Of a stretch of DNA of 64,000 nucleotides, positions 1-64,000 are shown piece by piece. Location of the stretch: assembly GCA_963813715.1 (NCBI GenBank), contig CAWFAK010000007.1, positions 864,001 through 928,000 on the forward strand, in the 5' to 3' direction. The position numbers were made by a program, and so were the translations under genes. Source of the stretch: an uncultured Planctomycetaceae bacterium (GTDB lineage Bacteria > Planctomycetota > Planctomycetia > Planctomycetales > Planctomycetaceae). The notes below the pieces were generated by a model. It was not told where the DNA came from and did not search any database. It saw nothing but the letters and a program-made list of their open reading frames with translations. Every line of letters begins with the position of its first letter. Within the stretch, counting starts at the first letter, position 1.

Positions 1-336
1 GAGCTGGGCAGCCATCACGGGCCAAAAAGACGGAAGCAGCGCGATCACCATCGCAGCGGCGGCCAATGCGGCGACACCTACGGCGACTAATGCGCGCTTG
101 GATTTAAGGTAATCAACAAGCGCGCCAGCCGGCGTCTGCGTCACGATCCCGGCCATGCCGCCCACGGTGAGCGCAAGTCCCACCTGCTGCTCGTTCCATT
201 CATAGCCGGCAAGGTAAATCGCGAGGAAAGGCCCAACGCCCGACTGCACGTCGGCGAGGAAGAAATTGAGCCAGTCAAGACCCCGAAGGGTTCGGGCCGA
301 AGGCTGCTTCAATCCGTCTGGGTTTTCGGTCGTCAT
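1..336 (-). CDS. MFS transporter, N-terminal part (runs off window start)
   Basis: Manual translation from ATG at 336: MTTENPDGLKQPSARTLRGLDWLNFFLADVQSGVGPFLAIYLAGYGWNEQQVGLALTVGGMAGIVTQTPAGALVDYLKSKR. Hydrophobic helices and an MFS motif-A-like GxLxDxxxxKR. Confidence 0.85.
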   Translation of the reverse strand, partial: MTTENPDGLKQPSARTLRGLDWLNFFLADVQSGVGPFLAIYLAGYEWNEQQVGLALTVGGMAGIVTQTPAGALVDYLKSKRALVAVGVAALAAAAMVIALLPSFWPVMAAQL

Positions 337-554
337 TGCAAGCTGCATGAGAAAAGACTTTGGAGGCGGGCTCCGGGAAACGGCATGACGACGCCGGTGA
401 TTTCGGGCAGGAAGAAGTTGGCCGCGTTGAGGCCGACTCGGCTCCGCCAGGAGATCGCGTTAGGGGCCGTCTCCGTTACGGGAATTGGTGGTGGCAACCC
501 CCTCGCTTGCAGGTCGGGCGCTTGCCGGCCAGATTCGGTTGCGCAAATCATCAA
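333..554 (-). pseudogene. Truncated remnant of a paralogous MFS transporter N-terminus
   Basis: SWRSRVGLNAANFFLPEITGVVMPF parallels the neighbouring MFS TM1 (RTLRGLDWLNFFLADVQSGVGPF), then the ORF stops. Confidence 0.5.
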
Positions 555-610
555 TGGAACCTACTCTTGGAAAGTAAACTTGGCGTCGGTATGGCATGCG
601 ACATCGACAA

Positions 611-1672
611 TCAACAGAATGCTGTGTTCGTGACCGCGGGATGGACCATTGGAACGGCCGTGTAACGCCCCGTCGGATCAGCGATGAATTCGATTCGCTG
701 ACTGGCCGTCTGCCCCCGCATGTCGGTCACGCGGACTTCCAGCGCATGTTCGCCTTTAGTCAGCTCGGCACCTGCGAGCGAATGCGAAAAGGACCCGGGT
801 GCCGCGGCCATCAATGCAAACCATTCGCCACCGTCGATCCGGGCCTCCGCCCCTTGCAACGGGGCCTGTGACCAGGCTCGTGCGCAAATCTCGTAATTCT
901 GGCAAACGACGTGCCGCGGCCCTGTCGCCAGCAGCTTTTCACGCGGATGAGTGATCAGCAGCAAAGGGCCGGTCTCTTCGATGGTGCGATACGTCACCGC
1001 CAGGTCTTCCCCCTCGAGGTGCGCGATGGTGTAACCGGGCGGTCCTCCCTCGGGATCGCCAATCGAGCGGCTGGTGACGAAAACGTTGCGGCCGTCGTTG
1101 GCAACTTGACCGTAGTGTGTGTGCCCCGTGAAGACAGCCGCGATGCGGCGGGTCTGCACGATCTCGCGCCAGTCGTCAATCCCCGGTCCAGCGAAGTCCT
1201 CCCAAATCTGATAGGGATAGTTGTGCTGAAACAAAACGACCCGCTCGCTCGCCGCGACGGCCGCGTCGACCTCGCCGCGCAGCCACGTCACTTGCCGAGG
1301 TGACAATCCGATGGGTGCCGCTTCCTGCGTGTTCAAACGTAAGCAGCGGAAGCCACGCAAAGAGAGCGAGCCGACGGGGTCGGCGACGTGAGCGCGGAAC
1401 AGCCCCGCCAGCGGATCGTGCTGAGCGTCGTGATCACCGACGAGTGCGAACCGGGGGACGGTGAGCCGGCGGCACAAGTCGCTGAATAGCTCGAACTGCG
1501 CGTCGGTCGCGTCCTGCACGTTGTCCCCGATGAACTGGACGAAGTCGGGGCGAATCAGCCGGTTCACCTCGTCCACCATCCAGAGGGCGGCTTGGTGATT
1601 GACCAAACCTGGCTCCGTCAGGTGCAAGTCGCCCGGCACGACGAAGGTGATTCGGCGATTGGGTTCCTCCAT
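611..1672 (-). CDS. Calcineurin-like metallophosphoesterase with C-terminal Ig-like domain
   Basis: Motifs DLH, GDNVQD, GDHD, H and GHTH; beta-rich C-terminus (GEHALEVRVTD); GAGGAG RBS upstream. Confidence 0.88.
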   Translation of the reverse strand: MEEPNRRITFVVPGDLHLTEPGLVNHQAALWMVDEVNRLIRPDFVQFIGDNVQDATDAQFELFSDLCRRLTVPRFALVGDHDAQHDPLAGLFRAHVADPVGSLSLRGFRCLRLNTQEAAPIGLSPRQVTWLRGEVDAAVAASERVVLFQHNYPYQIWEDFAGPGIDDWREIVQTRRIAAVFTGHTHYGQVANDGRNVFVTSRSIGDPEGGPPGYTIAHLEGEDLAVTYRTIEETGPLLLITHPREKLLATGPRHVVCQNYEICARAWSQAPLQGAEARIDGGEWFALMAAAPGSFSHSLAGAELTKGEHALEVRVTDMRGQTASQRIEFIADPTGRYTAVPMVHPAVTNTAFC

Positions 1673-2119
1673 CGTTGGTCTCCTCGCATCGATGACTTGA
1701 GCTCTTTAGTCCTGTTTCTTGTTGTTCGCTCCTCGCCGGAAACGCAAAAGCCAGACCGCTGGGACCTCAAAATGCCGCCCGCCGCAATTACATCGCGACT
1801 GTCACAGGCATCTGCGGGTTAAGAAGCTTCCTTTCACGAGCAACGCAGTCTGTGCACGTCCATTCACGAACGAAGCGATTTGGGCAGGATTTCCCCGGCC
1901 ATGGGGGAATCGTGCCCAAACTAGGCGAGCTAACCTCGCGATTCGGTTTTTCTTTCTCCCCGATTTCAGGGCAACCGAGAATTCGCGAATCGACTTATAG
2001 GTCGTCGCCACGGACCGCAGCACATCATTGCCCCGTTGGATTTGCGCTGTGAGCGTTTGCTTGATGGACGCAGAACCTTGTCGGCTCTGACTGCAACGGA
2101 TCGGCGTCGTCGTCCGATT

Positions 2120-2135
2120 CGGCATGACGGTTGCG
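2120..2135 (+). promoter_or_regulatory. Putative sigma-54 (-24/-12) promoter
   Basis: cGGcatgacggttGCg = GG-N10-GC, upstream of an operon that encodes a sigma-54 activator. Confidence 0.6.
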
Positions 2136-2250
2136 TTCCGCGACTGATGAGCCAAGGTGAGCACCGCCATCTTCGGAGATGGCACACCTGATAAGTCAGC
2201 CCGGGATTAAGGGCTCCATTCCCGGCGCCTCGCAAAAGAGGAGACTCACG

Positions 2251-3462
2251 ATGAAGGCGTTCTACGGAAAATTGAGCGGCCGGCTTTTTCTGCTCGGATT
2301 GCCGGCAGCAGCTGGTCTGTTGTTTTTAGTCCCTGCCGAAATCAAGGCGCAACTACCCGACGCCGCGCAAGCGACGGAGGCGAGGGGCAATGTCCAGCGC
2401 ATGACGACGACTCCACGGGGAGAGATCGATGGCGCCGTCCTCGATAACGGGACGGCGCTTCACTGGCCTCCCCACATGCAGGACCGATTCGCCAACCTCA
2501 TCAAACAGGGAGACCAGGTTCGGGCCACCGGGCGCTCGGAAACCGGCCCCGCCGGCGACACCCACTTCGAGATTCAGAATGTGACCAATCTCCGGACCAA
2601 CGTTACGGCCGAGAATCCGGATTTCGCAAATGGACCGCCGCTTCCTGGGCGAGGCCCGCGCGGACGAAGGCTGCCTCCGCCACCCCTTGGTTCAAATGCC
2701 GGGCTCGCATTGGACGCCCGAAATCAATCGTCCGCCATTAAGGTTCGCGGTGGTGTCCAACGTATGACCACCGCTCCGCGGGGAGAGATCGACGGAGCAG
2801 TTCTCGACAACGGAACGTGGCTCCATTGGCCGCCGCACATGCAGGCGCAATTCAGCAACGCGATCAAAGCGGGCGATCAGGTTCGAGCGAATCGGCGCAC
2901 AGAAACCGGCCCGGCTGGCGACACGCACTTCGAAGTCCAAAGCGTCACGAACCTGCGATCGAACGCGACGGCCGAGAATCCCGACTATGCATTCGGACCG
3001 CCATCTCCCCCGATCGGCCCGCAGGGTCCTGCGGGCCGGATGCCGCCGGGACCTGCTCCTGCCGGAAACTTCACCGAAGTCCGAGGCACGGTCCGCAGCA
3101 TGACGACGGCGCCACGCGGCGAAGTTGACGGCGCGATGCTGGATAACGGCACGTCGCTTCACTGGCCGCCGCACATGCAAGATCGATTCGCGGCCGCGAT
3201 CAAAGTGGGCGACCAGGTTCGAGCGACCGGGCGCACCGAGACTGGCCCGGCCGGCGATGGGCACTTTGAAGTCCAGAGCGTAACGAATGTGGGAACCAAC
3301 GCCACGGTCGCGAATCCCGATCTGGCGGGTGGCCCGGCAGGAGCGGCGCAGCCGATCATCCCGAATACCGCCATCGAACTGGAGCAAAGGTTACGAGACC
3401 TGGCAAACCAGGTTGAGCAATTACGTCGTGAAGTCGCCGAGCTTCGGGGCGCTAAGAAGTAA
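2251..3462 (+). CDS. Exported protein with three tandem ~80-aa OB-fold-like repeats and a C-terminal coiled coil
   Basis: GAGGAG RBS before ATG 2251; signal-peptide-like N-terminus; repeat RGxVxxMTTxPRGExDGAxLDNGTxLHWPPHMQ...ETGPAGDxHFExQxVTN x3 with Pro-rich linkers. Confidence 0.8.
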   Translation: MKAFYGKLSGRLFLLGLPAAAGLLFLVPAEIKAQLPDAAQATEARGNVQRMTTTPRGEIDGAVLDNGTALHWPPHMQDRFANLIKQGDQVRATGRSETGPAGDTHFEIQNVTNLRTNVTAENPDFANGPPLPGRGPRGRRLPPPPLGSNAGLALDARNQSSAIKVRGGVQRMTTAPRGEIDGAVLDNGTWLHWPPHMQAQFSNAIKAGDQVRANRRTETGPAGDTHFEVQSVTNLRSNATAENPDYAFGPPSPPIGPQGPAGRMPPGPAPAGNFTEVRGTVRSMTTAPRGEVDGAMLDNGTSLHWPPHMQDRFAAAIKVGDQVRATGRTETGPAGDGHFEVQSVTNVGTNATVANPDLAGGPAGAAQPIIPNTAIELEQRLRDLANQVEQLRREVAELRGAKK

Positions 3463-3550
3463 TCCTGCATCAAACGCAGGAAAACTCCGGATCATTACCC
3501 GCGTCGTTTTCATCCCCGGTCGGGCTCGCAACTAAGCCGCCCGGCTGAGG

Positions 3551-5065
3551 ATGAAATTGCAATCACCGATCTGGGAACACAGAAATGCCGCACGCCATTG
3601 TCGCAAGAGCCATTCTGTTGGCCGTAAACTGAATCAATCCCCGGAGCGACGGAGTAGACTCCACGTAGGCGGGAGTCTTGTTGTGCTGCAAAGACCCAGT
3701 ACATTCTGGCAAACGATCATTGTCTGGCTGCTGTTCCTGGCGTCCGTCGGGACGCTCTTGTTCAACAGCTTTGTCGCATTTCTGTTGCCGCGCCAGGAGC
3801 AATCGGTTCGCGACCTGCTTCGGACGGCCACGTCGAAGCTCGTCCAAGCGGCCGAACCGGACGCCGACCAGTTCTCAACATCCGTCAAACCGCTGTCGCA
3901 AGAAGCGAACCTCCGGCTGGAAACCCTTACCGACAGCGTGTTGCGAAACTATCCGGGAGTCGAAGGCGGATTCTTCGTCAATCACGATCGCGATGAATTC
4001 GCCGGCTACGCGTTTCCAACCGGCCCCGGCGGCGGCCCGCACGGCCCGAAGAGACGCGATCCTCCGCCCCGAGAAGAGCCATATATTCGCCTGCAGGCGC
4101 GGCAAAGCGCTTCACAGGGCGAAGGCAGCATCATCGTGCAATCGCTGGACGTGGGCCCGAGTCGCGTCGTCGTGACCACGTCCCCGGTCGGCGAGAGACG
4201 CCCCGCGCCGCTCGTCGTATGGATGATGTACCGCGTCACCGGCCCCGAGAGCCAACTCGCTCAAGTCACTCGATATCGGCTTTCGACGTTACTGGCGCTA
4301 GGCGGAATCCTGGCCGCGTTGGCATTGACGTGGAATCTGCAGCGAACTCTGCGCCGGGAACGTGAGGATCGTGAGCGGCTGCGCGACGAATTGCGAAGAT
4401 CCGAACACCTGGCGTCTCTCGGCATGCTTTTGGCAAGAGTTGCCCACGAAGTTCGCAACCCGCTAGCCGGGATTAGATCGACCGCTCAGCTCTGGAAACG
4501 ATTGCCAGAGGAGTCCCGGACGCCAGAATCGCTGGACGCAGTCGTTGACGCGGTCGACCGTATCAATGCCTTGGTATCCCAGTTACTTTACTTCTCTCGT
4601 TCTGAAACTGCTGCTCGCCAAAGCGTGGATTTGAACGACGTTGTTCGCGAAGCGTTCGAGCTGCTGCGAGCGCAGGCGGCACAGCAAAACGTGCGTGTGG
4701 ACGTCGACTTGGAGCCCGATCTTCCCAAGATTCGCGGGTCCGCCGCAGGTTTGCGACAAGTGGTCTTGAATCTGGCCACGAATGCCCTGCAAGCCATTCC
4801 GCAATCGGGGCGTCTCGCCTGCCGAACTCGGCACCTCGCGTCCACTCATGTTGTCGAGCTCGAAATCGCCGACACTGGACCGGGCATCGATCCGGAGGTC
4901 CGCGCGCGGCTCTTCGAGCCGTTTTTCACGATGCGCCCCCAGGGAACTGGACTTGGCCTTTCCCTCTGCCGCGAAATCGTATTGCAACACGACGGAACAA
5001 TCGACCTCATCCCGGCAACACCGCATGGGACCGTTTGCCGAGTCGTGCTCCCAGTCGAAGAATGA
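3551..5065 (+). CDS. Membrane sensor histidine kinase (start uncertain)
   Basis: Two TM segments; H-box AHEVRNPL, N-box LNLATNALQA, DTGPGI, FEPFFT, GTGLGL. Confidence 0.93.
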   Translation: MKLQSPIWEHRNAARHCRKSHSVGRKLNQSPERRSRLHVGGSLVVLQRPSTFWQTIIVWLLFLASVGTLLFNSFVAFLLPRQEQSVRDLLRTATSKLVQAAEPDADQFSTSVKPLSQEANLRLETLTDSVLRNYPGVEGGFFVNHDRDEFAGYAFPTGPGGGPHGPKRRDPPPREEPYIRLQARQSASQGEGSIIVQSLDVGPSRVVVTTSPVGERRPAPLVVWMMYRVTGPESQLAQVTRYRLSTLLALGGILAALALTWNLQRTLRREREDRERLRDELRRSEHLASLGMLLARVAHEVRNPLAGIRSTAQLWKRLPEESRTPESLDAVVDAVDRINALVSQLLYFSRSETAARQSVDLNDVVREAFELLRAQAAQQNVRVDVDLEPDLPKIRGSAAGLRQVVLNLATNALQAIPQSGRLACRTRHLASTHVVELEIADTGPGIDPEVRARLFEPFFTMRPQGTGLGLSLCREIVLQHDGTIDLIPATPHGTVCRVVLPVEE

Positions 5066-5112
5066 CGGTCATCTTCATTAAGACAACGACGCCGTGGGCG
5101 AGGATCTTTTGA

Positions 5113-6486
5113 ATGAACCGCCAAACCGATCGCCCAACCATCCTGATCGCTGACGACGATCCGACGATTCGACGCAACCTCGCGATGCTGCTTCAGTCAG
5201 AAAAGTTTGACGTTCGCGAAGCGGCGGATGGTCTTCAAGCCGCCGAGGCGTTGGCGACCGGCTCCATCTCGCTCGCGCTGCTGGATCTGAACATGCCCGG
5301 CCGCGACGGCATGGACGTACTTCGCGCGCACGCGGACCACCTGGAAGAGACGCCGGTGATCGTGATTACGGCCTACGGCGGCTCGAGCGCCGCCATCGAA
5401 GCAATGAAGCTCGGCGCTTACGACTACATCACAAAGCCCTTCGACCTCGATGAAGTACTGTTCACGATTCGCCGGGCTCTGACCCAACAGGCGCTCATCG
5501 CGCAAGTCCAATCGATGTCGACCGAGAATCCCCGCATCGTCGAGGTTCAATCAGACGACGAATTAATCGGGCACAGTGCGGCCATGCTTCACGTCTTCAA
5601 AACGATCGGCCGCGTCGCGACGACGAGCGAACCCGTGCTGATCGCGGGCGAGAGCGGGACGGGCAAGGAGCTGGTCGCGAACGCCATTCACCGCAGCTCG
5701 ACGCGATCCGACAAGCCGTTCATCAAGGTCAATAGCGCGGCGATCAGTCCCGCGCTTCTGGAAAGCGAGATGTTCGGGCACGAGCGGGGCGCATTTACGG
5801 GAGCCGTCGCACAGCGCGTCGGTCGCTTTGAGCAAGCGGACGGCGGCACCTTGTTCCTGGATGAAATCGGTGACATGGACAGGGAACTCCAGGCTAAGCT
5901 GCTGCGTGTTTTGCAAGCCGGACAATTTGAGCGCGTTGGCGGTCAGCAAACGATCCAGACCGACGTCCGCGTCATTTCTGCGACCAACCGCGATCTGGAA
6001 GCGAAAATCGTTGAAGGAACTTTTCGCGAGGACCTGCTCTACCGACTCAACGTCGTGACCATCCACTTGCCGCCCCTTCGCGAGCGCCGCGAGGACATTC
6101 CGTTGATAGCAGAACACGTCATCCGGCGCTTGGCACGCAAATACGATTGGCCGCAATTGGCCCTTTCGGAAGATGCCGCGCGACTACTTTCGACACGTGC
6201 TTGGCCTGGGAATGTCCGAGAGCTGCAAAATGCTCTCGCGCGGGCGGCGATCCTTTCGCGAGGACGAATAATTGAGGTGACCGATCTTGAACTCGAAGCG
6301 AACCGCGCAAAAAGTCAGCCTGCGGCTGCATTCGCGTTGCGCGACATTCTTGCGGAGACGGAGCGTCGCGTGATCGGGCAAGCCCTTGAGCATGCGGAAT
6401 GGAATCGCACCAATGCCGCGAAACTCCTGGGCATCAGCCGTCGCCAACTCTTCGACAAAATTCAACAATACGGCCTGCAAAAGTAG
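5113..6486 (+). CDS. Sigma-54-dependent response regulator (NtrC/AtoC family)
   Basis: REC domain (DDD, DLNMP, KPF); AAA+ motifs [28 protein letters not shown]; Fis-type HTH. Confidence 0.96.
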
Positions 6487-6687
6487 AGTTTTCGTGAATC
6501 AATCAAACACGGTTAGAGTTGATTGCCGATGGCAATCGATTTGACCGTCCATGAAAGACCAGGGATGGCGGACAGGCAGATCGCAAGTCGCCTGTTGATC
6601 CTTTGCACAAACAATCCAGCTGGAGCCCGACCGTTGTGCCGGCTATAACCAGCATCTCGAGGACAATGGAGCCCGGGGAGTGCTGGC

Positions 6688-6879
6688 GTGGATCGGGTCG
6701 TGACTTATCTGGAGGCGATCGAAGAGATTAGCCGTACCCAGCGCCGACACAAGACAAGCAACGACGCGAACACTTTGGCGCAGCTCGAAAGTGCCCTAGG
6801 TGTCGCCAAGGCGGCCTGGCTGCTGATTCCAAACGAGTGGCAAGCGCGACTGCATCCACCGCCGGAGCGCACGGACTAG
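6688..6879 (+). CDS. Small hypothetical protein
   Basis: 63-aa helical ORF with GGAG RBS before a GTG start. Confidence 0.4.
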   Translation: MDRVVTYLEAIEEISRTQRRHKTSNDANTLAQLESALGVAKAAWLLIPNEWQARLHPPPERTD

Positions 6880-7160
6880 GCAGTAGCCTCGATCGGCCGG
6901 CACGACCTAAACGTGCTGCAATCCTTGTTTCATCTTCTTCGATTGCGGTTTTCGTCTGTTTGGGTCGTTCACTGGGACCCGATCAAAGCCCGCGTCGCCT
7001 TCCGAATCGGCGCCGGCAGACCGTCCCGGGCTGCGATGACACGTTGCAGATCAACATCAGGCACACGATTGTCTCACTCGCGCGCGGCCTGGCTTCCGTA
7101 CGAACACTAGTAGCCTGATGCCAGAAGAGGATTGAACAAAAAGCGCCTTACAACCCTCCC

Positions 7161-7391
7161 CTAGGACCTGCAATCGATGCGAGCGTCCGTATCGAGCGGC
7201 TCGACGGAAACCCGAAATCCCGCCGAAATGAAGTCGCCGGGAAGCTTGGCAATTGCACCCAATGCGTCGTCCCGATTCTCAAAAATCTGGGCATTCGTCT
7301 GCGTGCCAAGCGCTCGCTCGCCGCCACTGTTAGGCGCCGTGAGCCAGAACTTTGCGCCAGTGGAAGTCGTGGCCGTAACCGCGAATCGCAT
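7161..7391 (-). CDS. Small hypothetical protein
   Basis: 76-aa ORF with protein-like composition (MRFAVTATTSTGAKFWL...), divergent from the hybrid kinase. Confidence 0.45.
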   Translation of the reverse strand: MRFAVTATTSTGAKFWLTAPNSGGERALGTQTNAQIFENRDDALGAIAKLPGDFISAGFRVSVEPLDTDARIDCRS

Positions 7392-7569
7392 TCCTGGGCC
7401 CTCCGGTCAAATGCTGATCGCCCCAGCATGGGTGCGAAGCGCCCTGAAATCAAGAGGTGCTTTTCGGGTTGCTTATCCCACAACGACAGGCGAAGGACCA
7501 CCTAACCGCGACGCGTTAGCATCGAACCGCGTCGATTCGCACCCGTCCGATTCTTTGGAAAGTCATCGG

Positions 7570-7585
7570 GGGCATCGCTTTTGCT
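7570..7585 (+). promoter_or_regulatory. Putative sigma-54 promoter
   Basis: gGGcatcgcttttGCt = GG-N10-GC about 45 nt upstream of ATG 7630. Confidence 0.5.
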
Positions 7586-7629
7586 CTAGGGAGACCGGCG
7601 GCGTTCGGTCGAGGCAGGAGTGGTCAAAA

Positions 7630-9165
7630 ATGACGCCCAAGGAAACGAACCCCGTCCGGTGGACGGACGAAGAGCGATGGCAGTTCTTGATGGAGAACGT
7701 CAAGGACTATGGGATTTTCATGCTCGACCCGGAAGGCAGCATCGTCACCTGGAGCATCGGGGCCGAACGCATCTTAGGCTACAAGGAAGAGGAGATCCTG
7801 GGCCGCAATTTTTGTGAGATATTCACTTCTCACGACGTCAGCAAGGATCAGCCGAGGCTCGAGCTATCCGAGGCCCGTCAAAAGGGCCGAGCCGAGGATG
7901 AACGCTGGCACGTTCGCAAGGACGGCTCGCGTTTTTGGGCAAGTGGAGTAGTGAGTCCCCTGTGGGACGATCACGGATCGCTGCGAGGCTTCGCCAAAGT
8001 TCTTCGCGACATCACCGAACGCAAGCGGTATGAAGACCGAATCGCCGAAGAGAACCAGCGGAAGGACGAATTCCTCGCGATGTTGTCGCATGAATTGCGC
8101 AATCCGCTAGCCGCCATCTCCAACGCGGCGCGTCTACTTAGGCTGGAACAAACATCGTCCACCGTGGACGATGCGGCCAGCATCATCGAGCGCCAGATCA
8201 GCGGGTTAGTTGAGCTGGTCAATGATCTGACCGACGTTTCGAGGATGACGACCGGTAAGATCCAGCTGCATGTGGAACGAGTTCAGTTGAATGACGTCGT
8301 GAGCCGAGCTGTCGAATCGGTTCAGCACGTTTTGGGCGAGCGCCATCATCAGCTTGCGATCTCAGTCCCCCACGAAGCGATCTGGGTCAACGCCGACGCA
8401 AATCGATTACAGCAAGCGTTAGCAAACGTACTGAACAACGCGGCCAAATACACCGATCCTGGTGGACGGATTAGCGTGGCCGTGGAACGGCTCGGGAATG
8501 AGGCGTTCGTCAAGATTAAGGACAATGGGACAGGGATTTCGGCGGAGATGTTGGATCGCATTTTCGAGCTCTTCATTCAAGCCGACCGATCGCTTGACCG
8601 TTCGCAGGGAGGCTTGGGCATCGGTCTCGCTCTCGTTCGTCGATTAGTCGAGATGCACGGTGGCAGAATCCAGGCATTCAGCGCTGGCAACGGTCAGGGC
8701 AGTGAATTTGTCATCCGGCTGCCGGTTGTGCCCGAAGTAACCGCACCGGATTCCCAAGCACAGAGTGAGCCCATTGCTCCAGGCAAAGAACTGCAGCTCG
8801 TTTTGGCGGAAGACAACCGCGACACTGCGCAAACAATGGCGTTGCTCCTAAAGGGATTGGGCCACAAAGTCCGCGTCTTTTACGACGGCCCGGCGGCGCT
8901 TCAAGCAGTGCAGGGCAACAAACCGGACGTTTTACTTCTCGATCTCGGCCTTCCTGGGCTAAACGGTTTTGAGGTCGCCGAGCGTGTGCGGCAAGACCGG
9001 GCGTTGGACACTGTTCATCTAATCGCCATTTCTGGCTACGGCCAGTCCCAGGATCGCGAGCGATCGCGAGCGGCCGGATTCGAACGCCATTTGGTCAAGC
9101 CCGTCAGCCTCGAACAAGTTCAGGACGTGTTGAGCCAATTGATCGGGGAAGAAGATCAAAAGTGA
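7630..9165 (+). CDS. PAS/PAC hybrid histidine kinase-response regulator
   Basis: GGAG RBS and ATG 7630; PAS (IFMLDPEG...WHVRKDGSRFWA), SHELRNPL, NNAAKYT, GLGIGL; C-terminal REC (DLGLP, VKP). Confidence 0.93.
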   Translation: MTPKETNPVRWTDEERWQFLMENVKDYGIFMLDPEGSIVTWSIGAERILGYKEEEILGRNFCEIFTSHDVSKDQPRLELSEARQKGRAEDERWHVRKDGSRFWASGVVSPLWDDHGSLRGFAKVLRDITERKRYEDRIAEENQRKDEFLAMLSHELRNPLAAISNAARLLRLEQTSSTVDDAASIIERQISGLVELVNDLTDVSRMTTGKIQLHVERVQLNDVVSRAVESVQHVLGERHHQLAISVPHEAIWVNADANRLQQALANVLNNAAKYTDPGGRISVAVERLGNEAFVKIKDNGTGISAEMLDRIFELFIQADRSLDRSQGGLGIGLALVRRLVEMHGGRIQAFSAGNGQGSEFVIRLPVVPEVTAPDSQAQSEPIAPGKELQLVLAEDNRDTAQTMALLLKGLGHKVRVFYDGPAALQAVQGNKPDVLLLDLGLPGLNGFEVAERVRQDRALDTVHLIAISGYGQSQDRERSRAAGFERHLVKPVSLEQVQDVLSQLIGEEDQK

Positions 9166-9796
9166 CCGCTGCCACGAAAAAATGCCTCGATGTCAGGACT
9201 CTGAGTTCACTTTCACCTTGCCCCTCTGTCCAAGCGCTCTCCACGTCCTAATTCAAGCAGGTCCTTCACATCGTTCTTGGTACGATGCCTAGTTTCCGAA
9301 TTGCGCTTGACGATGGACCTCGAAGAGGGAGGACACTCTGGTCGCTCCTTCGCAATTAGCAGAGGGTGGGGCGAACCTAGCGCCAGGGAGAAATCGTCGC
9401 GGCGACCGAACTGTGTGGCGCGCTTGTGGAAAAGCGGTGCCGGGACAGATGAGGCTGTCAGGACTGATCCTGTGCACTTCATTCGACCGGCCGGCGTGTT
9501 GAGCCAGCCATCGACGGCTCGCCGGACTTGGCACCGAGGTCTTCGATCGGCGGATAGTGGAGAGCGAGGGATACGACGACGCGCTGCGGCATTCAGGCTA
9601 ACTCAACCGCTTTCCGCAAACGCCAACAAACGCGAGCCAAGAACTCGCACCCGTCCCCCCCCGCGCCGCAGCCCAATGGCAATCGCACCGCGTAAGCCGC
9701 GCACGATCACTTTGCTTTGTGCTGGTCCACAATCTCAAGCGTTTTCTGCGGACGCCGAAAATCGACCCGGTTCAGCTCACGATCTCTGCTTCGAGC

Positions 9797-11074
9797 TTAG
9801 AGGTCTGGCGGAGCGACCTCGAAGCAATCGATGCCGAAGTCGCTCCCTGTCGACTTCGGGCCCTTGCCCACGATCTCGAACCGGATCATATGCCGGCCGG
9901 CCTGAAGACTCTTGGTCGTCAGGATGACGCGTCCGCTGGCGATCGGCCTGGGTGCGTAGAGATCGAGGAAGTCACCCAGGCGCTCGCCGTCCAGCGATGG
10001 TTGAATCCGGCCGAAATCCGGGGCCATCGTCAGGTAAACGCTCAGTTGATATCGGTCCGTCTTCGCGATTGGCAAGGCGAGGACCAGTGCATCTCCGGGT
10101 TTCCCACCGACATGGAGCTGAGCGTCACCACTCCAATTGGCCCGGCCGAACTCCTCCATGCGCTGCACGTTAGTCCGGACCCCGCTTCGCTCGACGATCT
10201 CAGCGGTCTCGGCCTCCAGCGGAGATCTCCATGCCAGTTTCGCTGTCAACAGCATCCCGGATTGCAGGCGCCGCTGGACGAACCACCTCACGATTTCGAC
10301 TTGCTGCCGCGAGAGCGTCTTCGAGGAGTTGTACCAGTATCCCATGATGTTCTTGCGATCGAACGTGATTCTTTTTCCCTCGAGGACGACGCTCGACGCC
10401 CGATCGCACTGAATGGCTCTGATGAATGGATCCGGCGGCGTGTCCGAGAGGCCGTCCCCGTCGAAACTGGACACCTCACCGTGGTGATCCCTCAGCCACG
10501 CATCGGCCTGGGCGACGGTCTCAAACTCTCTTGCGAAGGTATGCGACAGCCCCAGGTAATGACCGACTTCGTGCGCGAAGACGCCGATATTCTGCCTCCC
10601 GCAAATGGTCGTCACCTCGAACCCAGGCATCACAACGAAGTCGTAATCAACCCACGAGAACCCGCCACCAGTGGGTCGAGGGCCGGGTCCATGGCGGAAG
10701 ATCAACGTCAGCTTGCCGGAGTGCTCGGCCGCCAGCTGATTGCCCGCCCGCTTGAATTGAAGCCAATCGCGGTCGCCGGTGCCGGTCGGATTGTTCAAGA
10801 GCGTGCTTTTCCGCTCGATCATTCCGTCGGATGTCTTGTAGAGGAAATGAATTCCTGTGGAGGCGTAGACTTGATTTCCGCGGTCGACCCACCGCTTGAC
10901 CTGGGCCGGGGAGATCGCGGCCGGACGCCCGCCATCGTCGTCCGAGACTCGCACCGCCAGAATCGGGACGGTTGCCCGAAACAACGCGCGATCATCGGCC
11001 GTTTCGGCCAATAGCACCGCGATCGCCAGACCCACCACTGCGTGCACGGCCGTCCTCGGATTAGGAACCGACAT
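9797..11074 (-). CDS. Exported M43-family (ulilysin/pappalysin-like) zinc metalloprotease with C-terminal beta-sandwich domain
   Basis: HEVGHYLGLSHTF zinc motif, DGLSDTPPD and NIMGY Met-turn; signal peptide. Confidence 0.85.
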   Translation of the reverse strand: MSVPNPRTAVHAVVGLAIAVLLAETADDRALFRATVPILAVRVSDDDGGRPAAISPAQVKRWVDRGNQVYASTGIHFLYKTSDGMIERKSTLLNNPTGTGDRDWLQFKRAGNQLAAEHSGKLTLIFRHGPGPRPTGGGFSWVDYDFVVMPGFEVTTICGRQNIGVFAHEVGHYLGLSHTFAREFETVAQADAWLRDHHGEVSSFDGDGLSDTPPDPFIRAIQCDRASSVVLEGKRITFDRKNIMGYWYNSSKTLSRQQVEIVRWFVQRRLQSGMLLTAKLAWRSPLEAETAEIVERSGVRTNVQRMEEFGRANWSGDAQLHVGGKPGDALVLALPIAKTDRYQLSVYLTMAPDFGRIQPSLDGERLGDFLDLYAPRPIASGRVILTTKSLQAGRHMIRFEIVGKGPKSTGSDFGIDCFEVAPPDL

Positions 11075-11850
11075 TGACCAGCTGGATTCTCATCAGGCGC
11101 TGGTTCAAATGGTCGACGCCCAACCTACGCCGATGGGATCGGTGAATCAACGATTTGGCCTCTCCCCAACGTCTTCCAGTGCTCTCGCAACATACCATCA
11201 GAGACCGAGGAAAGCTTCGATTGATGCTTTCGGCGTCAGGTGGATCAGGCCTGGTCGGCGGCGCGTTCCGCGAGACTCAAACATTTTCTGGGAACCCCGG
11301 GCACCCGAAACTCATCCGTTTTTCGCCACGCTGTTCCGCGTCCCGGATTCTCATACGTTTTGGCGGAATCCGGCCTCAGGCGGCGAGAGCGATCAAAACG
11401 CCCTGAAATCGGCGGCAGAATTCGAACGGGCCTGTTGAAAAAGGGCAAATAATTGTCGTTGTTCAGCCTCACCGACTTGATCGGCCACACCCCAAGCCGC
11501 TCCTGGCGTAGAACTTCGGCCTCCCCGAATCGGCCTTCGACGGGTTCGCTCCTGATCGATTGGCCTGGAAGCGATCGCGTCTCCTCATTGTCGTCGGGTG
11601 GCCCACTATCAGATCGCACGTCACAAAGTCGTCGGCCCCCGGAAGAGTGGGGGATCCGATTCAGCCTGAGGGGCCATTCAATCGTCGAGCCGCAGGCAAA
11701 TCGATCCAGTTTGTTTTGCTTTTTCGTATCCATGTTGTGACGAGGTTGCCCTGCTGAGCGAATCACAGAGTGTAGTGAACTCAGCGATGGGAATGGGCGA
11801 TCGCGATGCAGGCTCGACTCGCACCATGTAAGCCCGATGAACTGGCGACT

Positions 11851-12378
11851 ATGGACCCGCCGGCCTCAGACCACGAACACTTTCTTTCGCTTTTGGAATC
11901 CCACCAGCGGCCATTATTCAAGGTCTGTTGGACGTACGGCAGGACGTCGCACGATCGAGATGACTTGTTTCAGGAAATCGTCGGGCGGCTGTGGACATCG
12001 TTTGCGAAGTACGACCGCAGTCGCAAGTTTTCGACATGGATGTATCGCGTGGCGCTGAACGTCGCAATCGACTTTCGAAGAAGGCAGCAGCGATGGGGAA
12101 GGGAGACGAGCCTCGACGAAGGCGGGGCGGCAGTTCCAGCCGAGGCACCTGACGACGCGACGAAGCGACAACAATTGCGTGAGCTGCGAGAGCTGTTGGA
12201 GCGACAACGCGATGCGGACCGCGCCATTCTGCTCTTGTACCTGGAAGGACACTCGTACCGCGAAATCGGCGAGGTCCTCGGCACGAGTGAATCGAACGTC
12301 GGCACGCGTCTGAACCGCCTGAAGACTTCGCTTCGGCAATCCGTTCAAGGGCCGTCAGACGAAAAGGGAGACGTGTAG
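11851..12378 (+). CDS. ECF RNA polymerase sigma factor
   Basis: Region 2 DDLFQEI...FSTWMYRVALN; region 4 LEGHSYREIGEVLGTSESNVGTRLNRLK. Confidence 0.93.
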   Translation: MDPPASDHEHFLSLLESHQRPLFKVCWTYGRTSHDRDDLFQEIVGRLWTSFAKYDRSRKFSTWMYRVALNVAIDFRRRQQRWGRETSLDEGGAAVPAEAPDDATKRQQLRELRELLERQRDADRAILLLYLEGHSYREIGEVLGTSESNVGTRLNRLKTSLRQSVQGPSDEKGDV

Positions 12379-12380
12379 CG

Positions 12381-13082
12381 ATGCAGTTCGAAGAATTGCA
12401 GCAAGAATGGCAAAGGTTCGATCAGAAGCTCGATCGTTCGCTGGCCCTGCAGGCCGAAGTTGTGCGCCGAGTCGTGATGCAGCCAGCGCGCCGTCGCGTC
12501 AATCGCTTCGCGATTTGGCCCGTGATTGACCTCGTGTTCTGTGCAGTTGGGCTCCTGCTCGCAGGGTCCTCTCTTGGCAAGCATTGGCGCAACTGGCAGG
12601 TTGCGGCGCCTGCAATCGTAGTCATGATCAGCGCCATCGCACTGGCGGCCAGCAGCATACTTCAGCTCCAGCGTGTGGCTGAGTTGGATTGGTGTGGACC
12701 GGTCGCCGAACTCCAGACTGCTCTGGAACGACTTCGGACCACGAAGATTCGGCAGTTCAAATGGATCATCCTGTTTTCGCCGTTCGTCGGCTTCTGCGCA
12801 TTAATGGTGGGACTGCACTGGCTCTTCGAGTGGTTGTCGGATGACCGCGTCCACATCCTCGACAAGCTCGATCCGCGGTGGATCGTCGCCAACTATGTCT
12901 TTGGTCTGCTGTTCGTGCCGCTGGGCTACTTTGTCGCCCGTCGTCTCGCAGAGCGGTGTCGTCGTCAGCGATGGTGGCAAACGGCACTCGATGATATCTC
13001 CGGAAAGAGCCTCAAGTCGGCGGCTCGCGATGTGGATCGTTGGGCGAGCTTGCAGGACGAGGCATCTAATCACAGCGTCTGA
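12381..13082 (+). CDS. Multi-TM membrane protein, probable anti-sigma partner
   Basis: Starts 2 nt after the ECF gene; MQFEELQQEWQ N-terminus and four hydrophobic segments. Confidence 0.75.
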   Translation: MQFEELQQEWQRFDQKLDRSLALQAEVVRRVVMQPARRRVNRFAIWPVIDLVFCAVGLLLAGSSLGKHWRNWQVAAPAIVVMISAIALAASSILQLQRVAELDWCGPVAELQTALERLRTTKIRQFKWIILFSPFVGFCALMVGLHWLFEWLSDDRVHILDKLDPRWIVANYVFGLLFVPLGYFVARRLAERCRRQRWWQTALDDISGKSLKSAARDVDRWASLQDEASNHSV

Positions 13083-13398
13083 GACATGACGGCATCCGGC
13101 TTGATCGCCGACGCTCGCCGGTGAAGTAGAGCCGGAGGGTCTGCCCCGCGATTTTGCGATTACGGGACCGGTCTAGCATTTTCTGCGTCAGTTTCAGAGA
13201 TCTGCCAACGCTCTCGAAGTGATCCGCCCGCGGCGTCAACAGTGGGTCGATCGAGACATCGAGCGCGCCCGTAGCGCGTTTAACGTCACAGAATCTCATA
13301 CCTTTTCGCGGACACGCCAAAAAAGGACCCTTTTCCCGAATTACCGACGGGCCATTCACTGCACCCCAGACTATCCCAACCTTGGCTCTATCGCGCCC

Positions 13399-13542
13399 GC
13401 TAAATAATTGCCATTTTGGTGTTATAATAAGGTGAGGGGGAGGCGTAGCCTTCGACGTCCCGACCCGACGCCAGCCCGACCAGGCCACGCCCGTGTCTAA
13501 GCGGGTGAAAACGGCTAAATAATTGCCAAAAGCGTGGTATAG
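13399..13542 (+). promoter_or_regulatory. Two tandem extended -10 promoters, each preceded by the same 15-bp box
   Basis: GCTAAATAATTGCCA at 13399-13413 and 13513-13527, each followed 9 nt later by TATAAT (13423) or TATAGT (13537) with a TGn extension. Confidence 0.55.
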
Positions 13543-13592
13543 TGACATGAGTGAAGTAGTGTAAGAGTTGAAATAGAAAAAGTTGTTGAGTC

Positions 13593-13629
13593 ACCCGCGG
13601 CCCCAGCAGTAGGCGGCCGCGGGTTTTTT
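13593..13629 (+). terminator. Intrinsic terminator-like hairpin in the operon leader
   Basis: ACCCGCGGCC-loop-GGCCGCGGGT followed by a T run. Confidence 0.65.
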
Positions 13630-13666
13630 CGTTTCGAATGCTCAAAGAACCACCAACGGAGACCAA

Positions 13667-13870
13667 ATGACCGTCGCCTTGGCCAGTTGCTCGCTTGTAT
13701 TGATGGGGACCGTGGCCCTCCTGGTCCGCGAGGTCCGGCTTCGCCGGGCCCTCCAGCAACTCTTGTTTCGCCTTTTGACCCTGTGGAGACGTCTGCATGC
13801 AAAAGACGGCCCGCTGTCCGCCGATCAGGAGGGCCCTGATAATCCTCGGCTTGGTCGCGATCGGCTGTAG
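13667..13870 (+). CDS. Small single-TM hypothetical protein
   Basis: GGAG RBS; hydrophobic N-terminus, then REVRLRRALQQLLFRLL. Confidence 0.6.
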   Translation: MTVALASCSLVLMGTVALLVREVRLRRALQQLLFRLLTLWRRLHAKDGPLSADQEGPDNPRLGRDRL

Positions 13871-14375
13871 CTCCAGCGACGACCGCCTAGTCGACCTGTC
13901 CCAGAAAAGCGCCGATCGGCAGGCGGATCAAAACCGGCTGGTCGAAGCCAACAACCGGCAGGTTCTTGAAGCCACCAAAAAACTGGTGGAAGCGGACGCG
14001 AAGGGCCGCACCGAAAACCTCGAAATGCATCGCCAGATCGAGGTCGAACGCTCGGGCGTCAACGAGCAGCGAAATGCCCTTGAACTGGAGCGGCGACAAA
14101 TCGCCGCCCAGCGCAACCGTGACCCGATCATCGCGGAATCGATTCAGGTGACTGCCGGATTGATCGCCGCCGTTCTGCCTCTGCTCGTCTGCCTGTTTCT
14201 GCTTCGCGGACTCTTCGACAAGCCGGATCAGGATGCGCTAGCGGAGCTCCTGATCGAGGACCTTGTCTCTCGCGAGCCGCTGCTAGGCCATCCTGCTCGC
14301 CTCAGGCTGCCAGAGGCCGATAGCAATCCTCGATTGCCGGCTGCGCCAACGCCGGAAGGCTCCTCCATCACCTAG
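13797..14375 (+). CDS. Putative lipoprotein with coiled coil and C-terminal TM helix
   Basis: Lipobox-like LVAIGC; Q/E/R-rich coil; TM segment IAAVLPLLVCLFLL. Confidence 0.7.
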   Translation: MQKTARCPPIRRALIILGLVAIGCSSSDDRLVDLSQKSADRQADQNRLVEANNRQVLEATKKLVEADAKGRTENLEMHRQIEVERSGVNEQRNALELERRQIAAQRNRDPIIAESIQVTAGLIAAVLPLLVCLFLLRGLFDKPDQDALAELLIEDLVSREPLLGHPARLRLPEADSNPRLPAAPTPEGSSIT

Positions 14376-14480
14376 AGCCACCTGCGGCGCCCTTGGCCAA
14401 CCACCTTCCTCAATTACCGCCCCCGTCGTGAAATCACCCTCTTTGCACTCAATGTCGCTCGGCGACAAGGAGTACCAACC

Positions 14481-14765
14481 ATGAACCAATCCGAAATTGA
14501 GCGCGCGGTGGCTCGGGCAACCGGCGAGTCTCGCCGCTTCGTCAAGCAATTCGGCTTCAGCTTGATCTCTGGCGAGCCGGAGCCCGACAACGATCCGGCC
14601 CTGGCCATCGATTGCCCCGGCTGCGGCGCCGTCTTTGATCCGTCAAACGGCTTGAATCTCGGCAGGGGACTCGAGTGTCCCCGGTGTGACGCCATTTATC
14701 CGGTCTCCCTCGACGAGTTCTACGTCGTTGACGGTCCGCGCCAGCCACTCGTCGCCTGTGCCTGA
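14481..14765 (+). CDS. Small zinc-ribbon protein
   Basis: AGGAG RBS; helical N-terminus (MNQSEIERAVARATGES); CPGC...CPRC. Confidence 0.75.
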   Translation: MNQSEIERAVARATGESRRFVKQFGFSLISGEPEPDNDPALAIDCPGCGAVFDPSNGLNLGRGLECPRCDAIYPVSLDEFYVVDGPRQPLVACA

Positions 14766-14811
14766 CGAAATCTTGTGACGATCCCATTCCCAGAATTCAA
14801 GGACCACCTTT

Positions 14812-15030
14812 ATGAAGTTGTTTTTCATCAACAATGACGGCGGCGGCTTTGCCGACACGATCGAAGTGTCCGATGGCACGTCGATCGCCCAACTCTTCGA
14901 ACAACGGGTGCCGCACGGCAAACCGGCGGACTACTTGATCCGCGTCAATCGACAGCCGGTGGCGGCCGGCCAAGCCCTGCGAGAAGGTGATCGGGTGAGC
15001 GTCACACCCACGAAGATCGAGGGCGCGTAA
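14812..15030 (+). CDS. Ubiquitin-like beta-grasp protein (ThiS/MoaD superfamily), C-terminus -KIEGA
   Basis: 72 aa with a beta-grasp pattern: [13 protein letters not shown]...LIRVNRQ...[17 protein letters not shown]. Confidence 0.85.
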
Positions 15031-15055
15031 GCAACAGAGTCCGTGGCAATTAACT

Positions 15056-15094
15056 GAGGGGCGCTGGCTCGCTTGCCGGCGCCCCTCGCTTTTT
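15056..15094 (+). terminator. Hairpin/terminator after the Ubl gene
   Basis: GAGGGGCGCTGGC-tcgctt-GCCGGCGCCCCTC followed by gcTTTTT. Confidence 0.65.
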
Positions 15095-15122
15095 GTTCCG
15101 CACCATGCCAGAAGGGAGAACC

Positions 15123-16181
15123 ATGCACGCCCAGCACAAAGTGCTGTTGCGGACAGCGGAACGGATTTCGGCGCACGTGCACCGACTCAGAGCAACTCCG
15201 CTCTCGGTTGAGCTGCCGGAGGAAGACTGGAACTACGCCAAGCGCTTGCTGCGGCAGCTCGACGTCTGCCAGGAACGTGACTGGACGGAAGCCGCCGCGC
15301 TCTTGGCGGACCGCTTGCAGCGGGCGTTGGAGCGTTGTTGCGAGCGATTTCAAGAAATCAACCGCCAAGTCTCGGGACACGGCTCACCGCTGTTCGTTCA
15401 GAGCACCCGCGACAGTTTCGATGACCTTGTGTCACTGGCGGCTGAATTCGAGGCGGTATCGGTCGACGGGCCGAACCATACGGTTTCCGTCACCACCGAT
15501 TCGATCGTCCTCGAAGAGATCAACCTCGGGCCCTTTGAGATCCGGCTGCAGTGGGACCGGATCGGCGACCGGCGTCCTTACAGCGTCATCGCCTTGAACC
15601 CCAACCCGGCCGGGGAGTCGAGCGAAACCACTCACCCGCACGTCAAGGGTGAGCAGCTCTGCGAAGGCGATGGCCGCATGGCCATCGATCGGGCCCTCCG
15701 CGCCGGCCGGCTGCTCGACTTCTTTCAACTCGTGAGCCGGATACTCGAGACCTACAACCCGGGCAGCGCCTACGTCGCGCTCTCGGAATGGAACGGCAGC
15801 CCCTGCAGTGATTGCGGCGACGTCGCCGCCGAGGAGGGCCAATACACCTGCGACCGCTGTGGCGACCGGCTCTGCCGCGACTGTCTCAGCTCCTGCTGCC
15901 GTTGCGAGGCGCTCTGCTGCCAGTCTTGCACCAACTTCTGCCGCCAGTGCGAGGAATCGATTTGCTCGGGCTGCCAACAGACCTGCACGCACTGCGATCG
16001 GTCGCTTTGCTGCTCATGTCTTTCAGAAACCGGCCTCTGTGAAGAGTGCCAGGAGGAACACGATGCACACAATGTCGATGAGGATGAAGACCAATGCCCG
16101 CCCCTGGAAGCCGAGACGCCTGCTCCGTCGGCCCCGGGAGATGCGGACCCGCAGTCGGCGACGGCCGCGGTTACGGTTTAG
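15123..16181 (+). CDS. E2/UBC-like conjugating enzyme fused to a C-terminal multi-CxxC zinc-finger region
   Basis: GPFEIRLQW...[11 protein letters not shown]...[21 protein letters not shown] parallels the UBC consensus (HPNV...IC...LLxxPNPxS). Ten CxxC motifs follow. GGAG RBS before ATG 15123. Confidence 0.7.
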
Positions 16182-16803
16182 CCCCACGGCCTGGGCCAAG
16201 CTGCTGTTCGTCCGCGACCGCGGCTCAACCGAGGTTGGCGGGTTCGGCATCACGTCGGCAGACGATCTGCTGTACGTCGAAGACATGCGCTTAGTGAAAC
16301 AAGTCTGTACGTCGGTTTCTGTGGTCTTCGACGACGCGGCTGTCGCCGAGTTCTTTGACGAGCAGAATGATGCCGCGCGCAAGCCCGAACAGTTTGGACG
16401 GATTTGGATCCACACCCATCCGGGGCAGTCGCCTGAGCCGAGCCCTGTCGACGAAGAGACGTTTGCCCGAGTCTTCGGGCCATGCGATTGGGCGGTAATG
16501 TTCATCCTCGCCCGCGAGGGTGCGGATTATTGTCGCCTGCGGTTCCGGGCCGGCCCGGGAGGCGAGTGGGTGATTCCAGTGGGCATCGATTTTCAAGGCC
16601 GTTTCGCGGGCTCAAATCGCGACGCTTGGGCCGCAGAGTACGAGGCGACCGTCTGCCAACCGGAAGTCCGGCTCACCGGTCTGCCCTCGGCGCAAATCGG
16701 AGCGAACTCGGCAGCGCTGACCGAGACGGATGACCTGTTCGACAGCTTTTGGGTAACCTTCGACTGGGAAAGGGGTCTCGATCTCCATGAACACACGCTT
16801 TGA
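16063..16803 (+). CDS. JAB/JAMM (Mov34/MPN) metallo-isopeptidase
   Basis: AGGAGG RBS before ATG 16063; Glu in TEVGG and [14 protein letters not shown] = HxH-x7-S-x2-D. Confidence 0.88.
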
Positions 16804-17481
16804 GCGACAACAGGATCTCGTTCCGCAAGACCGCCTTGCCGCCCTGACGGCCACTGTTATCGGAGTGGGCGCGATTGGCAGGCAGGTGGCCTTACAGCTG
16901 GCGGCGATTGGAATCCCCCGCCTGCAACTCGTCGACTTCGACCAGGTCGAGCAACCAACGTCACGAGTCAAGGCTACTGGCAGGCGGATGTCGGTCAGCT
17001 CAAGGTCGACGCCACCCGCGCGGCCGTCGAGGCCATCGATCCGACGATCGCGGTTGAAAATTGTGCTGACCGATTCCGCTCCAAACAGTCCGTGGGCGAG
17101 GCGGTCTTTTGCTGCGTCGATAGCATTTCGGCCCGAGCCGCAATCTGGCGGGCAGTTGAGCACCGCTGCGAATTCTGGGCCGACGGTCGAATGCTGGGAG
17201 AGGTGATTCGCGTGCTCGTTGCCTCAGACGGCGCCACCGGCGATGAATACGCGTCGACGCTCTTTCCGCAGGCCGAGGCCCAGCTCGGACAATGTACGTC
17301 CCACAGCACGATTTACGTCGCCTCAATCGCCGCAGGGCTGATGGTCCACCAGTTCAGCCGCTGGTTGCGGAATTTGGCGATTGACGACGACGCCACCATT
17401 AATCTCTTGGCGGGCGAGTGGGCTCAATGCTCGCAGAGCCATGACCTGACGATTCGTCCGCGCCGCGCACCAGACTCATAA
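16787..17481 (+). CDS. E1-like ThiF/MoeB-family adenylyltransferase (frameshift near 16952)
   Basis: VIGVGAIG and DFDQVE, then after the frameshift TNVTSQGY...[17 protein letters not shown] and candidate catalytic Cys in GQCTSHST. Confidence 0.88.
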
Positions 17482-17685
17482 AACGCGTAATCGACTACGC
17501 CTCTGATTTGGTGGGTCTGCTCCCGCAGCGACACTCGGCTTGGATCATCCTTTTAAATTGCGATCGCGGCCCGCCGTGTTGTGTTTGAGCGGCCGCCCCG
17601 CGCAGGCCGGATCCGCCCGAAATGGCTCCAATCACGGTTCTCAAAAATGACGGACCAACTGATGTCCTTTTGGGAGACCATCGCT

Positions 17686-17907
17686 ATGGAATCCGACGAA
17701 CGACGGTTACTAGGCGCGCTAAGTAATCGGGGTGAAGCTCGTGAACACTTGGCCCGCCAGATAGGCAGGTTGCTTGCGCGCGAATGGCTGCGCTCGAAGC
17801 ATCAGGGCCGCCAAGGCGGCGTTGGGGCGTCAGGCGGGGCCACGACCAAAACCGACGCCCCTTCTTCGAGGGAAATAACGGATGAATCACCTAAGAGACC
17901 GATTTGA
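17686..17907 (+). CDS. Small hypothetical protein
   Basis: GGAG RBS; helical segment REHLARQIGRLLAREWLR. Confidence 0.45.
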   Translation: MESDERRLLGALSNRGEAREHLARQIGRLLAREWLRSKHQGRQGGVGASGGATTKTDAPSSREITDESPKRPI

Positions 17908-18117
17908 CAAATCGGGGGAAAAAAAGGACGCGAAAATTTTTTTCCGTGCCGGTCGGTTCAGACTTGCATTGTTGCCCTTCGCGCTCGCCCGACGTGATGC
18001 TAGACCCGATCCGCCGACCGAGCTTTGTGTCGCGGCGAAGACCCTGGGTCCGCGTCCGCTTTAAGAAAAGTGATTTCACGGAAGACCGTCGGTTTCAATG
18101 CCAGGGAGGATTCCGCC

Positions 18118-18576
18118 ATGCAGAGACCGTTTCGACCGATGCCCAGCGAGTTTCGCGGAACGCTGTTCAGCGACGCGGCGAACCTGCAATTTGGCCCAAG
18201 TTGTCCTTTGCCAAGCGTCCAAGAGGGAAGGGCTCTGCTCGTGAATGAGCTTCAGATTAACTACTCACAGCCCGTCAACCGCCTCTACGCACTGGACTCG
18301 TCCCGGGTCTACTTCGTTGCCGGGAGGACCATAGGTATCGCTTGCCTTAAGAGAGTTCTCGGTTCACCTGGGGGAATGCAGGCGTTCTTCGCGGCGATCA
18401 GTCCCAATCGCGCGATTTCGTCGAATGTCGTCGAATTCGCGGGGCTCATCAAAGCGAAGGCGTCTCTAAATTGCTATTGCGCAGAGGGATGTGATTTGAA
18501 GTCGGTCGGCTTCATCGCGGTCGCTGGTGGCATCGCCGTCAGCGAAAGCACAGCTTTCGACTTTTCGAAATCTTGA
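18118..18576 (+). CDS. Hypothetical protein
   Basis: GGAGGA RBS before ATG 18118; 152-aa ORF. Confidence 0.5.
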   Translation: MQRPFRPMPSEFRGTLFSDAANLQFGPSCPLPSVQEGRALLVNELQINYSQPVNRLYALDSSRVYFVAGRTIGIACLKRVLGSPGGMQAFFAAISPNRAISSNVVEFAGLIKAKASLNCYCAEGCDLKSVGFIAVAGGIAVSESTAFDFSKS

Positions 18577-18692
18577 GGACAGCACCGCGTCGACTCGGTG
18601 ACGTGCACTCTGCAGGGCGTGGGGCAACGCTTGAACGCCGCGCACGCTGCTCATCCATTTTGCTGGATCGAATCTGAAGACGGTACATTCCG

Positions 18693-19787
18693 ATGCACGA
18701 AGCAATTAGAGAATTCGGATGCCGCCGCGAAATGACTACGGGTCGGCAACCTCCATACGTAGATTTGCCGGGATTTGTATCGTTCGAGCCTTCATGGATG
18801 GAATTCAGTCGGCGACACCCCGAATGGCTACGGAAGCGACAGTCCGAAAGCGATGTCGTCTATCGGCTCCCTGAGGCCGTGCTCAGCTTGCTCGGGGCCG
18901 ATCTGAAGCTCGATCGACGCGACCTGACTGCAGAAGCAGCATTCGATCGGCTCTGCCTTCGCGTTAAAGCCGTCGCCGTTTGGAACAATCGACCGATTCC
19001 GTACCGTTGGTTGCTTCCAACACCCGCCCCGATCCCCCAGCCGCAGATTGAGGGGATGACTTCGCTCGGGCTGACGCCGGAACAAGTCCGGAGGGTGCCC
19101 GAGGTGCTGCAGCGTATGGGCGACATGTCGGAGAGGTCGCAGAGTATCGCCGGTCGTCGAATCTCTGACCCCCAGTTTCTTGCCGCGTGCGATCACCTGC
19201 GCCATGACTGGAACTCGCTTGCCGATGCCGAGCGGCCTGAGCTTCCCCTCTCGCGGACGCAAAAGTGTGAAGCAGAGGCCGATTGGTCTAGGGCGGATGG
19301 CGCGCCAGATGCGATGGGCGAATTCTGCGGCAAATTTGAAGACTTTTGCCGCCGTTGGGGCCTGCTGGGGATGGCGACCTGGGATCTGCCGGATCCAGGA
19401 GAGCTCATGTGGCCGGACTTGACTCAGCGTCCACAGTTGAGTCGTGCCGACGAGGTCACCTTTCGAACGCCTCTGGATTTTCCCATGCTGGAGAGCGATG
19501 GGCTGGGGGAAATCGCGCGCGATCAGCATGCAGCATCTGCCAACAAGGCCGGGATTGTCGATCTGAGGCGGTGGGAGACGTACGCTCGTTTCCTCGAGAT
19601 CGATCATTGGGAGCGAGTTCTCAGGACAAGGTATACGGGCGGCGAGCGTCCCCGGAATTACGTCACCTTCCTTGAGGCAACAATCGGCAAGATCGTCGAT
19701 CTCGACGTTGAGCGTGTGCACAAGCTTCGGAAGTGGATGCGCGCACTGAAATCCGGACGGCGGACGAACCTGGCTTCTTGTCGCTAA
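18693..19787 (+). CDS. Hypothetical protein (element cargo)
   Basis: 364-aa ORF with protein-like composition, co-oriented with xis/int. Confidence 0.65.
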   Translation: MHEAIREFGCRREMTTGRQPPYVDLPGFVSFEPSWMEFSRRHPEWLRKRQSESDVVYRLPEAVLSLLGADLKLDRRDLTAEAAFDRLCLRVKAVAVWNNRPIPYRWLLPTPAPIPQPQIEGMTSLGLTPEQVRRVPEVLQRMGDMSERSQSIAGRRISDPQFLAACDHLRHDWNSLADAERPELPLSRTQKCEAEADWSRADGAPDAMGEFCGKFEDFCRRWGLLGMATWDLPDPGELMWPDLTQRPQLSRADEVTFRTPLDFPMLESDGLGEIARDQHAASANKAGIVDLRRWETYARFLEIDHWERVLRTRYTGGERPRNYVTFLEATIGKIVDLDVERVHKLRKWMRALKSGRRTNLASCR

Positions 19788-19950
19788 GCCACTGCTGCAA
19801 TTGGGCTTAGTAGAGGGGCGCGCGGCAGCACCAAGCGCGCCCGGCTTTTCCCGCCCGATCGCTCAGACTGCCGCTGCCTAACACGTGCGGGCGAACTCGT
19901 CGCATCAGCGACGAGCGTCCGGCAACACACACGTGTCGGCGGTGGGACCT

Positions 19951-20195
19951 ATGCCGAGACCGCGCGGAGCATCGTTACTCGAGAGGCGATTGCCGAAGCG
20001 TTCGCCAAGGCGGGGCAGGCCGATCACCTGGTTATCTCTCCCGAAGAGCTCGCGGCAATTGTCGGCCTCAAGAAGAAGACCATTTACGTCTGGATTGCGC
20101 AGGGGCGTCTCGACGGATCGTTCACCAAAGTCGGCAAGCACATTCTGATCTGGCGCGACAAGGCGATTGACACTCTCTTTAACAGCCCGAAATAG
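19951..20195 (+). CDS. Excisionase-like HTH DNA-binding protein (frameshift near 19977)
   Basis: Manual translation REAIAEAFAKAGQADHLVISPEELAAIVGLKKKTIYVWIAQGRLDGSFTKVGKHILIWRD, directly upstream of the integrase. Confidence 0.8.
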
Positions 20196-20209
20196 GAGCC
20201 CAAAAGGAA

Positions 20210-21342
20210 ATGCAAGAAGACAGAGACATCGTCGGCAACCGAGTGCGGATCTACCCGCGCGGAATCAAACGAATCTACTGCGCCGACTTCTGGCACGAGG
20301 GCAAACACTGCCGAGTCTCGTTGAAGACGCGAAACCGCAAGGTGGCCGTCGAACGCGCGGTTGCTTTGGCAAACGCGTTGCAGGAAGGAACCTATCAAAG
20401 CCGAGGGCCGGAAGTGACCATTGCCGTAGCGAAAGACTCATTCCTCGCCTTCGTGGCCATGGAAGGTCGGGCTTTAAAGACTCGCACGCGCTACGCGACC
20501 ACGTTGCGAACGTTTCAGACCTTTTGTGAATCGCGGAAAATCATGCGGCTTTCAAAGGTGACGCCTCTCGTCGTGGACGCGTACCGGGCCGAGCGAAGAA
20601 AAACTTGCAGTCCATCAACGGTCTTTATCGAGACGGTGGTCGCCAAGCAGCTCTTACGCTGGTGTCATAGCCGGCGACTGATCGCGGTGAATCCCTTGGC
20701 CAGCTACAGGGTCCCAAAGGTCATTTCCAAGAAGCGGTCCTCACCGAGCCTTGAAGACGTGCAAGCGATCCTTTCGGGCTCACGTCCCCGTCTTCAGCGA
20801 ATCTTGGGTACTCTGGCTTTCGCAGGTCTTCGGATCGGGGAATTGCGTCAGTTACGCGTCGAAGACGTCGATCTTGCCGATGGTTGGATCCGTGTCGAAT
20901 CACGTGAAGGTGCGGAAACCAAAACGCATCGCTCGAGAAAGATTCCGATTCACCCAGTCCTTCGCGAGATCCTCAAGGAGCAGAGTCGACAGGGCATTGG
21001 TTCTTCAAGACCGAGCGGGGTGGGGACACTCGTGAAGGTAGTCACCCAATCGCGCCAAACAAGATCAACAAGCAGTTCCAGAAAGTCGCCGCAGCAATTG
21101 GCCTGCCTGTGGGCCTCAAGGACAACGGGTACACCATCCACTCACTACGGCACTTTTTCGAGACCTTCACCGTCAACAGCCGAATTCCACAGCCTGTTGT
21201 CGATACTTGGATGGGTCATCAAGGCGTCCGCTCGATGGGCAAGGTGTATTACGAGCTCGCTGATGCTGAGTCCCAACGATTCATGCGGGAAGTGTCGTTC
21301 TCGCTCAAGACCACCGCGTGCGCCTCAGGCACGCAAGTCTAA
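20210..21342 (+). CDS. Tyrosine recombinase/integrase (frameshift near 20993)
   Basis: Arm-binding N-terminus (RVSLKTRNRKVA), AGLRIGEL and TKTHRSR. In the second frame: HSLRHFF, WMGHQ and catalytic Tyr in KVYY. Confidence 0.9.
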
Positions 21343-22004
21343 CCTCAAAACAGAAGGGTTTCCGCCAATGTGCAATCAACTTCGCCGACGCCATCCAATG
21401 CTCAGTCAGCAGATCGCGGCTGGCCTGGCGCTGTTCGCGATGACCGTCATAATGTCCGGCGTCGCAAGTCGGACCGCCGCAGCCGCCCTGGACAAATCCT
21501 GGACAACCGGGGGGCACGCAAAAAACCAAGGCTCGCAAGGTGTTCGACGTTCAGCACTTACGATCATCGGCTCTTTGCGGGCTGAGAGTAGTGAAAAAGG
21601 ATCCCCACCACCAGCAGAGATCCTTTTTTCGTCCCCGGCGGGGATCTTCCCCACCAGCCAAAGCGGGTCCAATCACGATCCGTGTCCCGTCCCGCGAGGG
21701 CGCTGGGTCAACTACTTATTGAAAGAATGTGTCCCGACCCACCGGACAGTCTCTTTTCGCCTCCCGCCCGACGAGACGCACGCCGACCGTCTCCGGCGCG
21801 GGGCCAATACTCGACGCTACCACGCGTAATTCAATGCGCGGAGCCCGAGTTTCTACGCCCGCATAAACAATAAACAAGTTGAGAAATTGCTGGCCGATCG
21901 CTGGCAAGCACGGATCCGAGACATCACGAAGGCGGGTCCGTGAGAGAATGAAATACGCAGTCGAGCCGCAATACAATTGAGTCGCCTATCCAGGAGCAAC
22001 GAAC

Positions 22005-24035
22005 ATGACGAGCGAATTTCGGCTGGCTGCCCTCGCGATCGTTTTGACCTTGTTTCAGAGTTGTCGGCCTACCGACGCCGATGACGTGTACGCGGTGCCG
22101 AACGAGGAGCGGCTCAAGAGGGCGATCAAGGAAACGATTAAGCCGAAGGCCGCCGTTCAGAAACCATTGGCCGTCGGCGCAGATGCCCTGCTCGCCTGGT
22201 CCAAACCTGTCAACGGGCTAGCAGCAAGAATCGAGTATGTCTTTTGGGCGGACGCCTTCTTCGTGCGTCTCAAAAACGTCGGTGATCGGCCCTTGAGCGT
22301 GCCGACGGGGAATCCCGCTGACCCGAAGGCGGCTCCGTTGTTTGAGGTCTACGCGCAGCAGGGGTCGACGCCGTGGCGATCGATCACCGGGCCGACCAGA
22401 TATGGCAGGTACTTCAGCAATCCTGACGGCGACGAAATCGAGCGTGTCGCTGCGCGCGAGAAAGGACGCGAAGGACAACGAACCCCAAGTGACCGACCGT
22501 GGATAATCCTCGAACCGGGCCAGGATTGCATTGCGTTGGCGACAGGTCGGGATCAGGAAGGAAGCGGAGAGCCAAAGAGCGTCAAAGTGGTCTTGCGGCA
22601 GCCCGATACTGGCGATGCCGGGCGTTGGAGCGGCGTGCTGGAAACCTTGCCGCGGCCTTTGGAATTGGATCTCGAGAAGCGTCGCGCTCTTCGTGGAGCG
22701 GTGCCGTGTCCCGATTACCTTCCGCCATTGAGCTACGACTATTCGGGGTTTGTCGCGATGTCCGGCTCGGAATCAGCCGTGTGGCTTCTGTACCGCAACA
22801 ATCGGCCGCTGATCGAGTTGTTGTCGATTTATGTGCCGGCTGATGTGGGCAAAGAATTCGAGCGGCGGATGCGGGCCGAAAAAGATCGGCCAATGAAGCT
22901 GCTTTTGGCCACCATCGCCGCACCCGCCGGAAGTGAAGAGGCGGCGTTTTACTTTTTGGAGCAGATCAAAGGGACCGACTACCTGATGTGGACGAATGTG
23001 CGCGACGCGTTGCAGTTCACATGCTGGAATTACGGCGTGGGCCCCCGCCAATTGGAAAAAATGGAGCCGCCGGCGTGGCTTGCCGAATTGCTCCTGGCGG
23101 TGTGCTCTGATAACCGCTCGGTAACGGGTTTGGAAAAAACGAACTTCGAGCAGGGAACATCGTTCACCATCGCGAAAGAGTTCGGCATGCTTTCCACGCT
23201 CGTCGGCTGGAAATTTCGCGGTGTCGTGCCGCTCTTGAACAAGCGGGTCGAGAGTGACAACGCGGATTGGCGCGCGTGGAGCGATCTGGCCCAGTTCGGC
23301 GACAAGCGCGCGATACCCGGCCTGATCGGATCGTTGAATGCCCTTGCGAAAACCGGTCGGTTGAGCGACGAGTCACGGTTGGACGAGGGATTCGACCAAT
23401 GTGCTTCCGCGTTGGCCGAGTTGAAAGCGCGTGACGCTGTCCCGGTCCTGCTGAATTTCATCGAATTTCCCGGAATCATCGGCGATCTCGCCCAGATTGG
23501 TGATGAGCGAATCGTACCCGCGCTGCGCGATCTTATTGCGGCCAATGGCCGTATCACTCGGGATGGCAAACGGGTGGACCCCGAGCAGGAACCAGAGCGG
23601 CTTTTTGCCGCCAGATTGGCATTGGCTCGGTTCGACCCTCAAGATGAAGCGATCCATCTCGGTAACATGCTCAACGACTCGAACACGCTCCATCGCCACG
23701 ACGTGTTCTACCGCTTGGAACGCCTGTCCGACCCGCGGGTGATCCCCATTCTGGTCAACTTAGTCAAAACGGACTCCGATCATTGGATGATCACTATGTC
23801 CATCAGTGATCTTGGCCGGCGAAAACGTAAAGCCGCCGTCGAAGGGCTGATCGAATGTTTCGATCGGCAGTTCAAGGAGGAGTACTTCGGGAAGGGCGAA
23901 CACGTGACGCCAGCCACATATCCGAATCTCATCGCGAGCAGCCTGCAACAGATCACCGGCCAGTCCTTTGGCAGCGATAAACAGCAGTGGCTCAGGTGGT
24001 GGCAGAAAGAGCGACAAAGCACCAGTCTAAAGTGA
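22005..24035 (+). CDS. Exported HEAT-repeat protein
   Basis: AGGAG RBS; signal peptide; HEAT-like repeats LAQFGDKRAIPGLI, LAELKARDAVPVLL, LAQIGDERIVPALR, LSDPRVIPILV. Confidence 0.8.
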   Translation: MTSEFRLAALAIVLTLFQSCRPTDADDVYAVPNEERLKRAIKETIKPKAAVQKPLAVGADALLAWSKPVNGLAARIEYVFWADAFFVRLKNVGDRPLSVPTGNPADPKAAPLFEVYAQQGSTPWRSITGPTRYGRYFSNPDGDEIERVAAREKGREGQRTPSDRPWIILEPGQDCIALATGRDQEGSGEPKSVKVVLRQPDTGDAGRWSGVLETLPRPLELDLEKRRALRGAVPCPDYLPPLSYDYSGFVAMSGSESAVWLLYRNNRPLIELLSIYVPADVGKEFERRMRAEKDRPMKLLLATIAAPAGSEEAAFYFLEQIKGTDYLMWTNVRDALQFTCWNYGVGPRQLEKMEPPAWLAELLLAVCSDNRSVTGLEKTNFEQGTSFTIAKEFGMLSTLVGWKFRGVVPLLNKRVESDNADWRAWSDLAQFGDKRAIPGLIGSLNALAKTGRLSDESRLDEGFDQCASALAELKARDAVPVLLNFIEFPGIIGDLAQIGDERIVPALRDLIAANGRITRDGKRVDPEQEPERLFAARLALARFDPQDEAIHLGNMLNDSNTLHRHDVFYRLERLSDPRVIPILVNLVKTDSDHWMITMSISDLGRRKRKAAVEGLIECFDRQFKEEYFGKGEHVTPATYPNLIASSLQQITGQSFGSDKQQWLRWWQKERQSTSLK

Positions 24036-24884
24036 AGGGGCTTGCGAAATTCGCGAAGTTGCCGCCGACCCAGTCATGTCGAACGCGCCCCTGCTTGATC
24101 TCCCAGCGCCGATTCATTTGCTCATCGAGGGGCCGAAGCTCGAGGGCCAAGCCGAACGGCAGAGCCGGATGCTTGGAAAGCATCGCGATGCCCTCGTTCA
24201 GGTCTTTGATCGCCAGGACGACAATTCCGCCCAGGAATTCCTTGGTCTCGGCGAAGGGGCCGTCCGTGACGGTGACCTGGCCGCCTTTGGCCCGCAATGT
24301 CTTCGCGGTGCGTGCGCTCTTCAGTCCGATGCCGCTCAGCCATTGTCCGTTTTTGACGCGAGTCTCGTCGAAGGCGATGCAACTCTTGAACATCGCCGCG
24401 CGCTCGTCCTCTGAAATCGCGCCCCAGCCGTTTTCATCGAGATAACCCAGGCTCGCGAATCTCACCGATTGCGGATCAATGGCGGGCGCGCTGGGCGCAA
24501 CGCTGCAAGGGAGGCCGTCTGACGCTGGAGCGATTCTTCGTCGATCGGCCGAATCTCGAACGTCGCGCCGTAATGCAGGCCGGGATGCTTCGAGACCAGC
24601 TCGACAGCCCGCGCCATGTCATCGGCTTCCAAAACCGCGACGCCGCCAAGTTGCTCCTTCGTTTCGGCAAAGGGGCCATCGGTCACAAGCACTTTGCCCT
24701 TGTGCCACCGCACGGTTTTGGCCGTTGGGCTCGGCTGCAAGGCCATTCCCTCGCTTCCGAAGTGTCCCTCCTTGATCATCTTGCCGTCGTAAGCGAAGCA
24801 CTCCTCCATCATTGCGTCCTGCTCGGCTTTCGACATCGCAGTCCAATTGTTCTTCTGACTGTAGCCCAAGAAGGCGAACTTCAT
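23992..24884 (-). CDS. YciI/DGPF-domain protein, two tandem domains (probably one frameshifted gene)
   Basis: Both ORFs contain TDGPFAETKE; linker APAIDPQS is in frame with the second domain; AGGAG RBS before ATG 24884. Confidence 0.85.
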
Positions 24885-24946
24885 CGGTGGCTCCTGATTG
24901 CGCCGTGCTGAAAATGCGTTCAAACGCGTTAGATGCCCGCCCTCTA

Positions 24947-24973
24947 GTCGAATGGCGCGAAGTGAGATCGACA
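24947..24973 (-). promoter_or_regulatory. Putative ECF42-type promoter
   Basis: TGTCGA-N17-CGAC upstream of a DGPF gene. ECF42 sigma factors are known to target DGPF genes through TGTCGA/CGA(T)C motifs. Confidence 0.55.
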
Positions 24974-25018
24974 TCCCCGGAGGGATTTTATGCGTTTCTA
25001 CCATTTTTGAACGCGCAA

Positions 25019-25053
25019 GAAAAAACGGCTGGCCGGGGTTCCGGTCAGCCGTT
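25019..25053 (-). terminator. Intrinsic terminator downstream of the hsp20 pair
   Basis: AACGGCTGACCGG-aacc-CCGGCCAGCCGTT followed by a T run on the minus strand. Confidence 0.7.
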
Positions 25054-25226
25054 GGTTGAACGATGCGTGGCGCGCTTGTGGCTGCCCCGCGACTGACCCC
25101 TCCCTGGGTCAGTCGTTGCGGTGAGGCGTCACGCCGATTTCTTCAGGGTGATTTTCTCTCGGGTCGCCGTTGCCGACGAACCCGAGACTCATTCAGGACC
25201 GATGTTGGCTCCGAGCTGACGGCACC

Positions 25227-25604
25227 TTATCGCGCGACGACGTTGATCTTCTGCCGCGCCGACCGCGCTGTCTTCGGCAGCTTGAGCTGCAACACGCCGT
25301 CTTTGACGCTGGCTTCGATGCCGTCGCGGCTGACGTCGTCCGACAGCGTGAAGGTTCGCTCGAAATTGCCGACGCCGTATTCCGTCTGGTACGGCGTGAA
25401 GCCCTCGAACGTCGTCGGTTCGACGGTCCCGCGGATCGTCAGCACGTTCTTGTCCAAAGTCACATCGAGATGCGTCTCGTCGACGCCCGGAACGTCGGCC
25501 CACACGACCACTTCGCTCGGGCCGTCCACAATGTCGACCGCCGGGCGATAAACGGGCCGTTGCTCGGTGCCGTTGCTGCCCGCACAGCGTTGTGTCTGGT
25601 TCAT
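25227..25604 (-). CDS. Hsp20/alpha-crystallin small heat-shock protein
   Basis: PAVDIVD, ADVPGV, FERTFTL, ASVKDGVLQLKLPK. Confidence 0.95.
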   Translation of the reverse strand: MNQTQRCAGSNGTEQRPVYRPAVDIVDGPSEVVVWADVPGVDETHLDVTLDKNVLTIRGTVEPTTFEGFTPYQTEYGVGNFERTFTLSDDVSRDGIEASVKDGVLQLKLPKTARSARQKINVVAR

Positions 25605-25727
25605 GGATTGGCTCCTAATCGTTGATTCGTTTCGCGGATAAATGCGTGATGATTTCCTAGGGAGGGTTGATCAGCGCGGCTCCATCGGCCGCCGTCGAAT
25701 CAGCGCGGCCCGATCAGCCGCTGCCAA

Positions 25728-26165
25728 TCAGCCCGCCTTGATCGTCAGCTTCGTGGGCTCGTGCTCAGGAGTGCGGGCGAGCTTCAGCGTCAGCAGCCCC
25801 TTCTCATAGACGGCTTCGCACTTGTCGGCGTCGACGTCGAAGGGCAACTCGATGGTGCGGCGGAACGGCTCGAACCAGCGTTCGCGGCGGACGTACGATT
25901 CCTCGCGCGTCTCGGGAGCCGCCGCTCGCTGACCGGTGATCGTCACCGAGTTCTTGTCGACGTGCACTTCCAACTGGGACGCATCGATGCCCGGCAGCTC
26001 GGCCGTCAGAGTGAGGCCTTGCTCGTTCTGCAGCGCATTGATGGCGGGAAAGCTCGCGCCGCTGCGAACATGCGGCCACCAATTCCCGTTCGACAACTGA
26101 TCCAACTCAACCTTAAGGCGATTCATGTCACGCCAGGGATTCCAGACAGTTCTCATTCGGCTCAT
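25728..26165 (-). CDS. Hsp20/alpha-crystallin small heat-shock protein
   Basis: FPAIN, AELPGID, RRERWFEPFRRTIELP, AVYEKGLLTLKL; GGAGGA RBS. Confidence 0.95.
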   Translation of the reverse strand: MSRMRTVWNPWRDMNRLKVELDQLSNGNWWPHVRSGASFPAINALQNEQGLTLTAELPGIDASQLEVHVDKNSVTITGQRAAAPETREESYVRRERWFEPFRRTIELPFDVDADKCEAVYEKGLLTLKLARTPEHEPTKLTIKAG

Positions 26166-26239
26166 CTTGTGATCCTCCCTTTCTTGGTCGGCGGCCCGGG
26201 TCATTTCGACCGACGGCGCCATCGCTCACGCTTCTAAAA

Positions 26240-26255
26240 AGCAAGGGCTATACCA
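26240..26255 (-). promoter_or_regulatory. Putative sigma-54 promoter of the hsp20 operon
   Basis: tGGtatagcccttGCt on the minus strand = GG-N10-GC. Confidence 0.6.
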
Positions 26256-26378
26256 ATCGAACGGCGCGAATGATTCGAAAACAGACAATGATCGCAAATC
26301 GATACGCGCAAATAACTTGCTTCCAGAGAAATCGGTCAGAATTGAATTGAAATCGGGCGAGTAGCAGTCCCGTCCTAA

Positions 26379-26442
26379 TGCCATATTGGCAGCACAAAAG
26401 CCATGGCACTTTTTGACACAATCCACGTATGCCAAATTGGCA
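26379..26442. promoter_or_regulatory. Paired palindromic boxes, candidate enhancer (UAS) for a sigma-54 activator
   Basis: TGCCA-tat-TGGCA (26379-26391) and TGCCA-aat-TGGCA (26430-26442), 125-190 nt upstream of the -24/-12 site. Confidence 0.5.
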
Positions 26443-26691
26443 CAACCGAAAATCGCGTCCCCATCAGCGCGCGACCGGACGCGCCGTTCTCTTCTCAATC
26501 GGGGCGTCCGATCAGCACGTTTTTTCCGCGGGCGACGGGCGAACTCTTCGCTTCGCAGGCGAACTTCACCATTCCCGCCGCGCGCCACCGGCAGCTTGGG
26601 CCGATGTTGAAGACGTGCGGCACCGGAGAAGGGATTCTCCACCGAGATCCCGGCCCTTGGGCGACTCGCGGTGCCGAGATTGGCGTGCCCC

Positions 26692-27958
26692 ATGACGGGT
26701 TTTGCCGGTTCGCGTTCGCTCGATGAGCGTCGACGGCGGCGTCTGGCCACCGGTGCCGAAACCGTCGCGCTCGAGACCGTCGCTGAACCGGCGCCTCGAC
26801 GCGCCGCTCCCGCCAAAGTCAAACAAAAGCGTCGCAGCCCGTCCCACTTTCCCCTGCGAAAAGTGATCTCCGCCCGTTACTGGAAACTGGCCGCGATCGT
26901 GCTGTGTGCCGCGCTGGCCGGCGTCGCCATTCTGGGCGGCGGCTGGGCGGCCGCGAATTACGGACAGCAGCTTGGTCCCGGCTTCGTGTTGTTGTTCGGG
27001 TTGGATGCGGCCCGGCTCGTGCGCAGGATTCGCCGCCGTCGGGCTGTTGCTGGCCGGCCAGCTGGCCCTCTTGATCAGTTGGGCCCGCTCGCAGAGCCTG
27101 CAGGACTTTAATGGCCGCTATCGAGGTTGGGTCTTCTGCGCACTCTTGGCGTTCGTCGCTGCGTTCGGCATGCAGACGCAGCTCGCCGCCGCCTGGAGCG
27201 CAACGGCCGGCTGGCTTTGGACAGCTCAATTCGCCCACAAGGCGACGCTGCTCTGGCTGATCCCGACCGCCTGCTGCGGAATCTTCGTGCACGGCTATTG
27301 CGTGCGCGAGATGCGCGATTGCCGCGTGAGCCTGACGCTCGCCTGGCTGACGTTCGTGCTGGGCGGCGGCGTGACGGGAATTGTGCTTGCCCGCCCCTTG
27401 CCCTGGCCCACGCCGCAGGCACGCCTGATCGAGTGCGGGGTGGCACTCTTGTTCGTCGTCTGTGCGTTCGCCAGCGCGCTCTTTCACGCGCGGCACGTCG
27501 TTTATGTCTGCGTCGATCCGCCGGCTATCCGACCGTCCCGCTCGCTGGCGGTGCTCAAATTGTTCCGGCTGTGGGCTCTGTTCAAGTTCAACCGCTCCGG
27601 CTCAACAAAGAAGAGCAGTAAGACGGCCGAGCGAGAAACGGTCAAAGCCCTCAAGCGACGTACGCCCAAGCGCACGAAGCCTCTCCGCCGCAAACCGAGC
27701 GAAGACGAATCGGACAATCCGCCGACCGCCCCGCAGTCTGTACCGAGCACCGCCCGAAAGCCGACCCCCGTCGTCCGCGAAGACGAGTCCGAAGAGGGTG
27801 ATGCGGAGGAAGACGAGACAACATCGAGCGAGGCAGACTCCACCGCGAGCCGTAGCGACAACCCGGGCAGCCAGTTTGCCGGCATGAGCCGCCGCGAGCG
27901 TCGTCTCCTCAAAAAGCAGATGCGCACCGAACCTACGCAACTGCGCCGCTCCGCCTGA
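26692..27958 (+). CDS. Multi-TM membrane protein with charged C-terminal tail (frameshift near 27025)
   Basis: ORFs 26671-27111 and 26906-27958 join into a protein with about 7 TM segments. Confidence 0.65.
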
Positions 27959-28170
27959 TTTCGCCGGCACTCCCAAGCACGGTTCCGCAATGGCGTGCAC
28001 CCGCGCCGAGGAGCTGCCGCAGGCACCGGGTCCAGGGCTACGGCCCTGGTTGACGGGAGTGCACGTTGCCCGCAGAATGCTCGGTAACTTCACGGTCGGC
28101 AATCTGGCCGGGGATTTGATCCTCGGCTCTATGATTCTCACCACGCACACTCAGCTCGTCGAGACGCTTT

Positions 28171-29018
28171 ATGTCGCAATCGGATTGGCCGCAAGAGGGT
28201 CGACGCCCGGAAAACTCGGACCGTTTCGGCCAGCGCCCGCCCGACGATTGGGGTGGCGCGCCTGCTCCGCCCAGCGGCATGAGCGGCGGCATGAAAGCCT
28301 GCCTGATCGTGATTTGCGTGGTGGGCTTTTGCTGCGTCGTGTGTTGCGGCGTCTTCGGCTACGTCTTTTATACGATCGGCAAATCGATCACCGCGCCGAT
28401 CGCTTCCAAGAATCCTGCCGAAGTCAAAGCCGGCCTCGACGACATTTGCAAGATCACGCTGCCTCCCGGTTTGGAGCCTAAGAGCGTGACGAAGATCGAT
28501 AACTTCGTCTTCTCGACGATCGCCGTCGAGTGCGAAAACCCGGGGCATGCCAGCCTGATGATGCTGCAGATGCACACCAAAATGGGGAGCAGCGACTCCA
28601 TGGCACCCGTTCGGCAGCAGTTCGAGCAAAAGCGAGTCACCCACGTTACCAACGGCGGCCCGATGACTAACACGAAGATCGAGACAAGAGTTCTCAAGAT
28701 CAAGGGGCAGGACTGCACCTTCACGTTCACGAAGAGCGAGCCCGCGGCGGGCAAAGGCGCGAAGGACGGAGCAGGGGGTAAGGCCGGCGCAGACAAGGCA
28801 GCTGGAGATAAGGGTGGCCAACTGACAAGGCTGGGGCTGGCAAGGCCGGCGCCGGCAAGGGCGAAGTCGCCGGCGCCAAAAAACCCAGCAGCCGGAGCGA
28901 GCGGGAAAGCATTTACGGCGACTTTGACGGCAAGGATGGCCTGGTGCTCATCTCGATCGATTTCGATGACACCTACAAAGAGGCCGACATCGTCAAAATG
29001 CTGGAGTCAATTCAATAG
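28171..29018 (+). CDS. Single-TM hypothetical protein with Cys-rich TM segment (frameshifts in the 3' part)
   Basis: GMKACLIVICVVGFCCVVCCGVFGY; C-terminus ...DFDGKDGLVLISIDFDDTYKEADIVKMLESIQ* is in another frame. Confidence 0.65.
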
Positions 29019-29586
29019 AAGCCGACTCGACCGCATCCGGCTCGGCAGCCGCCGCTGGGTCGACGTCCGTCTCCGATTCGGCCGACGAAAAAATTCCGTC
29101 GAGCGCGATCGCGCGAACGAATTGCCCGCCGCTCTGGTACGAACCGTCGCGGCGGAAGCGGCACCAGCGGAGCAGCGCGAGCAGCCCCTCCACCGTCGAG
29201 GTCGCTTCGTCGCGAAACTGCACGATCACTTTCCGTGATGCCAGCGGCTGCGCGTGGCAGAAGGAAAAGCCCGAGAGGGACAGATCGCGCCCCTGGGCCA
29301 CGAACGTCCGCCCCGCGGCGCCGTCGCCCAAGTCGTCGAGCGGCGTGATCAACAGCGGCTTGTCGTAGGCGACGCGATGCCAGCGCCGCGAGTGCAGCGA
29401 GCCGAAGCTGGCGTGCCAGCTGGCGACAACGCCTCCCGTGAACAAACAGTCCATCTCGGGAATCCGCTGCAGCACATCCAGCACGCGCGGGTCGGGCACG
29501 GCGGCAGTGCGTTCTGAGGGGGCCGACGGCAGGGAGGCGGTGGCGTGCGCACACGCTTCCACCGGTTCGAGCAATGCCTCAAGCAT
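28993..29586 (-). CDS. PilZ-domain protein (c-di-GMP-binding motifs)
   Basis: RRWHR (RxxxR) and DLSLSG (DxSxxG). Confidence 0.75.
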   Translation of the reverse strand: MLEALLEPVEACAHATASLPSAPSERTAAVPDPRVLDVLQRIPEMDCLFTGGVVASWHASFGSLHSRRWHRVAYDKPLLITPLDDLGDGAAGRTFVAQGRDLSLSGFSFCHAQPLASRKVIVQFRDEATSTVEGLLALLRWCRFRRDGSYQSGGQFVRAIALDGIFSSAESETDVDPAAAAEPDAVESASIELTPAF

Positions 29587-29830
29587 CAGGCGGCCCCGGG
29601 CGACGCTTTCGCGGCGCCAGACTCGCGCAACACGACCTCGACAAGCCTAGGTCACGCTTTGGGCCGGTCAAATCGATTCCGGCGCTGGTCAGGCGCGCCC
29701 GGACCGGCCATAAACCTTTGGCCGCAAATTATTGGAAATGCTAAAAATTTGCTTTTTACTCTTGCGTTAGGAATTGCGCATTGAGATGCTAAGGAAACAG
29801 CGGGCCGTCCGATTTCAAAGTGGGGCAGTC

Positions 29831-31080
29831 ATGTTGGAATCGACCCACGTCGCCCAAAACGGATTCGAGCGCGGGCTGGCCGCACTCGCACAGCTCGGCT
29901 TGGTCCGGCCGGCCAACGTCCTCCTGGCTGAGTACCTCGCCGCGCTGACGGCCGAGGAAATTCTCGACGCGACAACCGCTGAACGGCTGTCGGCCGTCTA
30001 TAACCGCGTGCGCTATTCGGCGGTTTCCGCAGACGATCCCGAGCTGCAAGAAGCCGTCGCCACGCTCGAGTCGGTCGCGGCGCGGCTCACCGCCTGGAGC
30101 GCGGACGAACGCCGGCAAGTGGTTCGGCGAGTGCGCGCGATTGCCGCTGCCGCCAACAGACGACGGCTTGGAGCGCGAGACGGCCTGTCTGTCCGACGCC
30201 CGCACACCGATTCCACCGACGCGACACGCAAATGCCGACCGGCATTCCTCGCCCCAGTCGCGGGCGGCGCATCCCTCGCCGCGGCCGCATATCGAGCCGG
30301 CAAGCACGAACGCCGCGTTCGGCGACGTCAGCAATCCGCTCGACGAGTTCGATGCCCTGCCCGTTGCTCCTGCGGCAGCGGCCACGACCCGTCGCGTCGG
30401 TCTGCCGCGGTTGTCGCTCGAATTGGCGGCCGTCGTGGGATTGGCGACGTTCTTTAGTGGGTATTTCGTCCGCGACGCGTTTAGAAAAACGGTCGAAGTC
30501 GCCGACGAAGTTGGCGGAAGCTCCGGCGAGCACCTCACGCTGAACGACGCCTGGAAGGATCAGGGCGCGTGGGTGCATGGAGTCCGCGCGGGGCGATCAG
30601 GACGCCCAGGCCCGGCACTTTCAAAAGGCTCGGCTGGAACTCGAGCTCGTGCACGCCTACGTCCCCAGGGACGCGGCCGTGCTCAACGATCTGGCCGCTC
30701 TCTATCTCACGCGTGACGAGTCGGGCCGCACCGATCCGAAACGCGCGCTGGAACTGATCGAGCGGGCGCTGACGATCACGCGACAGCCGACCATCCTCGA
30801 TACGGCGGCCGAAGCCCACTTTCAGTGCGGACACATCGACGAAGCGATCCGTCTCGAACGCGAGTCTCTCTCCAAGGAGCTTGCCTGGAGCAACGCATCG
30901 GCCGGCCAGTTCCGCCAGTACCGCCAGCAGCAACTCGAGCGTTTCCGCGAGGCTGAGCCGGTCCGCACCGCCCAGCTTCCTGCCGGCCCCACGGAGCCGA
31001 GCGTCCCAGCAGCCGAGGCCGCCAAAGGCAAAATGAACGCCCCGCTCGCGGCTCAACCCGGCAATCCGGCCGGTTCCTGA
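29831..31080 (+). CDS. Membrane protein with C-terminal TPR-like repeats (multiple frameshifts)
   Basis: Three overlapping ORFs; TPR-like [10 protein letters not shown]...ALELIERAL...[21 protein letters not shown]. Confidence 0.6.
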
Positions 31081-31346
31081 GCCGCCCGCCACGCTCCGGA
31101 CGTGCGACAATCGCCCTGGATTTGCGAATCCTCCTTGGGCGGCGACCGCTTTTTTGCCCGTTCCAGAAGGTGCCCGCCACCCCCGCGGGAGCCAAAAAAC
31201 ACGGGGCATCCGGCCAGTCGCCCTTGCAAGACGAGCCCGTTCTCCCGAGAATCCAGAACTCGATAATTCGGTCCAGATTCGGTCCATCACAGCAAGGTGG
31301 TCAAAACGACCGCTTGCGGATTCGCATATTTTGGAGGTCGGCGGCA

Positions 31347-31601
31347 ATGGCTCATAAGAAGGGACAAGGCTCGAGCCGCAACGGGCGCGATTCGAACGCA
31401 CAACGGCTCGGCGTCAAGAAGTTCGGCGGCGAAGCCGTCCTGGCAGGAAACATCCTGATCCGCCAGCGCGGCACCAAGTGGCACCCGGGCCGCAACGTCG
31501 GCCAAGGCAGCGACGACACGCTCTTTGCCCTGTCCGCCGGCGAAGTCTACTTCGACCGCGGCGGCCGCCGCATCAACGTCCGCCGCGCCGAGCAGGCGTA
31601 G
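31347..31601 (+). CDS. rpmA: 50S ribosomal protein L27
   Basis: [28 protein letters not shown]...[22 protein letters not shown]. Confidence 0.98.
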
Positions 31602-31979
31602 AGCCCGGACCGGTTCGCGTCTCCGGGCACCTCTGCCGCTCGCTTCCATGCAGGCCTCGGCTCTGGAACTGCGCGCATTCGCGCTTCGGTCCGGCCGTCG
31701 ACCGTCTGATCGGCCGCGGCAAGACGGTGTGCTGCCACGAACAGCCCCAGAGCTTTGAAAGCTCCTCGCAAGTCATGCTGTTCGGTGCCTCGCTACGTTG
31801 CGAGTAGGACAAACTCTTACCACGACAACGTCGTTAGTGAGCGCCCTGCTAGACGCTGGCTAGAATTCTCTAGGTAGATCACATGCGAAATGTTAATACT
31901 TGAAGAGGATTTGCTCCTTGTTGCTCAATCGATCACACTAGCGAATCACTAATAATGTGTACTCGCAAAGACTCACGTC

Positions 31980-32609
31980 ATGCGGAATGGCCAACTATTT
32001 CTGCGAAGCCAGGCCGTGCCGTCGGCGCCGCCGATTGAGCTTTCTGACGGCACGATGCTGCTCGGTCGGCATTCAGCATGCGACATCGTGCTGCTGGACC
32101 CTTCGATTTCCCGCTATCACGCGGAGTTTTCCGTCCGCGGAAGCTTGGTGACTGTGCGTGACCTGAATAGTCACAACGGAACGTATTTGGATGGCAAGCG
32201 GATCGAAGCGGCTGACGTGCAGGCGGGCCAGCGATTGAATTTCGGCGACGTATCGTTTCAGGTTCGGATTGCCGGTGTCGATGACTCCGAGCCCGATTCC
32301 GACTTGGAAACCGACAGCGTGAGCGGCCGCGTGCGGTCAATCACCGCGGAACTGGACAAGTTGCCCCTCTCGCCTGCCGAACGCCGCGTCTTGGATTCCC
32401 TGCTGCTGGGTCTGTCTGAAAAAGAGGTCGCCACGCGGTTGGACATCAGCCCCAACACCGTCCATTGCCACGTGGGCAAAATCTACAAGGCCGTCGGCGT
32501 TTGCTCGCGAGCCGAACTGCTGGCCCGCTTTGTCCCCCAGGGTGACAAGCGTGGCGATCAAGGATCGAGCGAACCTCCCGATGCCAATCCACGGACCAAA
32601 CCGTCCTAA
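31980..32609 (+). CDS. FHA-domain LuxR-type HTH transcriptional regulator
   Basis: FHA motifs GR...SRYHA...DLNSHNGT; LuxR segment LSPAERRVL...GLSEKEVATRLDISPNTVHCH. Confidence 0.9.
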   Translation: MRNGQLFLRSQAVPSAPPIELSDGTMLLGRHSACDIVLLDPSISRYHAEFSVRGSLVTVRDLNSHNGTYLDGKRIEAADVQAGQRLNFGDVSFQVRIAGVDDSEPDSDLETDSVSGRVRSITAELDKLPLSPAERRVLDSLLLGLSEKEVATRLDISPNTVHCHVGKIYKAVGVCSRAELLARFVPQGDKRGDQGSSEPPDANPRTKPS

Positions 32610-32750
32610 GGGACTCGGGACCGTGTCTTCGGGCGATCCGGCTCTCATCGAACGCTTTTCGCGTCGACCGCCGTCGGCTTGCAAACGCCGGCAGCGGTCG
32701 AGATACTTTCGGACGCGCGATTCGACGACTCCACAGGCGTCACGCCGCAC

Positions 32751-32824
<74 letters not shown>

Positions 32825-32934
32825 TTTTCTTCGAGACGCCCGCCGGGCGGTCCGAGTTCGGTAAGCGGCCCGCCAATGGCCTCTTTCTGAATCGCCCTTG
32901 CTGACGTCCGCCCGAGCTCGACGAGTTCGCAGGC

Positions 32935-33798
32935 ATGACCGGGCACTCCGAGCGTTACATCCTGGCGACCGGGAGCGGCGAGGTCGAGCGGCTGCGGTTG
33001 TTGCAGGAGGTTTACGGGCCCAACAGCCAGACGCTTTTGCGGCGGGCGGGGCTGAGGGAAGGCCTCCGCGTCGTCGAGATCGGGTGCGGCAGCGGCAATG
33101 TCGCCTGCTGGCTTGCCGACAAAGTCGGGCCGCGCGGTTCGGTCGTCGGGATCGACAATAGTCCCGCTCAGGTCGAGCAGGCGCGACAGCAAGCCGAAGC
33201 GCGCGGTTTGTCGAACGTCGAGTTTCGCGTGGGCGACGCGAACGCGCCGGGGCTTCCCGAAGGGACGTTCGACCTCGCCTACGCCCGGCTCGTCCTGATG
33301 CACCTGGTGAATCCGGGCCAAGCCCTCGAAGCCATGCGCCGCCTGGTGCGGCCGGGGGGCTGCGTCGCTTGCGAAGAGATGGATCTCACCCGCTGGATTT
33401 GCGACCCGCCGTCCGATCTCGTCCGCCGCTTTTACGAGTTGAACATCACGCTCGGCGAACGCCACGGCGGCCACTTCCGGCTGGGGCCGAGTCTGCCCGG
33501 ACTGTTTCAAGCCGCCGGCCTCGCGCCTGAAGTCGCGGCAAATTTTCCGCTCGCGATCCGCGGCGAACAGAAGCGGCTCTTGGACTTGACCTTTCGCGAA
33601 TTCGCCCCCGAACTCGTTCGCGAACAGCTTGCCAGCCAGGCGGAGGTCGACGCCATCGCAGCCGAGCTAGTCCGGGTGGCTGCTGACGAAACGACGCTGC
33701 TCGCGTTTCCGCTCTTAGTGCAGGCCTGGGCAAGACGCGACAGAGACGGCGTCGCGCCACCGGCAACGCTGCGAGAAGGAACGGCGCACCGAGTGTGA
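32935..33798 (+). CDS. Class I SAM-dependent methyltransferase
   Basis: VVEIGCGSG, GIDNS, FDLAYARLVLMHL, VRPGG. Confidence 0.92.
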   Translation: MTGHSERYILATGSGEVERLRLLQEVYGPNSQTLLRRAGLREGLRVVEIGCGSGNVACWLADKVGPRGSVVGIDNSPAQVEQARQQAEARGLSNVEFRVGDANAPGLPEGTFDLAYARLVLMHLVNPGQALEAMRRLVRPGGCVACEEMDLTRWICDPPSDLVRRFYELNITLGERHGGHFRLGPSLPGLFQAAGLAPEVAANFPLAIRGEQKRLLDLTFREFAPELVREQLASQAEVDAIAAELVRVAADETTLLAFPLLVQAWARRDRDGVAPPATLREGTAHRV

Positions 33799-33830
33799 CC
33801 GCCAGCCAGACGAGTTGTGCCTCCTCGGAG

Positions 33831-34284
33831 TTAAGCAACCGGTTGCTGCAGCGATTGAACGGCTGTTTGCACGTCGCGCTGCGTCACATTCAGGACTCGC
33901 ATCACGAGCGTGAGAGCGGCCTGCTCTTGCGGTTTGATTGGGCCGTCGGCCGACGCGACGACAAATCCGAATTTCAGAAACATCTGCTTCCCGGCGGGGC
34001 TGAGTCGCGGGGCAAGGTATGCCAAGCGTCGTTGCGTTCCCTCGCTGCTCGAGAGCATTGTCGCCGCCTCAAGCTTGATCCGTTCCGGTTCGAAGGGGGC
34101 GCCGCCGCCAGTTAGCGTCGAGACTTCCGCGATGCAGGCCACCTCTGCATCGTTGATCGCGCCGTCAGCGATGGCAAGACCAGCGACGGGAGGAGAATGT
34201 CGTGATATTGCTGCCGAAATTTCTGATTCTGGTGAGATCCGGAGGTGCGACCCGATCCCGGGAAGGTGCGTCTGCGGATGCCAT
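33831..34284 (-). CDS. TerB-like protein (frameshifted; start approximate)
   Basis: Two ADG-x-I-x-x-x-E motifs (IADGAINDAE, SADGPIKPQE). Confidence 0.55.
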
Positions 34285-34445
34285 GGCAGTCGAGTTGGTC
34301 CCCTTGGCCGCTGCCGGGACCAGCACTCCCAAGTTCCACATTCCGTTCAGTCGTGCCGCCGGCAACTCGAGCAAGAAGGGATCGGGGCCAGCAGTCCTCA
34401 CCGCTGACCCCGATCCGTGCATGTGCAGAAATTCGCGCAAACAAC

Positions 34446-37400
34446 CTACTGACTAACGGGCAAGAGATTAACGGTCAGGTTATTTGCAAGACCGAATCCG
34501 TTCGGGTTGTTGAAGTCGGTGACGGTAGTACTCATGGTAAAGGACGAAAGCGGTGGGCTGCTTGGCCGACTCGCCCCGAACTGGTACTGAATGACGTTCA
34601 TCAAGTTGGTCGTCATGTTGACAAGGTCCTGCCCGGCGATCGTCAGGACGTGCGAATTCGGATCCCAGTTCACGCCTGGCGATCCCGCGGTGCCGGTCGT
34701 CAGCGTCACAGCCTGCAGCGGCAATTTTCCATTGGCCGGACTGCCCAGCGAGAACGTCAAGTTGACGGTGTTATCGGGGGGAGTTTGGTAATTCGTCCCC
34801 AGATTGATCGTGAGCGCGTTGGGCGTATAACTCGGTGGGGTGCAGGCGGCGATGCCGACTCCCTTGCTGACACAGCCGAGCGTGAATTGCGCCGTGGTCC
34901 ACGCCGGCTGCGAAACGGCCGTGGATTTGGCACTCGCGATCGACACGTCGTTGCCCGCCGGGGCCGGCGACGAACCGCCGGACGAGGCGCCCGCCGGGCC
35001 AGAACCCGACGCGGTCAAATGCGCGGCCGGAACCAGCAAATGCGTCGTCGACCCGTAAGGGGTTGCCAACTGCACGTCGACATAGAGGTAATCTGGCCAC
35101 TTGTATCCAACATGGATCGCGACGCTCACAGTGCACGATGAGTTCACGCCCGAACCCTGCAGCTTGAGGGTGAGGGCATCGACGCCGGCGAAGCTGGCGC
35201 TCGGAGCATAGCTCAAATCGTCCACTGCGTCCTGCAGATCAGCTAACCTTCCGGTGATCGTCATCGAGGAAGAGCCATTGGTGCCCGACACGAAGGACAG
35301 GCCGTGGAGATTTCCTCCCAACGTGATGATCCCGTTCGCCGCTTTCAGCCACAACGTGCAAGGAGGCAATGTGGGATCGTGCTCAGCGGGATCATGCAGC
35401 TTGATCGCATTCTTCGGAAACACTAGGTGCTGGGGAGGATAGATCGATTGACTTGACAGTGTTTCAATCGAGTTTAGCGCCCCTGTGCCGCTCGTCGAAG
35501 AGCCCGAGGCATCCGAGGTCAGCATCACCAGGCCGCTGGGGCCGTCCGAAACGGTCTCCTCGAGGCTGACCTTACCCGCCGCTGACTGTTTTGCATCGGC
35601 CGGATCTTGGGGACACGGGGATTTGGTCTCAGCGAGAGCATCAATCGCGTTCTTTGGCTCTGAGGGATCGAGCTGTTGCGCCCATCCGCCCGCGACTTCA
35701 CCGGTTTTCTCAATAAGCGCAATCGCATTTTGAGGAATGGTGACCTTCATCACCTGGCGACTGAGCAGCTCGGGCTGAACAATCTCCTGGCCGCCGATCA
35801 CGACCCGCGTTTGGTGCACGCTGAAGTGGTTTCCAATCAGGAAGAGCGTCGTGGGAGCATCGAGATTGATCGCCGGCGTTCCGTACCAGCCCCAGAGCTC
35901 AGGCGCGAAATCGGTCACGCCCGTGTTGAACATCGCAAAACCGCCCAGGGTGTTTTCGTATGGCACCTGAACCGACATCGACTGCAGCGGGAGTCGAGAT
36001 TCGAGTTGCTGCGACCGGGCCAAGAGACGGTCGATATCGCCCTCCCGACAGCATTCGGCGTGACCGACGAACTGCGAGCAGTTTTGAATCATTCTGAGCT
36101 GCTCGCCCAGTCGGATGGCCTTCCGCGAATTCATGAGTTTGCGGCGCGGATTGTCGAGGGCGAAGAAATTGCTGCTCGCGTCGACGTCCACGTAAGGCAC
36201 GAAGGAGGGCATCAGGACGATGGCCACGCACTCCCGCATGCCCGGCTCCAGTTGCCGCTGCCGGAGCAGGTGCCGGCGATCGGGTCCGCCCCACAGCAAC
36301 TCGAAGAGCACCTTGAAATTATTTTCCGTATCGGGGGACTGAAAGCGCGGGTAAAAGCGCCAGCCGAACGTGTCGGTTCCGTGAGAGAAACCAACCATCG
36401 TCTTATTGAGCGCGATCGTCTCCATGTCCGTTTCGAGTCGGCGGGCAAACTGGAACATGTTGTTCGCGCTTAAGTTCCCGGACACGAAGGCCAGCGAAAT
36501 CGCCAGCTGCATCTCCCGGCGCATGCTGTAGCTGTCCGCAATGTTTTGGGAGTCGTCCTCGGGGTCGAGGGCGAACACATGAATCGGCCAGCGGCAACGC
36601 ACGTATTCGGTGAACGCCTGACGGTCCTCGGGGCTCGGGAAGGGGAGAAAATACTTCGGCCAGAACCCGGGCGCTGGCTGGGGCAACGCGACATGGCAGC
36701 CCGCCGAAACGGGGGCTGTCTTCATGTCTTCGATCAATTGCTGATTTAACAGCGCTGAATCGACCACAATGGTCCAGGCAAGCGTCGTCGTCAATTCCGG
36801 GCTCTTGTTTTGAGACTTGGCTTTTGCCTGTTCTTCAAAACGCTTGCGGGCCGCACAGATATTCTCACGGTTTCGACCGTGAATCTCTTTGACGAGCTGT
36901 TCCTCGCACTCCCGCCACAGGTCTTGTGTTTCCGGGTCCAACTTCATCAGTTCGTAAGAAGCATTCAACTCCGTTTGCAGGAAGTTCTGGACATCGGGGT
37001 AGTGAATAAAGCTCTTGTTCTCGACCTCAGCGACAAATGTGCGCCAAGCCGTGCACACGATCTGAGCCCACGCATGTGCGCCATAAACATCCAGAATCTG
37101 CGAGGGGGGAAATGCTTGCCGCGCATTTCGTACGCGGGATGTAGAGTGCACCGCCAAGGCCAAGTTTACTACTCGCGCGGTCTCGCTCTTTAGCCTCGTT
37201 GACGGCGTGGAGTCATCAGTGCCATACCGTGATTGCTCGTTTGTTCGTTCATCTGAACCCATTTCAGTGGGTTGAGCAGCTCGAATCGCCCGTTCCAAAG
37301 TCTCGACCAACAGCTCATATTGCGACTTTCCATTTGAAGCGCGGCCGCTCCGCGACAGCTGACGCCATTTTTCTTTCATCGGGATCCGCCAGTCCATATC

Positions 37401-38339
37401 GTTCAGGACCTGCGTCAGCGGCACGCCGATTTCATCGATCAGGTCATTGATCACCAGGTTTCGAAAGGTCATCGGCAGCAGTTCTTCGCTCAAGTGCGGC
37501 TTCATCGTGAGCGTGATTTCGGCTCCATACCGCTGTTGCGTCCGTCTGCCCGGCAGAACGGAGACGGGGATGCGAATCAGATTCAGCGAGTAGCCCGGCG
37601 AATCAGCCGTGTCGTCGCCATCGCTCATGCGGCGCAGCTCGTGCAGGTGATCGATATAGCGCTTCATTTGGTCCAGATAGACGGTCGGCTCGAGACTGAT
37701 CCCATTCGAGGCGCCGGCGAACGCGAGCGGCGTCGGCATTGACACCCCCGTGCGCGACATGTTGCTGAACGCCCCAAATGCGGTCGTTGAGGGGTCGTAC
37801 GAGAAAGGAGACGACGGGGCCGCCCCGCTCGTGGAGGTCGACCCGCTGGGCGAGCTGCTCGCGCCCGATCCGCCGCTCGAGCTTGCTGAAGAGCTGGCCG
37901 TGGCGGGCGTCAGCCCTGAACCGCTTGAGCCCAGCGACGCGGCTTGGGCCGCGTAAGAGAGCGCGAGCGCATCGGCGGCATAGGCCTGATCGCTGCGGTT
38001 CAAAGACCCCTGCAGCGTAAACTGAAACTTGTTCAACATGGCGGCCATGGTGGTCTCGAATTCCTGACGGTACATCGTCAGGCGCGCCTGTCCCCACACG
38101 GACGGCTGCTCCGCCACCACGCTTCCGTCCGATTCGATGCCCCGCTCGAGCGAATCCAAGGCGGTGGCGAGATCGCCGGCGGTGGGCTGGTTAAGCGCCT
38201 GAGCCGGCGCTCCGTCTTCGTCAGAGATCAATTCAATCGAGTCCAGCGATCCGATCCGCTGACACGACGAGGTCAGCAGGGCCCCGCCGAAAATGATCGA
38301 CGTCCCGAGCGCAATCCAGCGCTGTCTGCGCACATTCAT
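34446..38339 (-). CDS. Very large exported/lipoprotein of unknown function with IPT/Ig- and cadherin-like modules
   Basis: About 1300-aa ORF; lipobox-like LLTSSC; Ser-rich linkers; GNHFSVHQTRVVIGG (IPT-like); ITGRLADLQDAVDDLSYAPSASFAGVDALTL (cadherin-like). Confidence 0.75.
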   Translation of the reverse strand: MNVRRQRWIALGTSIIFGGALLTSSCQRIGSLDSIELISDEDGAPAQALNQPTAGDLATALDSLERGIESDGSVVAEQPSVWGQARLTMYRQEFETTMAAMLNKFQFTLQGSLNRSDQAYAADALALSYAAQAASLGSSGSGLTPATASSSASSSGGSGASSSPSGSTSTSGAAPSSPFSYDPSTTAFGAFSNMSRTGVSMPTPLAFAGASNGISLEPTVYLDQMKRYIDHLHELRRMSDGDDTADSPGYSLNLIRIPVSVLPGRRTQQRYGAEITLTMKPHLSEELLPMTFRNLVINDLIDEIGVPLTQVLNDMDWRIPMKEKWRQLSRSGRASNGKSQYELLVETLERAIRAAQPTEMGSDERTNEQSRYGTDDSTPSTRLKSETARVVNLALAVHSTSRVRNARQAFPPSQILDVYGAHAWAQIVCTAWRTFVAEVENKSFIHYPDVQNFLQTELNASYELMKLDPETQDLWRECEEQLVKEIHGRNRENICAARKRFEEQAKAKSQNKSPELTTTLAWTIVVDSALLNQQLIEDMKTAPVSAGCHVALPQPAPGFWPKYFLPFPSPEDRQAFTEYVRCRWPIHVFALDPEDDSQNIADSYSMRREMQLAISLAFVSGNLSANNMFQFARRLETDMETIALNKTMVGFSHGTDTFGWRFYPRFQSPDTENNFKVLFELLWGGPDRRHLLRQRQLEPGMRECVAIVLMPSFVPYVDVDASSNFFALDNPRRKLMNSRKAIRLGEQLRMIQNCSQFVGHAECCREGDIDRLLARSQQLESRLPLQSMSVQVPYENTLGGFAMFNTGVTDFAPELWGWYGTPAINLDAPTTLFLIGNHFSVHQTRVVIGGQEIVQPELLSRQVMKVTIPQNAIALIEKTGEVAGGWAQQLDPSEPKNAIDALAETKSPCPQDPADAKQSAAGKVSLEETVSDGPSGLVMLTSDASGSSTSGTGALNSIETLSSQSIYPPQHLVFPKNAIKLHDPAEHDPTLPPCTLWLKAANGIITLGGNLHGLSFVSGTNGSSSMTITGRLADLQDAVDDLSYAPSASFAGVDALTLKLQGSGVNSSCTVSVAIHVGYKWPDYLYVDVQLATPYGSTTHLLVPAAHLTASGSGPAGASSGGSSPAPAGNDVSIASAKSTAVSQPAWTTAQFTLGCVSKGVGIAACTPPSYTPNALTINLGTNYQTPPDNTVNLTFSLGSPANGKLPLQAVTLTTGTAGSPGVNWDPNSHVLTIAGQDLVNMTTNLMNVIQYQFGASRPSSPPLSSFTMSTTVTDFNNPNGFGLANNLTVNLLPVSQ

Positions 38340-38610
38340 CGCCCCGTCCCCCCTAAGTACCAAGCACCGGGAAATGTTGTGTCTGCGGACGCGCGATTGA
38401 TGGACGGCAAAGCTAGGCTTCGCCGGAGATGGGAGTCGCGCGCCCACGGCTAGACGGGCTTATAGATCGTCCTCTCTGAAGGTAAAGATTATGGGGGTTC
38501 TACCAATCGAGACGAAACTAGCGATCTTGACGGTTTTTTGGTGAAGAAACTAATGGATTAGGAAAACTTTGACGGTTATACTGCCTCCGTCATTAATTTG
38601 GACGCTAACT

Positions 38611-39385
38611 ATGAGGCACACCATGCGACGCCTTCTAACACTGACCTTGGCTTTTTCACTGTTTTCGGCCGTTTGCTCGTGTCCCGCAGCGGACAAGCCC
38701 GCACCGACGCAATCGTCCGGCTCGGCTACCCCGACGACACCGGACATTAAACCCATCGCCGGGGATGAGTACGCAGATGCGGTCTTGCAGTTATATGACC
38801 TGGCACGCTGTGGCTGCGTTTGCTGCTGTCCTCATCCTGGAACACAGCAACCGGTATCGTCTTGCGTCGGCTCAAGGCTTGTTTGCCGGCTCAACGCGAT
38901 CGACACCATCGGGGGGTTTGTGAAGTCTCAGACGGCGGTCCTTTGCTTGAGCCACCTCTTGAAAGAGCAATGCTGCCTGTGTGCCAGTTCACCCAGCGGC
39001 GGCGATATCGAGTCGGTCCTGGTGGCGTTGCACGCGATCAACGCCCTCAAGAACATTGGCGCAAACGCGAAGTCCGCTCTGGTGGCGATCAACTGTGCCT
39101 GCTGCATCAGCCCCGACCTCACCAGCGCGATCAGCGCAGGCGCGGACGACAATTTCAGCGCCGCCAAAGCAACCGACACCGTCCCCGTCGAAGACGCCGG
39201 CGCCGGCGAGCGATGCCGTGAAAAAAGCACTCGACGCAGTCAACGCCGCGTTGACCGCAGTTGCGAAGGCGCTCGCTCCAGCACAGCCCAATCAGGATTT
39301 GGCCAAAGCAATCACTGATCTGACCACGGCGATCCAACAACTCGAGACCGCGAAAGCGGCTACCCAGCCGGCCGCCTCGAACTAG
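38611..39385 (+). CDS. Exported Cys-rich HEAT-like protein (frameshift near 39170)
   Basis: Signal peptide; CGCVCCCP; RLNAIDTIG, HAINALKNIGANAKSAL; Ala-rich C-terminus in ORF 38981-39385. Confidence 0.6.
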
Positions 39386-39550
39386 TTATGCTGAACTAGG
39401 TTCTGCGTTGGCCCTCCCATGGGATCCAGACGTCCGACGTGCAATTGACGCCAGGGGGCGGGCTGCGGTTTGGCGTTCGCGCCGATCCTCGAAGGTTAGG
39501 CGTTTCGCCTGAAAGTCAGCGTCCCTATCCAATCCGCGGAGCCACGTGCC

Positions 39551-41294
39551 ATGACCAAGGTGACCAAAGTCGCCGTTTATTCAAACTGTGATATGGCGAC
39601 GGTTGCGTGGGTGACGAACGCCGCGATTCCTCAGTGCCGCGGCTTTGCACTCGAGCGGGAGGTTGCTCCGGGTAAGAAGGGAGACGCTGCCAGCGGTTTC
39701 ATCAATACTTGGGTCGGCTTCAAGGGCCAGAAACACCAGGCCGGCGAAAGCCGTGCGAGCACGGTTTGGCCGATTCAGCGTTACATCTGGTCCGATTACG
39801 TCGTCAGCCTGGGTCAAAAAGTACGCTATCGCGTGATCCCAATGCTTGGTTCCGCCAACAACCTTAAGCAGGCACCTCCGGATCAATGTAGCGCCTGGTC
39901 GCCCTGGATCACAATTGATACCGGAAGCACCAAGGGCTTCTCGGCCTACTTCAACCGGGGGCTGATCCCCTCACAGTTCATGGCGAGGCAAGCCAAGAAG
40001 TCGCAGTCGTTCAAAAAGATGTTGCAGCAGGATATCAACGACCCCAAAAGCACAATCCGCACGTTTCTCTCTGGAACGCTGCGAACTAAGCTGCTCGGGC
40101 TGCTGAAGGCGGCCGGCGGATCGGGCCTCAAGATCTACGCAGCTCTCTACGAATTAAATGACCCCGAATTGCTGCGGGCCCTGAAGGCGATCGGCGCCAA
40201 CTGCAATCTTCTGCTGGGATCGGGAGCGTACAAGTCGGCAAGCAAGAAGAAGCACACTCCCGCGGTGCCCGACGAAAACAAACTGGCGCGGCGCGACCTG
40301 AAGCAACATTCGAAAGTTCACGTCTATGACCGGCTCGTCAAGAGCCCGCACTTCGCGCACAACAAGTTCGTCGTGTTTTGCGACAAATCCGGGAAGCCCA
40401 AGAGAGTCTGGACCGGGAGCACGAACTGGACGGTCACCGGTCTGTGCACCCAGACTAACAACGGCATTTTGATCGATGACCCGAAGCTTGCGGCTGCCTA
40501 TCTCGCCCGGTGGACCGAGCTCAAGAAGGCCGGCAGTGGCTACCCGAAGACTCTCGCGCAGCATGGCTCGAAGCCTGCGATGTCAAAGCTCAATCAGTCC
40601 CCGCTGCACGCCTGGAACGTGCCCAGCTTGAAGTACGTCGATCTCAACGACGCGTCAAAATACATCCGGCAAGCCAAGCAAGGCGTTTTATATCTCATGT
40701 TTAATCCCGGCATCGGAGACGGCAAGAAGAAGGCCTATGCCCTGATTCAGAAACATCCTTAACCTCAATCCCAACAAACTGCTCATCCACGGCGTGCTTA
40801 ACCAGGACCCGGGAGGAAAAAACAAGCCCCTAATCCAGTTGGATCACAAAGGCACACAACTGCCGAGATTCTCGCTTCCGGCGATTTTGCCCAAGCCGCT
40901 CAAGGTGGCGAGCTTGAATTGGTTCAAAAGCACATTCCAATACAACATGGTGATGATCCACAGCAAGGTGGTGGTCATTGACCCCTTTGGCGACAAGCCC
41001 GTCGTTATGACGGGTTCGCATAACATGGGTCCCAAGGCCAGTCGGTCCAACGACGACAACCTGGTTATCATCGAAAATGCCCCGGGGCTGGCGGCCGAGT
41101 ATGCGGTCTACATCATGAACGTTTACGGCCACTACAAGTGGTTATTTAACCAATTTCTCCGAACGAAAAACGCCCCTCAGCGTGGCAAGAGTGCCTCACC
41201 GCAATACGACGGGAATGAAGACGACGACAAGTGGCAGAATCGTTATCTGGATCCGAAAAGCGCAAATTCGCGCGAAATTCAATTCTGGCTGTGA
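39551..41294 (+). CDS. Phospholipase D superfamily protein with two HKD motifs (frameshift near 40750)
   Basis: HNKFVVFCD...TGSTNW and HSKVVVID...TGSHN. Confidence 0.88.
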
Positions 41295-41411
41295 CGACCG
41301 TCGGTGCGCCAAATCCGATGACGATGAAATCGCTGATCGCCGCTGCGTGCCCGTGATGATCCCTCACATAAAAAAACGGCAATTCCGGCCCGCACGGCGA
41401 AGTTGCTCTGC

Positions 41412-42855
41412 TCACACCCAAATATCCGAAGTGCAATCCCCACCCGGGAAGCGGATCTCGTGCGCGCGCACCGGCGCCCGTTGGTTCCTTGCCGAAGTCG
41501 ACGAGGAAGTTTTCGTTGACGGTCAGGCTGCCGTCGGGGTTGCAGTCGAATTGCATCAGGTAGGAACCCTTGGTGGCGAAGTCGGGGTAGAACTGGTTGT
41601 CCCAGGTGCTGTAGAGCGAGTTGGTCATGTAGAGCCGCTTGCCGTCGAGGCTCAGGTTGAGCATTTGCGGGCCGCCGTTGAGGTCGCGGCCTTTGACCGA
41701 GCGTTTCTTGCCGAGGACGCCGCCGAGCCAGACTTGGGCCGTCAGCTTGGGATGGGCCGGGTCGCTGACGTCGTAGCGGCGGATGTCGCCGTGCAGCCAG
41801 TTGGAGAAGTAGAGCCAGCGGTCGTCGAGTGAGAGGACGAGGTCGGTGATCAAGCCGGGGACAGGGAACGGCCAGCCCTTCTGTTCGACCGGATCGACCT
41901 GGATCACTTTGTCGGCCTTCCAGGTGTTGCCGTCCTGGTGCCAGTGCCAGATCGCGCTGCTGAGTGCGGCGCCGACGAAGCCGTGCTTGCTCGACGGTTC
42001 GTGATGGAAGCGGACTTCGAGCGGAATCAGCCCCGCCTCGCCGAGGTCGATCGTTTGCAGGATCTGCCGCTTCTCCCAGTCCCAGAAATTGAGATGGCGG
42101 CCGTATTTGCCCGCCGCCACGTCGGGCGGTTTGAAGCCGTCTTTGATCGTGTTGGGAGCGCCCCATTCGCTGCTGACCATCACGTTGTGGCGCGGCTGAT
42201 ACCAGAAGTCGTAATTAAAGGTGATGCCGCTCTTGGCAGGGTCCCAGCGGCCGGCGACGTTGAACTTGTCGTCGAGCAGCAGGAACCCGCCGGGCAGGTC
42301 GCCCTTCGCGTCGCCGAGCATGGAGATCATGATCTCGCCGGTCGGCAGGCAATGCACCGTGTGCGGACCGGTGAGGTTCGTCTTCGAGATGATTTCTTCC
42401 GGGCCGATGACCTTGTGCATCTTCGGCCGCCGCGGGTCGGCGACGTCGATGATGTGGATGCGGGTCGACTTCAGGCCGGGCACGACCAGGAACCGCCGCA
42501 TGTGCTTCGCGTCGCCGTGGCAACTGCTGCACGCGTTCCAGCCGAAGTGATGCAGCTCGTCGCCCAGCTCGGGCATCGGCACGCGCTCGATCACCTGCGA
42601 ATAAGTTGACGAAGCCGGATCGACGTCGACGATCGCCAGGAAGTCGGGCTTCTTGACCGACGTTGCGGCATACGTCGCCGTGACGAAGGCGATCTTTTCC
42701 CGCTCGCTCTGCATGGCCTCGCGCGGCGATGCGTAGGTGGAGTGACCGGAGCCCCCTTCCCCGTGATGGTGGGCGGCCAGACCGCGACTCCCCAAAGCAG
42801 ACGAGGCGGCCGCCGCGGCCGCCGTAGCGAGAAATTCACGTCGACGCATGGTCAT
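41412..42855 (-). CDS. Selenium-binding protein SBP56 / methanethiol-oxidase-like beta-propeller with Tat signal (frameshift near the C-terminus)
   Basis: MRRREFL Tat motif; DELHHFGWNACSSC, GPHTVHC, YDFWYQPRHNVMVSSEWG, GPQM; C-terminus AHEIRFPGGDCTSDIWV* is in another frame. Confidence 0.92.
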
Positions 42856-43072
42856 TCCCCTGATTGATGATGCAAAGTCTCGCGAGGCTCGTTCGTTGGC
42901 CAGTACGCGGCATTGTACGACGCCCTGCTCACGCGGCAACCTGGCAGCCACGGCTTGTCAGATGCCCGACCTTGCGGGGTCCGTCCTTGGGAGAAATACC
43001 CGTAGTTCGCGCCCCCCGCTCGGGTTAGACTCAAAGCGGGCCACCTTCGTGCTTCTGGACCACTGATGATCC

Positions 43073-46000
43073 GTGGACTCTCAAGCGGCTGACAACACGG
43101 GGATCGATTCGGCGTCGAGTGACGCTGCCTCGTCGCCGCTGGTCCCGCCGTTCGCCCGTCTGGTGATTCGCGTCGCGGACGGCCCGTCGGTCACGAAAGA
43201 CATCCTCCGCCCCACCACGCTGGTCGGAGCGGTCGGGCCGTGCAATATCGAGTTGGTCGGCCCGGGCGTCGGCCCCGTGCACTGCGTGTTTGCCGTCGAA
43301 GGCGGCGGCCTGCGCGTGCACGATCTCGCGCGGCCAGCGGCACCTGGGTCAACGGCGAGCGAATCGAGGTCGCCCCCCTCGCTTCGGGAGACGTCGTTCG
43401 CGTCGGTGAGTTCGAGTGCCGTGTCGAAACCAATCTCCCGCGAATCGCCGACACGACCGACACCGGCAGCCACGCTCGCCTGGTGATCGCCGGTGGCGAT
43501 GGCCGCAGCATCGTCAAAGATATTTTCCGCGCGACGACGCTCGGCGGCAGCCGGGCCGGTTGCAACATCCAGTTCGGCGGTCCCGAAGTCTCCCCCGCCC
43601 ATTTCGTGCTCACGGTCTTTGCCGGCCGTCTGCGGATTCGCGACCTGCGGACCCGGTTTCCGACGCGGGTCAACGGCCGAGCCGTCACCGCGTGGACGCT
43701 GGCCGACGGTGACGAGATCGCGGTGGGCCCGTTCGGCGCCCGTCTCGAGACGAGCCTGCCGGCCGTCGCAGATGATCCGGAAAATCAGCTCGACGCCCGC
43801 TTCGGCCCCACGCCGGCTGCGCCCAACCAAGAGAGCGTTCGTCAAGAAAACGCCCGCCTCGAACAGGAACGCAGCGAGCTGGCGGCCGCCCGCGAGGCGG
43901 TGGCCGCGGAACGGACTGAATTGGCTCGGCTCCGCGCCGAACTCGATGACGAACAGACGCGTCGCCGGGCAGAACTCAGTGACGAACAGACGCGTACCCG
44001 TCAGGAGTCGGCGGCTGCATTCAGTGCCGCGACCGGCGAGCTTGAGCAGGCCCGCTCCGAATTGGCCGCTCAGCGTGCGACGTTGGACACCAATCGCGCA
44101 ACTTTCGAAGCCGAGCGTGCGACATTCGAAGCCAACCGAGCGAAAGTCGAGGCCGAGCGCGAGGAACATCGGTCGGCCGCGGCCGCGCTCGCCGCGCGCG
44201 AACTCGCGTCGCAGGCGCAGGACAAGGAACTCGGGGCGAACCGTACGAGCCTGCAGAGTGAGCGGAGCGGCGCTCGCGGCGGACCGATCGGCGCTCGAGA
44301 CTTTAGAGGCCGAACTCGACGCTCGTGCTCGCCAGGTCGCGACTTCGACGCAGGATCTTCAGCAGCGGTCGGCGCGGCTCGAGGAGCGGGACGCCGACTT
44401 CCGCGCTGCGGAGAATCGGCTGGCCGCGGCGAACGAGGCTGCGGCACGGCGGGAGGCCGATTGCCGGCAGCGCGAGGAAGAATGCCGCCGCCGCGAGGAG
44501 GAGTGTCGGCTGCGCGAGGCGGATCTCCATTCGGGCTCGGCCGGGCTCAAGTCCGAGGCCGAGCGCATCCGTCAACACAACGAAACGGCCGCACGCGAGC
44601 GGGCTGCCCTCGATCATGACCGCGACGCTCTGGCCGCGACGCGAAGTCGGCTCGAGGCTGACCGCAACGAGCTGGCCGAGCAGCGGCGACAAATCGAGAC
44701 CGATCGAGCATCGCTGGCCGAGGCACGTCAAAAGCACGAGGCGGATCGGCAGGCCGTGCAAACCGATCGCTCCTCGCTCGAAAAGCGGCAGCGGACGCAC
44801 GAGACCAAGGCCCGGGAGCACGAGCGGCTCGCCCAGGAGTTGACGCAGCGGCAAACTGAGCTGGCCGGGCATGCCGCCGGGCTTGAGACGCGTCGCGACG
44901 AGCACTCGCGCCGCGAAGCCGATCTCGCGACGCGACAACAGGCGGTGGAGACCGAACACGCAGCCGTTGCGGAAGTGCTTCAGGTGCTCCATCGGCATAC
45001 CGCCGAACTCGAGAGCACTCGGGCCGCCCTGATACAGGAGTCTGAGCGCCAGCTTGCACAAGCGGCCGGGCTGCAGGCGCGATCGCAGACACTGACTAAA
45101 GACAACGATCGGCTGGCCGAGCGCGAGCGAGTTCTGACCAAGGCGCAGCTCGCGGCTGAGAAAGACCAAAAAAACCTCGCCGCGGATCGCCAGAGCCTGG
45201 AGCAATCCGCGGCCGAACTGGCAGCGGCGCGGCAAAGTCACGAAGCCGAACGAACGGCCCTCGCCGCCGATCGCCAGAAGCTCGAACAGACGGCCGCAGC
45301 GCTCGCCAACGACCGGAAGGCGCACGAGTCGGAGCGGCGTCAGCTCGCCGACGAGCAAAAGAAGCTCGAGCTGGCCGTCGCTTCTGTGGCAGCGAGTGAA
45401 AAAGCTGTCGAGTCGAATCAGCAGAAACTCGCCGGCGAACGGAAACGCTTGCAGGCGGAGTCGGCGGCCCTCGAGATCACGCGGGCGCGACCTCGAGCGA
45501 CAAGCGGCGCAGCTGGCCGCCCGGGCGACCGATCTCGCGCAGCTCGAGACGGACCTCACCGAACAGGCCCATCGGGTGACCGCGAACGAGGCGACATTGA
45601 CCCAATCGACACGCGAGCTGTCGAATCGCGCCGAACAGCTGTCCGCACAAGAGGCCGATCTGGCCGGCCGGCGGCGAGAGCACGACGCCCGACGCGACGA
45701 GCTCAACGAGCGGCTGCGGGAAGTCGAGCAGACGGAAACCAATCTCGGCCGCAGCCTGGCCGCGCTGGGGCAGGAGCACCGCCAGCTCGAAGCGCGGCTG
45801 GCGGAATTCGAGCAGCAGCAGGCGCGATTCCAGGAAGACCAAACGGCGTTGCGAGCCGCCGAAGCCGCGACAGCCCGGTTGAGAGAGACCCTCGAACGCG
45901 ATCGCTCGTTGCTCGACGAGCGACTGGTGCAGCACGCGTCGAAGCAGGAAGCGCTGGCCGCCAGCGAGCGGGCCGTCGAGCAGGAGCGCAAGCGGCTGGA

Positions 46001-47428
46001 CTTCGTGCGGGGCGAACTCAATCAGCAGCACCTGCGGTTGGGCGAAGATCGGGCGGCGGCCGAAGCCGCGCGACAGGATCTCGCGAAGGCCCAGCAGGAG
46101 TTCGACGAGCGCGAGCGGCGCGTCACGGAATCGGAAGTCGATCTCTCGACGCGGCAGATCACGCTCGCGGCCGAGTCCGAGCGGCTCGACGCCGAGCGCG
46201 AGCGGCTCGAAGAATGGGCAAGGCGGCTCCGCGCCGAGCAAGCTTTCGCCCGCGCCGCGAAGAAGCAGTTCCAGACCACGGTCGACGAGTTCCGCTCCGA
46301 GAATCGCCGCTTCCAGATGGCGATCGGCGCGATCCGCAGCGACCGCGAGCGTCAACGCCGCCGCCGCATCGGGTCGAAGCAAGTCGCCGAAGATCGCGAG
46401 CTGGCGCAGGTCCTCGTGAACGAGGGACTGCTCGACGAGGCCCAGGCCGAATGGTTCGCCTCCGATCAATACGGCGACTCACGGCTGGCCGGCTTCGAGA
46501 CGGTCGAGTTCATCGCGAAGGGCGACGAGAGCTGGATCTGCGAGGCCATTGATGCTCAAACGAAGCAGCGGGTCGCCGTCAAAATCCTGCGCGGCCGCTC
46601 CGGGCCGGTGCCGAAGCGCGGCGGCGGCTGGCGGCGGAACTGCGTCTCGGGCAAGCCGTCGATCACTCCGCCGTCGTGCGCGTGCTCGCGGGCGGCCCGG
46701 ACGAAGAATGCCCCTTCCTGGCGATGGAGCTGGTGGCCGGGATCTCATTGGTCGAACTCATCGGCTTGCACGGCGCCCTGCCGTGGCGGGAGGCATGCAA
46801 CTATGCCTTCCACGCCGCCGTCGGATTGGGGAAGTTGCACGACGCGGGAATTGTGCATCGGGCCATCGAGCCAGCGAATTTGCTCGTCGACCGCGAGGGA
46901 GGGCTGAAAGTCGCCGACCTCGGTTCGGCCGACGCCCCATTCCTTCACGACGAGGGCGCGCCGCCCCTACCCTTCACGGCGACACCTTATTCGTCGCCGG
47001 AGCTCTTCGGAGACGTTCCGGCGGGCGACGTGCTGACCGACATCTTCAGCCTCGGCTGCACCATCTATCACGCGCTCTGCAGCACGCCGCCGTTCGACCA
47101 GGCGCCGCGGCCGCAGAACGGTCCGGCCGCGTTCGTCACGCCTCAGCCGCTGCGATCGTTCGTGTCGGACCTGCCGTCGGAAGTTGTGCGGATCGTCAAG
47201 AAAATGATGACGCCCGACCGCAACAAGCGATTCAAGTCGATGGACGACGTGGCCCGCGCGCTGGGTCCCTGGGCGCGGCGACAGCAAGCCTATTTCGACC
47301 GGCCGGCCATCGTGGCTCAACGCTCCCTCGACGCCCGCGCCCGCCTCCGCGCCATGGCCCGCCAGCTCGCCCAGCGAGCGCAATCGCCCGAATCAGTGGC
47401 TGAGTCGGACGTCTCGCCGATCGGCTAA
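43073..47428 (+). CDS. FHA-FHA-long coiled coil-Ser/Thr (pseudo)kinase protein (multiple frameshifts)
   Basis: Two FHA-like domains; about 800 aa of heptad coil across frames; kinase VAVK, MELVAG, HRAIEPAN, DLG, SPE, DIFSLG. Confidence 0.75.
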
Positions 47429-47663
47429 GTCGCGGCGCGCGGTCTGTTCGCGAAAGTGCGTGCTTCGAGACAACGCCCGGCGAGCCCCCAGCGTGAGCTG
47501 GGGGGTGCTTACTCTTCATATTTTTCGTTGCGACATTCTCTCCGAGCAGACAAGAAACGCAAAGCACCATCGGGCTGACGCCCGACGCTCGCCTGGGTTA
47601 CTGCGCCATCGTGCGCCGAGCGTGAAAGACGCGCTGACACTTGGGGCCCGGCTGGTCATCTCG

Positions 47664-48201
47664 TCAAACGGCTCCCTGCTCGGGCGTTTGCGGCTGCCAA
47701 TAGAACTTGTACGCGTCGCCCAGTTGCATCCGCGTGTAGCAGACGATTTCCTGCGTGTGGCCGTTGAAGTGCGGAACGGAGTGGAAGATCGCGCCCCAGC
47801 CGGTGACCGCAAAGCCTTGAATCGTCCGCTCGCGCAAGCTCGGCGGGGCTACTGCGAGCGAGCGTCTGTTGGGCCGCGACGACGACCCGGCGTCAGCTTT
47901 TCGATCAGCACCGACTTCGGCATCGGTCCGCGCTCGGCGAACTCGGCCGGCCGCTGACGCGTGTCGGCCACTCCGCCGACCCCCGAGACGATCCATTGCT
48001 GGAGGTTGCCGCACAGGTGCAGGATCAGATTGCCGATCGAGTTGAGCGACGCGGCGGGCCGCCACCAGAATCTGCTCGTCGGAGAGCTGGTTGACGCAAT
48101 GGCCGATCTTGGCCGCACACTCGTCGAGTAGCTTATTCGCCTCGGCAAGTGCGGAACGTGACGACATCTTCGGCAGTGAGCGACTCGGCAGCCGGCGGCA
48201 T
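47664..48201 (-). CDS. DinB/DUF1572-family protein (frameshifted)
   Basis: WWRPAASLNSIGNLILHLCGNLQQWI, RQRPAEF and HFNGHTQEI across frames. Confidence 0.8.
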
Positions 48202-48311
48202 GACTGGGCTCCGCGAAAGGAAAGGTTCGGAGATGATCGATGCGCGATTGGCGACACGTCGGCTGGCCAGCGAGTTCGCGGCAGCCGGCGGAAAACCATG
48301 GCCGGCGGACG

Positions 48312-48878
48312 CTATCGCGCCGCCCGGAAACAGTCCACGACGTGATCGTTCACCAAGCCGACGGCTTGCATGTAAGCATACATGATCGACGAACCGACAA
48401 AGCTCATGCCCCGCTTCTTGAGATCCTTGGCGAGTGCGTCGGATTCGGACGTGGTGGCGGGGACGTCTTTCATCGATTTCGGGCGGTTGATCTTGGGCTT
48501 GCCGCCGACGAACCGCCACAGGTAGGCGTCGAACGAGCCGAATTCCTTTTGGATCGCCAGAAAGACTTGAGCGTTCTTCCGCGTCGAGAAGACCTTCAGC
48601 CGATTGCGGATGATGGCCTCGTCTTTGAGTAGCGCTTCGAGCTGCGCGTCGGTCATCCGCGCGACTTTTTTCGGGTCGAAGTTTTTGAATGCCTTCCGAT
48701 ACCCCTCGCGGCGCTGCAGGATCGTATACCAGCTCAGCCCAGCCTGTGCGCCTTCCAAAATGAGCATCTCAAACAGTTTTTGATCGTTGTGGACGGGCCG
48801 GCCCCACTCCTTGTCGTGATAGTCCGCATAGTCAGGCTTGTTGGCCGGCACCCACGGGCAGCGAGTCTTGTCTGGCAT
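48312..48878 (-). CDS. tag: DNA-3-methyladenine glycosylase I
   Basis: RCPW, YHDKEWG, LEGAQAGLSW, IIRNRLKV, GLVNDHVVDC. Confidence 0.96.
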   Translation of the reverse strand: MPDKTRCPWVPANKPDYADYHDKEWGRPVHNDQKLFEMLILEGAQAGLSWYTILQRREGYRKAFKNFDPKKVARMTDAQLEALLKDEAIIRNRLKVFSTRKNAQVFLAIQKEFGSFDAYLWRFVGGKPKINRPKSMKDVPATTSESDALAKDLKKRGMSFVGSSIMYAYMQAVGLVNDHVVDCFRAAR

Positions 48879-48932
48879 AGTTGGTCCATCTGCCGAAGCT
48901 GCATTTTTGAAGCTGCACGCATTCTAATCTCC

Positions 48933-49013
48933 GGGTGGCACTGGCGGCTTGTCCGCCAGTGGGCCTTTTAGAGCGACAAGAAGACACTGGCGGACGAGCC
49001 GCCAGTGCCACCC
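48933..49013. repeat. REP-like inverted repeat pair
   Basis: GGGTGGCACTGGCGGCTTGTCCGCCAGTG ... CACTGGCGGACGAGCCGCCAGTGCCACCC. Confidence 0.8.
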
Positions 49014-49035
49014 ATCGGCAGAAAATGAGCTCGAC

Positions 49036-49070
49036 ACCGGGCCGCGGTTGCTGAAGAACCGCGGCCCGGT
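49036..49070 (-). terminator. Perfect 14-bp hairpin downstream of slipin
   Basis: ACCGGGCCGCGGTT-gctgaag-AACCGCGGCCCGGT; no clear T tail. Confidence 0.5.
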
Positions 49071-49118
49071 TGAGCCTGAACACTACAAGACGGCGCACCG
49101 CCCCTGCCGTGAGGCGCT

Positions 49119-50228
49119 TCACAGCAGGTTTACGATGCGATCCGTCAGGCCCTTCTCGCCGACAACGACATTCAGCTTGCCGCTGCCGGCGATCTTTTCC
49201 AGAACTTCCAGCTCACGCAGCCGCATGAGCGTCGGGTTGTCCGCCAGCAGCTTGGCCGTGTTGGCCTGGCTGCGGATGGCGGCCGTCTCTTCGCGGCGGG
49301 CGATGAGGTTGGCCTCGGCGGCCTTCTTGGCCTCCGTCACCTTGTTCATCAGGTCCTTCATGTCGCCCGGCAGGATCACATCCCGGATGCCCACCGACGC
49401 GATTTCCAGACCCAACTCGCCCGCCCGACGGCGCACGCTCTCCTCGACGTCCCGCGCCACGGCGTCCTTGTCCGTGAGGAAGTTGTCGAGCTCGCGCGCA
49501 CCGATCACGCTCCGCAGCACCAGCTGCGTCTCGCGATAGAGCGCCTGACGCACGTCGTCCGTCTGGCTGACGGCCTGCCGTGCGTCGACGACCTTGTAGG
49601 TCACCACGGCATTCAGCCGCAGCGTGACCTTGTCGGCCGTCATGATCTCCTGACCGCCGACGTCGACCATCGTCTCGCGCAGGTCGACCTCGACCACGAG
49701 GGCCTCGGCCGGACCCTTCCAGAAGGCGTACTCGCCCGGCGCCAGCGTCTCGACATAGCGGCCGTCGACGAAGAGCACGCCCGCGCAGTCGCGCTTCACC
49801 GTGCACACGTCCAGGTACCGCTGCGCCCTCGCCGAGCGGACGATCGCCTTGAACTGGTCGTGCTCGAAGCGAACGTGCCGCGCGTCGAGCACCTCGACGT
49901 CGACCCGCTTCTGGCCCTTCCAGTACGCGTACTGGCCGCCGGCCAGCACGTGGGCGAAGCGACCCTCGATCCACACGAGAGCCCGCTCGTAGTCCTTGAG
50001 GTCGAGCACCACGGCGCGGTCGCCGAGCGCACCCGACTTCACGATCAGGTCGAGCTTCTCGTGCGAGAGCCACGTCGCCCGCCGCGACACGACGTCGACC
50101 GCCACCTTGCGGAGCGGGTCGATGAACCAGTGCGTACCCTGCTCGAGCACGCGGCGGAACTCGCCGTCGCGGAAGTAGAGACCCATCTCGTAGCTGCGGA
50201 TCTTGTAACGCTTGAAGACGAACATCAT
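49119..50228 (-). CDS. Slipin-family SPFH/band-7 protein
   Basis: GGAGGT RBS; repeated GL.F.DG....L..G...FW modules; QEIMTADKVTLRLNA, GIRDVILPG, NPTLMRLRELE. Confidence 0.92.
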   Translation of the reverse strand: MMFVFKRYKIRSYEMGLYFRDGEFRRVLEQGTHWFIDPLRKVAVDVVSRRATWLSHEKLDLIVKSGALGDRAVVLDLKDYERALVWIEGRFAHVLAGGQYAYWKGQKRVDVEVLDARHVRFEHDQFKAIVRSARAQRYLDVCTVKRDCAGVLFVDGRYVETLAPGEYAFWKGPAEALVVEVDLRETMVDVGGQEIMTADKVTLRLNAVVTYKVVDARQAVSQTDDVRQALYRETQLVLRSVIGARELDNFLTDKDAVARDVEESVRRRAGELGLEIASVGIRDVILPGDMKDLMNKVTEAKKAAEANLIARREETAAIRSQANTAKLLADNPTLMRLRELEVLEKIAGSGKLNVVVGEKGLTDRIVNLL

Positions 50229-50339
50229 CCACCTCCTTCCCGGAGGATTTCTGAACGAGCTAACCAAGTCAGCTCGCTGAACTTCAGCTGCGAGCGCGCT
50301 CTGCGTAAGGTTCAAGACCACTGACGAAACGAACAGGAG

Positions 50340-50717
50340 AATAAAGACGCCGTCAGAGGGAAAAACGTTCGCCGATCACACGCAAAAACGCGGAAGGCGT
50401 TTGAGCCGCGGGCTCGCTGGGCGTCGACGCGTCTCGAGAATCGCCTTCGTTCGACGGCGTGCCGTCGAACCCTCAGCGATTCCGTCCCCGCGCCGTTGCC
50501 GAACGAGCGTCACGGCGGAATCCGCGCCCTACAGGGCGTGTTTACGTGTTGCCCAGACACGCCCGGACCCGTTGCCGAAGCACCGCTTTCGCGATCCTCG
50601 GCGGTTTCCGGCACGTGACTGAAGCCGATCGAACGAGCGTTTTCCCTCCTCGGGCGTTGCGGCGCGGTCTTGCGACCGCGTCGTCTCGGTTTCGAGCTCG
50701 GTTAACAGCCGAGTGCT
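50340..50717 (-). ncRNA. Candidate large structured non-coding RNA between the tRNA array and slipin
   Basis: No convincing ORF; hairpins capped by GCAA, GAAA and TTCG; long-range helix 50634-50648 with 50356-50371; Asn-like anticodon stem-loop at 50697-50713. Confidence 0.55.
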
Positions 50718-50794
50718 TGGTGCTTGGTGCGGGAGTCGAACCCGCGACAGCCAGACCTTAAATCTGGTGCTCTTCCGACTGAGCTAACCGAAGT
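50718..50794 (-). tRNA. tRNA-Leu(TAA)-like, short variable loop, CCA encoded
   Basis: CCAGA-ttTAAgg-TCTGG; GCGGG-TTCGACT-CCCGC; bulged acceptor stem. Confidence 0.7.
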
Positions 50795-50899
50795 TGGTGA
50801 CGGCCGTTTTAGAACCCATGTCCGGAACACACGAACCTGATCCACGAGACCGCGTGCCAGTCTCGGGAGGCCCTTGCGCCGCTGGACGGGCCGACACCA
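50795..50899 (-). ncRNA. Candidate ~105-nt structured RNA (Y-RNA-like closed stem)
   Basis: 5' TGGTGTCGGCC pairs with 3' GGCCGTCACCA; internal hairpin CGAGAC/GTCTCG. Confidence 0.4.
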
Positions 50900-50918
50900 C
50901 CGAAGCAAGCCTGAAAAG

Positions 50919-50990
50919 AAACGCCGGTGGGAGTCGAACCCACTACAAGCCGCTTTGCAGGCGGCCGCCCTACCGTCTGGCTCCGGCGTT
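50919..50990 (-). tRNA. tRNA-Cys(GCA)
   Basis: GCCGC-ctGCAaa-GCGGC; U73. Confidence 0.88.
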
Positions 50991-51015
50991 AGATGCGTTT
51001 CAAAGATCTCAAAAA

Positions 51016-51087
51016 TGTCCTCGCCAGGATTCGGACCTGGTCCTCGACCTTCGCAGAGTCGCGTGCGATCCACCACACTCCGAGGAC
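51016..51087 (-). tRNA. tRNA-Arg(GCG)
   Basis: CGACT-ctGCGaa-GGTCG; variant T-loop TCCGAAT. Confidence 0.82.
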
Positions 51088-51108
51088 GTTGCGCACTTGT
51101 CGTGCGAG

Positions 51109-51179
51109 TACCCCGCCGAGGATTCGAACCTCGTCTGGCAGCTTCGAACACTGCCGTGCGTCCACCACACTCGCAGGGC
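51109..51179 (-). tRNA. tRNA-Arg(TCG)
   Basis: GCAGT-gtTCGaa-GCTGC; T-loop TTCGAAT. Confidence 0.85.
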
Positions 51180-51259
51180 AATTCGTAGAACTCGCATTGA
51201 AGAAAACGAAGCACCCGACGGCTCACGCCGTCGGCTCGCCGGGTCTCCTCGCGCTTTCA

Positions 51260-51331
51260 TGTCTCGACCTGGATTCGAACCAGGACCAGGACCTTCGGAG
51301 GGTCCGATGCGATCCGTTACACCATCGAGAC
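51260..51331 (-). tRNA. tRNA-Arg(CCG)
   Basis: GGACC-ctCCGaa-GGTCC. Confidence 0.9.
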
Positions 51332-51362
51332 GCTGTCGCCAAAATCTTCCAAAAGAACGCAG

Positions 51363-51436
51363 AGCCGACGGCTGGATTCGCACCAGCATCATCCTGTTTA
51401 CAAGACAGGCGCCTTTCTGTTTCGAGCCACGTCGGC
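51363..51436 (-). tRNA. tRNA-Thr(TGT)
   Basis: CCTGT-ctTGTaa-ACAGG; variant T-loop TGCGAAT. Confidence 0.85.
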
Positions 51437-51454
51437 ACTCAAACGATCGATCAA

Positions 51455-51526
51455 GCACGAACGCGAGGATTTGAACCCCGTCGGGCGGTTTTGGAGGCCG
51501 CCGGCTCTCCCAGGAGCACGCTCGTG
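51455..51526 (-). tRNA. tRNA-Trp(CCA)
   Basis: GCGGC-ctCCAaa-ACCGC; T-loop TTCAAAT. Confidence 0.78.
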
Positions 51527-51555
51527 TAAAGCCACGACCGGCGCGGACGGTTCCG

Positions 51556-51627
51556 GGAGGGCGAAGCTCCTGCTGAGCCAGCATTCTTCTGCAAGCAAAG
51601 CAGAGGTCGGCGGGAGCCTCGCCCTCC
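51556..51627. repeat. REP-like inverted repeat
   Basis: GGAGGGCGAAGCTCCTGCTGAGCC ... GGTCGGCGGGAGCCTCGCCCTCC. Confidence 0.75.
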
Positions 51628-51635
51628 AGGAACAA

Positions 51636-52232
51636 TCAACTCTCCAGCGGGACGTTCCAATACGCCTCGCTGATGAACTTCGACCAGCTCATCATCCGCT
51701 CGCTCGTCCGTGCGTAGAGCGGCTTCCAGGCCGGTCGCACCGGCTCCCGATGCAGCTTCATCCGTGCCTGCGCCGGCGTGCGGTCGGCCTTGTGCTTGTT
51801 GCAGTCGATGCACGCCAGCACGCAGTTCTCCCACGTCGAGACGCCCCCTTGCGAACGCGGCACAACGTGGTCGATCGTCAGCTCGGCTCCGCCCGGCTGA
51901 CGGCCGCAGTACTGGCACGTCCAATGATCGCGCTTGTGGATGTTCCGCCGGCTGAAGGCGACCGCGGCCGTCGGCAGCCGGTTGTACTCCGCCAGCACGA
52001 TCACCTCCGGCACGCGCAGCGTCGACCGCACGCACTGGATGAAGTCGTCACCGTCGGCCGGCCGCAGCCGCGACCAGTCGGCCCACGTGTAGAGCCGAAA
52101 ATCGCGCGGATCGACGACGCGGGCCGCCTCGTTCCACAACAGCACCAGCGCCCGGGCGACCGTCGCCACGTTCACGGGCTGCCAGTTGCGATTGAGGACC
52201 AGCGCCGGCCGCTGGAGCGTTCGCGTCGTCAT
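51636..52232 (-). CDS. HNH endonuclease (McrA-like, zinc-binding) embedded in the tRNA array
   Basis: LVLNRNWQP; FSRRNIHKRDHWTCQYCG...TIDHVVPRSQGG..TWENCVLACIDCNKHK; GGAGG RBS. Confidence 0.93.
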   Translation of the reverse strand: MTTRTLQRPALVLNRNWQPVNVATVARALVLLWNEAARVVDPRDFRLYTWADWSRLRPADGDDFIQCVRSTLRVPEVIVLAEYNRLPTAAVAFSRRNIHKRDHWTCQYCGRQPGGAELTIDHVVPRSQGGVSTWENCVLACIDCNKHKADRTPAQARMKLHREPVRPAWKPLYARTSERMMSWSKFISEAYWNVPLES

Positions 52233-52256
52233 GATTTTGTTCCTCCGCGAAAACAG

Positions 52257-52330
52257 GGTGCCCAGGGGGAGTTGAACCCACCCCTTCGACGTTCACAGCG
52301 TCGCGTGCAAACCGTTACACCACGGGCACC
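52257..52330 (-). tRNA. tRNA-His(GTG)
   Basis: CGACG-ctGTGaa-CGTCG; G-1:C73. Confidence 0.9.
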
Positions 52331-52419
52331 ATCCAATGGACCGTCCAAGGGACGGCTGGTGCCTCCGGCAGGGAAGTGCCCGCTGTCCTTCTGTCACACT
52401 TGTTGTTTGATAGGCAATT

Positions 52420-52491
52420 TGCCTCGACCAGGATTTGAACCCAGAACTCCTTGTTAGAAGCAAGGAATGATTTCCGTTTCACCATCGAGGC
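52420..52491 (-). tRNA. tRNA-Arg(TCT)
   Basis: CCTTG-ctTCTaa-CAAGG. Confidence 0.9.
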
Positions 52492-52507
52492 CCGTGGCTC
52501 GATCGAG

Positions 52508-52594
52508 CGGAAGGCAAGGGAATTGAACCCTCATCCGCACTCGGCGGAACCGCCTTAGCAGAGCGGCCCGGCCAACCGTATCCGGCTACCTTCC
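52508..52594 (-). tRNA. tRNA-Ser(GCT)
   Basis: CCGCT-ctGCTaa-GGCGG; long variable arm; G73. Confidence 0.88.
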
Positions 52595-52663
52595 GTATTT
52601 TTGTCCTTCTTGTTTCTGTACTGCCTTATTTCTGTACCTGCGGGCACCGTCCGAGGCTTCGAA

Positions 52664-52734
52664 TGGACCGCCGGGGAATCGAACCCCGATTTCCTGGTTG
52701 CAAGCCAGGCGTCTTCCCGTTTGACGAGCAGCCC
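52664..52734 (-). tRNA. tRNA-Ala(TGC)
   Basis: CCTGG-ctTGCaa-CCAGG; G3:U70. Confidence 0.92.
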
Positions 52735-52743
52735 GGGTTGGAG

Positions 52744-52850
52744 AGTCCAAAGTCCAAGGTCCAACGTCCAAAGTCGGAAAGACAAAAAGACCGCGGCCGC
52801 CGTCGTCTCTTGTTTTCTGACCTTGCTTTGGACTTTGGACTTCTGGACCT
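52744..52850. repeat. Inverted heptamer tandem repeats
   Basis: (nGTCCAA)x4, then (TTTGGAC)x2-3 in the opposite orientation. Confidence 0.75.
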
Positions 52851-52866
52851 TCGCCATTAGGCGAAT

Positions 52867-52942
52867 TGACCGAGGTGGGAGTCGAACCCACAAAGTCACG
52901 GCGCTCTCGACACCGCCGCTTTGCCGGTTTGCGTACTCGGCC
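52867..52942 (-). tRNA. tRNA-Leu(GAG)-like, short variable region, C33
   Basis: CGGTG-tcGAGag-CGCCG; D-arm nearly identical to array tRNA-Leu(CAA); A73. Confidence 0.72.
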
Positions 52943-52972
52943 GTTTTTGCACTATCTCCTTCGTTCGATCAG

Positions 52973-53041
52973 TAGCAGGTCCGGGTGTCGCACCCGGCCG
53001 GTGGAGCTTATGAGGCCCCACTGGGCACTGGCCCCCCTGCG
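52973..53041 (-). tRNA. tRNA(CAT), Met (possibly initiator) or Ile2, with a minimal D-arm
   Basis: GGGGC-ctCATaa-GCTCC; C1/T72 mismatch; D-arm GGGC-cagt-GCCC; T-loop TGCGACA. Confidence 0.65.
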
Positions 53042-53089
53042 TCATCGCGTCAAATAACGCTGCGTGATTCGACGATTCGTTGTTTGAAG

Positions 53090-53172
53090 TGACCAAGGGG
53101 AGAGTCGAACTCCCACGCCCGCGGGGCACGACATTCTGAGTGTCGCGTGTCTGCCAGTTCCACCACTTGGTC
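53090..53172 (-). tRNA. tRNA-Leu(CAG)
   Basis: CGACA-ctCAGaa-TGTCG; long variable arm. Confidence 0.92.
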
Positions 53173-53237
53173 GTTGTCGCATGTTCTCGGCGAGCGTGGT
53201 CGGTTCGTCGATTCGGTTCTGATTGCCTCGATGAAAG

Positions 53238-53310
53238 CGACCCGTGCGGGAGTCGAACCCGCCTTTGCGGCTTGAGGGGCCGCCGTCCTATGCCAATAGA
53301 CGAACGGGCC
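53238..53310 (-). tRNA. tRNA-Glu(CTC), C33
   Basis: GCGGC-ccCTCaa-GCCGC. Confidence 0.87.
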
Positions 53311-53340
53311 GAATTGTTCGTCGCATTTCCAATTGACGAG

Positions 53341-53422
53341 TGCGTCGGGCAGGAGTCGAACCTGCAATGCCATCAGGCGGGTGGTTTACAGTCACTGGGG
53401 CACGCCAATGCCCAGCCGACGC
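53341..53422 (-). tRNA. tRNA-Tyr(GTA)
   Basis: Loop ctGTAaa; long variable arm; T-loop TTCGACT. Confidence 0.85.
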
Positions 53423-53440
53423 GTATTTGTTCTCTCGAAG

Positions 53441-53515
53441 TGGCACGAGTGGGAGTCGAACCCACAGACCACGAAGGTTTGAGCTTCGCCGCTTTGCCAG
53501 TTTGCGTACCGTGCC
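53441..53515 (-). tRNA. tRNA-Leu(CAA)-like, short variable region
   Basis: CGAAG-ctCAAac-CTTCG; variable region TGGTCT; A73. Confidence 0.8.
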
Positions 53516-53534
53516 CTCTCGCGATTTCTCGAAG

Positions 53535-53609
53535 CGTCTCCGATGGGATTCGAACCCACGATCTCCACCGTGACAGGGTGGCGGGGACGGCCAACTCCCC
53601 TACGAAGAC
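53535..53609 (-). tRNA. tRNA-Asp(GTC)
   Basis: CCACC-ctGTCac-GGTGG; G73. Confidence 0.92.
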
Positions 53610-53687
53610 CGGCGTTGCCGGCTTGTGCCTCCGGCAGGCAGACGAAGGACCGCAGGGTTATGCTTGCGGTTCGCCTCAATTCTTCAG

Positions 53688-53759
53688 TAATCCCGGATGG
53701 ACTCGAACCATCGTTGCCTGGGTGTAGGCCAGGAGTCGTTGCCGCTGGACCACGGGATC
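53688..53759 (-). tRNA. tRNA-Val(TAC), C33
   Basis: CCTGG-ccTACac-CCAGG. Confidence 0.87.
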
Positions 53760-53833
53760 TTTTTGTTCTGAACGCGTTGTGCGAATTGGACGGCTCCCGA
53801 TGGTCGCCTTTCTTCGTGTAGTGCGATTAGCAG

Positions 53834-53919
53834 CGGAAGCCGTGGGACTCGAACCCACAATTCGCGCACGGCGAACACCTGTTTTCGGGACAGGCCCCTC
53901 ATCCGGCCGGATGACTTCC
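53834..53919 (-). tRNA. tRNA-Ser(CGA), C33
   Basis: CCTGT-ccCGAaa-ACAGG; long variable arm; G73. Confidence 0.85.
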
Positions 53920-53945
53920 GTGAGATACGAACTTAGCTTTTCCAG

Positions 53946-54021
53946 TTGCGGGGGCTGGAATCGAACCAGCGGCCTCCAGGTTCAGAGCCTGGCGTCACGT
54001 ACCAGCAGCAACTGCCCCGCA
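53946..54021 (-). tRNA. tRNA-Gln(CTG)
   Basis: CCAGG-ctCTGaa-CCTGG; U1-A72. Confidence 0.87.
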
Positions 54022-54066
54022 GCGTGTTTTGCCCTCTTATTAACGAGCGTCCGTCGGTGAAAACTG

Positions 54067-54137
54067 TTCGGGGAGAAGGATTCGAACCTTCATCACCTGC
54101 TTCAAAGGCAGGCAGCCTACCGTTAGCCGATCCCCGA
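54067..54137 (-). tRNA. tRNA-Gln(TTG)
   Basis: CCTGC-ctTTGaa-GCAGG; U1-A72. Confidence 0.9.
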
Positions 54138-54166
54138 GCACGCGCGCTTTCAAATTCCATCCACAA

Positions 54167-54238
54167 AGTGCCCTGCGGGAGTTGAACCCGCCTCGCCGGC
54201 TTGGAAGGCCGGCACCTTTGCCGCTCGGCCAAGGGCAC
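54167..54238 (-). tRNA. tRNA-Gly(TCC)
   Basis: CCGGC-ctTCCaa-GCCGG; U73. Confidence 0.92.
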
Positions 54239-54258
54239 AGTCGTTTCAATTTCTCAGG

Positions 54259-54345
54259 CGGAAGCCGTGGGACTCGAACCCACAAGCGAGTGGTTGCTCG
54301 CCTCCTGTTTTCAAGACAGGACCCTCATCCGGCCGGATGGCTTCC
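54259..54345 (-). tRNA. tRNA-Ser(TGA)
   Basis: CCTGT-ctTGAaa-ACAGG; long variable arm. Confidence 0.87.
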
Positions 54346-54372
54346 GTGAGACAACAAATTTTCGACAGACAG

Positions 54373-54447
54373 CTGCGGCGGCAGGAATCGAACCTGCGTC
54401 GGGATGATTAACAGTCACCTGCCCGTACCAACACGGGCCCCACCGCA
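54373..54447 (-). tRNA. tRNA-Asn(GTT)
   Basis: GGTGA-ctGTTaa-TCATC; G73. Confidence 0.87.
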
Positions 54448-54509
54448 ATGCGACTTCTTCTTCCTCCGGAGAACCGGCGGGCTAACACCCGCGCGCTCGC
54501 CTGCGAAAG

Positions 54510-54580
54510 AGCACCCAGCGGGAGTCGAACCCGCACTTCCGCCCTGGCAAGGCAGCAGGCTGCCGCTACATCATGGGTGC
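54510..54580 (-). tRNA. tRNA-Gly(GCC)
   Basis: CTGCC-ttGCCag-GGCGG; U73. Confidence 0.88.
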
Positions 54581-54712
54581 GTTTTTTTGTCCTGGTCGAG
54601 TTGTCAAAGAACCATGCACACGGAACGGTCGTCCGCGCAAATTCAAACGCGACGGCCGAAGGGCCGTGCCGAATAACCACGGCGGCCAAAGGGGCCGCGA
54701 AAACTAACGCAG

Positions 54713-54784
54713 AGCACAGGGTGGGACTCGAACCCACGTTTCCGCATTACGGGTGCGGAGTCCTCGCCGCTGAACGACCCGTGC
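54713..54784 (-). tRNA. tRNA-Thr(CGT), C33
   Basis: CCGCA-ccCGTaa-TGCGG. Confidence 0.87.
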
Positions 54785-54831
54785 TTGCCGTTGTCGAACT
54801 GTCGCCGTCAAACTCGTCGTCATCTCATCAG

Positions 54832-54904
54832 TGGGACCAGAGGGACTTGAACCCTCACCGACCTGGTTAAGAGCCAGGCATGCTGCCGCTAACACCTTGA
54901 TCCC
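54832..54904 (-). tRNA. tRNA-Lys(CTT)
   Basis: CCTGG-ctCTTaa-CCAGG. Confidence 0.9.
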
Positions 54905-54920
54905 GTGTGCGTTTCCGAAG

Positions 54921-54992
54921 TGGGGCCGGAGGGATTTGAACCCACGCCTCGCAGATTAAAAGTCTGCTGTGCTACCGTTACACCACGACCCC
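54921..54992 (-). tRNA. tRNA-Lys(TTT)
   Basis: GCAGA-ctTTTaa-TCTGC. Confidence 0.92.
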
Positions 54993-55066
54993 GCGTGTGG
55001 CCGTGGCTCTGTTTCTTCCGGTACCGTCGGGTCACTTTTTTATCTCCGAAAAAAAGCCCAAAAGAG

Positions 55067-55137
55067 TCGCTCGGGGTGGAGTCGAACCACCGTTTTCGCC
55101 TTATCAGAGCGACGTACTTCCGTTGCACTACCGAGCG
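55067..55137 (-). tRNA. tRNA-Ile(GAT)
   Basis: TCGCT-ctGATaa-GGCGA. Confidence 0.88.
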
Positions 55138-55159
55138 TGCTGCTCCTGCATTTCTTCAG

Positions 55160-55231
55160 TCGGGATGGCTGGAATCGAACCAGCTTCCACGTGTTCCCGA
55201 AACACGCGGGCGCCCGGAGCCCTTCATCCCG
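55160..55231 (-). tRNA. tRNA-Pro(CGG)
   Basis: CGTGT-ttCGGga-ACACG; C1-G72, A73. Confidence 0.87.
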
Positions 55232-55251
55232 TTCTTGTTTGTCTTCTCGAA

Positions 55252-55323
55252 TGACTCGTGCGGGATTTGAACCCGCGTCGCCGCCTTGAAAGGGCAGAAT
55301 CCTCACCGTTAGACGAACGAGCC
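55252..55323 (-). tRNA. tRNA-Glu(TTC)
   Basis: CTGCC-ctTTCaa-GGCGG. Confidence 0.9.
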
Positions 55324-55359
55324 TTTTCTTCGTGCATCAGCGCGCAAGCTGAGCGCAAG

Positions 55360-55431
55360 TGGGTCGGGAGGCGCTCGAATCCTCGTCCCCTGGTTTTCAG
55401 CCAGGCGCTAAACCGTCTCAGCTACCGACCC
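55360..55431 (-). tRNA. tRNA-Phe(GAA), first tRNA of the array
   Basis: CCTGG-ctGAAaa-CCAGG. Confidence 0.88.
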
Positions 55432-55491
55432 ATGGTCCGGCCGTGTCGTTCCGCACGTGTTGCCCGGCACGACGAAACAAAAGAGCCAAAC

Positions 55492-55523
55492 AAAAAAAGC
55501 CCGATGTCTTTGTGACACCGGGC
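55492..55523 (-). terminator. Intrinsic terminator in the leader, upstream of the first tRNA
   Basis: GCCCGGTGTC-acaaa-GACATCGGGC-TTTTTTT on the minus strand. Confidence 0.8.
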
Positions 55524-55560
55524 CGACGAGAGTCTTGCTCTCCACAGGGTTGGGCCAGCG

Positions 55561-55680
55561 TCACAAGTGCCGCGGATATGAAAACGGATTCCCACCGGGC
55601 AACGTCTTGGCAATTTGACGTCCCTGCTGGGCGGAATAACCCGCGGATATTTGCATCGAGCTGGGCCAGAGGCATGCCAT
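55561..55680 (-). CDS. Putative 39-aa leader peptide of the tRNA-array attenuator
   Basis: MACLWPSSMQISAGYSAQQGRQIAKTLPGGNPFSYPRHL*; GGAAAG about 10 nt upstream; the TGA stop lies within the antiterminator strand. Confidence 0.55.
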   Translation of the reverse strand: MACLWPSSMQISAGYSAQQGRQIAKTLPGGNPFSYPRHL

Positions 55681-55749
55681 GGAACGAGTGCTTTCCACTG
55701 CGTCGTTGATGTCGCGAATCGCAAAAACGTTTGCGACTCGTCTGCTCGC

Positions 55750-55777
55750 TTAGACGCGGCCGGAACACGGAAGGTTC
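55750..55777 (-). promoter_or_regulatory. Putative ECF-sigma promoter of the tRNA array
   Basis: GAACCTT-N15-GTCTAA (GAAC-N17-CGTC), preceded by an A-tract. Confidence 0.55.
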
Positions 55778-55875
55778 ACGGCGATTTCGAGAATTTTTTT
55801 ATTCGCCGGACCGAAGGGGGGGCTGCGTTGCCTTTCTCGCTCGTCGGGCGGACGAGGAGGATTGCGCGCGAAGCT

Positions 55876-58234
55876 TTAGTTCAGCCCCTTCTGCGCCTCG
55901 GCGTTCGAGGGGTCGATCGTCAGAACTTTCCGAAAGCAGTCCTTGGCCTGTTCGTCGCGGTCGAGTGATTTCAGCACCTGGCCGCGCAAGGTCAGCAGGT
56001 TGACCTGGTTCTTGAGCACATTCTCTCGCGTGGCCGGCATTCCCTTGGGGACCGCTTTTTGCCATTGGTCCGGGTGCTCGAGCAGGCGGGTCAGCATGGC
56101 GATGCCGACGCCCAGCTCGCGCTGTTCCTGCTCGCGTGCGTCGGGTGCGATTTCCACGTTGTTGATCTTGATGCCGTCGAGCCGATCCAGCACCTGGCTC
56201 AGAATCGCGTGCGAGCCGACGTCGTCGGGCGCGAGCCGCAGCCGCTGTAGCGTGAAGAAGTACGCCGCCACCGGATCGAGCGCGGCCAGCTTGATGCCTC
56301 CCTGCAGGTCGGCCGGCGTGTAGGGACGGGAGAAGCGATCGGCCAGGCCGACCTCCGCCTGGTTCACCTTGGAGATGCGTCGCCAGGCGACCTGGCGGGC
56401 GGCGTGCAGCTCCGCGCAGCCTGGATCGACCATCAGTCCCCGCTCGATCACGCGGTCGGCCAGTTGCTGATCGTAGAACACGGCTTCGACGTGCGCCCAA
56501 AGATAATAGACGCGCGGATCCATTGGCTCGAGCTTGAGCGCGAGATCCTCCACGGCCGCCACGCGCGGCGCGTCGTTGGTGCGAGTGAGCTGGTCCATGC
56601 GATCGGCAGCGGCCAGTTCGGCGGCCGTCGGCTGGCGGGTGTAGGTCGTCGTGGTGACTTCGACTTTTCCCCCGCCGATATTGCGCCGCGAGCTCGCCGA
56701 CCAGGTTTTCGGCAATCGCATGCGCTCGGCGCTCAGCAGGTTCTCGCTGCCGCGAACTCGGTTGTACTCCGCATAAATCATCAGTTGCAGCGGATCGGTC
56801 GGGTTGAGCGAATCCCCCTGCCCCAGCGCCGGGCCGTTCCCTCCGATCAGCCAGTTGAGCCGCGTGAGTTGCCGCTCGAACTCCAGGTCATTCTGCCCCA
56901 GTGCGCGGATCGCCTTGAGGGTGTCGCTCGCCCGCCGCAGATGCTTGGAAAAGACGTGCGTGTGCGGCGGGTCCTCCATTTTGTAGAGCCATTCGCCCGT
57001 CCGCAGGTTGAGCACCACGTGCGTCTGGTTGCGAGTGCCGAGCGCTTCCTTGGTGGTTTCGAACTGGCGATCGAACCAGAACTCACTCTTTCGGCCGTTG
57101 CCGATCTCGGTGACGACGGGGCTGGCGAGCGCCGTCTTTTTCTCGCGTTCGATCTCATCAACGAGCCGCTTGAAGAGGGCCACTTGCGGGCCGAGATCCT
57201 TCGGATCCTCTTTGACGGCCTGCTCGAGCGCCGCCAGCCCGCGGGTCGCGTCGTCGCGACGGACCGCTTCGACGCGCGTCCACCAGTCGGCCATCTTGTC
57301 GAGGGCCGTACGGATCTCGTCGTCGCTGCGGCCGTCGCGAACGAGGGCCCGCAAGCCGCGGCAAATGCTCTCCGACTTCTGCGCGACGGCCAGCTTGTCG
57401 AAGGTGCCGATCTGCTCGGCGGGCGAATCAAGCGGTATTTCTCCTTCGGGAAAGACAAACTCGCCGATGGGCGACGGCGGGATCAGTTTGTGGCGCGTGT
57501 AAATCTGCACACCGACAGCCGGCTCCCGCTTGGAGAGGGGCGCGCCGGTCGCCGCGTCGAGATATAAAAAAGTGCCGTAGGCCCGGTCGACGACGACGTC
57601 GCGATCGCGGACGGCCAGCATTCGCCAGACGACCTTGCCCTTGGGGGCGTGGGCCTCGGTGTCCGCCAGCTTGACGGGCAGGTGTCGCAGGACGCCGTAC
57701 AACGGATAGGACGTCGGCTCTTCGTTCGAGTTCACTGCGACGGGCGGCTCCGCACCGGGCCGCAGCAGCTGGACGTAAATTTGATCTTCGCGGACGGTGG
57801 GGGCCAGGTCCCACAGTCCGCGGACGGCTTCTTCAGGCGACAAGACACCGTCGGGCAGTGCTGCGGGTCTGGAGGAGGCGTCGAGCGCGTAGGGACTGTT
57901 GAACATCTTGCGGCCCTCGACTCGCACTTCGAGAGCCATCCCTTCGGCCTTCGGCGCGAAATACAAGAACCGTGCACCAACCGGTTCAAAGCGCGAGCGC
58001 GTGTAAGCGCCCCACAAATCGACGCGGAACAGCTTTGCGCCGGCATTCCAATTGACGGCAGCAGCGTTCGCCTGATTGCGAACCGCAGCAAACTCCTGCA
58101 GGCTGGCGGTGGGCTCGCCAGCGGACGGCGGCGACGGCGGCGATTGCTAACCTTGCAGTCGCAACCGCAAAGCCCAATGACAGCCAGGCGACGCGCAGGA
58201 AACGACGCGCCGCGAACCCGTGGCCCGTGTTCAT
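55876..58234 (-). CDS. Exported TPR-containing protein (frameshifted near the N-terminus)
   Basis: 713-aa ORF plus a signal-peptide-like segment from ATG 58234; C-terminal TPR LRGQVLKSLDRDEQAKDCFRKVLTIDPSNAEA. Confidence 0.7.
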
Positions 58235-58281
58235 GACCGATCCTCGGCGATTTTTCTGTGGCCCCGGTCCGGGCCGACTCC

Positions 58282-58851
58282 CTATTTCAGCCCGAGCTTC
58301 CGGCCCGCTTCCAGCAGGCCGATCATTTCGCGCAGACGCTTTTGTTTCGTCTCGTCCCGCTTGGCCGAATCGACCCAGGCGATGTAATTCCGCTTGCACG
58401 AGGGAGCGAGCTTTTCAAAATGCTGCCGCGCCCGCGGATTCGCCTGTATCTCTTTGTCCATATAAGACGGGAGCGCTGTGATCGATGGCCGCGGTGCATC
58501 GCCGCTGCGCGCCGTCGGCGGCCGGTCGAGACCGGGCTGGGCGAGCCGCCCCTGTGCTTTCAATTCCGCGTATCGCCGGCGATTGATGGTCGACCAGCGG
58601 CTATCGAGCTTGCGCGGCGTGAACTTTCGCGCGTAGCGATCGTCGTCGAGTCGCCGCACCAGGCTGTCGATCCAGCCGAAGCACAGGGCCTCGTCGATGG
58701 CATCGCCCAGCTCGATCGATTTCTCGCCCGTGTGCTGTTTGTAGAACACGAGCCACACCTCGGGCTCCGCGGCGTGATTTTTTTCGAGCCACTTCCGCCA
58801 CAGCCGGCGGGAGCGCACATCCAGCGTTTTCAGACTCTTGGCCGACATCAT
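58282..58851 (-). CDS. YdeI/OmpD-associated family protein
   Basis: WRKWLEKNH, EALCFGWIDS, FTPRKLDSRWSTIN, SAKRDETKQKRL. Confidence 0.9.
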   Translation of the reverse strand: MMSAKSLKTLDVRSRRLWRKWLEKNHAAEPEVWLVFYKQHTGEKSIELGDAIDEALCFGWIDSLVRRLDDDRYARKFTPRKLDSRWSTINRRRYAELKAQGRLAQPGLDRPPTARSGDAPRPSITALPSYMDKEIQANPRARQHFEKLAPSCKRNYIAWVDSAKRDETKQKRLREMIGLLEAGRKLGLK

Positions 58852-58894
58852 TAGACTCAACCTGACACTTGACTCCTGACCGCCCACCCGAGTT

Positions 58895-60595
58895 TCAGGC
58901 GGTGCGGCGTTCCAGGATCTCGCGCACCTCTTTGGTCGGATCGTCTTCAACGTGGCACGGCGTGTCGAAAATCATTGTCGCGCGTTTGTCCGCGGTGTAA
59001 GCCGGCCAGTTTGGCAAGCCGGCGTGGTTCGGATTTCCGTTGCGGGCCATCGCCGCCCAGGCCCCGGCCGTCGCGGCTTCGAGTTCGTGCATCGACGGGT
59101 TGATCGGGCCAACCATGCTCTCGCACAGATCGATGTGGTCGAACGCGAACGGAATTTCCATCGTGTGCGGAGCGTGCAGACTCATCACCGGCGTCTCCCA
59201 CGCAAACACGTAGAGGTACGTCGGTCCTTTGCCAAGCGCCTCGCGGCGTTCCGCCAGGCGGATCGAACTCATCGCCTGGATATCCGTCCCGATGAACGTG
59301 GACAAATCATAAGGGCTCGCCTTGGGGTATTTGCGGCGATAGCTGGCGATCACGTCCGGGGCGGCATCGCCCAGCCCGCGCTTGGCGCTTTTCAAGAGAC
59401 CCGCGTCGTCGAGCTTGCCGAACGTCGGCGAGTCGATGTCGTAAACCGTCCGTTCGGTGCGCGTGTAGCCGACGATGACCGGGATCTCCTCGGAGATGGC
59501 GGGCGCGACCGGATCGAACGGCTGCGTCGGCAGAGCCTTGCCGTCGACGACAGGCCGGGTCCCCAAACCGGGTCGCCCGCTCGCTGGATCCAGGCGGACC
59601 GCGGATGCATCCCCGGCGGCAATCAGCTGCTCGACCGGAATCTTTTGCAGATCGCGAGCCTGCGCGGAAGTCAGCCCGAGCTTTTTCAACACCTTCTGGG
59701 TGAATTCGTTGGCAGTTTCGGGAGTGCCCACGCGTAGGGCCGCGCCGCTTTCAATTGCCGCACGATGAAAAAGCCCCTTGGCGGCGGGCATCGCCAGCAA
59801 AGTCGAGACTTTGGCGCCGCCTCCCGACTGGCCGAAGATCATCACGTTGTTCGGATCGCCGCCGAACTGACTGATGTTGTCGCGGACCCATTGCAAAGCG
59901 GCTACCAGATCGAGCTGGCCGGCATTCCCCGAACCCGCGAACTCCGGCCCGGCAACATCATCGAGATACAGGTATCCGAGGACGTTGAGCCGGTGGTTCA
60001 CGCTCACGACTACCACATCCTGATGTCGCGCCAGACCGCCCCCTTCGTAGCCCAGAGCGCTTCCGCTCCCCTGCTCAAAGCCGCCTCCGTGCATCCAGAC
60101 CATGACGGGCCGCTTGACGCCGTCGTTGAGCCCTTTGCTCCACACGTCGAGGCACAGGCAATCTTCGCTAGGGCCCACCTTCGAGGCAGGACGCAAGACG
60201 CCGAAGAATTCGAGCTGTTTCGCCCCGCGCGGCCGGCGCGATTGCGGTGCGAAATGCCCGTACTCGAAAGCGTCCCGCACGCCCGTCCAGGGCTCTTCTT
60301 GCAGCGGCGGCAGAAATCGCCGCGCGCCGCCGGTCGGCGCGCCATACGGAATCCCCTTGAAGACGTGCACGCCCTGCACGGTCTTGCCCCGCACTTTGCC
60401 CGACCGCGTCGAGACGGGCGGCGTAACATCTGCGGAGCCTTCCTCCGCGTAACTGCGCCAGAGCGCGCCGGGAACCAACGCACCCAGCGTTGCGGCTCCG
60501 GCGAATTTCCCCGCGGTCGCCAGGAACAGCCGACGATCCATTTCCGACCAACGCTCGTTTCGCACCTGTTTTGCGGACATCCCAGACTCCTTCAC
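58895..60595 (-). CDS. Type-B carboxylesterase with Tat signal
   Basis: [31 protein letters not shown] nucleophile, HTMEIPF. Confidence 0.93.
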
Positions 60596-60658
60596 AAAGT
60601 GACTGCAGTTCGTTTGAGAGAGACTTGGATCAAGCGCGACACGTATCGCTCAGTCCGA

Positions 60659-62019
60659 TCAGTTAAACGTGACAAAAATCGTCCCCTCGCTGGCCGCCTT
60701 CCAGTTGGGGACGTGCAGCACGTGGCCGTTCAGGTCGAACGTGATTGTCTCCGGCTTGGCGGTGGGCACGTAGACGTCGGCCGCCGTGATGAACGGCATG
60801 CTCCACATCCCGCCCTCGGGGAGCGCGGCGTCGGTCTTCTTGTTTTGATTGGCGTCGAACAGGTAGAAGCCGACCTTCGTCCCGCGCTCCGGGGCAATTT
60901 TGTCGGTGGCGATCTCGGTGCCGTTCACCTTCAGACTATCGCGACCGGCGATGATTGCGCCGTTGAGTTGCGACACGACCATCATCGACGAGTCATCGGT
61001 GAGGTTGAAGGCCTTCTCCAGTCGCACGGTTGCCGCGTCCTTCGGGTCGCGCGTCTTCAAGTAGACCAAGAGATCGGTTCGCTCGTACGGCTCGCGATAG
61101 AAATGGATGGCGCGCGCCCCGCCCGACGCGAGGCAGAACTCGTAACGCTCGCCCGGCTGGGCGCGGAACGGGCCCCAGCGGCCGTCTTTGTCCACGGTGA
61201 AACTCGCATCCGCCTGCTGGTGCTTTCGCCGGCCGGTGTCTGCCGCAATCTCGTAGACCTCCACGGTCGCCCCAGCGAGCGGCGTGTTGGGGCCGAAGAT
61301 TTTGACGAAACCGCCGACGGCAATCGGCTCCTGGGGACGAACGTCGAGCGTTTGAGGCGCTTTGCCCCCGTTGAAGAATGAAAAGACCTTCTCGAACGAT
61401 TCGGTGCCCGTTGCCGCACCGACGTGGTCCGGCTTCTCGAGCACGACGTGTTGCGCCCCTCTCTTGCTGTTCCGGGTCCGGCAATTTTGTCCCCTTTCGA
61501 TCCGATGACGAGGGTCGGCACGCCCCCTTCGTTGCCGGCCGCCCGCCCCGCGATGTTCGCGTAATGCGCGACCTTGGCCGCGCGCTTCGGATCCGACAGG
61601 TAATCCTTGCTGACCCCCGTTCCCCGCGAATGGCCGACGAGATCGATCTTGTCGAAACCGGTGCGTGCGCGGACCGCATCGATGAATTTGTCCAACGGCT
61701 CGGCTCCGCCGCTGGGTCCCATCGAGTTGTAGTCGTAAACGTTGATCCACGTCGGCGGATAGCCGTTGCTCTCGAAGAGCTTCGCGGGCCGTTCGTATTG
61801 TTCGCCCGAGCCGGCGAAGCCGTGGACGAAGACGATCGGGCGAAACGATTTGTTGGCCCCCGCATCCACGTCGCCGCTCCAGCGCAGCGCTTCATCGGCG
61901 GCCATGGCCCGGGGACCGACGGCGATTGCCGCGAGGCAGACGGCCCGCGTGATGGCTTGCCGCAGATTGAAGTGACCGTCCGGCTTCGAGCTGCCCCGCT
62001 TCATCAGGTTTCGCTTCAT
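60659..62019 (-). CDS. Exported alpha/beta hydrolase (lipase-like; frameshift near 61460)
   Basis: PIVFVHGFAGS, DLVGHSRG; the C-terminal part continues in ORF 60659-61750. Confidence 0.8.
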
Positions 62020-62309
62020 TTCTTCCCCTTCTTCCACTCCCTCTCGCCCTCATCGGCGACCGGAAAACGGCCCATCGTCACCGGCCGATCGCTAAGGATA
62101 CCAGTCTCGATCGATGCCCGGCAGCAAGATTTCGCCAGGTCGCGAACATTACAAACTGTCTGCTTTCTCCACCCTGCCGATCGCGGAACGCCGATCGCCG
62201 TCGGCTCAGGAATGGTGACTTGCGGGCAACTACTTTCGGCGCGGCCGCCGCAGTAGAATGGCGGTCCAGCAGCCTCGCTTACACACCTGCAGACGAAAGG
62301 ATCTGTCGC

Positions 62310-62852
62310 ATGAAAATCGTTGCTTCTCTGTTACTGTCGGCCGCAGTCATGGTTTTGAGTTCGGGCGTTTCGTTCGCACAAGCCGCCGGGGAAGGCATGA
62401 AGGCGGTTTGCGTGCTCGAGCCGATCGGCAAGAGCGGCGTCACCGGGACGGTTGTGTTCGAGATGGTCAACAATCACGTTCACGTCAGCGGCAAGATCAG
62501 CGGATTGGCGCCGGGCAAGCACGGCTTTCACGTCCATCAATTCGGCGATCTCTCCGACAGCGAGAAGGGCGAATCGGCGGGCGGACACTTCAATCCCCAC
62601 AAGATGATCCACGGCGCGCCCGACGCGCGCACGCGGCACGTCGGCGACTTGGGCAATGTCGAGGCGAACGCCGAGGGCGTCGCCGTCATCGACCAGGACG
62701 ATCGGCTGATCAAGCTGTCCGGCGGCGATTCGATCATCGGCCGCTCGGTCGTCGTGCACGCCAAGCCGGACAATTTCGGGCAGCCGACGGGCAACGCGGG
62801 CGGACGCGTCGCGGTCGGCATCATCGGCTGGGCCAACCCGAAGACGAAGTAG
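62310..62852 (+). CDS. sodC: Cu/Zn superoxide dismutase
   Basis: Signal peptide; HGFHVH, SAGGHFNP, HGAP, RHVGDLGN, GRSVVVH, GNAGGR. Confidence 0.95.
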   Translation: MKIVASLLLSAAVMVLSSGVSFAQAAGEGMKAVCVLEPIGKSGVTGTVVFEMVNNHVHVSGKISGLAPGKHGFHVHQFGDLSDSEKGESAGGHFNPHKMIHGAPDARTRHVGDLGNVEANAEGVAVIDQDDRLIKLSGGDSIIGRSVVVHAKPDNFGQPTGNAGGRVAVGIIGWANPKTK

Positions 62853-62870
62853 ACACAAACGGCGTCAATG

Positions 62871-62949
62871 GGCGAGCGGCGGGTGTAAGGCCGCCGGTTC
62901 TTGCGATTCTGAATTTCAAGAACCGGCGGGCTTACACCCGCCGCTCGCC
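62871..62949. repeat. REP-like inverted repeat between convergent genes (half copy also at ~54470-54501)
   Basis: GGCGAGCGGCGGGTGTAAGGCCGCCGGTTCTTG ... CAAGAACCGGCGGGCTTACACCCGCCGCTCGCC. Confidence 0.8.
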
Positions 62950-62963
62950 TTAGACTTTGCGCG

Positions 62964-64000
62964 TCAGCCCTTGATGACGCCGATCGGGCGCAGGCGAGCG
63001 ACCTTTTTGGCCAGTCCCGCGCGGTGCACGACCTCCACGACGAGGTCGACGTCCTTGTAGGCGTCGGGCTGTTCCTCGGCCAGGCCCTGCCACGAGCGGG
63101 CCTGCGCGATCACGCCGCGCTGCCGCAGCTCCTGGTCGATTCTCCGCCCCTTCGACTGCTTGACGGCTGCTGTGCGACTCATCAGCCGCCCCGCGCCGTG
63201 GCACGCGCTGCCGAAGGTTTGCTCCATGCTGCCGGGCTGACCCAACAGCACCCAGCTGGCCCGACCCATGTCGCCGGGAATCAGCACGGGCTGACCGACC
63301 TCGTGATAATCGGCGGGCAGCTCGGCGTGATGAGGCGGATAGGCGCGTGTCGCCCCCTTGCGGTGGACCCACACGCGCTTGGCCGTGCCGTCGACGTCGT
63401 GCTCCTCGAACTTGGCGATGTTGTGGGCCACGTCGTAAACCAGCTCGAGCCCCAGCTCGTCCCACGTCCGCCCGAAGATCCGCTCGAAGACTTCCCGCGC
63501 CTGCCACATGAGCAGTTGGCGGTTGCCCCAGGCGAAGTTTGCGGCCGCCCGCATCGCGCCGAGATAGTGCTGCCCCTCGTGGCTGTGCACTGGCGCAGGC
63601 CAACTGTCGGTCGGGCAGCTCGATGCCGTATTTTTCGGGCACTCCCCGCAAAGCGCGCAGGCGCGTCGTCGCAGACCTGGTAACCGAGGCCTCGCGAGCC
63701 GGAATGAATCATCACGCAGACCATCTTCTCGGCCAGGCCAAGCGTGGCGAGCGCCTCCGCATCAAACACGCGGTCGACCACCTGCACCTCCAGGAAGTGG
63801 TTGCCCGAGCCGAGCGTGCCGCACTGGTCGTACCCCCGATCGAGGGCGCGGTCGCTGACGAAATCGGGGCGGGCGCCTTCCAGACAGCCGCGGCCCTCCG
63901 TGAATTCGAGATCGCGCTCGGTCGCCAGCCCGCGTTCTTGCAGGAACTGCGGTCCCAGCTCGAGCAAGCGCCGCAGCTCGTGGTGGTCGAACTTGTACTT
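62964..64000 (-). CDS. rtcB: RtcB RNA 3'-phosphate ligase, C-terminal part (frameshifts; 5' end outside the window)
   Basis: GTLGSGNHFLE, HSGSRGLG, DVAHNIAK, HRKGATR, PGDMG, SACHGAGR, EEQPDAYKD, PIGVIKG. Confidence 0.95.

Follow-up and report, generated by a model that had tools for sequence, protein, structure and literature searches.

A four-gene ubiquitin-like cassette on small integrative elements of Planctomycetota, probably an undescribed conjugation family

Results

Gene content and layout of the locus

We analysed a stretch of 64,000 nucleotides (here called the window) from the genome of an uncultured Planctomycetaceae bacterium. It contains a predicted ubiquitin-like protein-tagging operon of four genes, encoding a tag (Ubl), an E2, a trimming protease and an E1. 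A tyrosine integrase gene lies 2.7 kb downstream of the cassette (14481-17481). The features are listed below by position in the window.

13797..14375, + strand: accessory gene for a lipoprotein-like product of 192 aa; GC lipobox in a signal peptide, coiled-coil, C-terminal hydrophobic helix
14481..14765, + strand: small protein, 94 aa; N-terminal motif of ~26 aa and a CPGC...CPRC zinc ribbon
14812..15030, + strand: Ubl tag, 72 aa, beta-grasp; the stop codon comes immediately after the C-terminal ...KIEGA
15055..15097, + strand: GC-rich hairpin of 14 pairs, then a T-run; terminator- or attenuator-like, between Ubl and E2
15123..16181, + strand: E2-like conjugating enzyme, 352 aa; HPH, Cys180 and a CxxC tail
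16141..16803, + strand: JAMM/JAB metallopeptidase, ~220 aa; Glu, HTHPG, PS and D
16787..17481, + strand: minimal ThiF-type E1, ~215-230 aa, with one adenylation domain (Pfam ThiF)
20210..21342, + strand: integrase (tyrosine recombinase) of the element; its assembled sequence occupies two frames

The Ubl, E2, JAB and E1 genes are co-oriented on the + strand where the initial annotation had placed them, and the same order is kept in related loci. When read from 16141, the JAB frame overlaps the 3' end of the E2 gene (16181), and the E1 start at 16787 falls within the end of the JAB gene, an overlap of 17 nt. These overlapping stop and start codons suggest that the cassette genes form one transcription unit. 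Contigs from the RNA run X12 match parts of the operon at 88-100% identity, although such contigs cannot show transcription in the source strain.

The Ubl tag and the JAB peptidase

The 72-aa product had been proposed to be a beta-grasp Ubl, and structural modelling bears this out. The AlphaFold2 model (pLDDT 93.3, pTM 0.81) follows a beta-beta-alpha-beta-beta order, and its Foldseek matches in the PDB (TM 0.6-0.73) comprise RnfH, ubiquitin, SUMO, Caldiarchaeum Ub, TtuB and SAMP1; MoaD is likewise similar. In Pfam the protein gives a weak match to ThiS (E=0.0074). Nearly all of the 76 Ubl homologues end in Gly-Ala, the exceptions being one Gly-Gly and one Ala-Ala; this pair is followed by a stop codon in 14 of them and by a variable tail of 1 to ~50 aa in the remaining 62. 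The conserved Gly-Ala together with the variable tails points to proteolytic maturation of the Ubl, and cleavage would take place after Gly71 or Ala72. Downstream of the Gly-Ala codons, a hairpin and T-run comparable to that in the window is found within 150 nt in 32 of 69 loci; eight control offsets in these loci gave 0-2 of 59-69. The stem sequences vary from clade to clade.

The JAB gene sits in an open reading frame spanning 15808-16803, in which 16141 is the ATG nearest upstream of the conserved block, and its start lies between 16063 and 16141. Pfam returns Prok-JAB below the cut-off (E=0.0017; scores of 18.6-23.8 against 25), and the PADLOC JAB models match at E values of at least 3.5e-4. 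The JAMM motif recognised in the initial annotation (HxH-x7-S-x2-D) is present: across 75 loci the zinc-site residues, HTHPG..PS..D with a Glu upstream, show at least 90% conservation.

The E2-like protein

The E2-like reading frame opens at 15093, and translation probably starts at the ATG at 15123 because most homologues are 352 aa long. An N-terminal three-helix domain (residues 1-90) precedes a UBC-like core (residues ~95-225) that carries HPH at 171-173 (15633-15641) and Cys180 (15660-15662). The tail contains about eleven CxxC pairs between residues 228 and 309 (15804-16049), and the C-terminus is disordered. Two UBC-type motifs had been claimed for this protein. The first, HPHV-x4-LC, is present, and H171, P172, H173 and C180 are invariant in alignments of 32 and 60 homologues as H-P-H-x6-C, close to the canonical UBC spacing of HPN-x7-C. 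The second, LETYNPGS, is a conserved block specific to the family.

In the predicted structure a helix, a four-strand meander, the HPH loop, the cysteine and two helices follow one another. E2 entries make up 38 of the 48 Foldseek rows for this model, none at E<=1e-3, while profile-profile comparison gave no significance: hhalign aligned the HPHV..LC block onto WPHV..LC of a planctomycete CBASS Cap2 at a non-significant probability of 0.5% with a single sequence and 0.2% with a 7-sequence alignment. Matches from an all-against-all structural search were helical hairpins on residues 19-90, leaving the core uncovered. Taken from the model, the case for a UBC fold in this protein is of moderate strength.

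The E2-like protein belongs to an apparently new family. Neither it nor its homologues matched an E2 in Pfam, NCBIfam, PADLOC or PHROGs, and none of the 32 alignment members matched the Pfam E2 families (UQ_con, Prok-E2_A to E) at E<=5. A PDB profile search with the core gave no match at E<=10; with the whole protein, the Cys-rich tail alone was matched. Profile searches of the window's own genome with Prok-E2_B and Prok-E2_D found nothing, and members of these two families are scarce in the phylum (2 and 1 of 201 genomes). Annotation pipelines label the protein 'hypothetical', and the system therefore goes unrecognised.

The E1 and its reading frame

As assembled, the E1 is split between two frames, 16787-~16951 and ~16948-17481. 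Relative to a metagenome contig from run X3 (~89% identical), which has an extra G, 1 nt is absent after ~16953. The two halves lie in a single open reading frame in 62 loci and in the genome's own second copy. The first half matches Pfam ThiF at E=9.9e-9 and intact homologues match it at E=4.7e-27; the homologues have a median length of 215 aa and one ThiF domain. The integrase is frameshifted too, with its C-terminal part in another frame (21031-21300). Elsewhere in this genome (completeness 82.6%, 18 contigs) rpoB is in four pieces, rpoC is split over at least three frames, and a 2-kb duplicate differs by 17 gaps. Run X2 contains contigs identical to the window, but these end on either side of the E1 site and leave 16926-16997 uncovered. 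Both frameshifts are probably assembly errors; for the E1 this follows from the splitting of rpoB and rpoC and from the uninterrupted frames of the 62 homologues and the second copy. A programmed frameshift was ruled out, since the homologues read through in one frame.

The description of this gene as a ThiF/E1 with a candidate cysteine and without MoeB-type CxxC pairs is upheld by the consensus, although the frameshift had gone unnoticed. The E1 has GxGxxG, and its candidate catalytic Cys (17293-17295), within G.CT, is at least 90% conserved across 62 loci. The consensus of these loci has no CxxC pairs and no C-terminal zinc site. After DFD.VE the consensus reads TNVTTQGY. In ThiF and MoeB the Asp motif is followed by SNLxRQ, and the ATP-contacting Arg would be Thr in the E1 described here; with this change, adenylation is not certain.

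Among NCBIfam models, ThiF and MoeB are the best matches of the intact E1 (up to E=1e-21), yet the ThiF, MoeB and UbaA equivalog cut-offs are all missed (77.5 vs 159, 67.1 vs 266 and 45.5 vs 450). PRTRC_ThiF is the top NCBIfam match of the second half (E=7.5e-6); on an intact homologue this model (TIGR03736) scores 33.9 bits against a cut-off of 144.75. PADLOC models of the E1-E2 protein Cap2 match the E1 region alone, up to E=1e-16.

Accessory genes and neighbourhood

The initial annotation had attached upstream membrane, lipoprotein and Zn-ribbon genes to the system. The latter two do recur, whereas the membrane gene does not: an ECF sigma factor and membrane genes (11806-13082) upstream of the cassette are present in 0 of 80 related loci, belong to a separate segment with a duplicate on another contig, and are outside the unit. 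The 192-aa lipoprotein-like protein has no match in Pfam, NCBIfam, PADLOC or PHROG. Its GC lipobox is kept in the consensus of homologues; of the 66 loci with enough flank, 19 have such a homologue ahead of the Ubl, and the gene falls inside the block common to the window and the genome's second copy. The 94-aa protein gives below-cut-off matches to Zn_ribbon_4 (Pfam, E=0.0014) and MJ0042 (NCBIfam, E=0.001). Its conservation is confined to the N-terminal motif (38 loci), the zinc ribbon being a trait of the window's clade; of the 66 eligible loci, 40 have an open reading frame with the N-terminal motif at a distance of 300-1300 nt before the E2 start. Where enough upstream sequence is available (49 loci), the cassette is joined in ~21 to a CDC48/PAN-like AAA+ ATPase accompanied by the partners DUF1257 and DUF2997.

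Sulfur-transfer partners had been reported absent near the operon, and this holds in related loci too: cofactor and sulfur-transfer genes are missing from the conserved neighbours (ThiG, ThiH, MoaE, TtuA, rhodanese or cysteine desulfurase). The neighbourhood survey across Planctomycetota that had been proposed shows the core cassette conserved, with no consistent cofactor-biosynthesis neighbours.

Distribution and mobile-element setting

Of 80 related loci searched with phmmer, all 80 have the E2, 76 the Ubl, 75 the JAB, and 66 and 64 the two E1 halves, with constant order and strand. Searched against 1.84 billion representatives, an E2-core profile matched 2,235 (50% identity level) at E<=1e-3, of which 753 reach E<=1e-30; ~780 of the matches are weak and might form a bridge to known E2s, and the best 150 of the 2,235 are all close family members. 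The core cassette is conserved across Planctomycetota with a patchy distribution: of 401 genomes sampled from the phylum 15 carry it, compared with 12 of 20 from the window's own family. Genomes carry 1-6 copies, and the two in the source genome share 75.8% DNA identity.

We found no description of the family in the literature, where an earlier catalogue entry is possible; the string 'Planctomyc' is absent from the texts of PMC1779556, PMC11601603 and 10.1101/2023.09.26.559546. The Ubl-E2-JAB-E1 family of Planctomycetota is large and apparently unstudied. The earlier proposal of a distinct, uncharacterised Ubl conjugation system gains support from the E2, which no library model describes, and from the E1, which stays under all named cut-offs.

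A mobile-element setting had also been proposed, and recombinases in 33 of the 80 related loci argue for it, as does the presence, in 10 of the 16 loci with a tyrosine integrase, of a tRNA-Ser gene next to it. Two unrelated recombinase types occur with the same cassette. At locus L001 the lipoprotein and small-protein genes of the element precede the four core genes, behind which lie two unknowns, then an excisionase-like gene (HTH_17), an integrase of 408 aa and finally tRNA-Ser. The integrase in the window matches Phage_integrase (E=3.2e-8) and XerA/XerD-like models, with no tRNA or Rfam family found near it. Direct repeats of at least 16 nt were seen neither in L001, L002, L006 and L076 nor in the window. 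A phage origin was rejected, as no relative was found in 50,697 phage records or in IMG/VR. In PADLOC searches, no known defence gene was a conserved neighbour.

Discussion

Comparison with known systems

Only three families of ubiquitination-like bacterial operons, CBASS type II, Bil and Bub, are described as worked out biochemically in PMC11601596 and PMC11601603. The closest known system is Bil, with which the planctomycete cassette shares its four parts and the gene order Ubl-E2-JAB-E1. In type II BilA, according to the preprint 10.1101/2023.09.26.559546, up to nine variable residues come after a conserved Gly, and the JAB has to cut off the terminal Ala; E. aridi BilA ends in Gly-Ala. Our Ubl has the same conserved Gly and variable tail. 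Both systems do without a separate E3, and the Bil E2 is proposed to pick the targets. Unlike the Bil E1, described as a large IAD-AAD-CYS pseudo-dimer, the planctomycete E1 is one ThiF domain of ~215 aa with a crossover-loop Cys. The E2 differs through its N-terminal helical domain, its ~11 CxxC pairs and the absence of a library match, and the Ubl consists of one beta-grasp of 72 aa. The cassette is hosted by Planctomycetota, on putative tRNA-Ser islands or on serine-recombinase elements. No Bil-named match was returned from NCBIfam or PADLOC for any protein searched.

Type II CBASS shares the chemistry of a single-domain ThiF-type E1 and a JAB partner, and the WPHV..LC block of a planctomycete Cap2 is locally similar to our E2 active-site motif; in contrast, our cassette has no CD-NTase among its neighbours, encodes E2 and E1 in separate genes and has a dedicated Ubl. 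Bub (6E/DUF6527) is also a bacterial Ubl, E1 and E2 operon with a peptidase. It uses Ser/Tyr oxyesters, a DUF6527 serine protease and fused proteins, as stated in PMC11601596, whereas the planctomycete E2 and E1 keep conserved cysteines in separate genes and no cassette or neighbour protein scanned against Pfam matched DUF6527. PRTRC cassettes likewise place a ThiF-type E1 on mobile (conjugative) elements, but PRTRC_ThiF stays below its cut-off here and no other PRTRC model was matched. The ThiF/MoeB-ThiS/MoaD, TtuC-TtuB and UbaA-SAMP systems resemble ours in pairing a minimal E1 with a small beta-grasp protein, some with a JAMM partner. Unlike them, our E1 falls short of every equivalog cut-off and lacks a C-terminal CxxC zinc site, and the cassette adds an E2-like partner and is free of sulfur-transfer neighbours.

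Proposed mechanism and role

We consider it probable that the cassette is a Ubl conjugation system of functional type, belonging to an undescribed family carried on small integrative elements in Planctomycetota. The 72-aa tag would be produced in excess over the enzymes, with the hairpin 3' of its gene acting as an attenuator. The JAB may trim residues past Gly71(-Ala72) and later strip the tag from its targets. The minimal E1, presumably a homodimer like ThiF, MoeB or Cap2, would adenylate the C-terminus of the tag, which could then be loaded onto the conserved crossover-loop Cys and handed to Cys180 of the E2-like protein. Here the N-terminal helical domain and the poly-zinc-finger tail may replace an E3 and select the targets.

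The role is most likely conflict-related, in defence against phages or rival mobile elements. This is proposed by analogy with Bil and CBASS; the phage and viral sequences searched hold no relative, and no known defence gene is conserved alongside the cassette. The same chemistry might instead be the element's own tool, tagging host or element proteins for control of integration and excision, maintenance or host takeover rather than for anti-phage immunity. This use is possible but the less likely of the two roles. In very small elements such as L001, the cassette makes up most of the content and is its best conserved part; it pairs with both recombinase types, reaches six copies per genome and has no known defence regulators or effectors conserved alongside it. 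Copies as diverged as the two in the source genome, on the other hand, suit diversifying immune loci equally well, and the function-tested Ubl/E2/JAB operon families, Bil and Type II CBASS, are both anti-phage according to PMC11601596. Replication or transfer genes were not seen either, and the 'element' could therefore amount to no more than a defence island.

The chemistry itself can be read in other ways. We regard it as very improbable that the cassette is instead of the ThiS/MoaD/TtuB/SAMP type, with a sulfur-carrier or dual function, forming a Ubl thiocarboxylate for cofactor synthesis or tRNA thiolation with the 15123 protein as a zinc-binding accessory. The best E1 matches, the likeness of the Ubl model to TtuB, SAMP1 and MoaD and the weak ThiS match all lean that way; set against them are E1 scores far under the family cut-offs, conserved neighbourhoods devoid of sulfur-transfer genes, an E2-like partner with an invariant Cys, variable tails past Gly-Ala, and multicopy integrative elements. 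That the 352-aa protein is a zinc-finger adaptor or substrate rather than a catalytic E2, with conjugation proceeding independently of an E2 as in archaeal sampylation, is compatible with sequence and profile searches that matched no E2 significantly and with the middling structural matches. We nonetheless find it unlikely, given HPH and Cys180 invariant in 60 sequences at near-UBC spacing, the dominance of E2 entries in the Foldseek list and a gene placed always between Ubl and JAB. Equally doubtful is that the window holds a decaying pseudo-operon, inactive here, in which the E1 and integrase frameshifts are real. The island has two genes with broken frames, and the X2 contigs, by missing the site, provide no independent reads to contradict the deletion, but the essential genes rpoB and rpoC are fragmented likewise in this incomplete, 18-contig assembly and the E1 halves retain all conserved motifs apart from one base.

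Significance

Planctomycetota are often discussed for eukaryote-like traits. As a conjugation system, the cassette would add another large family to CBASS type II, Bil and Bub, with an unusually reduced E1 and a model-less E2 carrying its own RING/B-box/PHD-like zinc-finger array. It touches on the minimum size of a thioester cascade, on target choice without an E3 and on the reason why ubiquitin-like machinery resides on mobile elements. A more speculative proposal, which we hold to be rather unlikely, joins E2 and E3 in one polypeptide, by way of the chain of cross-brace zinc fingers, with the minimal E1, the Gly-Ala tag and the JAB, and couples them to the AAA+ ATPase in a 'tag-and-unfold' pathway used by the element and not by the host. 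If true, a family of integrative elements in planctomycetes would be defined by its cargo, a self-contained ubiquitination machine, and the AAA+-linked cassette would be analogous to ubiquitin-Cdc48 or Pup-Mpa.

Organisation of the cassette

From 13797 to 17481 the + strand carries six genes, followed downstream by a recombinase gene:

13797-14375, + strand: lipoprotein-like gene (ORF)
14481-14765, + strand: ORF for a zinc-ribbon protein of 94 aa (CPGC...CPRC)
14812-15030, + strand: 72-aa Ubl gene, with a weak ThiS match (E=0.0074)
15123-16181, + strand: 352-aa E2-like gene; the ORF opens at 15093, and most homologues are 352 aa
ending at 16803, + strand: JAB gene, with a weak Prok-JAB match (E=0.0017)
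16787-17481, + strand: ThiF-type E1 gene (ThiF E=9.9e-9 for the first half)
20210-21342, + strand: tyrosine recombinase, downstream of the cassette

The initial annotation had placed a Ubl, E2, JAB and E1 gene set at this position, and it is indeed found there, but with the E1 out of frame as assembled. The E2-like, JAB and ThiF-type genes overlap at their ends, and searches of Pfam, NCBIfam and PADLOC gave no match for the 352-aa protein. An AT-rich stretch (13399-13551) that precedes the lipoprotein gene carries a 38-nt direct repeat in two copies 115 nt apart (GCTAAATAATTGCCA...), and may serve the cassette as a promoter or operator.

The cassette is widespread in Planctomycetota

A search of a 90%-clustered protein collection returned 167 relatives of the 352-aa protein at E<=1e-3. 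Nearly all are about 350 aa long and hypothetical or unnamed, none carries a Pfam domain, and every organism name given is planctomycetal. With a profile of the core (residues 100-227, alignment A2) the family grows, at the 50% level, to 2,235 representatives, of which 1,457 match at E<=1e-10 and 753 still do so at E<=1e-30. GTDB species genomes yielded 135 confirmed relatives, with three or four copies in several genomes, and 80 loci were fetched for comparison, 78 of which bear Planctomycetota names. The core is present in at least 15 of 401 sampled genomes of the phylum and in at least 12 of 20 from the window's own family, at 1-6 matches per genome; these counts are lower bounds since ten candidates were scored per genome.

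A survey of gene neighbourhoods across Planctomycetota had been proposed with the initial annotation, and here phmmer searches with the window's proteins recovered the cassette genes in 64-80 of the 80 loci: the E2-like protein in all 80, the Ubl in 76, the JAB in 75, and the N- and C-terminal halves of the E1 in 66 and 64. Misses fall mostly on loci broken by contig ends. The wider upstream architecture first suggested holds in part. The Zn-ribbon protein (38/80) and the lipoprotein (30/80) recur, but the ECF sigma factor and membrane protein were matched in none of the 80 loci. The integrase was matched in 14.

The Ubl tag

AlphaFold2 predicts a beta-grasp for the Ubl, from which the C-terminal tail extends freely (pLDDT 93.3, pTM 0.81), and its best PDB matches, at TM 0.6-0.73, are RnfH, ubiquitins, SUMO, Caldiarchaeum ubiquitin, TtuB, SAMP1 and MoaD. 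The 76 homologues are close to one another (mean column identity 74%, alignment A3) and each has ...KIEGA or something close to it, the exceptions being one Gly-Gly and one Ala-Ala. A stop codon directly follows in 14 of them; the other 62 read on for 1 to about 50 further residues that are not conserved.

On the 3' side of the Ubl stop, 15055-15097 holds a GC-rich hairpin of 14 pairs followed by a T-run. Under fixed criteria, 32 of 69 loci have a hairpin of this kind no more than 150 nt from the Gly-Ala codons, against 0-2 of 59-69 at eight control offsets, and the stem sequences vary from clade to clade. Such a hairpin would act as an attenuator that sets expression of the tag above that of the enzymes.

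The 352-aa protein resembles E2 enzymes

In the E2-like homologues H171, P172, H173, C180 and G182 are invariant. The predicted structure (pLDDT 84.4, pTM 0.63) begins with three helices (3-87), a further helix (95-108) and a strand meander (111-157), which lead to the HPH loop, Cys180 and two helices (182-209). Short strands then cross the CxxC region (225-300), before a helix (307-324) and a disordered end. Structural matches give moderate support to a UBC fold, which the initial annotation had proposed to check. E2 entries, among them UbcH5, Rad6, UbcH7 and UBE2A, account for 38 of the 48 Foldseek rows shown against the PDB (E 0.06-0.3, probability up to 0.89, target-normalised TM 0.27-0.52, 118-189 alignment columns), yet nothing was returned at E<=1e-3. 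The better-superposed rows reach TM near 0.45-0.5 across about 130-140 columns, and the remaining ten come from large complexes and from PHD or LIM fingers. Sequence-profile searches for a link to E2s (Pfam on the homologues; the core against the PDB) were negative. An hhalign comparison with a CBASS Cap2 from a genome of the same family (locus L088) likewise fell below significance; its pairing sets ...IAL..P....THPHV...LCEG on ...IAL..P..TWPHV...LCL of Cap2. Taking the motifs, the model, these matches and the genomic context together, we consider it highly likely that the protein is a UBC-like E2.

The Cys-rich tail contains about eleven CxxC pairs spaced 7-8 residues apart. It is a string of zinc fingers of the treble-clef or cross-brace type, as argued by weak sequence matches to MID1 B-box1 (E=0.007), TRAF3 RING, ZZ and FYVE domains and by structural matches to tandem PHD and LIM fingers. 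One family member of 733 aa (P0121) consists of two complete E2-like units head-to-tail, each with its zinc-finger tail. Many homologues outside the window's clade end, after an acidic linker, in V(Q/H)P..LGQA.VPA (last ~15 columns of alignment A1), a conserved motif absent from the window's protein.

The JAB and E1 proteins, and the frameshifts

Across 75 loci, the JAMM site residues (Glu, HTHPG, PS and D) each show at least 90% conservation. The E1 consensus comprises RF.RQ, a GxGxxG loop, DFD, a Lys, an FCCVDS..R block and a Cys in G.CT..TIY; as had been observed for the window's copy, it contains no MoeB-type CxxC zinc pairs. After DFD.VE, a consensus Thr occupies what we take to be the position of the ATP-contacting Arg of ThiF and MoeB (SNLxRQ). 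Intact E1 homologues match Pfam ThiF at E=4.7e-27 and reach no NCBIfam cut-off: 77.5 bits for ThiF (cut-off 159), 67 for MoeB (266), 45.5 for UbaA (450) and 33.9 for PRTRC_ThiF (144.75).

In the window the ThiF gene occupies two frames, the first 55 residues stopping at ...VDFDQVE and the remainder continuing in the +2 frame from about 16948. The halves form a single ORF in 62 homologous loci (median 215 aa) and also in the genome's second copy (contig C15:26190-26828). A contig about 89% identical, from sequencing run X3, has one additional G behind 16953, which restores the frame. Contigs from run X2 are identical to the window and end at 16925 to restart at 16998, a gap that spans the site. 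The assembly (82.6% 'complete', 18 contigs) is full of indels: in the rpoB and rpoC region (C9:452772-460787) rpoB lies in four pieces with different open frames and rpoC is broken over at least three frames, and a 2-kb duplicate of the ECF sigma and membrane protein genes (window 11298-13328 against C5:4287-6314) is 97.5% identical with 17 gaps. For this reason the E1 and integrase frameshifts are very probably assembly artefacts. Gene decay and programmed frameshifting were set aside as causes, given the indel-ridden assembly and homologues that read through. Frameshift or 'pseudogene' calls anywhere in this genome need confirming at the level of reads.

Proposed mechanism and relation to known systems

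On the evidence above the cassette is best explained as a Bil-like thioester cascade, all of whose chemical steps we infer. According to the Bil preprint (10.1101/2023.09.26.559546), a conserved Gly in BilA homologues precedes at most nine variable residues, and the E. aridi protein ends in Gly97-Ala98, the terminal Ala preventing adenylation until it is taken off by the JAB BilC. The Gly-Ala-plus-tail pattern of the cassette Ubl, as in BilA, suggests that the JAB would expose Gly71 of the tag. The mature end may instead be Ala72, because this residue never varies and is the last one encoded in 14 genes. The cassette is without an E3 partner gene, and the zinc-finger array and helical domain of the E2 are prime candidates for selecting the targets.

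The cassette would work like Bil, yet its E1 is not of the Bil type: BilD is an IAD-AAD-CYS pseudo-dimer, whereas the cassette E1 resembles the homodimeric ThiF/MoeB/Cap2 type. Nor is it CBASS, since there is no CD-NTase and no E2-E1 fusion, or Bub, since the Cys residues are kept and DUF6527 is absent. PRTRC, ThiF, MoeB and UbaA are excluded by the missed cut-offs. The initial proposal of a distinct, probably uncharacterised Ubl conjugation system is supported. No description of the family was found in the literature searched, which covered papers on Bub, on Ubl diversity and on Bil as well as Iyer et al. 2006 (PMC1779556), whose classes 6a-6e include no Planctomycetes; an earlier catalogue entry elsewhere is possible. 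A genome of the same family (Caulifigura coniformis per one source) holds a Type II CBASS locus (L088, G156:C1:1225585-1228947), in which a CD-NTase-like gene adjoins an E2-E1 fusion of 620 aa that has Prok-E2_B and ThiF domains.

Genomic context and mobility

Clustering of all ORFs of the loci gave three layouts:

Layout A: serine recombinase, unknowns, DUF1257, DUF2997, AAA+ ATPase, ~500-aa unknown, small N-motif protein, four core genes
Layout B: serine recombinase, lipoprotein, small protein, core
Layout C (the window's clade; locus L001): lipoprotein, small protein, core, ~2 kb of unknowns, HTH_17 excisionase-like gene, tyrosine integrase

The layout A ATPase matches Pfam AAA (E=1.8e-26) and aligns from end to end with phrog_8638 (E=2.6e-84), a family of phage proteins without an assigned function; CDC48/PAN-like and IetA-like matches lie below cut-offs. 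The conserved trio of DUF1257, DUF2997 and AAA+ ATPase stands upstream of the cassette at L070:1941-5038 and in about 20 other loci (L058, L068, L069 and L042 among them).

A location on a mobile element was proposed at the outset and agrees with the integrase at 20210-21342 and with recombinases inside the fetched flanks of 33 of 80 loci (21 serine, 16 tyrosine, 4 both). ARAGORN found a tRNA gene in 11 of 46 loci, always tRNA-Ser, which adjoins the integrase in 10 of the 16 tyrosine-integrase loci; the 28 serine-recombinase or AAA loci scanned had none. The window's integrase has no adjoining tRNA or Rfam family, and no flanking repeats were found in the window. The second copy on C15 has just the lipoprotein-to-E1 block in common with the window (75.8% DNA identity) and its own integrase about 4 kb downstream. 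Phage records and viral contigs yielded no relatives. Sulfur-transfer partners had been reported missing near the cassette, and thiamine, molybdopterin, tRNA-thiolation and cysteine-synthesis genes are likewise absent from its conserved neighbours.

Just past the integrase, 21589-21770 is a dispersed repeat with more than 40 copies on many contigs (~77-100% identity) and palindromic GGATC...GATCC units; a second short one, at 11300-11428, has about 15 copies (~72-86% identity). On the - strand, 50718-55431 packs 32 tRNA genes into 4.7 kb, covering most amino acids, and two more at 32751 and 40597 bring the window's total to 34.

Follow-up and report, generated by a model that had tools for sequence, protein, structure and literature searches.

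To our knowledge, few large and intricately folded bacterial RNAs exist, and nearly all of them have proved to be ribozymes or cores of ribonucleoproteins (RNPs). GOLLD and ROOL often lie beside tRNA genes. The vault particle includes an abundant small RNA, and vault RNA genes carry internal promoter boxes of the tRNA type. A tRNA-like fold need not decode: that of mascRNA, in MALAT1 and MEN-beta, sits inside a longer transcript. The other SPFH proteins that we know of form membrane-attached cages with protein cargo.

ROOL and GOLLD are reported to form homo-oligomeric cages (PMC12286853). The YrlA Y RNA is reported to contain a tRNA-like module and to be encoded beside the gene of its ring-shaped partner, Ro60/Rsr (PMC4201824). 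OLE RNA, of ~600 nt, is described as highly expressed and as working with dedicated proteins encoded nearby. The bacterial homologues of major vault protein (MVP) named in one preprint come from Myxococcales, Cytophagales and Oscillatoriales, and not from the slipin family (10.1101/872010). "Degenerate tRNA gene clusters" are reported for planctomycetes (PMC4807772).

Positions 50340-50717 of the window, that is of the whole 64,000-nt stretch analysed here, constitute on the minus strand the 3′ two-thirds of a larger structured non-coding RNA. The whole unit probably measures ~580 nt, from about 50917 down to about 50340. We read it as a stand-alone, stable and highly structured RNA of an undescribed family that would be partnered with slipin, the product of the next gene, and we give this reading a probability of roughly 45%. 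Our literature search, which covered abstracts and article texts, returned no link of a structured or tRNA-like RNA with SPFH proteins, stomatin or slipin, and no large planctomycete non-coding RNA. The features of the locus are as follows.

50918-50990, minus strand: tRNA-Cys(GCA), the last true tRNA of a 31-tRNA array (ARAGORN and Rfam).
50794-50917, minus strand: 5′ domain, or "spacer" (alignment of 43 homologues and RNAalifold).
50718-50793, minus strand: embedded tRNA-like domain "tRNA-X" (ARAGORN "tRNA-Leu(taa)"; Rfam tRNA, 50.9 bits).
50697-50713, minus strand: anticodon-arm-like hairpin of 5 bp with the 7-nt loop CUGUUAA; most homologues have it, but with differing loop sequences.
50663-50680, minus strand: GNRA-capped hairpin CGCGGUC-GCAA-GACCGCG, its stem sequence differing among homologues.
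50344-50659, minus strand: 316-nt core (alignments A1 and A2, RNAalifold, pair counts with controls).
50335-50347, minus strand: U-rich tail directly 3′ of helix P1, terminator-like.
50232-50246, minus strand: hairpin CCUCC-GGGAA-GGAGG, which pairs the slipin Shine-Dalgarno sequence; kept in the Planctomycetaceae subset only.
49119-50228, minus strand: slipin gene, 369 aa, soluble SPFH/Band 7; conserved downstream neighbour of the RNA.

From 5′ to 3′, the RNA is thus built of a stem domain, the tRNA-like domain, two hairpins, the 316-nt core and the U-rich tail. The gene immediately upstream, tRNA-Cys(GCA), is the sole tRNA-Cys among 87 tRNAs detected in the host genome (G000) and has a single BLAST match each in G000, G003 and G237; at most homologous loci, tRNA-Cys precedes the RNA. 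The 5′ domain holds a conserved stem at about 50885-50816, with near-invariant CCAGCGGCG and GUGUUCCG..AUGG. Among the 43 homologues folded with RNAalifold, its outer pairs are 98-100% paired, and its variable inner hairpin covaries, with pairs swapping between CG, GC and AU.

The core is closed, from the outside inward, by P1 (ACGCC/GGCGU), a tandem G.A internal loop, P2 (GGAGGGAAAACG / CGUUUUUCCCUC) and P3 (GAUCGG...). Inside P3 lies a variable 5′ branch with the GCGAAAGC hairpin, followed by a long irregular rod whose near-invariant segments are GGCARCA, UGYAG..CG.GGAUWCCGC, GCUCAAR, UCCGC and GUGUGA. The U-rich tail is likely the 3′ end region of the RNA. The 8 nt after P1 contain 4.4 T on average, and 56 of the 71 homologues have four or more; in the cores, T makes up 18%. 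Contigs from RNA libraries end nearby, at 50352 (X2, followed by adapter) and 50359 (X10). A simple terminator scan of 50100-51100 gave no hit, which says little in planctomycetes; the "stem" of the RNA there closes ~290 nt.

The earlier note on this DNA, drawn from the letters alone, had described 50340-50717 as an undescribed, densely structured RNA beginning after the last tRNA. Its description of the RNA holds, with no Rfam match and strong covariation; its starting point has to be moved, since the unit takes in that "tRNA" and the ~125-nt spacer before it. All the hairpins it listed are found in the minus-strand sequence: CTCGG-CTGTTAA-CCGAG at 50713-50697, just past the last tRNA called by ARAGORN (50718-50793), CGCGGTC-GCAA-GACCGCG at 50680-50663, as well as CGC-GAAA-GCG, TGC-TTCG-GCA and GTTCGACGGC-AC-GCCGTCGAAC. 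The first of these had been likened to the anticodon arm of tRNA-Asn, but its loop varies among homologues, so it is no Asn mimic. The proposed long-range helix of GAGGGAAAACG.. with ..CGTTTTTCCCTC is present and covaries, although its span is ~290 nt and not 260. The local hairpin GGGCGTGT...ACACGCCC gives way in the consensus to long-range pairing of those bases with the GCGUUUUUGCGUGU side. In G000, the two loops could kiss through a UUAA/UUAA pair, which is missing from the further homologues that we examined visually.

With a minimum free energy of -207.8 kcal/mol, the region folds better than every one of 100 dinucleotide shuffles (-176.8 ± 5.9; z = -5.24). We aligned homologues with MAFFT and HMMER profiles, guided by sequence and not by structure. 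Alignment A1 (12 sequences) has 88 pairs, 41 of them with a compensatory change. In alignment A2 (71 distinct sequences, 464 columns, 87 pairs), 84.0% of cells are paired, compared with 36.2-42.8% when the partners are slid, and the covariation score is 0.422 versus 0.089-0.117 in the slid controls. Compensatory changes occur in 73 of the 87 pairs, and none of 500 shuffles matches the paired fraction and the score. Covariation extends over the closing helix, the hairpin of GTTCGACGGC and the rod that lies between. At the level of comparative analysis, covariation demonstrates the RNA structure.

We give hardly any credence to the opposite view, in which there is no RNA gene and the conservation comes from a protein-coding region or a DNA-level element. 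Short ORFs do exist on both strands. They do not exceed 100 aa, apart from one 174-aa frame running in from the tRNA array, in line with the earlier statement that no ORF here is credible. Homologues carry indels of 1-2 nt within conserved blocks, and such lengths, not being multiples of three, argue against coding. The compensatory changes come with abundant G-U pairs that are compatible with the minus strand only, and contigs from RNA libraries cover the region.

Even with permissive filters and a limit of E ≤ 10, no Rfam 15 family matched 50340-50717, and none did at gathering score. GOLLD, ROOL, OLE, HEARO, raiA and the other Rfam 15 families gave no covariance-model match at gathering score. 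The sot0042 model reached 15.1 bits on the plus strand, against a cut-off of 88. Matches to mascRNA, tymovirus-TLS and Plastid-ycf2 fall over tRNAs or far below cut-off; the one to mascRNA is partial, has 16 bits and lies inside tRNA-Cys. A housekeeping RNA in disguise was also discarded: tmRNA (C17, 167.9 bits), RNase P RNA (C5, 281) and 6S RNA (C16, 47.6) each score above cut-off elsewhere in the genome.

The tRNA-like domain at 50718-50793 retains an intact D-arm, anticodon arm and T-arm, and its cloverleaf is recognised by the tRNA model (RF00005) with the 50.9 bits listed above, including two acceptor mismatches in the window. In nearly all of 49 parsed planctomycete homologues, both the anticodon stem and the T stem form. 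A complete 7-pair acceptor stem occurs in a single one, the inner 3 pairs alone being conserved, and CCA is encoded in 14. The anticodon loop stays at 7 nt, with Y32 in 48, U33 in 34 and R37 in 47 of the 49, and it carries 25 different anticodon triplets, which drift even within one genus. What the domain lacks of a tRNA is therefore a usable 7-bp acceptor stem and 3′ end, and a conserved anticodon. Acidobacterial relatives retain a 6-bp acceptor helix. Pairing of an internal "codon" with the free anticodon was considered and rejected: at most 4 of 44 sequences agree per core column, and shuffled assignments give 3-7.

Contigs cross 50717/50718 and join this domain to the downstream RNA. The "last tRNA" that the earlier note had placed before the RNA is a domain of the RNA itself, and no tRNA gene. 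tRNA finders assign it random identities (Leu, Ile, Thr, "Stop", "Pyl", "???"), so the tRNA annotation of carrier genomes needs correcting.

Several studies have this RNA in their RNA libraries, in contigs that join its tRNA-like domain to its core. Twenty RNA runs from 17 studies contain 32-68% of its sampled words. Metatranscriptome contigs from soil and rhizosphere (4 studies), which carry no strand and no true ends, span 50352-50896. The junction between tRNA-like domain and core is bridged by a 450-nt X10 contig (50359-50807) and a 433-nt X2 contig (50352-50759), and the 5′ domain is covered by contigs at 50730-50896 (X2) and 50778-50869 (X6). X2 contigs run into sequencing adapter at 50352 and 50896. 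That the contigs carry the RNA on into the last "tRNA" and into the spacer that follows tRNA-Cys is as expected from the cotranscription with the array that had been proposed. The segment 50185-50332 is free of contigs in four runs, and the slipin coding sequence appears only in an X1 contig of its own (50000-50145) and in an incomplete X10 fragment; such absence of cover cannot rank genes. Nor can the per-contig depths of the RNA (85.8, 33.2, 10.7 and 6.3), which we did not use as evidence. Position 50807 is where two contigs of X6 and two of X10 break off; with RNA runs only, this can be no more than a faint indication of an end.

Adjacency of the RNA to slipin is near-obligatory among planctomycetes, which bears out the slipin neighbourhood named at the outset. 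In a set of 114 slipin loci, including places represented twice and containing 87 distinct RNA sequences, the RNA lies upstream of slipin in 100 with the A1 HMM and in 104 with the A2 HMM. The remaining 10 have no match to the A2 HMM; two of them have less than 300 nt of upstream flank. The reverse search, from the RNA motif alone, finds a same-strand slipin in 61 of 69 RNA loci, with flanks of ~500 nt. The gap between RNA and slipin is 31-126 nt in many loci and exceeds 1 kb in some. In one Pirellulales genome, a full-length RNA is separated from slipin by an opposite-strand gene of 243 aa with a Pfam Poly_export match (30.9 bits against a cut-off of 28). Other neighbours are conserved within the genus at most.

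In G005 and G237, the tRNA array is lost or reduced, and RNA and slipin are still together. An HNH gene occurs in the arrays of G000, G003 and G348; it is missing near the RNA in G005 and G237 and hence lies outside the unit. A defence system was rejected as well: the HNH gene has generic HNH matches only, and slipin has no PADLOC defence-system match.

Slipin relatives in Acidobacteriota, Alphaproteobacteria and other phyla are likewise preceded by a tRNA-like element and a structured RNA, at 56 of the 71 loci with at least 1000 nt upstream; the tRNA-like call is missing at 15. These tRNA or tRNA-like elements lie on the same strand, 180-862 nt before the start codon, and the 56 loci receive 33 different "anticodon" calls, some of 2 or 4 nt. 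In Acidobacteriota, the tRNA-like element alone precedes the RNA, and in Alphaproteobacteria there is a good tRNA upstream. The 19 acidobacterial RNAs are 90.9% paired, versus 39.5-48.2% when slid, and 31 of their 45 pairs are compensatory. The GUGUUCC motif of the 5′ domain recurs upstream of the tRNA-like element in Sphingomonas and other loci.

With nhmmer, the planctomycete core profile found no credible match in the other-phyla loci (best E 0.24), and 20 of these loci gave only tRNA matches in Rfam. Since the core cannot be aligned by sequence across phyla, our claim of kinship is limited to the architecture, the tRNA-like body and the 5′ motif. The tRNA array is a planctomycete-specific setting of the RNA. 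The array context given earlier to this locus is correct for planctomycetes, but other phyla have the RNA-slipin pair without an array, so the pairing itself is the core of the system.

Slipin matches Pfam Band_7 with an E-value of 1.1e-29 (104.2 bits, cut-off 23.6). Its AF2 model, with a pLDDT of 83, has three tandem 5-strand β repeats (residues 5-48, 72-115 and 139-182), an SPFH α/β core and then a long helix (288-349). Stomatin SPFH domains align to the model with Z 16-17 and an rmsd of 1.3-1.4, which identifies the SPFH fold. Stomatin, prohibitin and HflK/C chains align over residues ~115-360 only; MVP chains (residues 322-690/719) are the only matches over slipin residues 6-330/360, with Z 10.6-11.7 and an rmsd of 8-10 Å, so that the likeness is one of architecture. 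β repeats, an SPFH-like shoulder and a cap helix, the architecture of vault proteins, are combined in one chain of the model. The build predicted for slipin is shared by SPFH proteins that assemble into rings or cages and by MVP in its C-terminal half. A Pfam search, even at E ≤ 10, returned Band_7 families only, with no Vault repeat, MVP shoulder or recognised RNA-binding domain.

In the reading that we prefer, the host would produce the RNA from the end of its tRNA operon, immediately 3′ of the sole tRNA-Cys gene. Its 5′ end may be created by the 3′ processing of tRNA-Cys, and the closing helix of the core may form with the U-rich tail a terminator-like 3′ end that protects it. The RNA would act together with soluble SPFH slipin, as a bound scaffold, a cargo or a regulator of a slipin particle. 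Its tRNA-like domain could be a generic handle for tRNA-processing or tRNA-binding factors rather than a decoder. Going further, slipin could close into an MVP-like shell of a bacterial vault-like RNP, with the tRNA-like RNA as its RNA component and as the functional, possibly evolutionary, counterpart of vault RNA; the pair would then be ancient, across at least Planctomycetota, Acidobacteriota and Alphaproteobacteria. This extension we regard as unlikely.

The main rival, doubtful though still to be taken seriously, is that the RNA is a cis-acting leader or attenuator, namely the 5′ leader of the slipin mRNA. The closing helix and U tract would then be a regulated terminator, and the abundant species a prematurely terminated leader; a signal such as a tRNA-binding factor on the tRNA-like domain, or translational stress, would permit read-through into slipin. 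Strand and position immediately upstream of slipin are those of a leader, and the helix is followed by the U-rich tail in the 56 of 71 homologues counted above. The short gaps of many loci offer scant space for a separate promoter; in the window, there is no sigma-70-like promoter between RNA and slipin, nor anywhere in 50100-51100, but the scan was of sigma-70 type only and is uninformative for planctomycetes, whose promoters may differ. The hairpin that sequesters the Shine-Dalgarno sequence in Planctomycetaceae leaders would also fit; it is unconserved outside this one family, being absent from the Pirellulales, Gemmataceae and Isosphaeraceae examples. A leader is harder to reconcile with the opposite-strand gene that separates an intact RNA from slipin in at least one genome, or with gaps of more than 1 kb. 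Moreover, known attenuators manage with far less than ~580 nt, a tRNA-like domain and some 40 near-invariant positions.

It is improbable that the RNA is instead the tail of a tRNA operon, serving as terminator, 3′ stabiliser or processing platform for the precursor of tRNA-Cys or of the array, with slipin only co-regulated or syntenic. Its place at the 3′ end of the array, behind tRNA-Cys in planctomycetes or a good tRNA in Alphaproteobacteria, and its U-rich tail would suit such a role, and RNase P or RNase Z might be drawn in by the tRNA-like domain. However, RNA and slipin remain joined in the two genomes where the array is lost or reduced, Acidobacteriota have only the tRNA-like element itself before the RNA, and slipin stays the same while the tRNA upstream differs among loci (Cys, Asp, Arg, Lys, Pro and others), in a gene order otherwise unconserved beyond the genus. 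Quite improbable, too, is a tRNA mimic that acts as a decoy or sponge for tRNA-targeting nucleases or tRNA-binding enzymes, including the earlier ideas of a nuclease decoy and an RtcB substrate. The elbow and anticodon arm are intact, the 7-nt loop mostly keeps Y32, U33 and R37, a second anticodon-arm-like hairpin exists, and the RNA is found in RNA libraries of many studies. Yet the triplet is free to drift inside a genus, a poor fit to a decoy for a sequence-specific anticodon nuclease; slipin is without a PADLOC match, and a decoy would leave the conserved 316-nt core and the link to slipin unexplained.

Compared with the systems described so far, the RNA resembles ROOL and GOLLD in its size of several hundred nt, its multi-branched fold, its many conserved positions and its adjoining tRNA genes. 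Unlike them, it is chromosomal, vertically conserved in a bacterial class and not linked to phages or prophages; it has an embedded tRNA-like domain and a constant protein-gene partner in slipin, and does not match their Rfam models. This partner, constant across phyla, gives a testable handle, which GOLLD and ROOL are without. With OLE it shares a large structured RNA and a nearby protein gene; it differs in giving no Rfam match and in its soluble SPFH partner. OLE, in Gram-positive extremophiles, works with OapA and further membrane proteins. The tRNA-like part of mascRNA is cut off; here, in contrast, contigs join it to the core.

T-box leaders are likewise long, structured, tRNA-related RNAs upstream of a gene, and the segment GUGGAUACCGC of many homologues recalls the T-box sequence. 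The gene downstream is, however, neither an aminoacyl-tRNA synthetase nor an amino-acid gene. The UGG of GUGGAUACCGC is CGG or CAG in the genus of the window, so pairing with a tRNA 3′ end is not conserved. We rejected a T-box: there is no Rfam match, and covariation of the anticodon with any triplet stays at the shuffle level (4 of 44 at best).

As with YrlA and Ro60, a tRNA-like module is part of a non-coding RNA that is encoded beside its putative protein partner. Here an SPFH protein takes the place of Ro60, the module has kept its anticodon arm and lost its acceptor stem, and the RNA is several times larger; TROVE/Ro60 (PF05731) has no match in G000, a genome 82.6% complete. This anatomy, a tRNA-like domain with a free anticodon and no acceptor stem inside an RNA of ~580 nt, is unusual. 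Cultured carriers include Adhaeretor mobilis HG15A2, Lacipirellula limnantheis I41, Planctomicrobium sp. SH664, Aeoliella sp. SH292, Sphingomonas sp. MS122, Bosea sp. BK604 and Pelagibius marinus.

As in vault MVP, β repeats are followed in slipin by an SPFH-like shoulder and a long helix, but slipin has 369 aa and 3 repeats where MVP has ~860 aa and 9 repeats. The RNA is of ~580 nt and not ~100 nt, and TEP1/TROVE was not found in the 82.6% complete G000. The vault is an RNA-protein particle; that of slipin and the RNA is hypothetical. If such an RNA-SPFH particle is real, it would represent a novel type of RNP in bacteria, with a bearing on how vaults arose.

The window carries a conserved structured RNA on its minus strand, directly after an array of 32 tRNA genes (ARAGORN, 55431 down to 50718) and before a slipin gene. 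The features of the locus are as follows:

51636-52232, minus strand: HNH gene, 198 aa (Pfam HNH, 3.7e-15), in the array gap between tRNA-Trp and tRNA-His
50918-50990, minus strand: tRNA-Cys(GCA), called by ARAGORN
50340-50717, minus strand: flagged interval, directly after the tRNA run and before slipin
49119-50228, minus strand: slipin gene, 369 aa, with a Pfam Band_7 domain

The hairpins listed for the interval in an earlier note are all present in the sequence, and the dense folding it described is borne out: the folding energy of a 421-nt stretch is -207.8 kcal/mol, whereas shuffles give -176.8 +/- 5.9 (z = -5.24). The Rfam comparison it proposed, run against Rfam 15, gave no family for the flagged region, even with the threshold relaxed from gathering score to E <= 10; judged by this search, the RNA has no Rfam family. 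We found no description of it in the literature. Planctomycete 'degenerate tRNA gene clusters' are already in print (PMC4807772), and the available portion of that paper mentions neither the RNA nor slipin alongside them.

The covariation on which the earlier note had staked its RNA is found in homologues. A 12-sequence alignment yields 88 consensus pairs, of which 41 show compensatory change. In a second alignment of 71 distinct full cores (269-377 nt; consensus by RNAalifold), standard pairs fill 84.0% of 6081 cells, compared with 36.2-42.8% in controls that have the 3' partners slid by 1-3 columns; covariation scores 0.422, compared with 0.089-0.117 in these controls, and 73 of the 87 consensus pairs change on both sides. 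None of 500 column shuffles matched any observed value. From the outside in, the core consists of helix P1, a tandem G.A internal loop, P2 (10-12 bp) and P3; further in, a variable 5' branch precedes a long, irregular rod in which some segments are near-invariant. One of the listed hairpins, GGGCGTGT/ACACGCCC, exists but is superseded by long-range pairs in the consensus.

The RNA had been placed beside the last tRNA of the array; the RNA is real, but this 'last tRNA' (50718-50793) is its own tRNA-like domain. Its body is kept in all homologues and its anticodon differs almost everywhere, with 25 different triplets among the 49 homologues that were parsed. These retain an intact D-arm, anticodon stem and T-arm, whereas only the inner three pairs of the acceptor stem are conserved (all seven form in 1/49) and CCA follows in 14/49. 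With intact arms, a reduced acceptor stem and a drifting anticodon, this is thus a tRNA-like domain of the RNA and no decoder. The conserved spacer of ~125 nt between tRNA-Cys and this domain folds as a stem whose outer pairs are invariant and whose inner hairpin covaries. On the other side, the 8 nt 3' of P1 hold on average 4.4 T, and 56 of 71 homologues have 4 or more there (the cores are 18% T).

Between 32 and 68% of sampled words of an 851-nt query occur in 20 RNA-library runs from 17 soil or rhizosphere metatranscriptome studies, and contigs from four runs of four studies were aligned to the region. Run X10 gave a 450-nt contig wholly on 50359-50807; X2 a 433-nt contig on 50352-50759 and a 189-nt contig on 50730-50896, which run into sequencing adapter at 50352 and 50896, respectively; X6 contigs on 50471-50773 and 50778-50869; and X1 a 1319-nt contig on 50327-51089 with unlike flanks. 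Being contigs rather than reads, they come without strand, proven ends, depth ranking or DNA-run control; they span the junction of tRNA-like domain and core and extend into the spacer. The RNA is therefore present in RNA libraries with its tRNA-like domain attached. Together, the conserved domain and spacer, the T-rich 3' side and the contig extents make about 50917 to about 50340, roughly 580 nt, the probable span of the unit.

The RNA is near-obligatorily paired with slipin in several phyla. By BLAST, 8 of the 11 other genomes in the genus have the region, and at family level 54 of 398 do, the window's own included. The slipin protein retrieved 461 relatives, the best 80 of which were kept. 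In the 114 slipin loci examined, the RNA profile matches just upstream of slipin in 100 (first profile) or 104 (second profile); some places are counted twice among the 114, and distinct RNA sequences number 87. A slipin-independent motif search returned 98 places in 185,579 species genomes. Of the 80 examined, 69 hold the full RNA, and 61 of these 69 have a same-strand slipin within the flank examined. Almost all of their titles name Planctomycetota (Planctomycetaceae, Pirellulales, Lacipirellulaceae, Thermoguttaceae, Gemmataceae, Isosphaeraceae), apart from two short contigs labelled Kuenenia and a few oddly labelled MAGs. Nine of the 80 places, most titled outside Planctomycetota, have no profile match; with two weak partial matches they fit the ~17 chance matches expected by our arithmetic.

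Full-length RNA with slipin also stands under the MAG labels Methanoregulaceae archaeon (L161), Gammaproteobacteria (L132), Entotheonella (L200) and Kuenenia (L169/L207). These are probably mis-binned planctomycete contigs, which bear on bin quality; the Kuenenia case might be real. Several MAGs hold two RNA copies (L164/L165 on DATKBV010000232.1, L044/L047 in CAZAGI01, L139/L203, L141/L174, L146/L196). Each copy has its own slipin where both flanks are available, and in one MAG the copies lie ~3.2 kb apart on a single contig; RNA and slipin thus seem to be duplicated together. At L148 and L155 the 5' half of the profile alone matches, and next to it stands a slipin frame of which the C-terminal third is left; a single deletion seems to have taken out the 3' half of the RNA along with most of slipin.

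Beyond Planctomycetota, a Solibacteraceae relative of slipin (35% identity, full length) has a 'tRNA-Ile(aat)' ~225 nt upstream, then a region with a closing long-range helix and a U tract. The best 80 of its 553 relatives come from Acidobacteriota, many Alphaproteobacteria (Pelagibius, Denitrobaculum, Sphingomonas, Bosea, others), Bacteroidota, Moduliflexus and others. Where at least 1000 nt of upstream sequence exists, 56 of 71 loci have a same-strand tRNA or tRNA-like element 180-862 nt before the start codon, with 33 different 'anticodons', many in 2- or 4-nt loops. Alphaproteobacterial loci have two elements in a row: a good tRNA, whose identity varies, and then one that fits the tRNA model only at positions 4-67. 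Rfam matched nothing besides tRNA in 20 other-phyla loci. Nineteen acidobacterial RNAs share 45 pairs, 31 of them compensatory, with 90.9% paired against 39.5-48.2% when slid. The planctomycete core profile does not detect the RNAs of other phyla, but their loci do repeat the tRNA-like body and the 5' motif GUGUUCC, as in Sphingomonas; what the phyla share is therefore architecture and the slipin partner. At one Bryobacterales locus (L252, CBDBKC010000038.1), eight tRNA genes (Trp, Met, Arg, Phe, Asn, Cys, Gln, Asp; 2497-3334) lie just downstream of slipin, with tRNA-like element and RNA upstream of it.

Not everything in the array is redundant: among 87 tRNAs (ARAGORN) no tRNA-Cys is detected besides its tRNA-Cys(GCA), since none of the 55 dispersed ones is tRNA-Cys, and BLAST finds a single match each in the window's genome, G003 and G237. 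Two dispersed tRNAs on contig C8, beyond the window, are called by ARAGORN as a 'tRNA-Stop(tta)' and a tRNA-Ile(tat) (182792-182863 and 418596-418667); the former may be a tRNA of the suppressor type or a further tRNA-like element. The HNH gene sits at the equivalent array position in G003 (93% identity) and G348 (57%), has a 66% paralogue on contig C9 of the window's genome, and has the HNH part of IscB/Cas9 as its top, sub-threshold NCBIfam matches. Directly upstream of the array, a 713-aa protein with C-terminal TPR (55876-58017, minus strand) has a 63% paralogue at C8:715-2865 and was not found near arrays in four other genomes checked. In Planctomycetaceae loci, and not in other orders, the slipin Shine-Dalgarno is paired in a hairpin, CCUCC-GGGAA-GGAGG (50232-50246, minus strand), which suggests translational control of slipin there.

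We favour a stand-alone RNA partnered with slipin, at a probability of about 0.45. Its 5' end would arise from tRNA processing and its 3' end from the closing helix and U tail, and it may act as partner of a slipin assembly. A cis-acting leader of slipin is a less likely account; the RNA lies just upstream of slipin at most loci, and in one Pirellulales genome an opposite-strand 243-aa gene, matching Pfam Poly_export above cut-off, separates the full-length RNA from slipin.

That the RNA is a tail element of the tRNA operon is quite unlikely. The conserved module is tRNA-Cys, RNA and slipin, without conservation of the HNH gene or the genes after slipin; a genus member (G005) has lost the array and kept the module, and a genome of another genus (G237) has kept five tRNAs plus the module. 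A tRNA decoy, which would depend on the tRNA-like domain, we hold to be highly improbable, and a non-RNA explanation has a negligible chance beside the covariation and the abundant G-U pairs, compatible with the minus strand only.

In the AF2 model of slipin (pLDDT 83), three tandem beta units of five strands each are followed by an SPFH alpha/beta core and then by a long helix; no hydrophobic membrane segment is seen in the sequence, and the N-terminal units weakly repeat the start of the Band_7 profile. Our boldest reading, a bacterial vault-like ribonucleoprotein, is a long shot. [quoted passage not shown] Stomatin, prohibitin and HflK/C chains align with the model from about residue 115 on, whereas MVP alone among the aligned chains covers slipin residues 6 to 330-360 (MVP 322-719; Z 10.6-11.7, rmsd 8-10 Å).

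Follow-up and report, generated by a model that had tools for sequence, protein, structure and literature searches.

A leader ORF, a terminator and a tRNA array on the minus strand

The window, the whole 64,000-nt stretch of planctomycete DNA analysed here, carries on its minus strand (50718..55431) an array of 32 tRNA genes detected by ARAGORN, packed into 4.7 kb with tRNA-Phe first and no tRNA-Met, and interrupted by an HNH endonuclease ORF (51636-52232); the original prediction had counted 33 tRNAs. Upstream of tRNA-Phe, and on the same strand, a promoter, a 39-codon ORF and a terminator with a run of seven T residues can be read directly in the order that had been proposed. The promoter (55750..55779) is composed of the -35 element GTGAACC (55779-55773), a 16-nt spacer and the -10 element CGTCTAA (55756-55750), and is called ECF-like here by resemblance to the ECF consensus. 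The motif [CT]GAAC[CT]-N15/16-CGTC[TA] was detected upstream of 72 of the 137 unique homologous leaders described below and on the opposite strand of none (0/137). A genome-wide search for GAACC-N16-19-CGTCT returned 77 matches against about 69 expected, from which neither a regulon nor a cognate sigma factor could be named. An 11-bp hairpin in the 5' UTR (55715..55740, minus strand), near the start of the leader transcript, was present in both the minimum free energy (MFE) and the centroid folds; homologues also have hairpins in this position, with differing sequences.

The leader ORF (MACLWPSSMQISAGYSAQQGRQIAKTLPGGNPFSYPRHL; 55561..55680, minus strand) runs from an ATG at 55680 to a TGA stop at 55563-55561, uses 17 different amino acids (D, E and V are missing) and includes one ATA codon, in agreement with the initial description. 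It contains no run of codons for any one amino acid, and about 9 of its 39 codons (ATG twice, CCC twice, ATA, TCC twice and GCC twice) are not read by the anticodons of the array, so the leader is not codon-matched to the genes that follow it. The intrinsic terminator (55492..55524, minus strand), the top terminator-like site within 50000-57000, is formed by a stem-loop of 10-11 bp (55524-55499; 11 pairs, 7 of them G-C, in the site search) and the T-tract (55498-55492), which is separated by 60 nt from the beginning of tRNA-Phe at 55431.

Sequence, duplex calculations and predicted folds delimit the remaining segments of the leader, all on the minus strand. Region 1 (55651..55664, codons 6-10) is a candidate anti-antiterminator that pairs with the stop segment in the MFE structure, and is followed by P1 (55570..55646), a long multi-tier hairpin within the ORF with the outer helix CCGCGGGT/ATCCGCGG. 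The TGA stop lies in region 2 (TTGTGACGCTGG, 55555..55566), the putative 5' strand of an antiterminator, and a spacer hairpin (GAGAG-CAAGA-CTCTC, 55528..55542) separates it from region 3, the 5' arm and loop of the terminator (55524-55509, including CCGGTGTCACAA at 55521-55510). Region 4 (55508-55499) is the 3' arm of the terminator.

The array tRNAs share 55-72% identity with their dispersed isoacceptors, and this genome (G000) has 55 dispersed tRNAs besides the array. The closed genome of a member of the same genus (G003) has 32 array tRNAs and 48 outside the array, with every array anticodon except Arg-GCG duplicated elsewhere, which bears out the description of the array as a backup set. 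Non-array tRNA-Cys, Arg-CCG and Arg-UCU were not found in the G000 assembly; a low-threshold ARAGORN scan for a housekeeping tRNA-Cys gave noise only and the Rfam tRNA model added no tRNA to the ARAGORN list. Absence of these housekeeping tRNAs, if real, would forbid a silent array; because the closed relative G003 has them, the absence probably reflects an assembly gap.

The leader is transcribed in nature. Contigs with at least 99% identity from four soil metatranscriptome runs (four studies) span from 55487, 55496 or 55554 to 55727 or 55729, and three of them end in or just past the T-tract (55487-55496), although these are assembled contigs, from which RNA ends, strand and level are not readable. 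No contig crossed the terminator or covered the tRNAs, which is uninformative as tRNAs are poorly recovered in such libraries. The leader-only contigs ending at the terminator are a hint that the array is silent by default.

Distribution of the leader and its linkage to tRNA genes

We collected 156 homologous leaders from Planctomycetota genomes, 137 of them unique copies. Genomes of the same genus carry the leader at 67-88% identity, and a covariance model of its 3' half had matches in 104 of 151 genomes of the family (E<=1e-3) and, at E<=1e-6, in six further families of the class (f3, 11/19; f4, 2/35; f6, 1/5; f9, 1/2; f12, 1/1; f15, 1/3). When 185,579 species genomes were scanned with a sequence pattern, the true copies among the matches listed were Planctomycetota-labelled, plus one 'Entotheonella' record; 18 of the 80 listed loci, all non-Planctomycetota, had neither hairpin nor tRNAs and were rejected as chance matches, about 23 of which had been expected in advance from the length of the pattern and the size of the database. 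Viral contigs scanned by pattern had 0 matches. Cultured strains are among the carriers of the leader, Stieleria mannarensis JC639 and Thalassoglobus neptunius KOR42 being two that the genome scan returned.

Same-strand tRNAs lie downstream in 89 of the 96 copies having at least 300 nt of downstream sequence, and among unique copies 116 of 123, across many genera, are followed by a same-strand tRNA. A median of 32 nt (<=40 nt in 73/116) separates the T-tract from the first tRNA, leaving no room for a separate promoter, and the sequence of this gap is unconserved. Rfam has no family, T-box included, matching the leader (E<=1) or ten homologous loci (E<=0.1). In the open-access literature we found no attenuator or leader placed before tRNA genes, nor any in Planctomycetes, in keeping with the earlier statement that no such sensor of a tRNA array was known.

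Competing pairings and the predicted leader peptide

In 100 homologues the terminator stem, the best-supported structure of the family, is paired in 97.8% of 997 cells, and 24 cells differ on both strands, where shuffles give 5.1 (0/500 shuffles). In the copy from the window, region 2 pairs with the terminator arm at -23.3 kcal/mol (RNAduplex) and the two arms pair with each other at -21.6 kcal/mol; when truncated ahead of the 3' arm, the RNA adopts the alternative helix (-26.9 kcal/mol), and the complete local RNA adopts the terminator (-29.7 kcal/mol), as anticipated by the proposal that the two folds are mutually exclusive. Random 20-mers from the window (n=3000) paired equally well with the terminator arm in 0.13% of cases, so that, given about 200 upstream positions, the complementarity of this single copy would not be significant alone. 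Its significance comes from conservation across the 156 loci. The GTGAC of region 2 is nearly invariant in 100 aligned homologues, and regions 2 and 3 are paired in 88.6% of 960 cells against 25-48% in slid controls. The mean duplex energy was -20.0 kcal/mol, compared with -11.7 kcal/mol for shuffles, and 80 of 91 duplexes were clearly better. The covariation looked for in homologous arrays was modest in this helix, where 12 cells had changes on both strands and shuffles gave 4.3 (0/500), a count obtained on nearly invariant strands, from an alignment fitted to a terminator-built model and with relatedness uncontrolled. In G009, G006 and G003 a C of region 3 faces a G of region 2, costing the terminator a C-A mismatch, and in G048 the terminator loop carries GTCATAA, complementary to TTATGAC. 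Across homologues, regions 2 and 3 were paired in 70 of 120 leaders when the RNA ended before region 4 and in 6 of 120 full leaders. The stop lies 33-41 nt from region 3 in the first 19 loci and the TGA falls within region 2 in 152 of 156, a geometry that, given the size of a ribosome footprint, would let a ribosome finishing the ORF mask the 5' strand of the antiterminator.

P1, which covers most of the ORF, was absent from the earlier account of the locus. The equivalent window in homologues has a mean MFE of -24.3 kcal/mol and a mean z of -2.1, with 71 of 129 exceeding the stability of 48 or more of their 50 shuffles; its stems differ in sequence among loci and covary, and in some loci the helix is kept though the peptide changes. 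We regard P1 as a candidate polymerase-pause or anti-antiterminator hairpin. In the absence of regions 3 and 4, region 2 pairs upstream in 106 of 120 homologues, mostly with segments 75-100 nt before the stop, and the region 1:2 duplex (-14.7 kcal/mol versus -11.1 kcal/mol for shuffles; clearly better in 38 of 91) gives this pairing moderate support. The spacer hairpin of G000 is not consistent across the family (mean z -0.5). Whole-leader folds gave weak z-scores (-1.6 and -1.1), and the fold of a single sequence was therefore not taken as evidence. RNAalifold on 74 full-length leaders recovered the terminator alone, because the ORF part aligns poorly.

The aligned stop position is TGA in 152 of the 156 homologues and the next base is C in 151, so that the stop is conserved despite divergence of the peptide, as the original prediction had asked. 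Among the 137 unique copies, 131 have the frame of the ORF open over at least 30 codons, a count that falls to 62 and 69 for the other two frames; the ORF is typically 31-45 codons long, and homologues share the position of the ATG and a conserved N-terminal motif. The peptide ends in P-L-R-[L/T]-stop across homologues, with synonymously variable codons for Pro (codon -4, 84/133; CCC 34, CCT 19, CCG 17, CCA 14), Leu (codon -3, 111/133, five codons in use) and Arg (codon -2, 121/133, five codons in use), within a wider C-terminal consensus, F-A-[G/D]-Q-[P/S]-A-N-..-P-..-P-L-R, seen across families; the peptide of the window's own copy ends in P-R-H-L. In 17 independent close pairs we counted 49 synonymous and 70 nonsynonymous changes in the ORF frame, a synonymous share of 41% versus 25% expected (33% and 23% in the other frames), and the differences were even over codon positions (75, 65 and 69), indicating that the peptide as a whole is weakly constrained. 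The open frame, the synonymous variation and the conserved stop speak for a real, putatively translated ORF, and as signatures of coding they are indirect. The TGA belongs to the GTGAC/GTCAC pairing, so RNA constraints alone could fix the invariant stop; conservation in the middle of the ORF largely coincides with P1, and RNA structure could be a partial cause of the conservation of the ORF. No Pfam or NCBIfam family was found for the leader peptides: six of the seven searched against NCBIfam, which presumably holds models of leader and arrest peptides, had 0 matches and the seventh only a spurious one to SepH (E=0.025).

Possible control of the array and its relation to known systems

We interpret the element as a ribosome-dependent (leader-peptide) transcription attenuator gating a redundant and divergent tRNA set, a reading to which we assign a probability of about 0.6. 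The parts, their conservation, the competing pairings, the linkage to tRNA arrays and the leader RNA are observed; translation of the ORF, control of the fold by the ribosome and the inducing condition are inferred. Transcription from the ECF-type promoter would start a leader RNA of about 250 nt that by default would stop short of tRNA-Phe by 60 nt, at the strong intrinsic terminator. The UGA of the ORF lies within region 2, which can pair with region 3 (the 5' arm and loop of the terminator). A ribosome arriving on time would occupy region 2, leaving region 3 to pair with region 4 and transcription to stop, and the P-L-R-[L/T] end together with the weak UGA-C context may lengthen its stay there. 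If the ribosome were late, region 2 would be free as region 3 emerges, the antiterminator would form and the polymerase would enter the 32 tRNA genes; slow decoding, damaged or scarce tRNAs and inhibitors could be among the causes of lateness. P1, extended by the region 1:2 pairing, would probably pause the polymerase, and the two may also sequester region 2 on untranslated RNA. The spare tRNAs would thus probably be made only if ribosomes fail to finish the leader ORF on time. This attenuator had been proposed as a general sensor of failed translation; its architecture is conserved across a bacterial class, whereas the conservation of the C-terminal residues at the peptide level and of UGA-C hints that the ribosome is held specifically at the stop and that the sensor is not sequence-blind.

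A variant built on that hold would have [Y/H]-P-L-R-[L/T] and UGA-C arrest the ribosome under the modulation of release factor 2 or a ligand, so that the leader would read the termination step and not the speed of elongation. UGA-C is a weak stop context, and TnaC and SpeFL arrest ribosomes at stops. The last residues are conserved as peptide with synonymous codons, the wider consensus recurs across families, and TGA (152/156) is followed by C (151/156); the GTGAC/GTCAC pairing also demands TGA-C, however, the F-A-G-Q-P-A-N segment overlaps the inner P1 hairpin (TTCGCCGG-TCAA-CCGGCGAA), NCBIfam contains no real match to the leader peptides and the G000 peptide ends in P-R-H-L, and we consider the variant unlikely. 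Somewhat broader, and doubtful too, is the notion that throughout Planctomycetia an arrest-type leader peptide on a weak UGA-C gates spare arrays, reading initiation, elongation and RF2-dependent release; if true, a whole second tRNA set would be deployed upon failed translation, for instance upon cleavage of tRNAs by an anticodon nuclease.

P1, second only to the terminator in support (mean z -2.1, 71/129), has covarying stems that would also suit an RNA switch working independently of the ribosome. In such a switch the choice between terminator and antiterminator in a structure of P1 and regions 2-4 would be set in trans, for example by a protein, a small molecule or an (uncharged) tRNA, and the frame would be incidental or tolerated. 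This reading would agree with the fast evolution of the peptide as a whole, with its being kept less than the helix in some loci, and with a TGA that pairing alone could fix. Yet 131 of 137 copies have the frame open (62 and 69 for the other frames), the place of the ATG and the N-terminal motif are conserved, the synonymous excess is confined to frame 0, Pro at codon -4 is encoded by all four codons, and Leu and Arg vary synonymously just outside the paired core; with no Rfam family matching the leader or the ten homologous loci, this switch appears improbable. It seems very unlikely that the locus combines two unrelated units, a small-protein or small-RNA gene that has its own promoter and terminator and an array with a promoter of its own, with a fortuitous complementarity between regions 2 and 3. 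Metatranscriptome contigs that correspond to a discrete leader-sized RNA ending at the terminator, the non-significant complementarity of the single copy and the weak whole-leader z-scores would be in line with two units, but tRNAs follow in 116 of 123 copies after a median gap of 32 nt that is too short for a promoter and not conserved in sequence, the complementarity is kept in 88.6% of cells, the first 19 loci have the stop at 33-41 nt upstream of region 3, and no sigma-70-like site was found within 50000-57000.

Leader-peptide attenuators are known for amino-acid operons (trp, his, leu, thr, ilv, pheA). The planctomycete leader resembles those of the trp/his type: a short ORF and an intrinsic terminator precede the genes to be regulated, terminator and antiterminator have one strand in common, the stop codon falls at the antiterminator's 5' strand, and a hairpin within the ORF may serve as polymerase pause and anti-antiterminator. 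It differs from them in preceding tRNAs and not biosynthetic enzymes, in using 17 amino acids, not matched to the array, in place of a codon run for one amino acid, and in its conserved peptide C-terminus, ECF-type-looking promoter and Planctomycetota host. Ribosome-mediated attenuators upstream of resistance genes sense translation inhibitors (the erm, cat, vmlR, lmo0919 and bmrCD leaders). In these too a leader ORF is coupled to the choice between terminator and antiterminator, slowed ribosomes switch on the downstream genes, and the expected signal is a general translation stress; in the planctomycete leader, by contrast, the target is a tRNA array and not a resistance protein, the ORF is longer, and what lies within the switch is the stop codon instead of an arrest site inside the ORF.

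With TnaC and SpeFL the leader shares a conserved C-terminal nascent chain at a stop, where occupancy would decide on downstream termination (here as a prediction). TnaC and SpeFL block Rho, whereas the planctomycete terminator is intrinsic and occupancy by the ribosome would favour termination; there is also no sequence likeness between the peptides (0 real NCBIfam matches). T-box leaders (RF00230) likewise link a choice between terminator and antiterminator to tRNA biology, but they are untranslated and regulate synthetase and amino-acid genes, and the planctomycete leader has no Rfam match.

A known parallel to the array itself is the trn operon (L-array) of Anabaena sp. PCC 7120, also a long, redundant and divergent tRNA array beside a full dispersed set. 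The Anabaena L-array is silent by default and induced upon impaired translation (PMC8421152), and is repressed by TrcR, a ribbon-helix-helix protein on direct repeats over the -10 box that controls initiation (PMC8421152, PMC10272220), which agrees with the repressor named in the original prediction (PMC10272220). L-arrays are listed in seven phyla, Planctomycetes included, in PMC8421152, where terminator, attenuat* and leader occur 0 times as words. In the planctomycete arrays the conserved control element is instead a leader ORF with a terminator, and the promoter of the window's copy has an ECF-like shape.

The known targets of classic attenuation are amino-acid biosynthesis and drug-resistance genes; here they would apparently be tRNA genes, the requisites of the sensor itself. 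Long redundant tRNA arrays are silenced and deployed through a protein repressor in cyanobacteria, and the leader described here would be an RNA- and ribosome-based answer to the same need in another phylum. The family numbers well above one hundred loci, in which the stop keeps its place, the end of the peptide is conserved and a hairpin covaries. The leader marks spare tRNA sets in Planctomycetota genomes and is a candidate natural reporter of translation stress.

Architecture of the leader and of the tRNA array

Read on the minus strand, the leader opens with an ECF-like promoter motif composed of a -35 element GTGAACC (55779-55773), a 16-nt spacer and a -10 element CGTCTAA (55756-55750). 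A predicted ORF of 39 codons follows (ATG at 55680, TGA at 55563-55561), using 17 different amino acids and one ATA codon. Its stop lies in the segment TTGTGACGCTGG (55566-55555; region 2), and further downstream are CCGGTGTCACAA (55521-55510), a G+C-rich hairpin (55524-55499), a T7 tract (55498-55492) and the start of tRNA-Phe, the first gene of the array, at 55431. All of these elements had been claimed in the original prediction and were present on direct reading of the sequence. The hairpin was the top terminator-like site within 50000-57000, an interval in which no sigma-70-like promoter was found, and no Rfam family matched the leader.

ARAGORN placed 32 tRNA genes on the minus strand from 55431 down to 50718, correcting the 33 first counted. 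The only large gap in the array contains an ORF of 198 aa that encodes an HNH endonuclease domain (51636-52232, minus strand; Pfam PF01844, E=3.7e-15). Array tRNAs shared 55-72% identity with the dispersed isoacceptors. Outside the array, ARAGORN and the Rfam tRNA model detected no Cys-GCA, Arg-CCG or Arg-UCU in the source assembly (G000), which is probably an assembly effect, since all three occur among the dispersed tRNAs of a closed genome of the same genus (G003), where 32 array tRNAs stand beside 48 others that form a complete set. The array is probably a redundant second tRNA set without tRNA-Met. It also carries tRNA-Arg(GCG) (within 50918-51331), the sole anticodon confined to the array in G003, whose dispersed set has Arg(ACG). 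Outside the window, a tRNA with a UUA anticodon (G000:C8:182792-182863; Rfam 61.3 bits), called tRNA-Stop by ARAGORN, is possibly ochre-suppressor-like.

Distribution of the leader and linkage to tRNA genes

In a similarity search, about 55798-55487 retained 67-88% identity in six genomes of the same genus, and matches in other genera were to the terminator alone. The first 19 homologous loci shared a recurring order of ECF-like motif, small ORF, TGA, hairpin with T-tract and tRNA array, with 33-41 nt between TGA and GCCCGGTGTCAC. At E<=1e-3, a covariance model of the leader 3' half matched 104 of 151 family genomes, many of which had several matches each; at E<=1e-6, among the compared families, it matched f1 (20/35 genomes), f3 (11/19), f4 (2/35), f6 (1/5), f9 (1/2), f12 (1/1) and f15 (1/3), and none of 30 in f5. 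Genomes such as G100, G079 and G145 had up to 7-8 matches each, so that some Planctomycetes appear to carry several leader-headed tRNA blocks; some weaker matches in multi-hit genomes are confined to the model's terminator portion.

An exact-pattern scan of one genome per species returned at least 120 stretches, 80 of them listed. Among those listed, 56 passed a hairpin-plus-T-tract filter, all from Planctomycetota-labelled records except one labelled 'Entotheonella'; named records included Pirellulales, Planctomycetaceae, Thermoguttaceae, Schlesneria and Fuerstiella, and the strains Thalassoglobus neptunius KOR42 and Stieleria mannarensis JC639. The 18 listed matches from other phyla, devoid of hairpin and tRNAs, fit the prior estimate of approximately 23 chance matches, based on the length of the pattern and the size of the database, and the same pattern had zero matches in viral contigs. 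Locus L193, in a record labelled as a non-planctomycete (Candidatus Entotheonella palauensis), has a full planctomycete-type leader followed by tRNA-Phe, Glu and Ile, likely reflecting binning or contamination, or else transfer.

Same-strand tRNAs followed 89 of the 96 model matches with at least 300 nt downstream, and 116 of 123 unique copies, with tRNA-Phe as the first tRNA in 72/116. Seven matches (L056, L084, L086, L108, L110, L112 and L113) had no tRNA within 500 nt downstream. The distance from T-tract to first tRNA (median 32 nt; at most 40 nt in 73/116 copies) is too short, and its sequence too variable, for a separate promoter, so that polymerase must pass through the terminator to reach the arrays.

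The motif [CT]GAAC[CT]-N15/16-CGTC[TA] preceded 72/137 unique leaders and 0/137 on the opposite strand. A genome-wide search at loose stringency gave chance-level matches and pointed to no particular sigma factor. Soil metatranscriptome contigs from four runs of four studies, with at least 99% identity, covered the leader alone, from 55487, 55496 or 55554 up to 55727-55729, three of them stopping in or just past the T-tract. None of the four runs had contigs bridging into tRNA-Phe. Contigs are no proof of where an RNA ends, and recovery of tRNAs is poor, so that the leader-only contigs are a weak hint of expression and termination. Three runs carried C>G (plus strand) at 55623, which replaces Gly with Arg at codon 20 of the leader and brings back the family consensus Q-Q-R-R.

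Coding signatures and competing pairings

The stop position is conserved among homologues, as the original prediction had proposed to check, with TGA aligned in 152/156 copies and followed by C in 151/156. The frame ending at this TGA was open for at least 30 codons in 131/137 unique copies (the two alternative frames: 62 and 69), and 110/156 copies had an ATG-started ORF of 26-50 codons. A second class (L039, L040, L048, L053, L063, L065, L069-L072, L079, L081 and L087) has ORFs of 52-74 codons ending mostly in P-L-R-T-TGA, with the promoter motif absent within 345 nt upstream. Predicted peptides begin with M-x-[F/S]-[L/I]-R-[P/S]-S and end with [Y/H]-P-L-R-[L/T/M]; Pro at codon -4 (84/133) uses all four codons (CCC 34, CCT 19, CCG 17, CCA 14), while Leu at -3 (111/133) and Arg at -2 (121/133) use five each. 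Single-base codon changes in 17 independent close pairs comprised 49 synonymous and 70 nonsynonymous ones, a synonymous share of 41% versus 25% expected (alternative frames: 33% and 23%). These several signatures, all from sequence comparison, point to the predicted ORF being real. Changes in close pairs were evenly distributed over the three codon positions, and the mid-ORF F-A-[G/D]-Q-P-A-N conservation overlaps a hairpin with a covarying stem, TTCGCCGG-TCAA-CCGGCGAA; overall, the peptide is thus only loosely constrained.

In the window copy, the duplex of stop segment and terminator 5' arm was calculated at -23.3 kcal/mol versus -21.6 kcal/mol for the terminator arms. The alternative fold originally claimed was recovered in RNA truncated 5' of the terminator 3' arm, and the complete RNA was predicted to fold into the terminator. 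Only about 0.13% of random 20-mers pair equally well, but with approximately 200 candidate upstream positions and whole-leader fold z-scores of only -1.1 to -1.6, pairing in one copy is unconvincing by itself.

Pairing statistics were obtained from 100 copies aligned to the model, an alignment that is model-fitted and does not control for relatedness. The terminator was paired in 97.8% of cells, with 24 altered on both sides versus 5.1 in shuffles (0 of 500). The helix between region 2 and region 3 (terminator 5' arm plus loop) was paired in 88.6% of 960 cells, compared with 25-48% in slid controls. The covariation check originally proposed gave 12 two-sided changes versus 4.3 in shuffles (0 of 500), but both strands are nearly invariant; conservation is the main support for this helix, and covariation adds some. 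This putative pairing is best illustrated by two cases: three same-genus genomes have a region 3 C opposite a region 2 G, which costs the terminator a C-A mismatch, and in G048 TTATGAC is matched by GTCATAA, drawing on terminator-loop bases. Duplexes averaged -20.0 kcal/mol versus -11.7 for shuffled partners (80/91 clearly better), and the 2:3 pairing was predicted in 70/120 RNAs ending before region 4 (terminator 3' arm) and in 6/120 full leaders; energies and predicted folding agree with a switch.

A long hairpin, P1, spans most of the ORF (window mean MFE -24.3 kcal/mol, mean z -2.1; 71/129 copies surpass 48 or more of 50 shuffles in stability). With regions 3 and 4 removed, region 2 was predicted to pair with the N-terminal codons (region 1) in 106/120 copies, clearly better than shuffles in only 38/91. 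The predicted pairings match the classical 1:2 / 2:3 / 3:4 attenuator layout, the 1:2 element being less certain.

A candidate ribosome-dependent attenuator

We favor, at a probability of roughly 60%, a ribosome-dependent attenuator. A ribosome finishing the leader ORF would cover region 2 and let the terminator form; with a late ribosome, free region 2 would capture region 3 and polymerase would continue into the array. P1 may pause polymerase or sequester region 2. The same 2:3 and 3:4 pairings could belong to an RNA switch working independently of the ribosome, which, next to the coding signatures, we consider improbable. Similarly improbable is a variant based on termination arrest, with the leader reading RF2 or a ligand. 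That leader and array are two unrelated units seems very unlikely alongside their recurrent association.

The leader element would work like trp/his-type attenuators, differing from them in having no regulatory codon runs and in targeting tRNA genes. No description of tRNA-gene attenuation was found in the open-access literature searched. Planctomycetes arrays are mentioned in PMC8421152 and PMC4758250, neither of which uses the words terminator, attenuat* or leader. The Anabaena L-array is controlled by the TrcR repressor (PMC8421152; PMC10272220). The array described here shares its biological role with the L-array, and in the signal that it would be expected to sense, the leader resembles drug-sensing ribosome-mediated attenuators.
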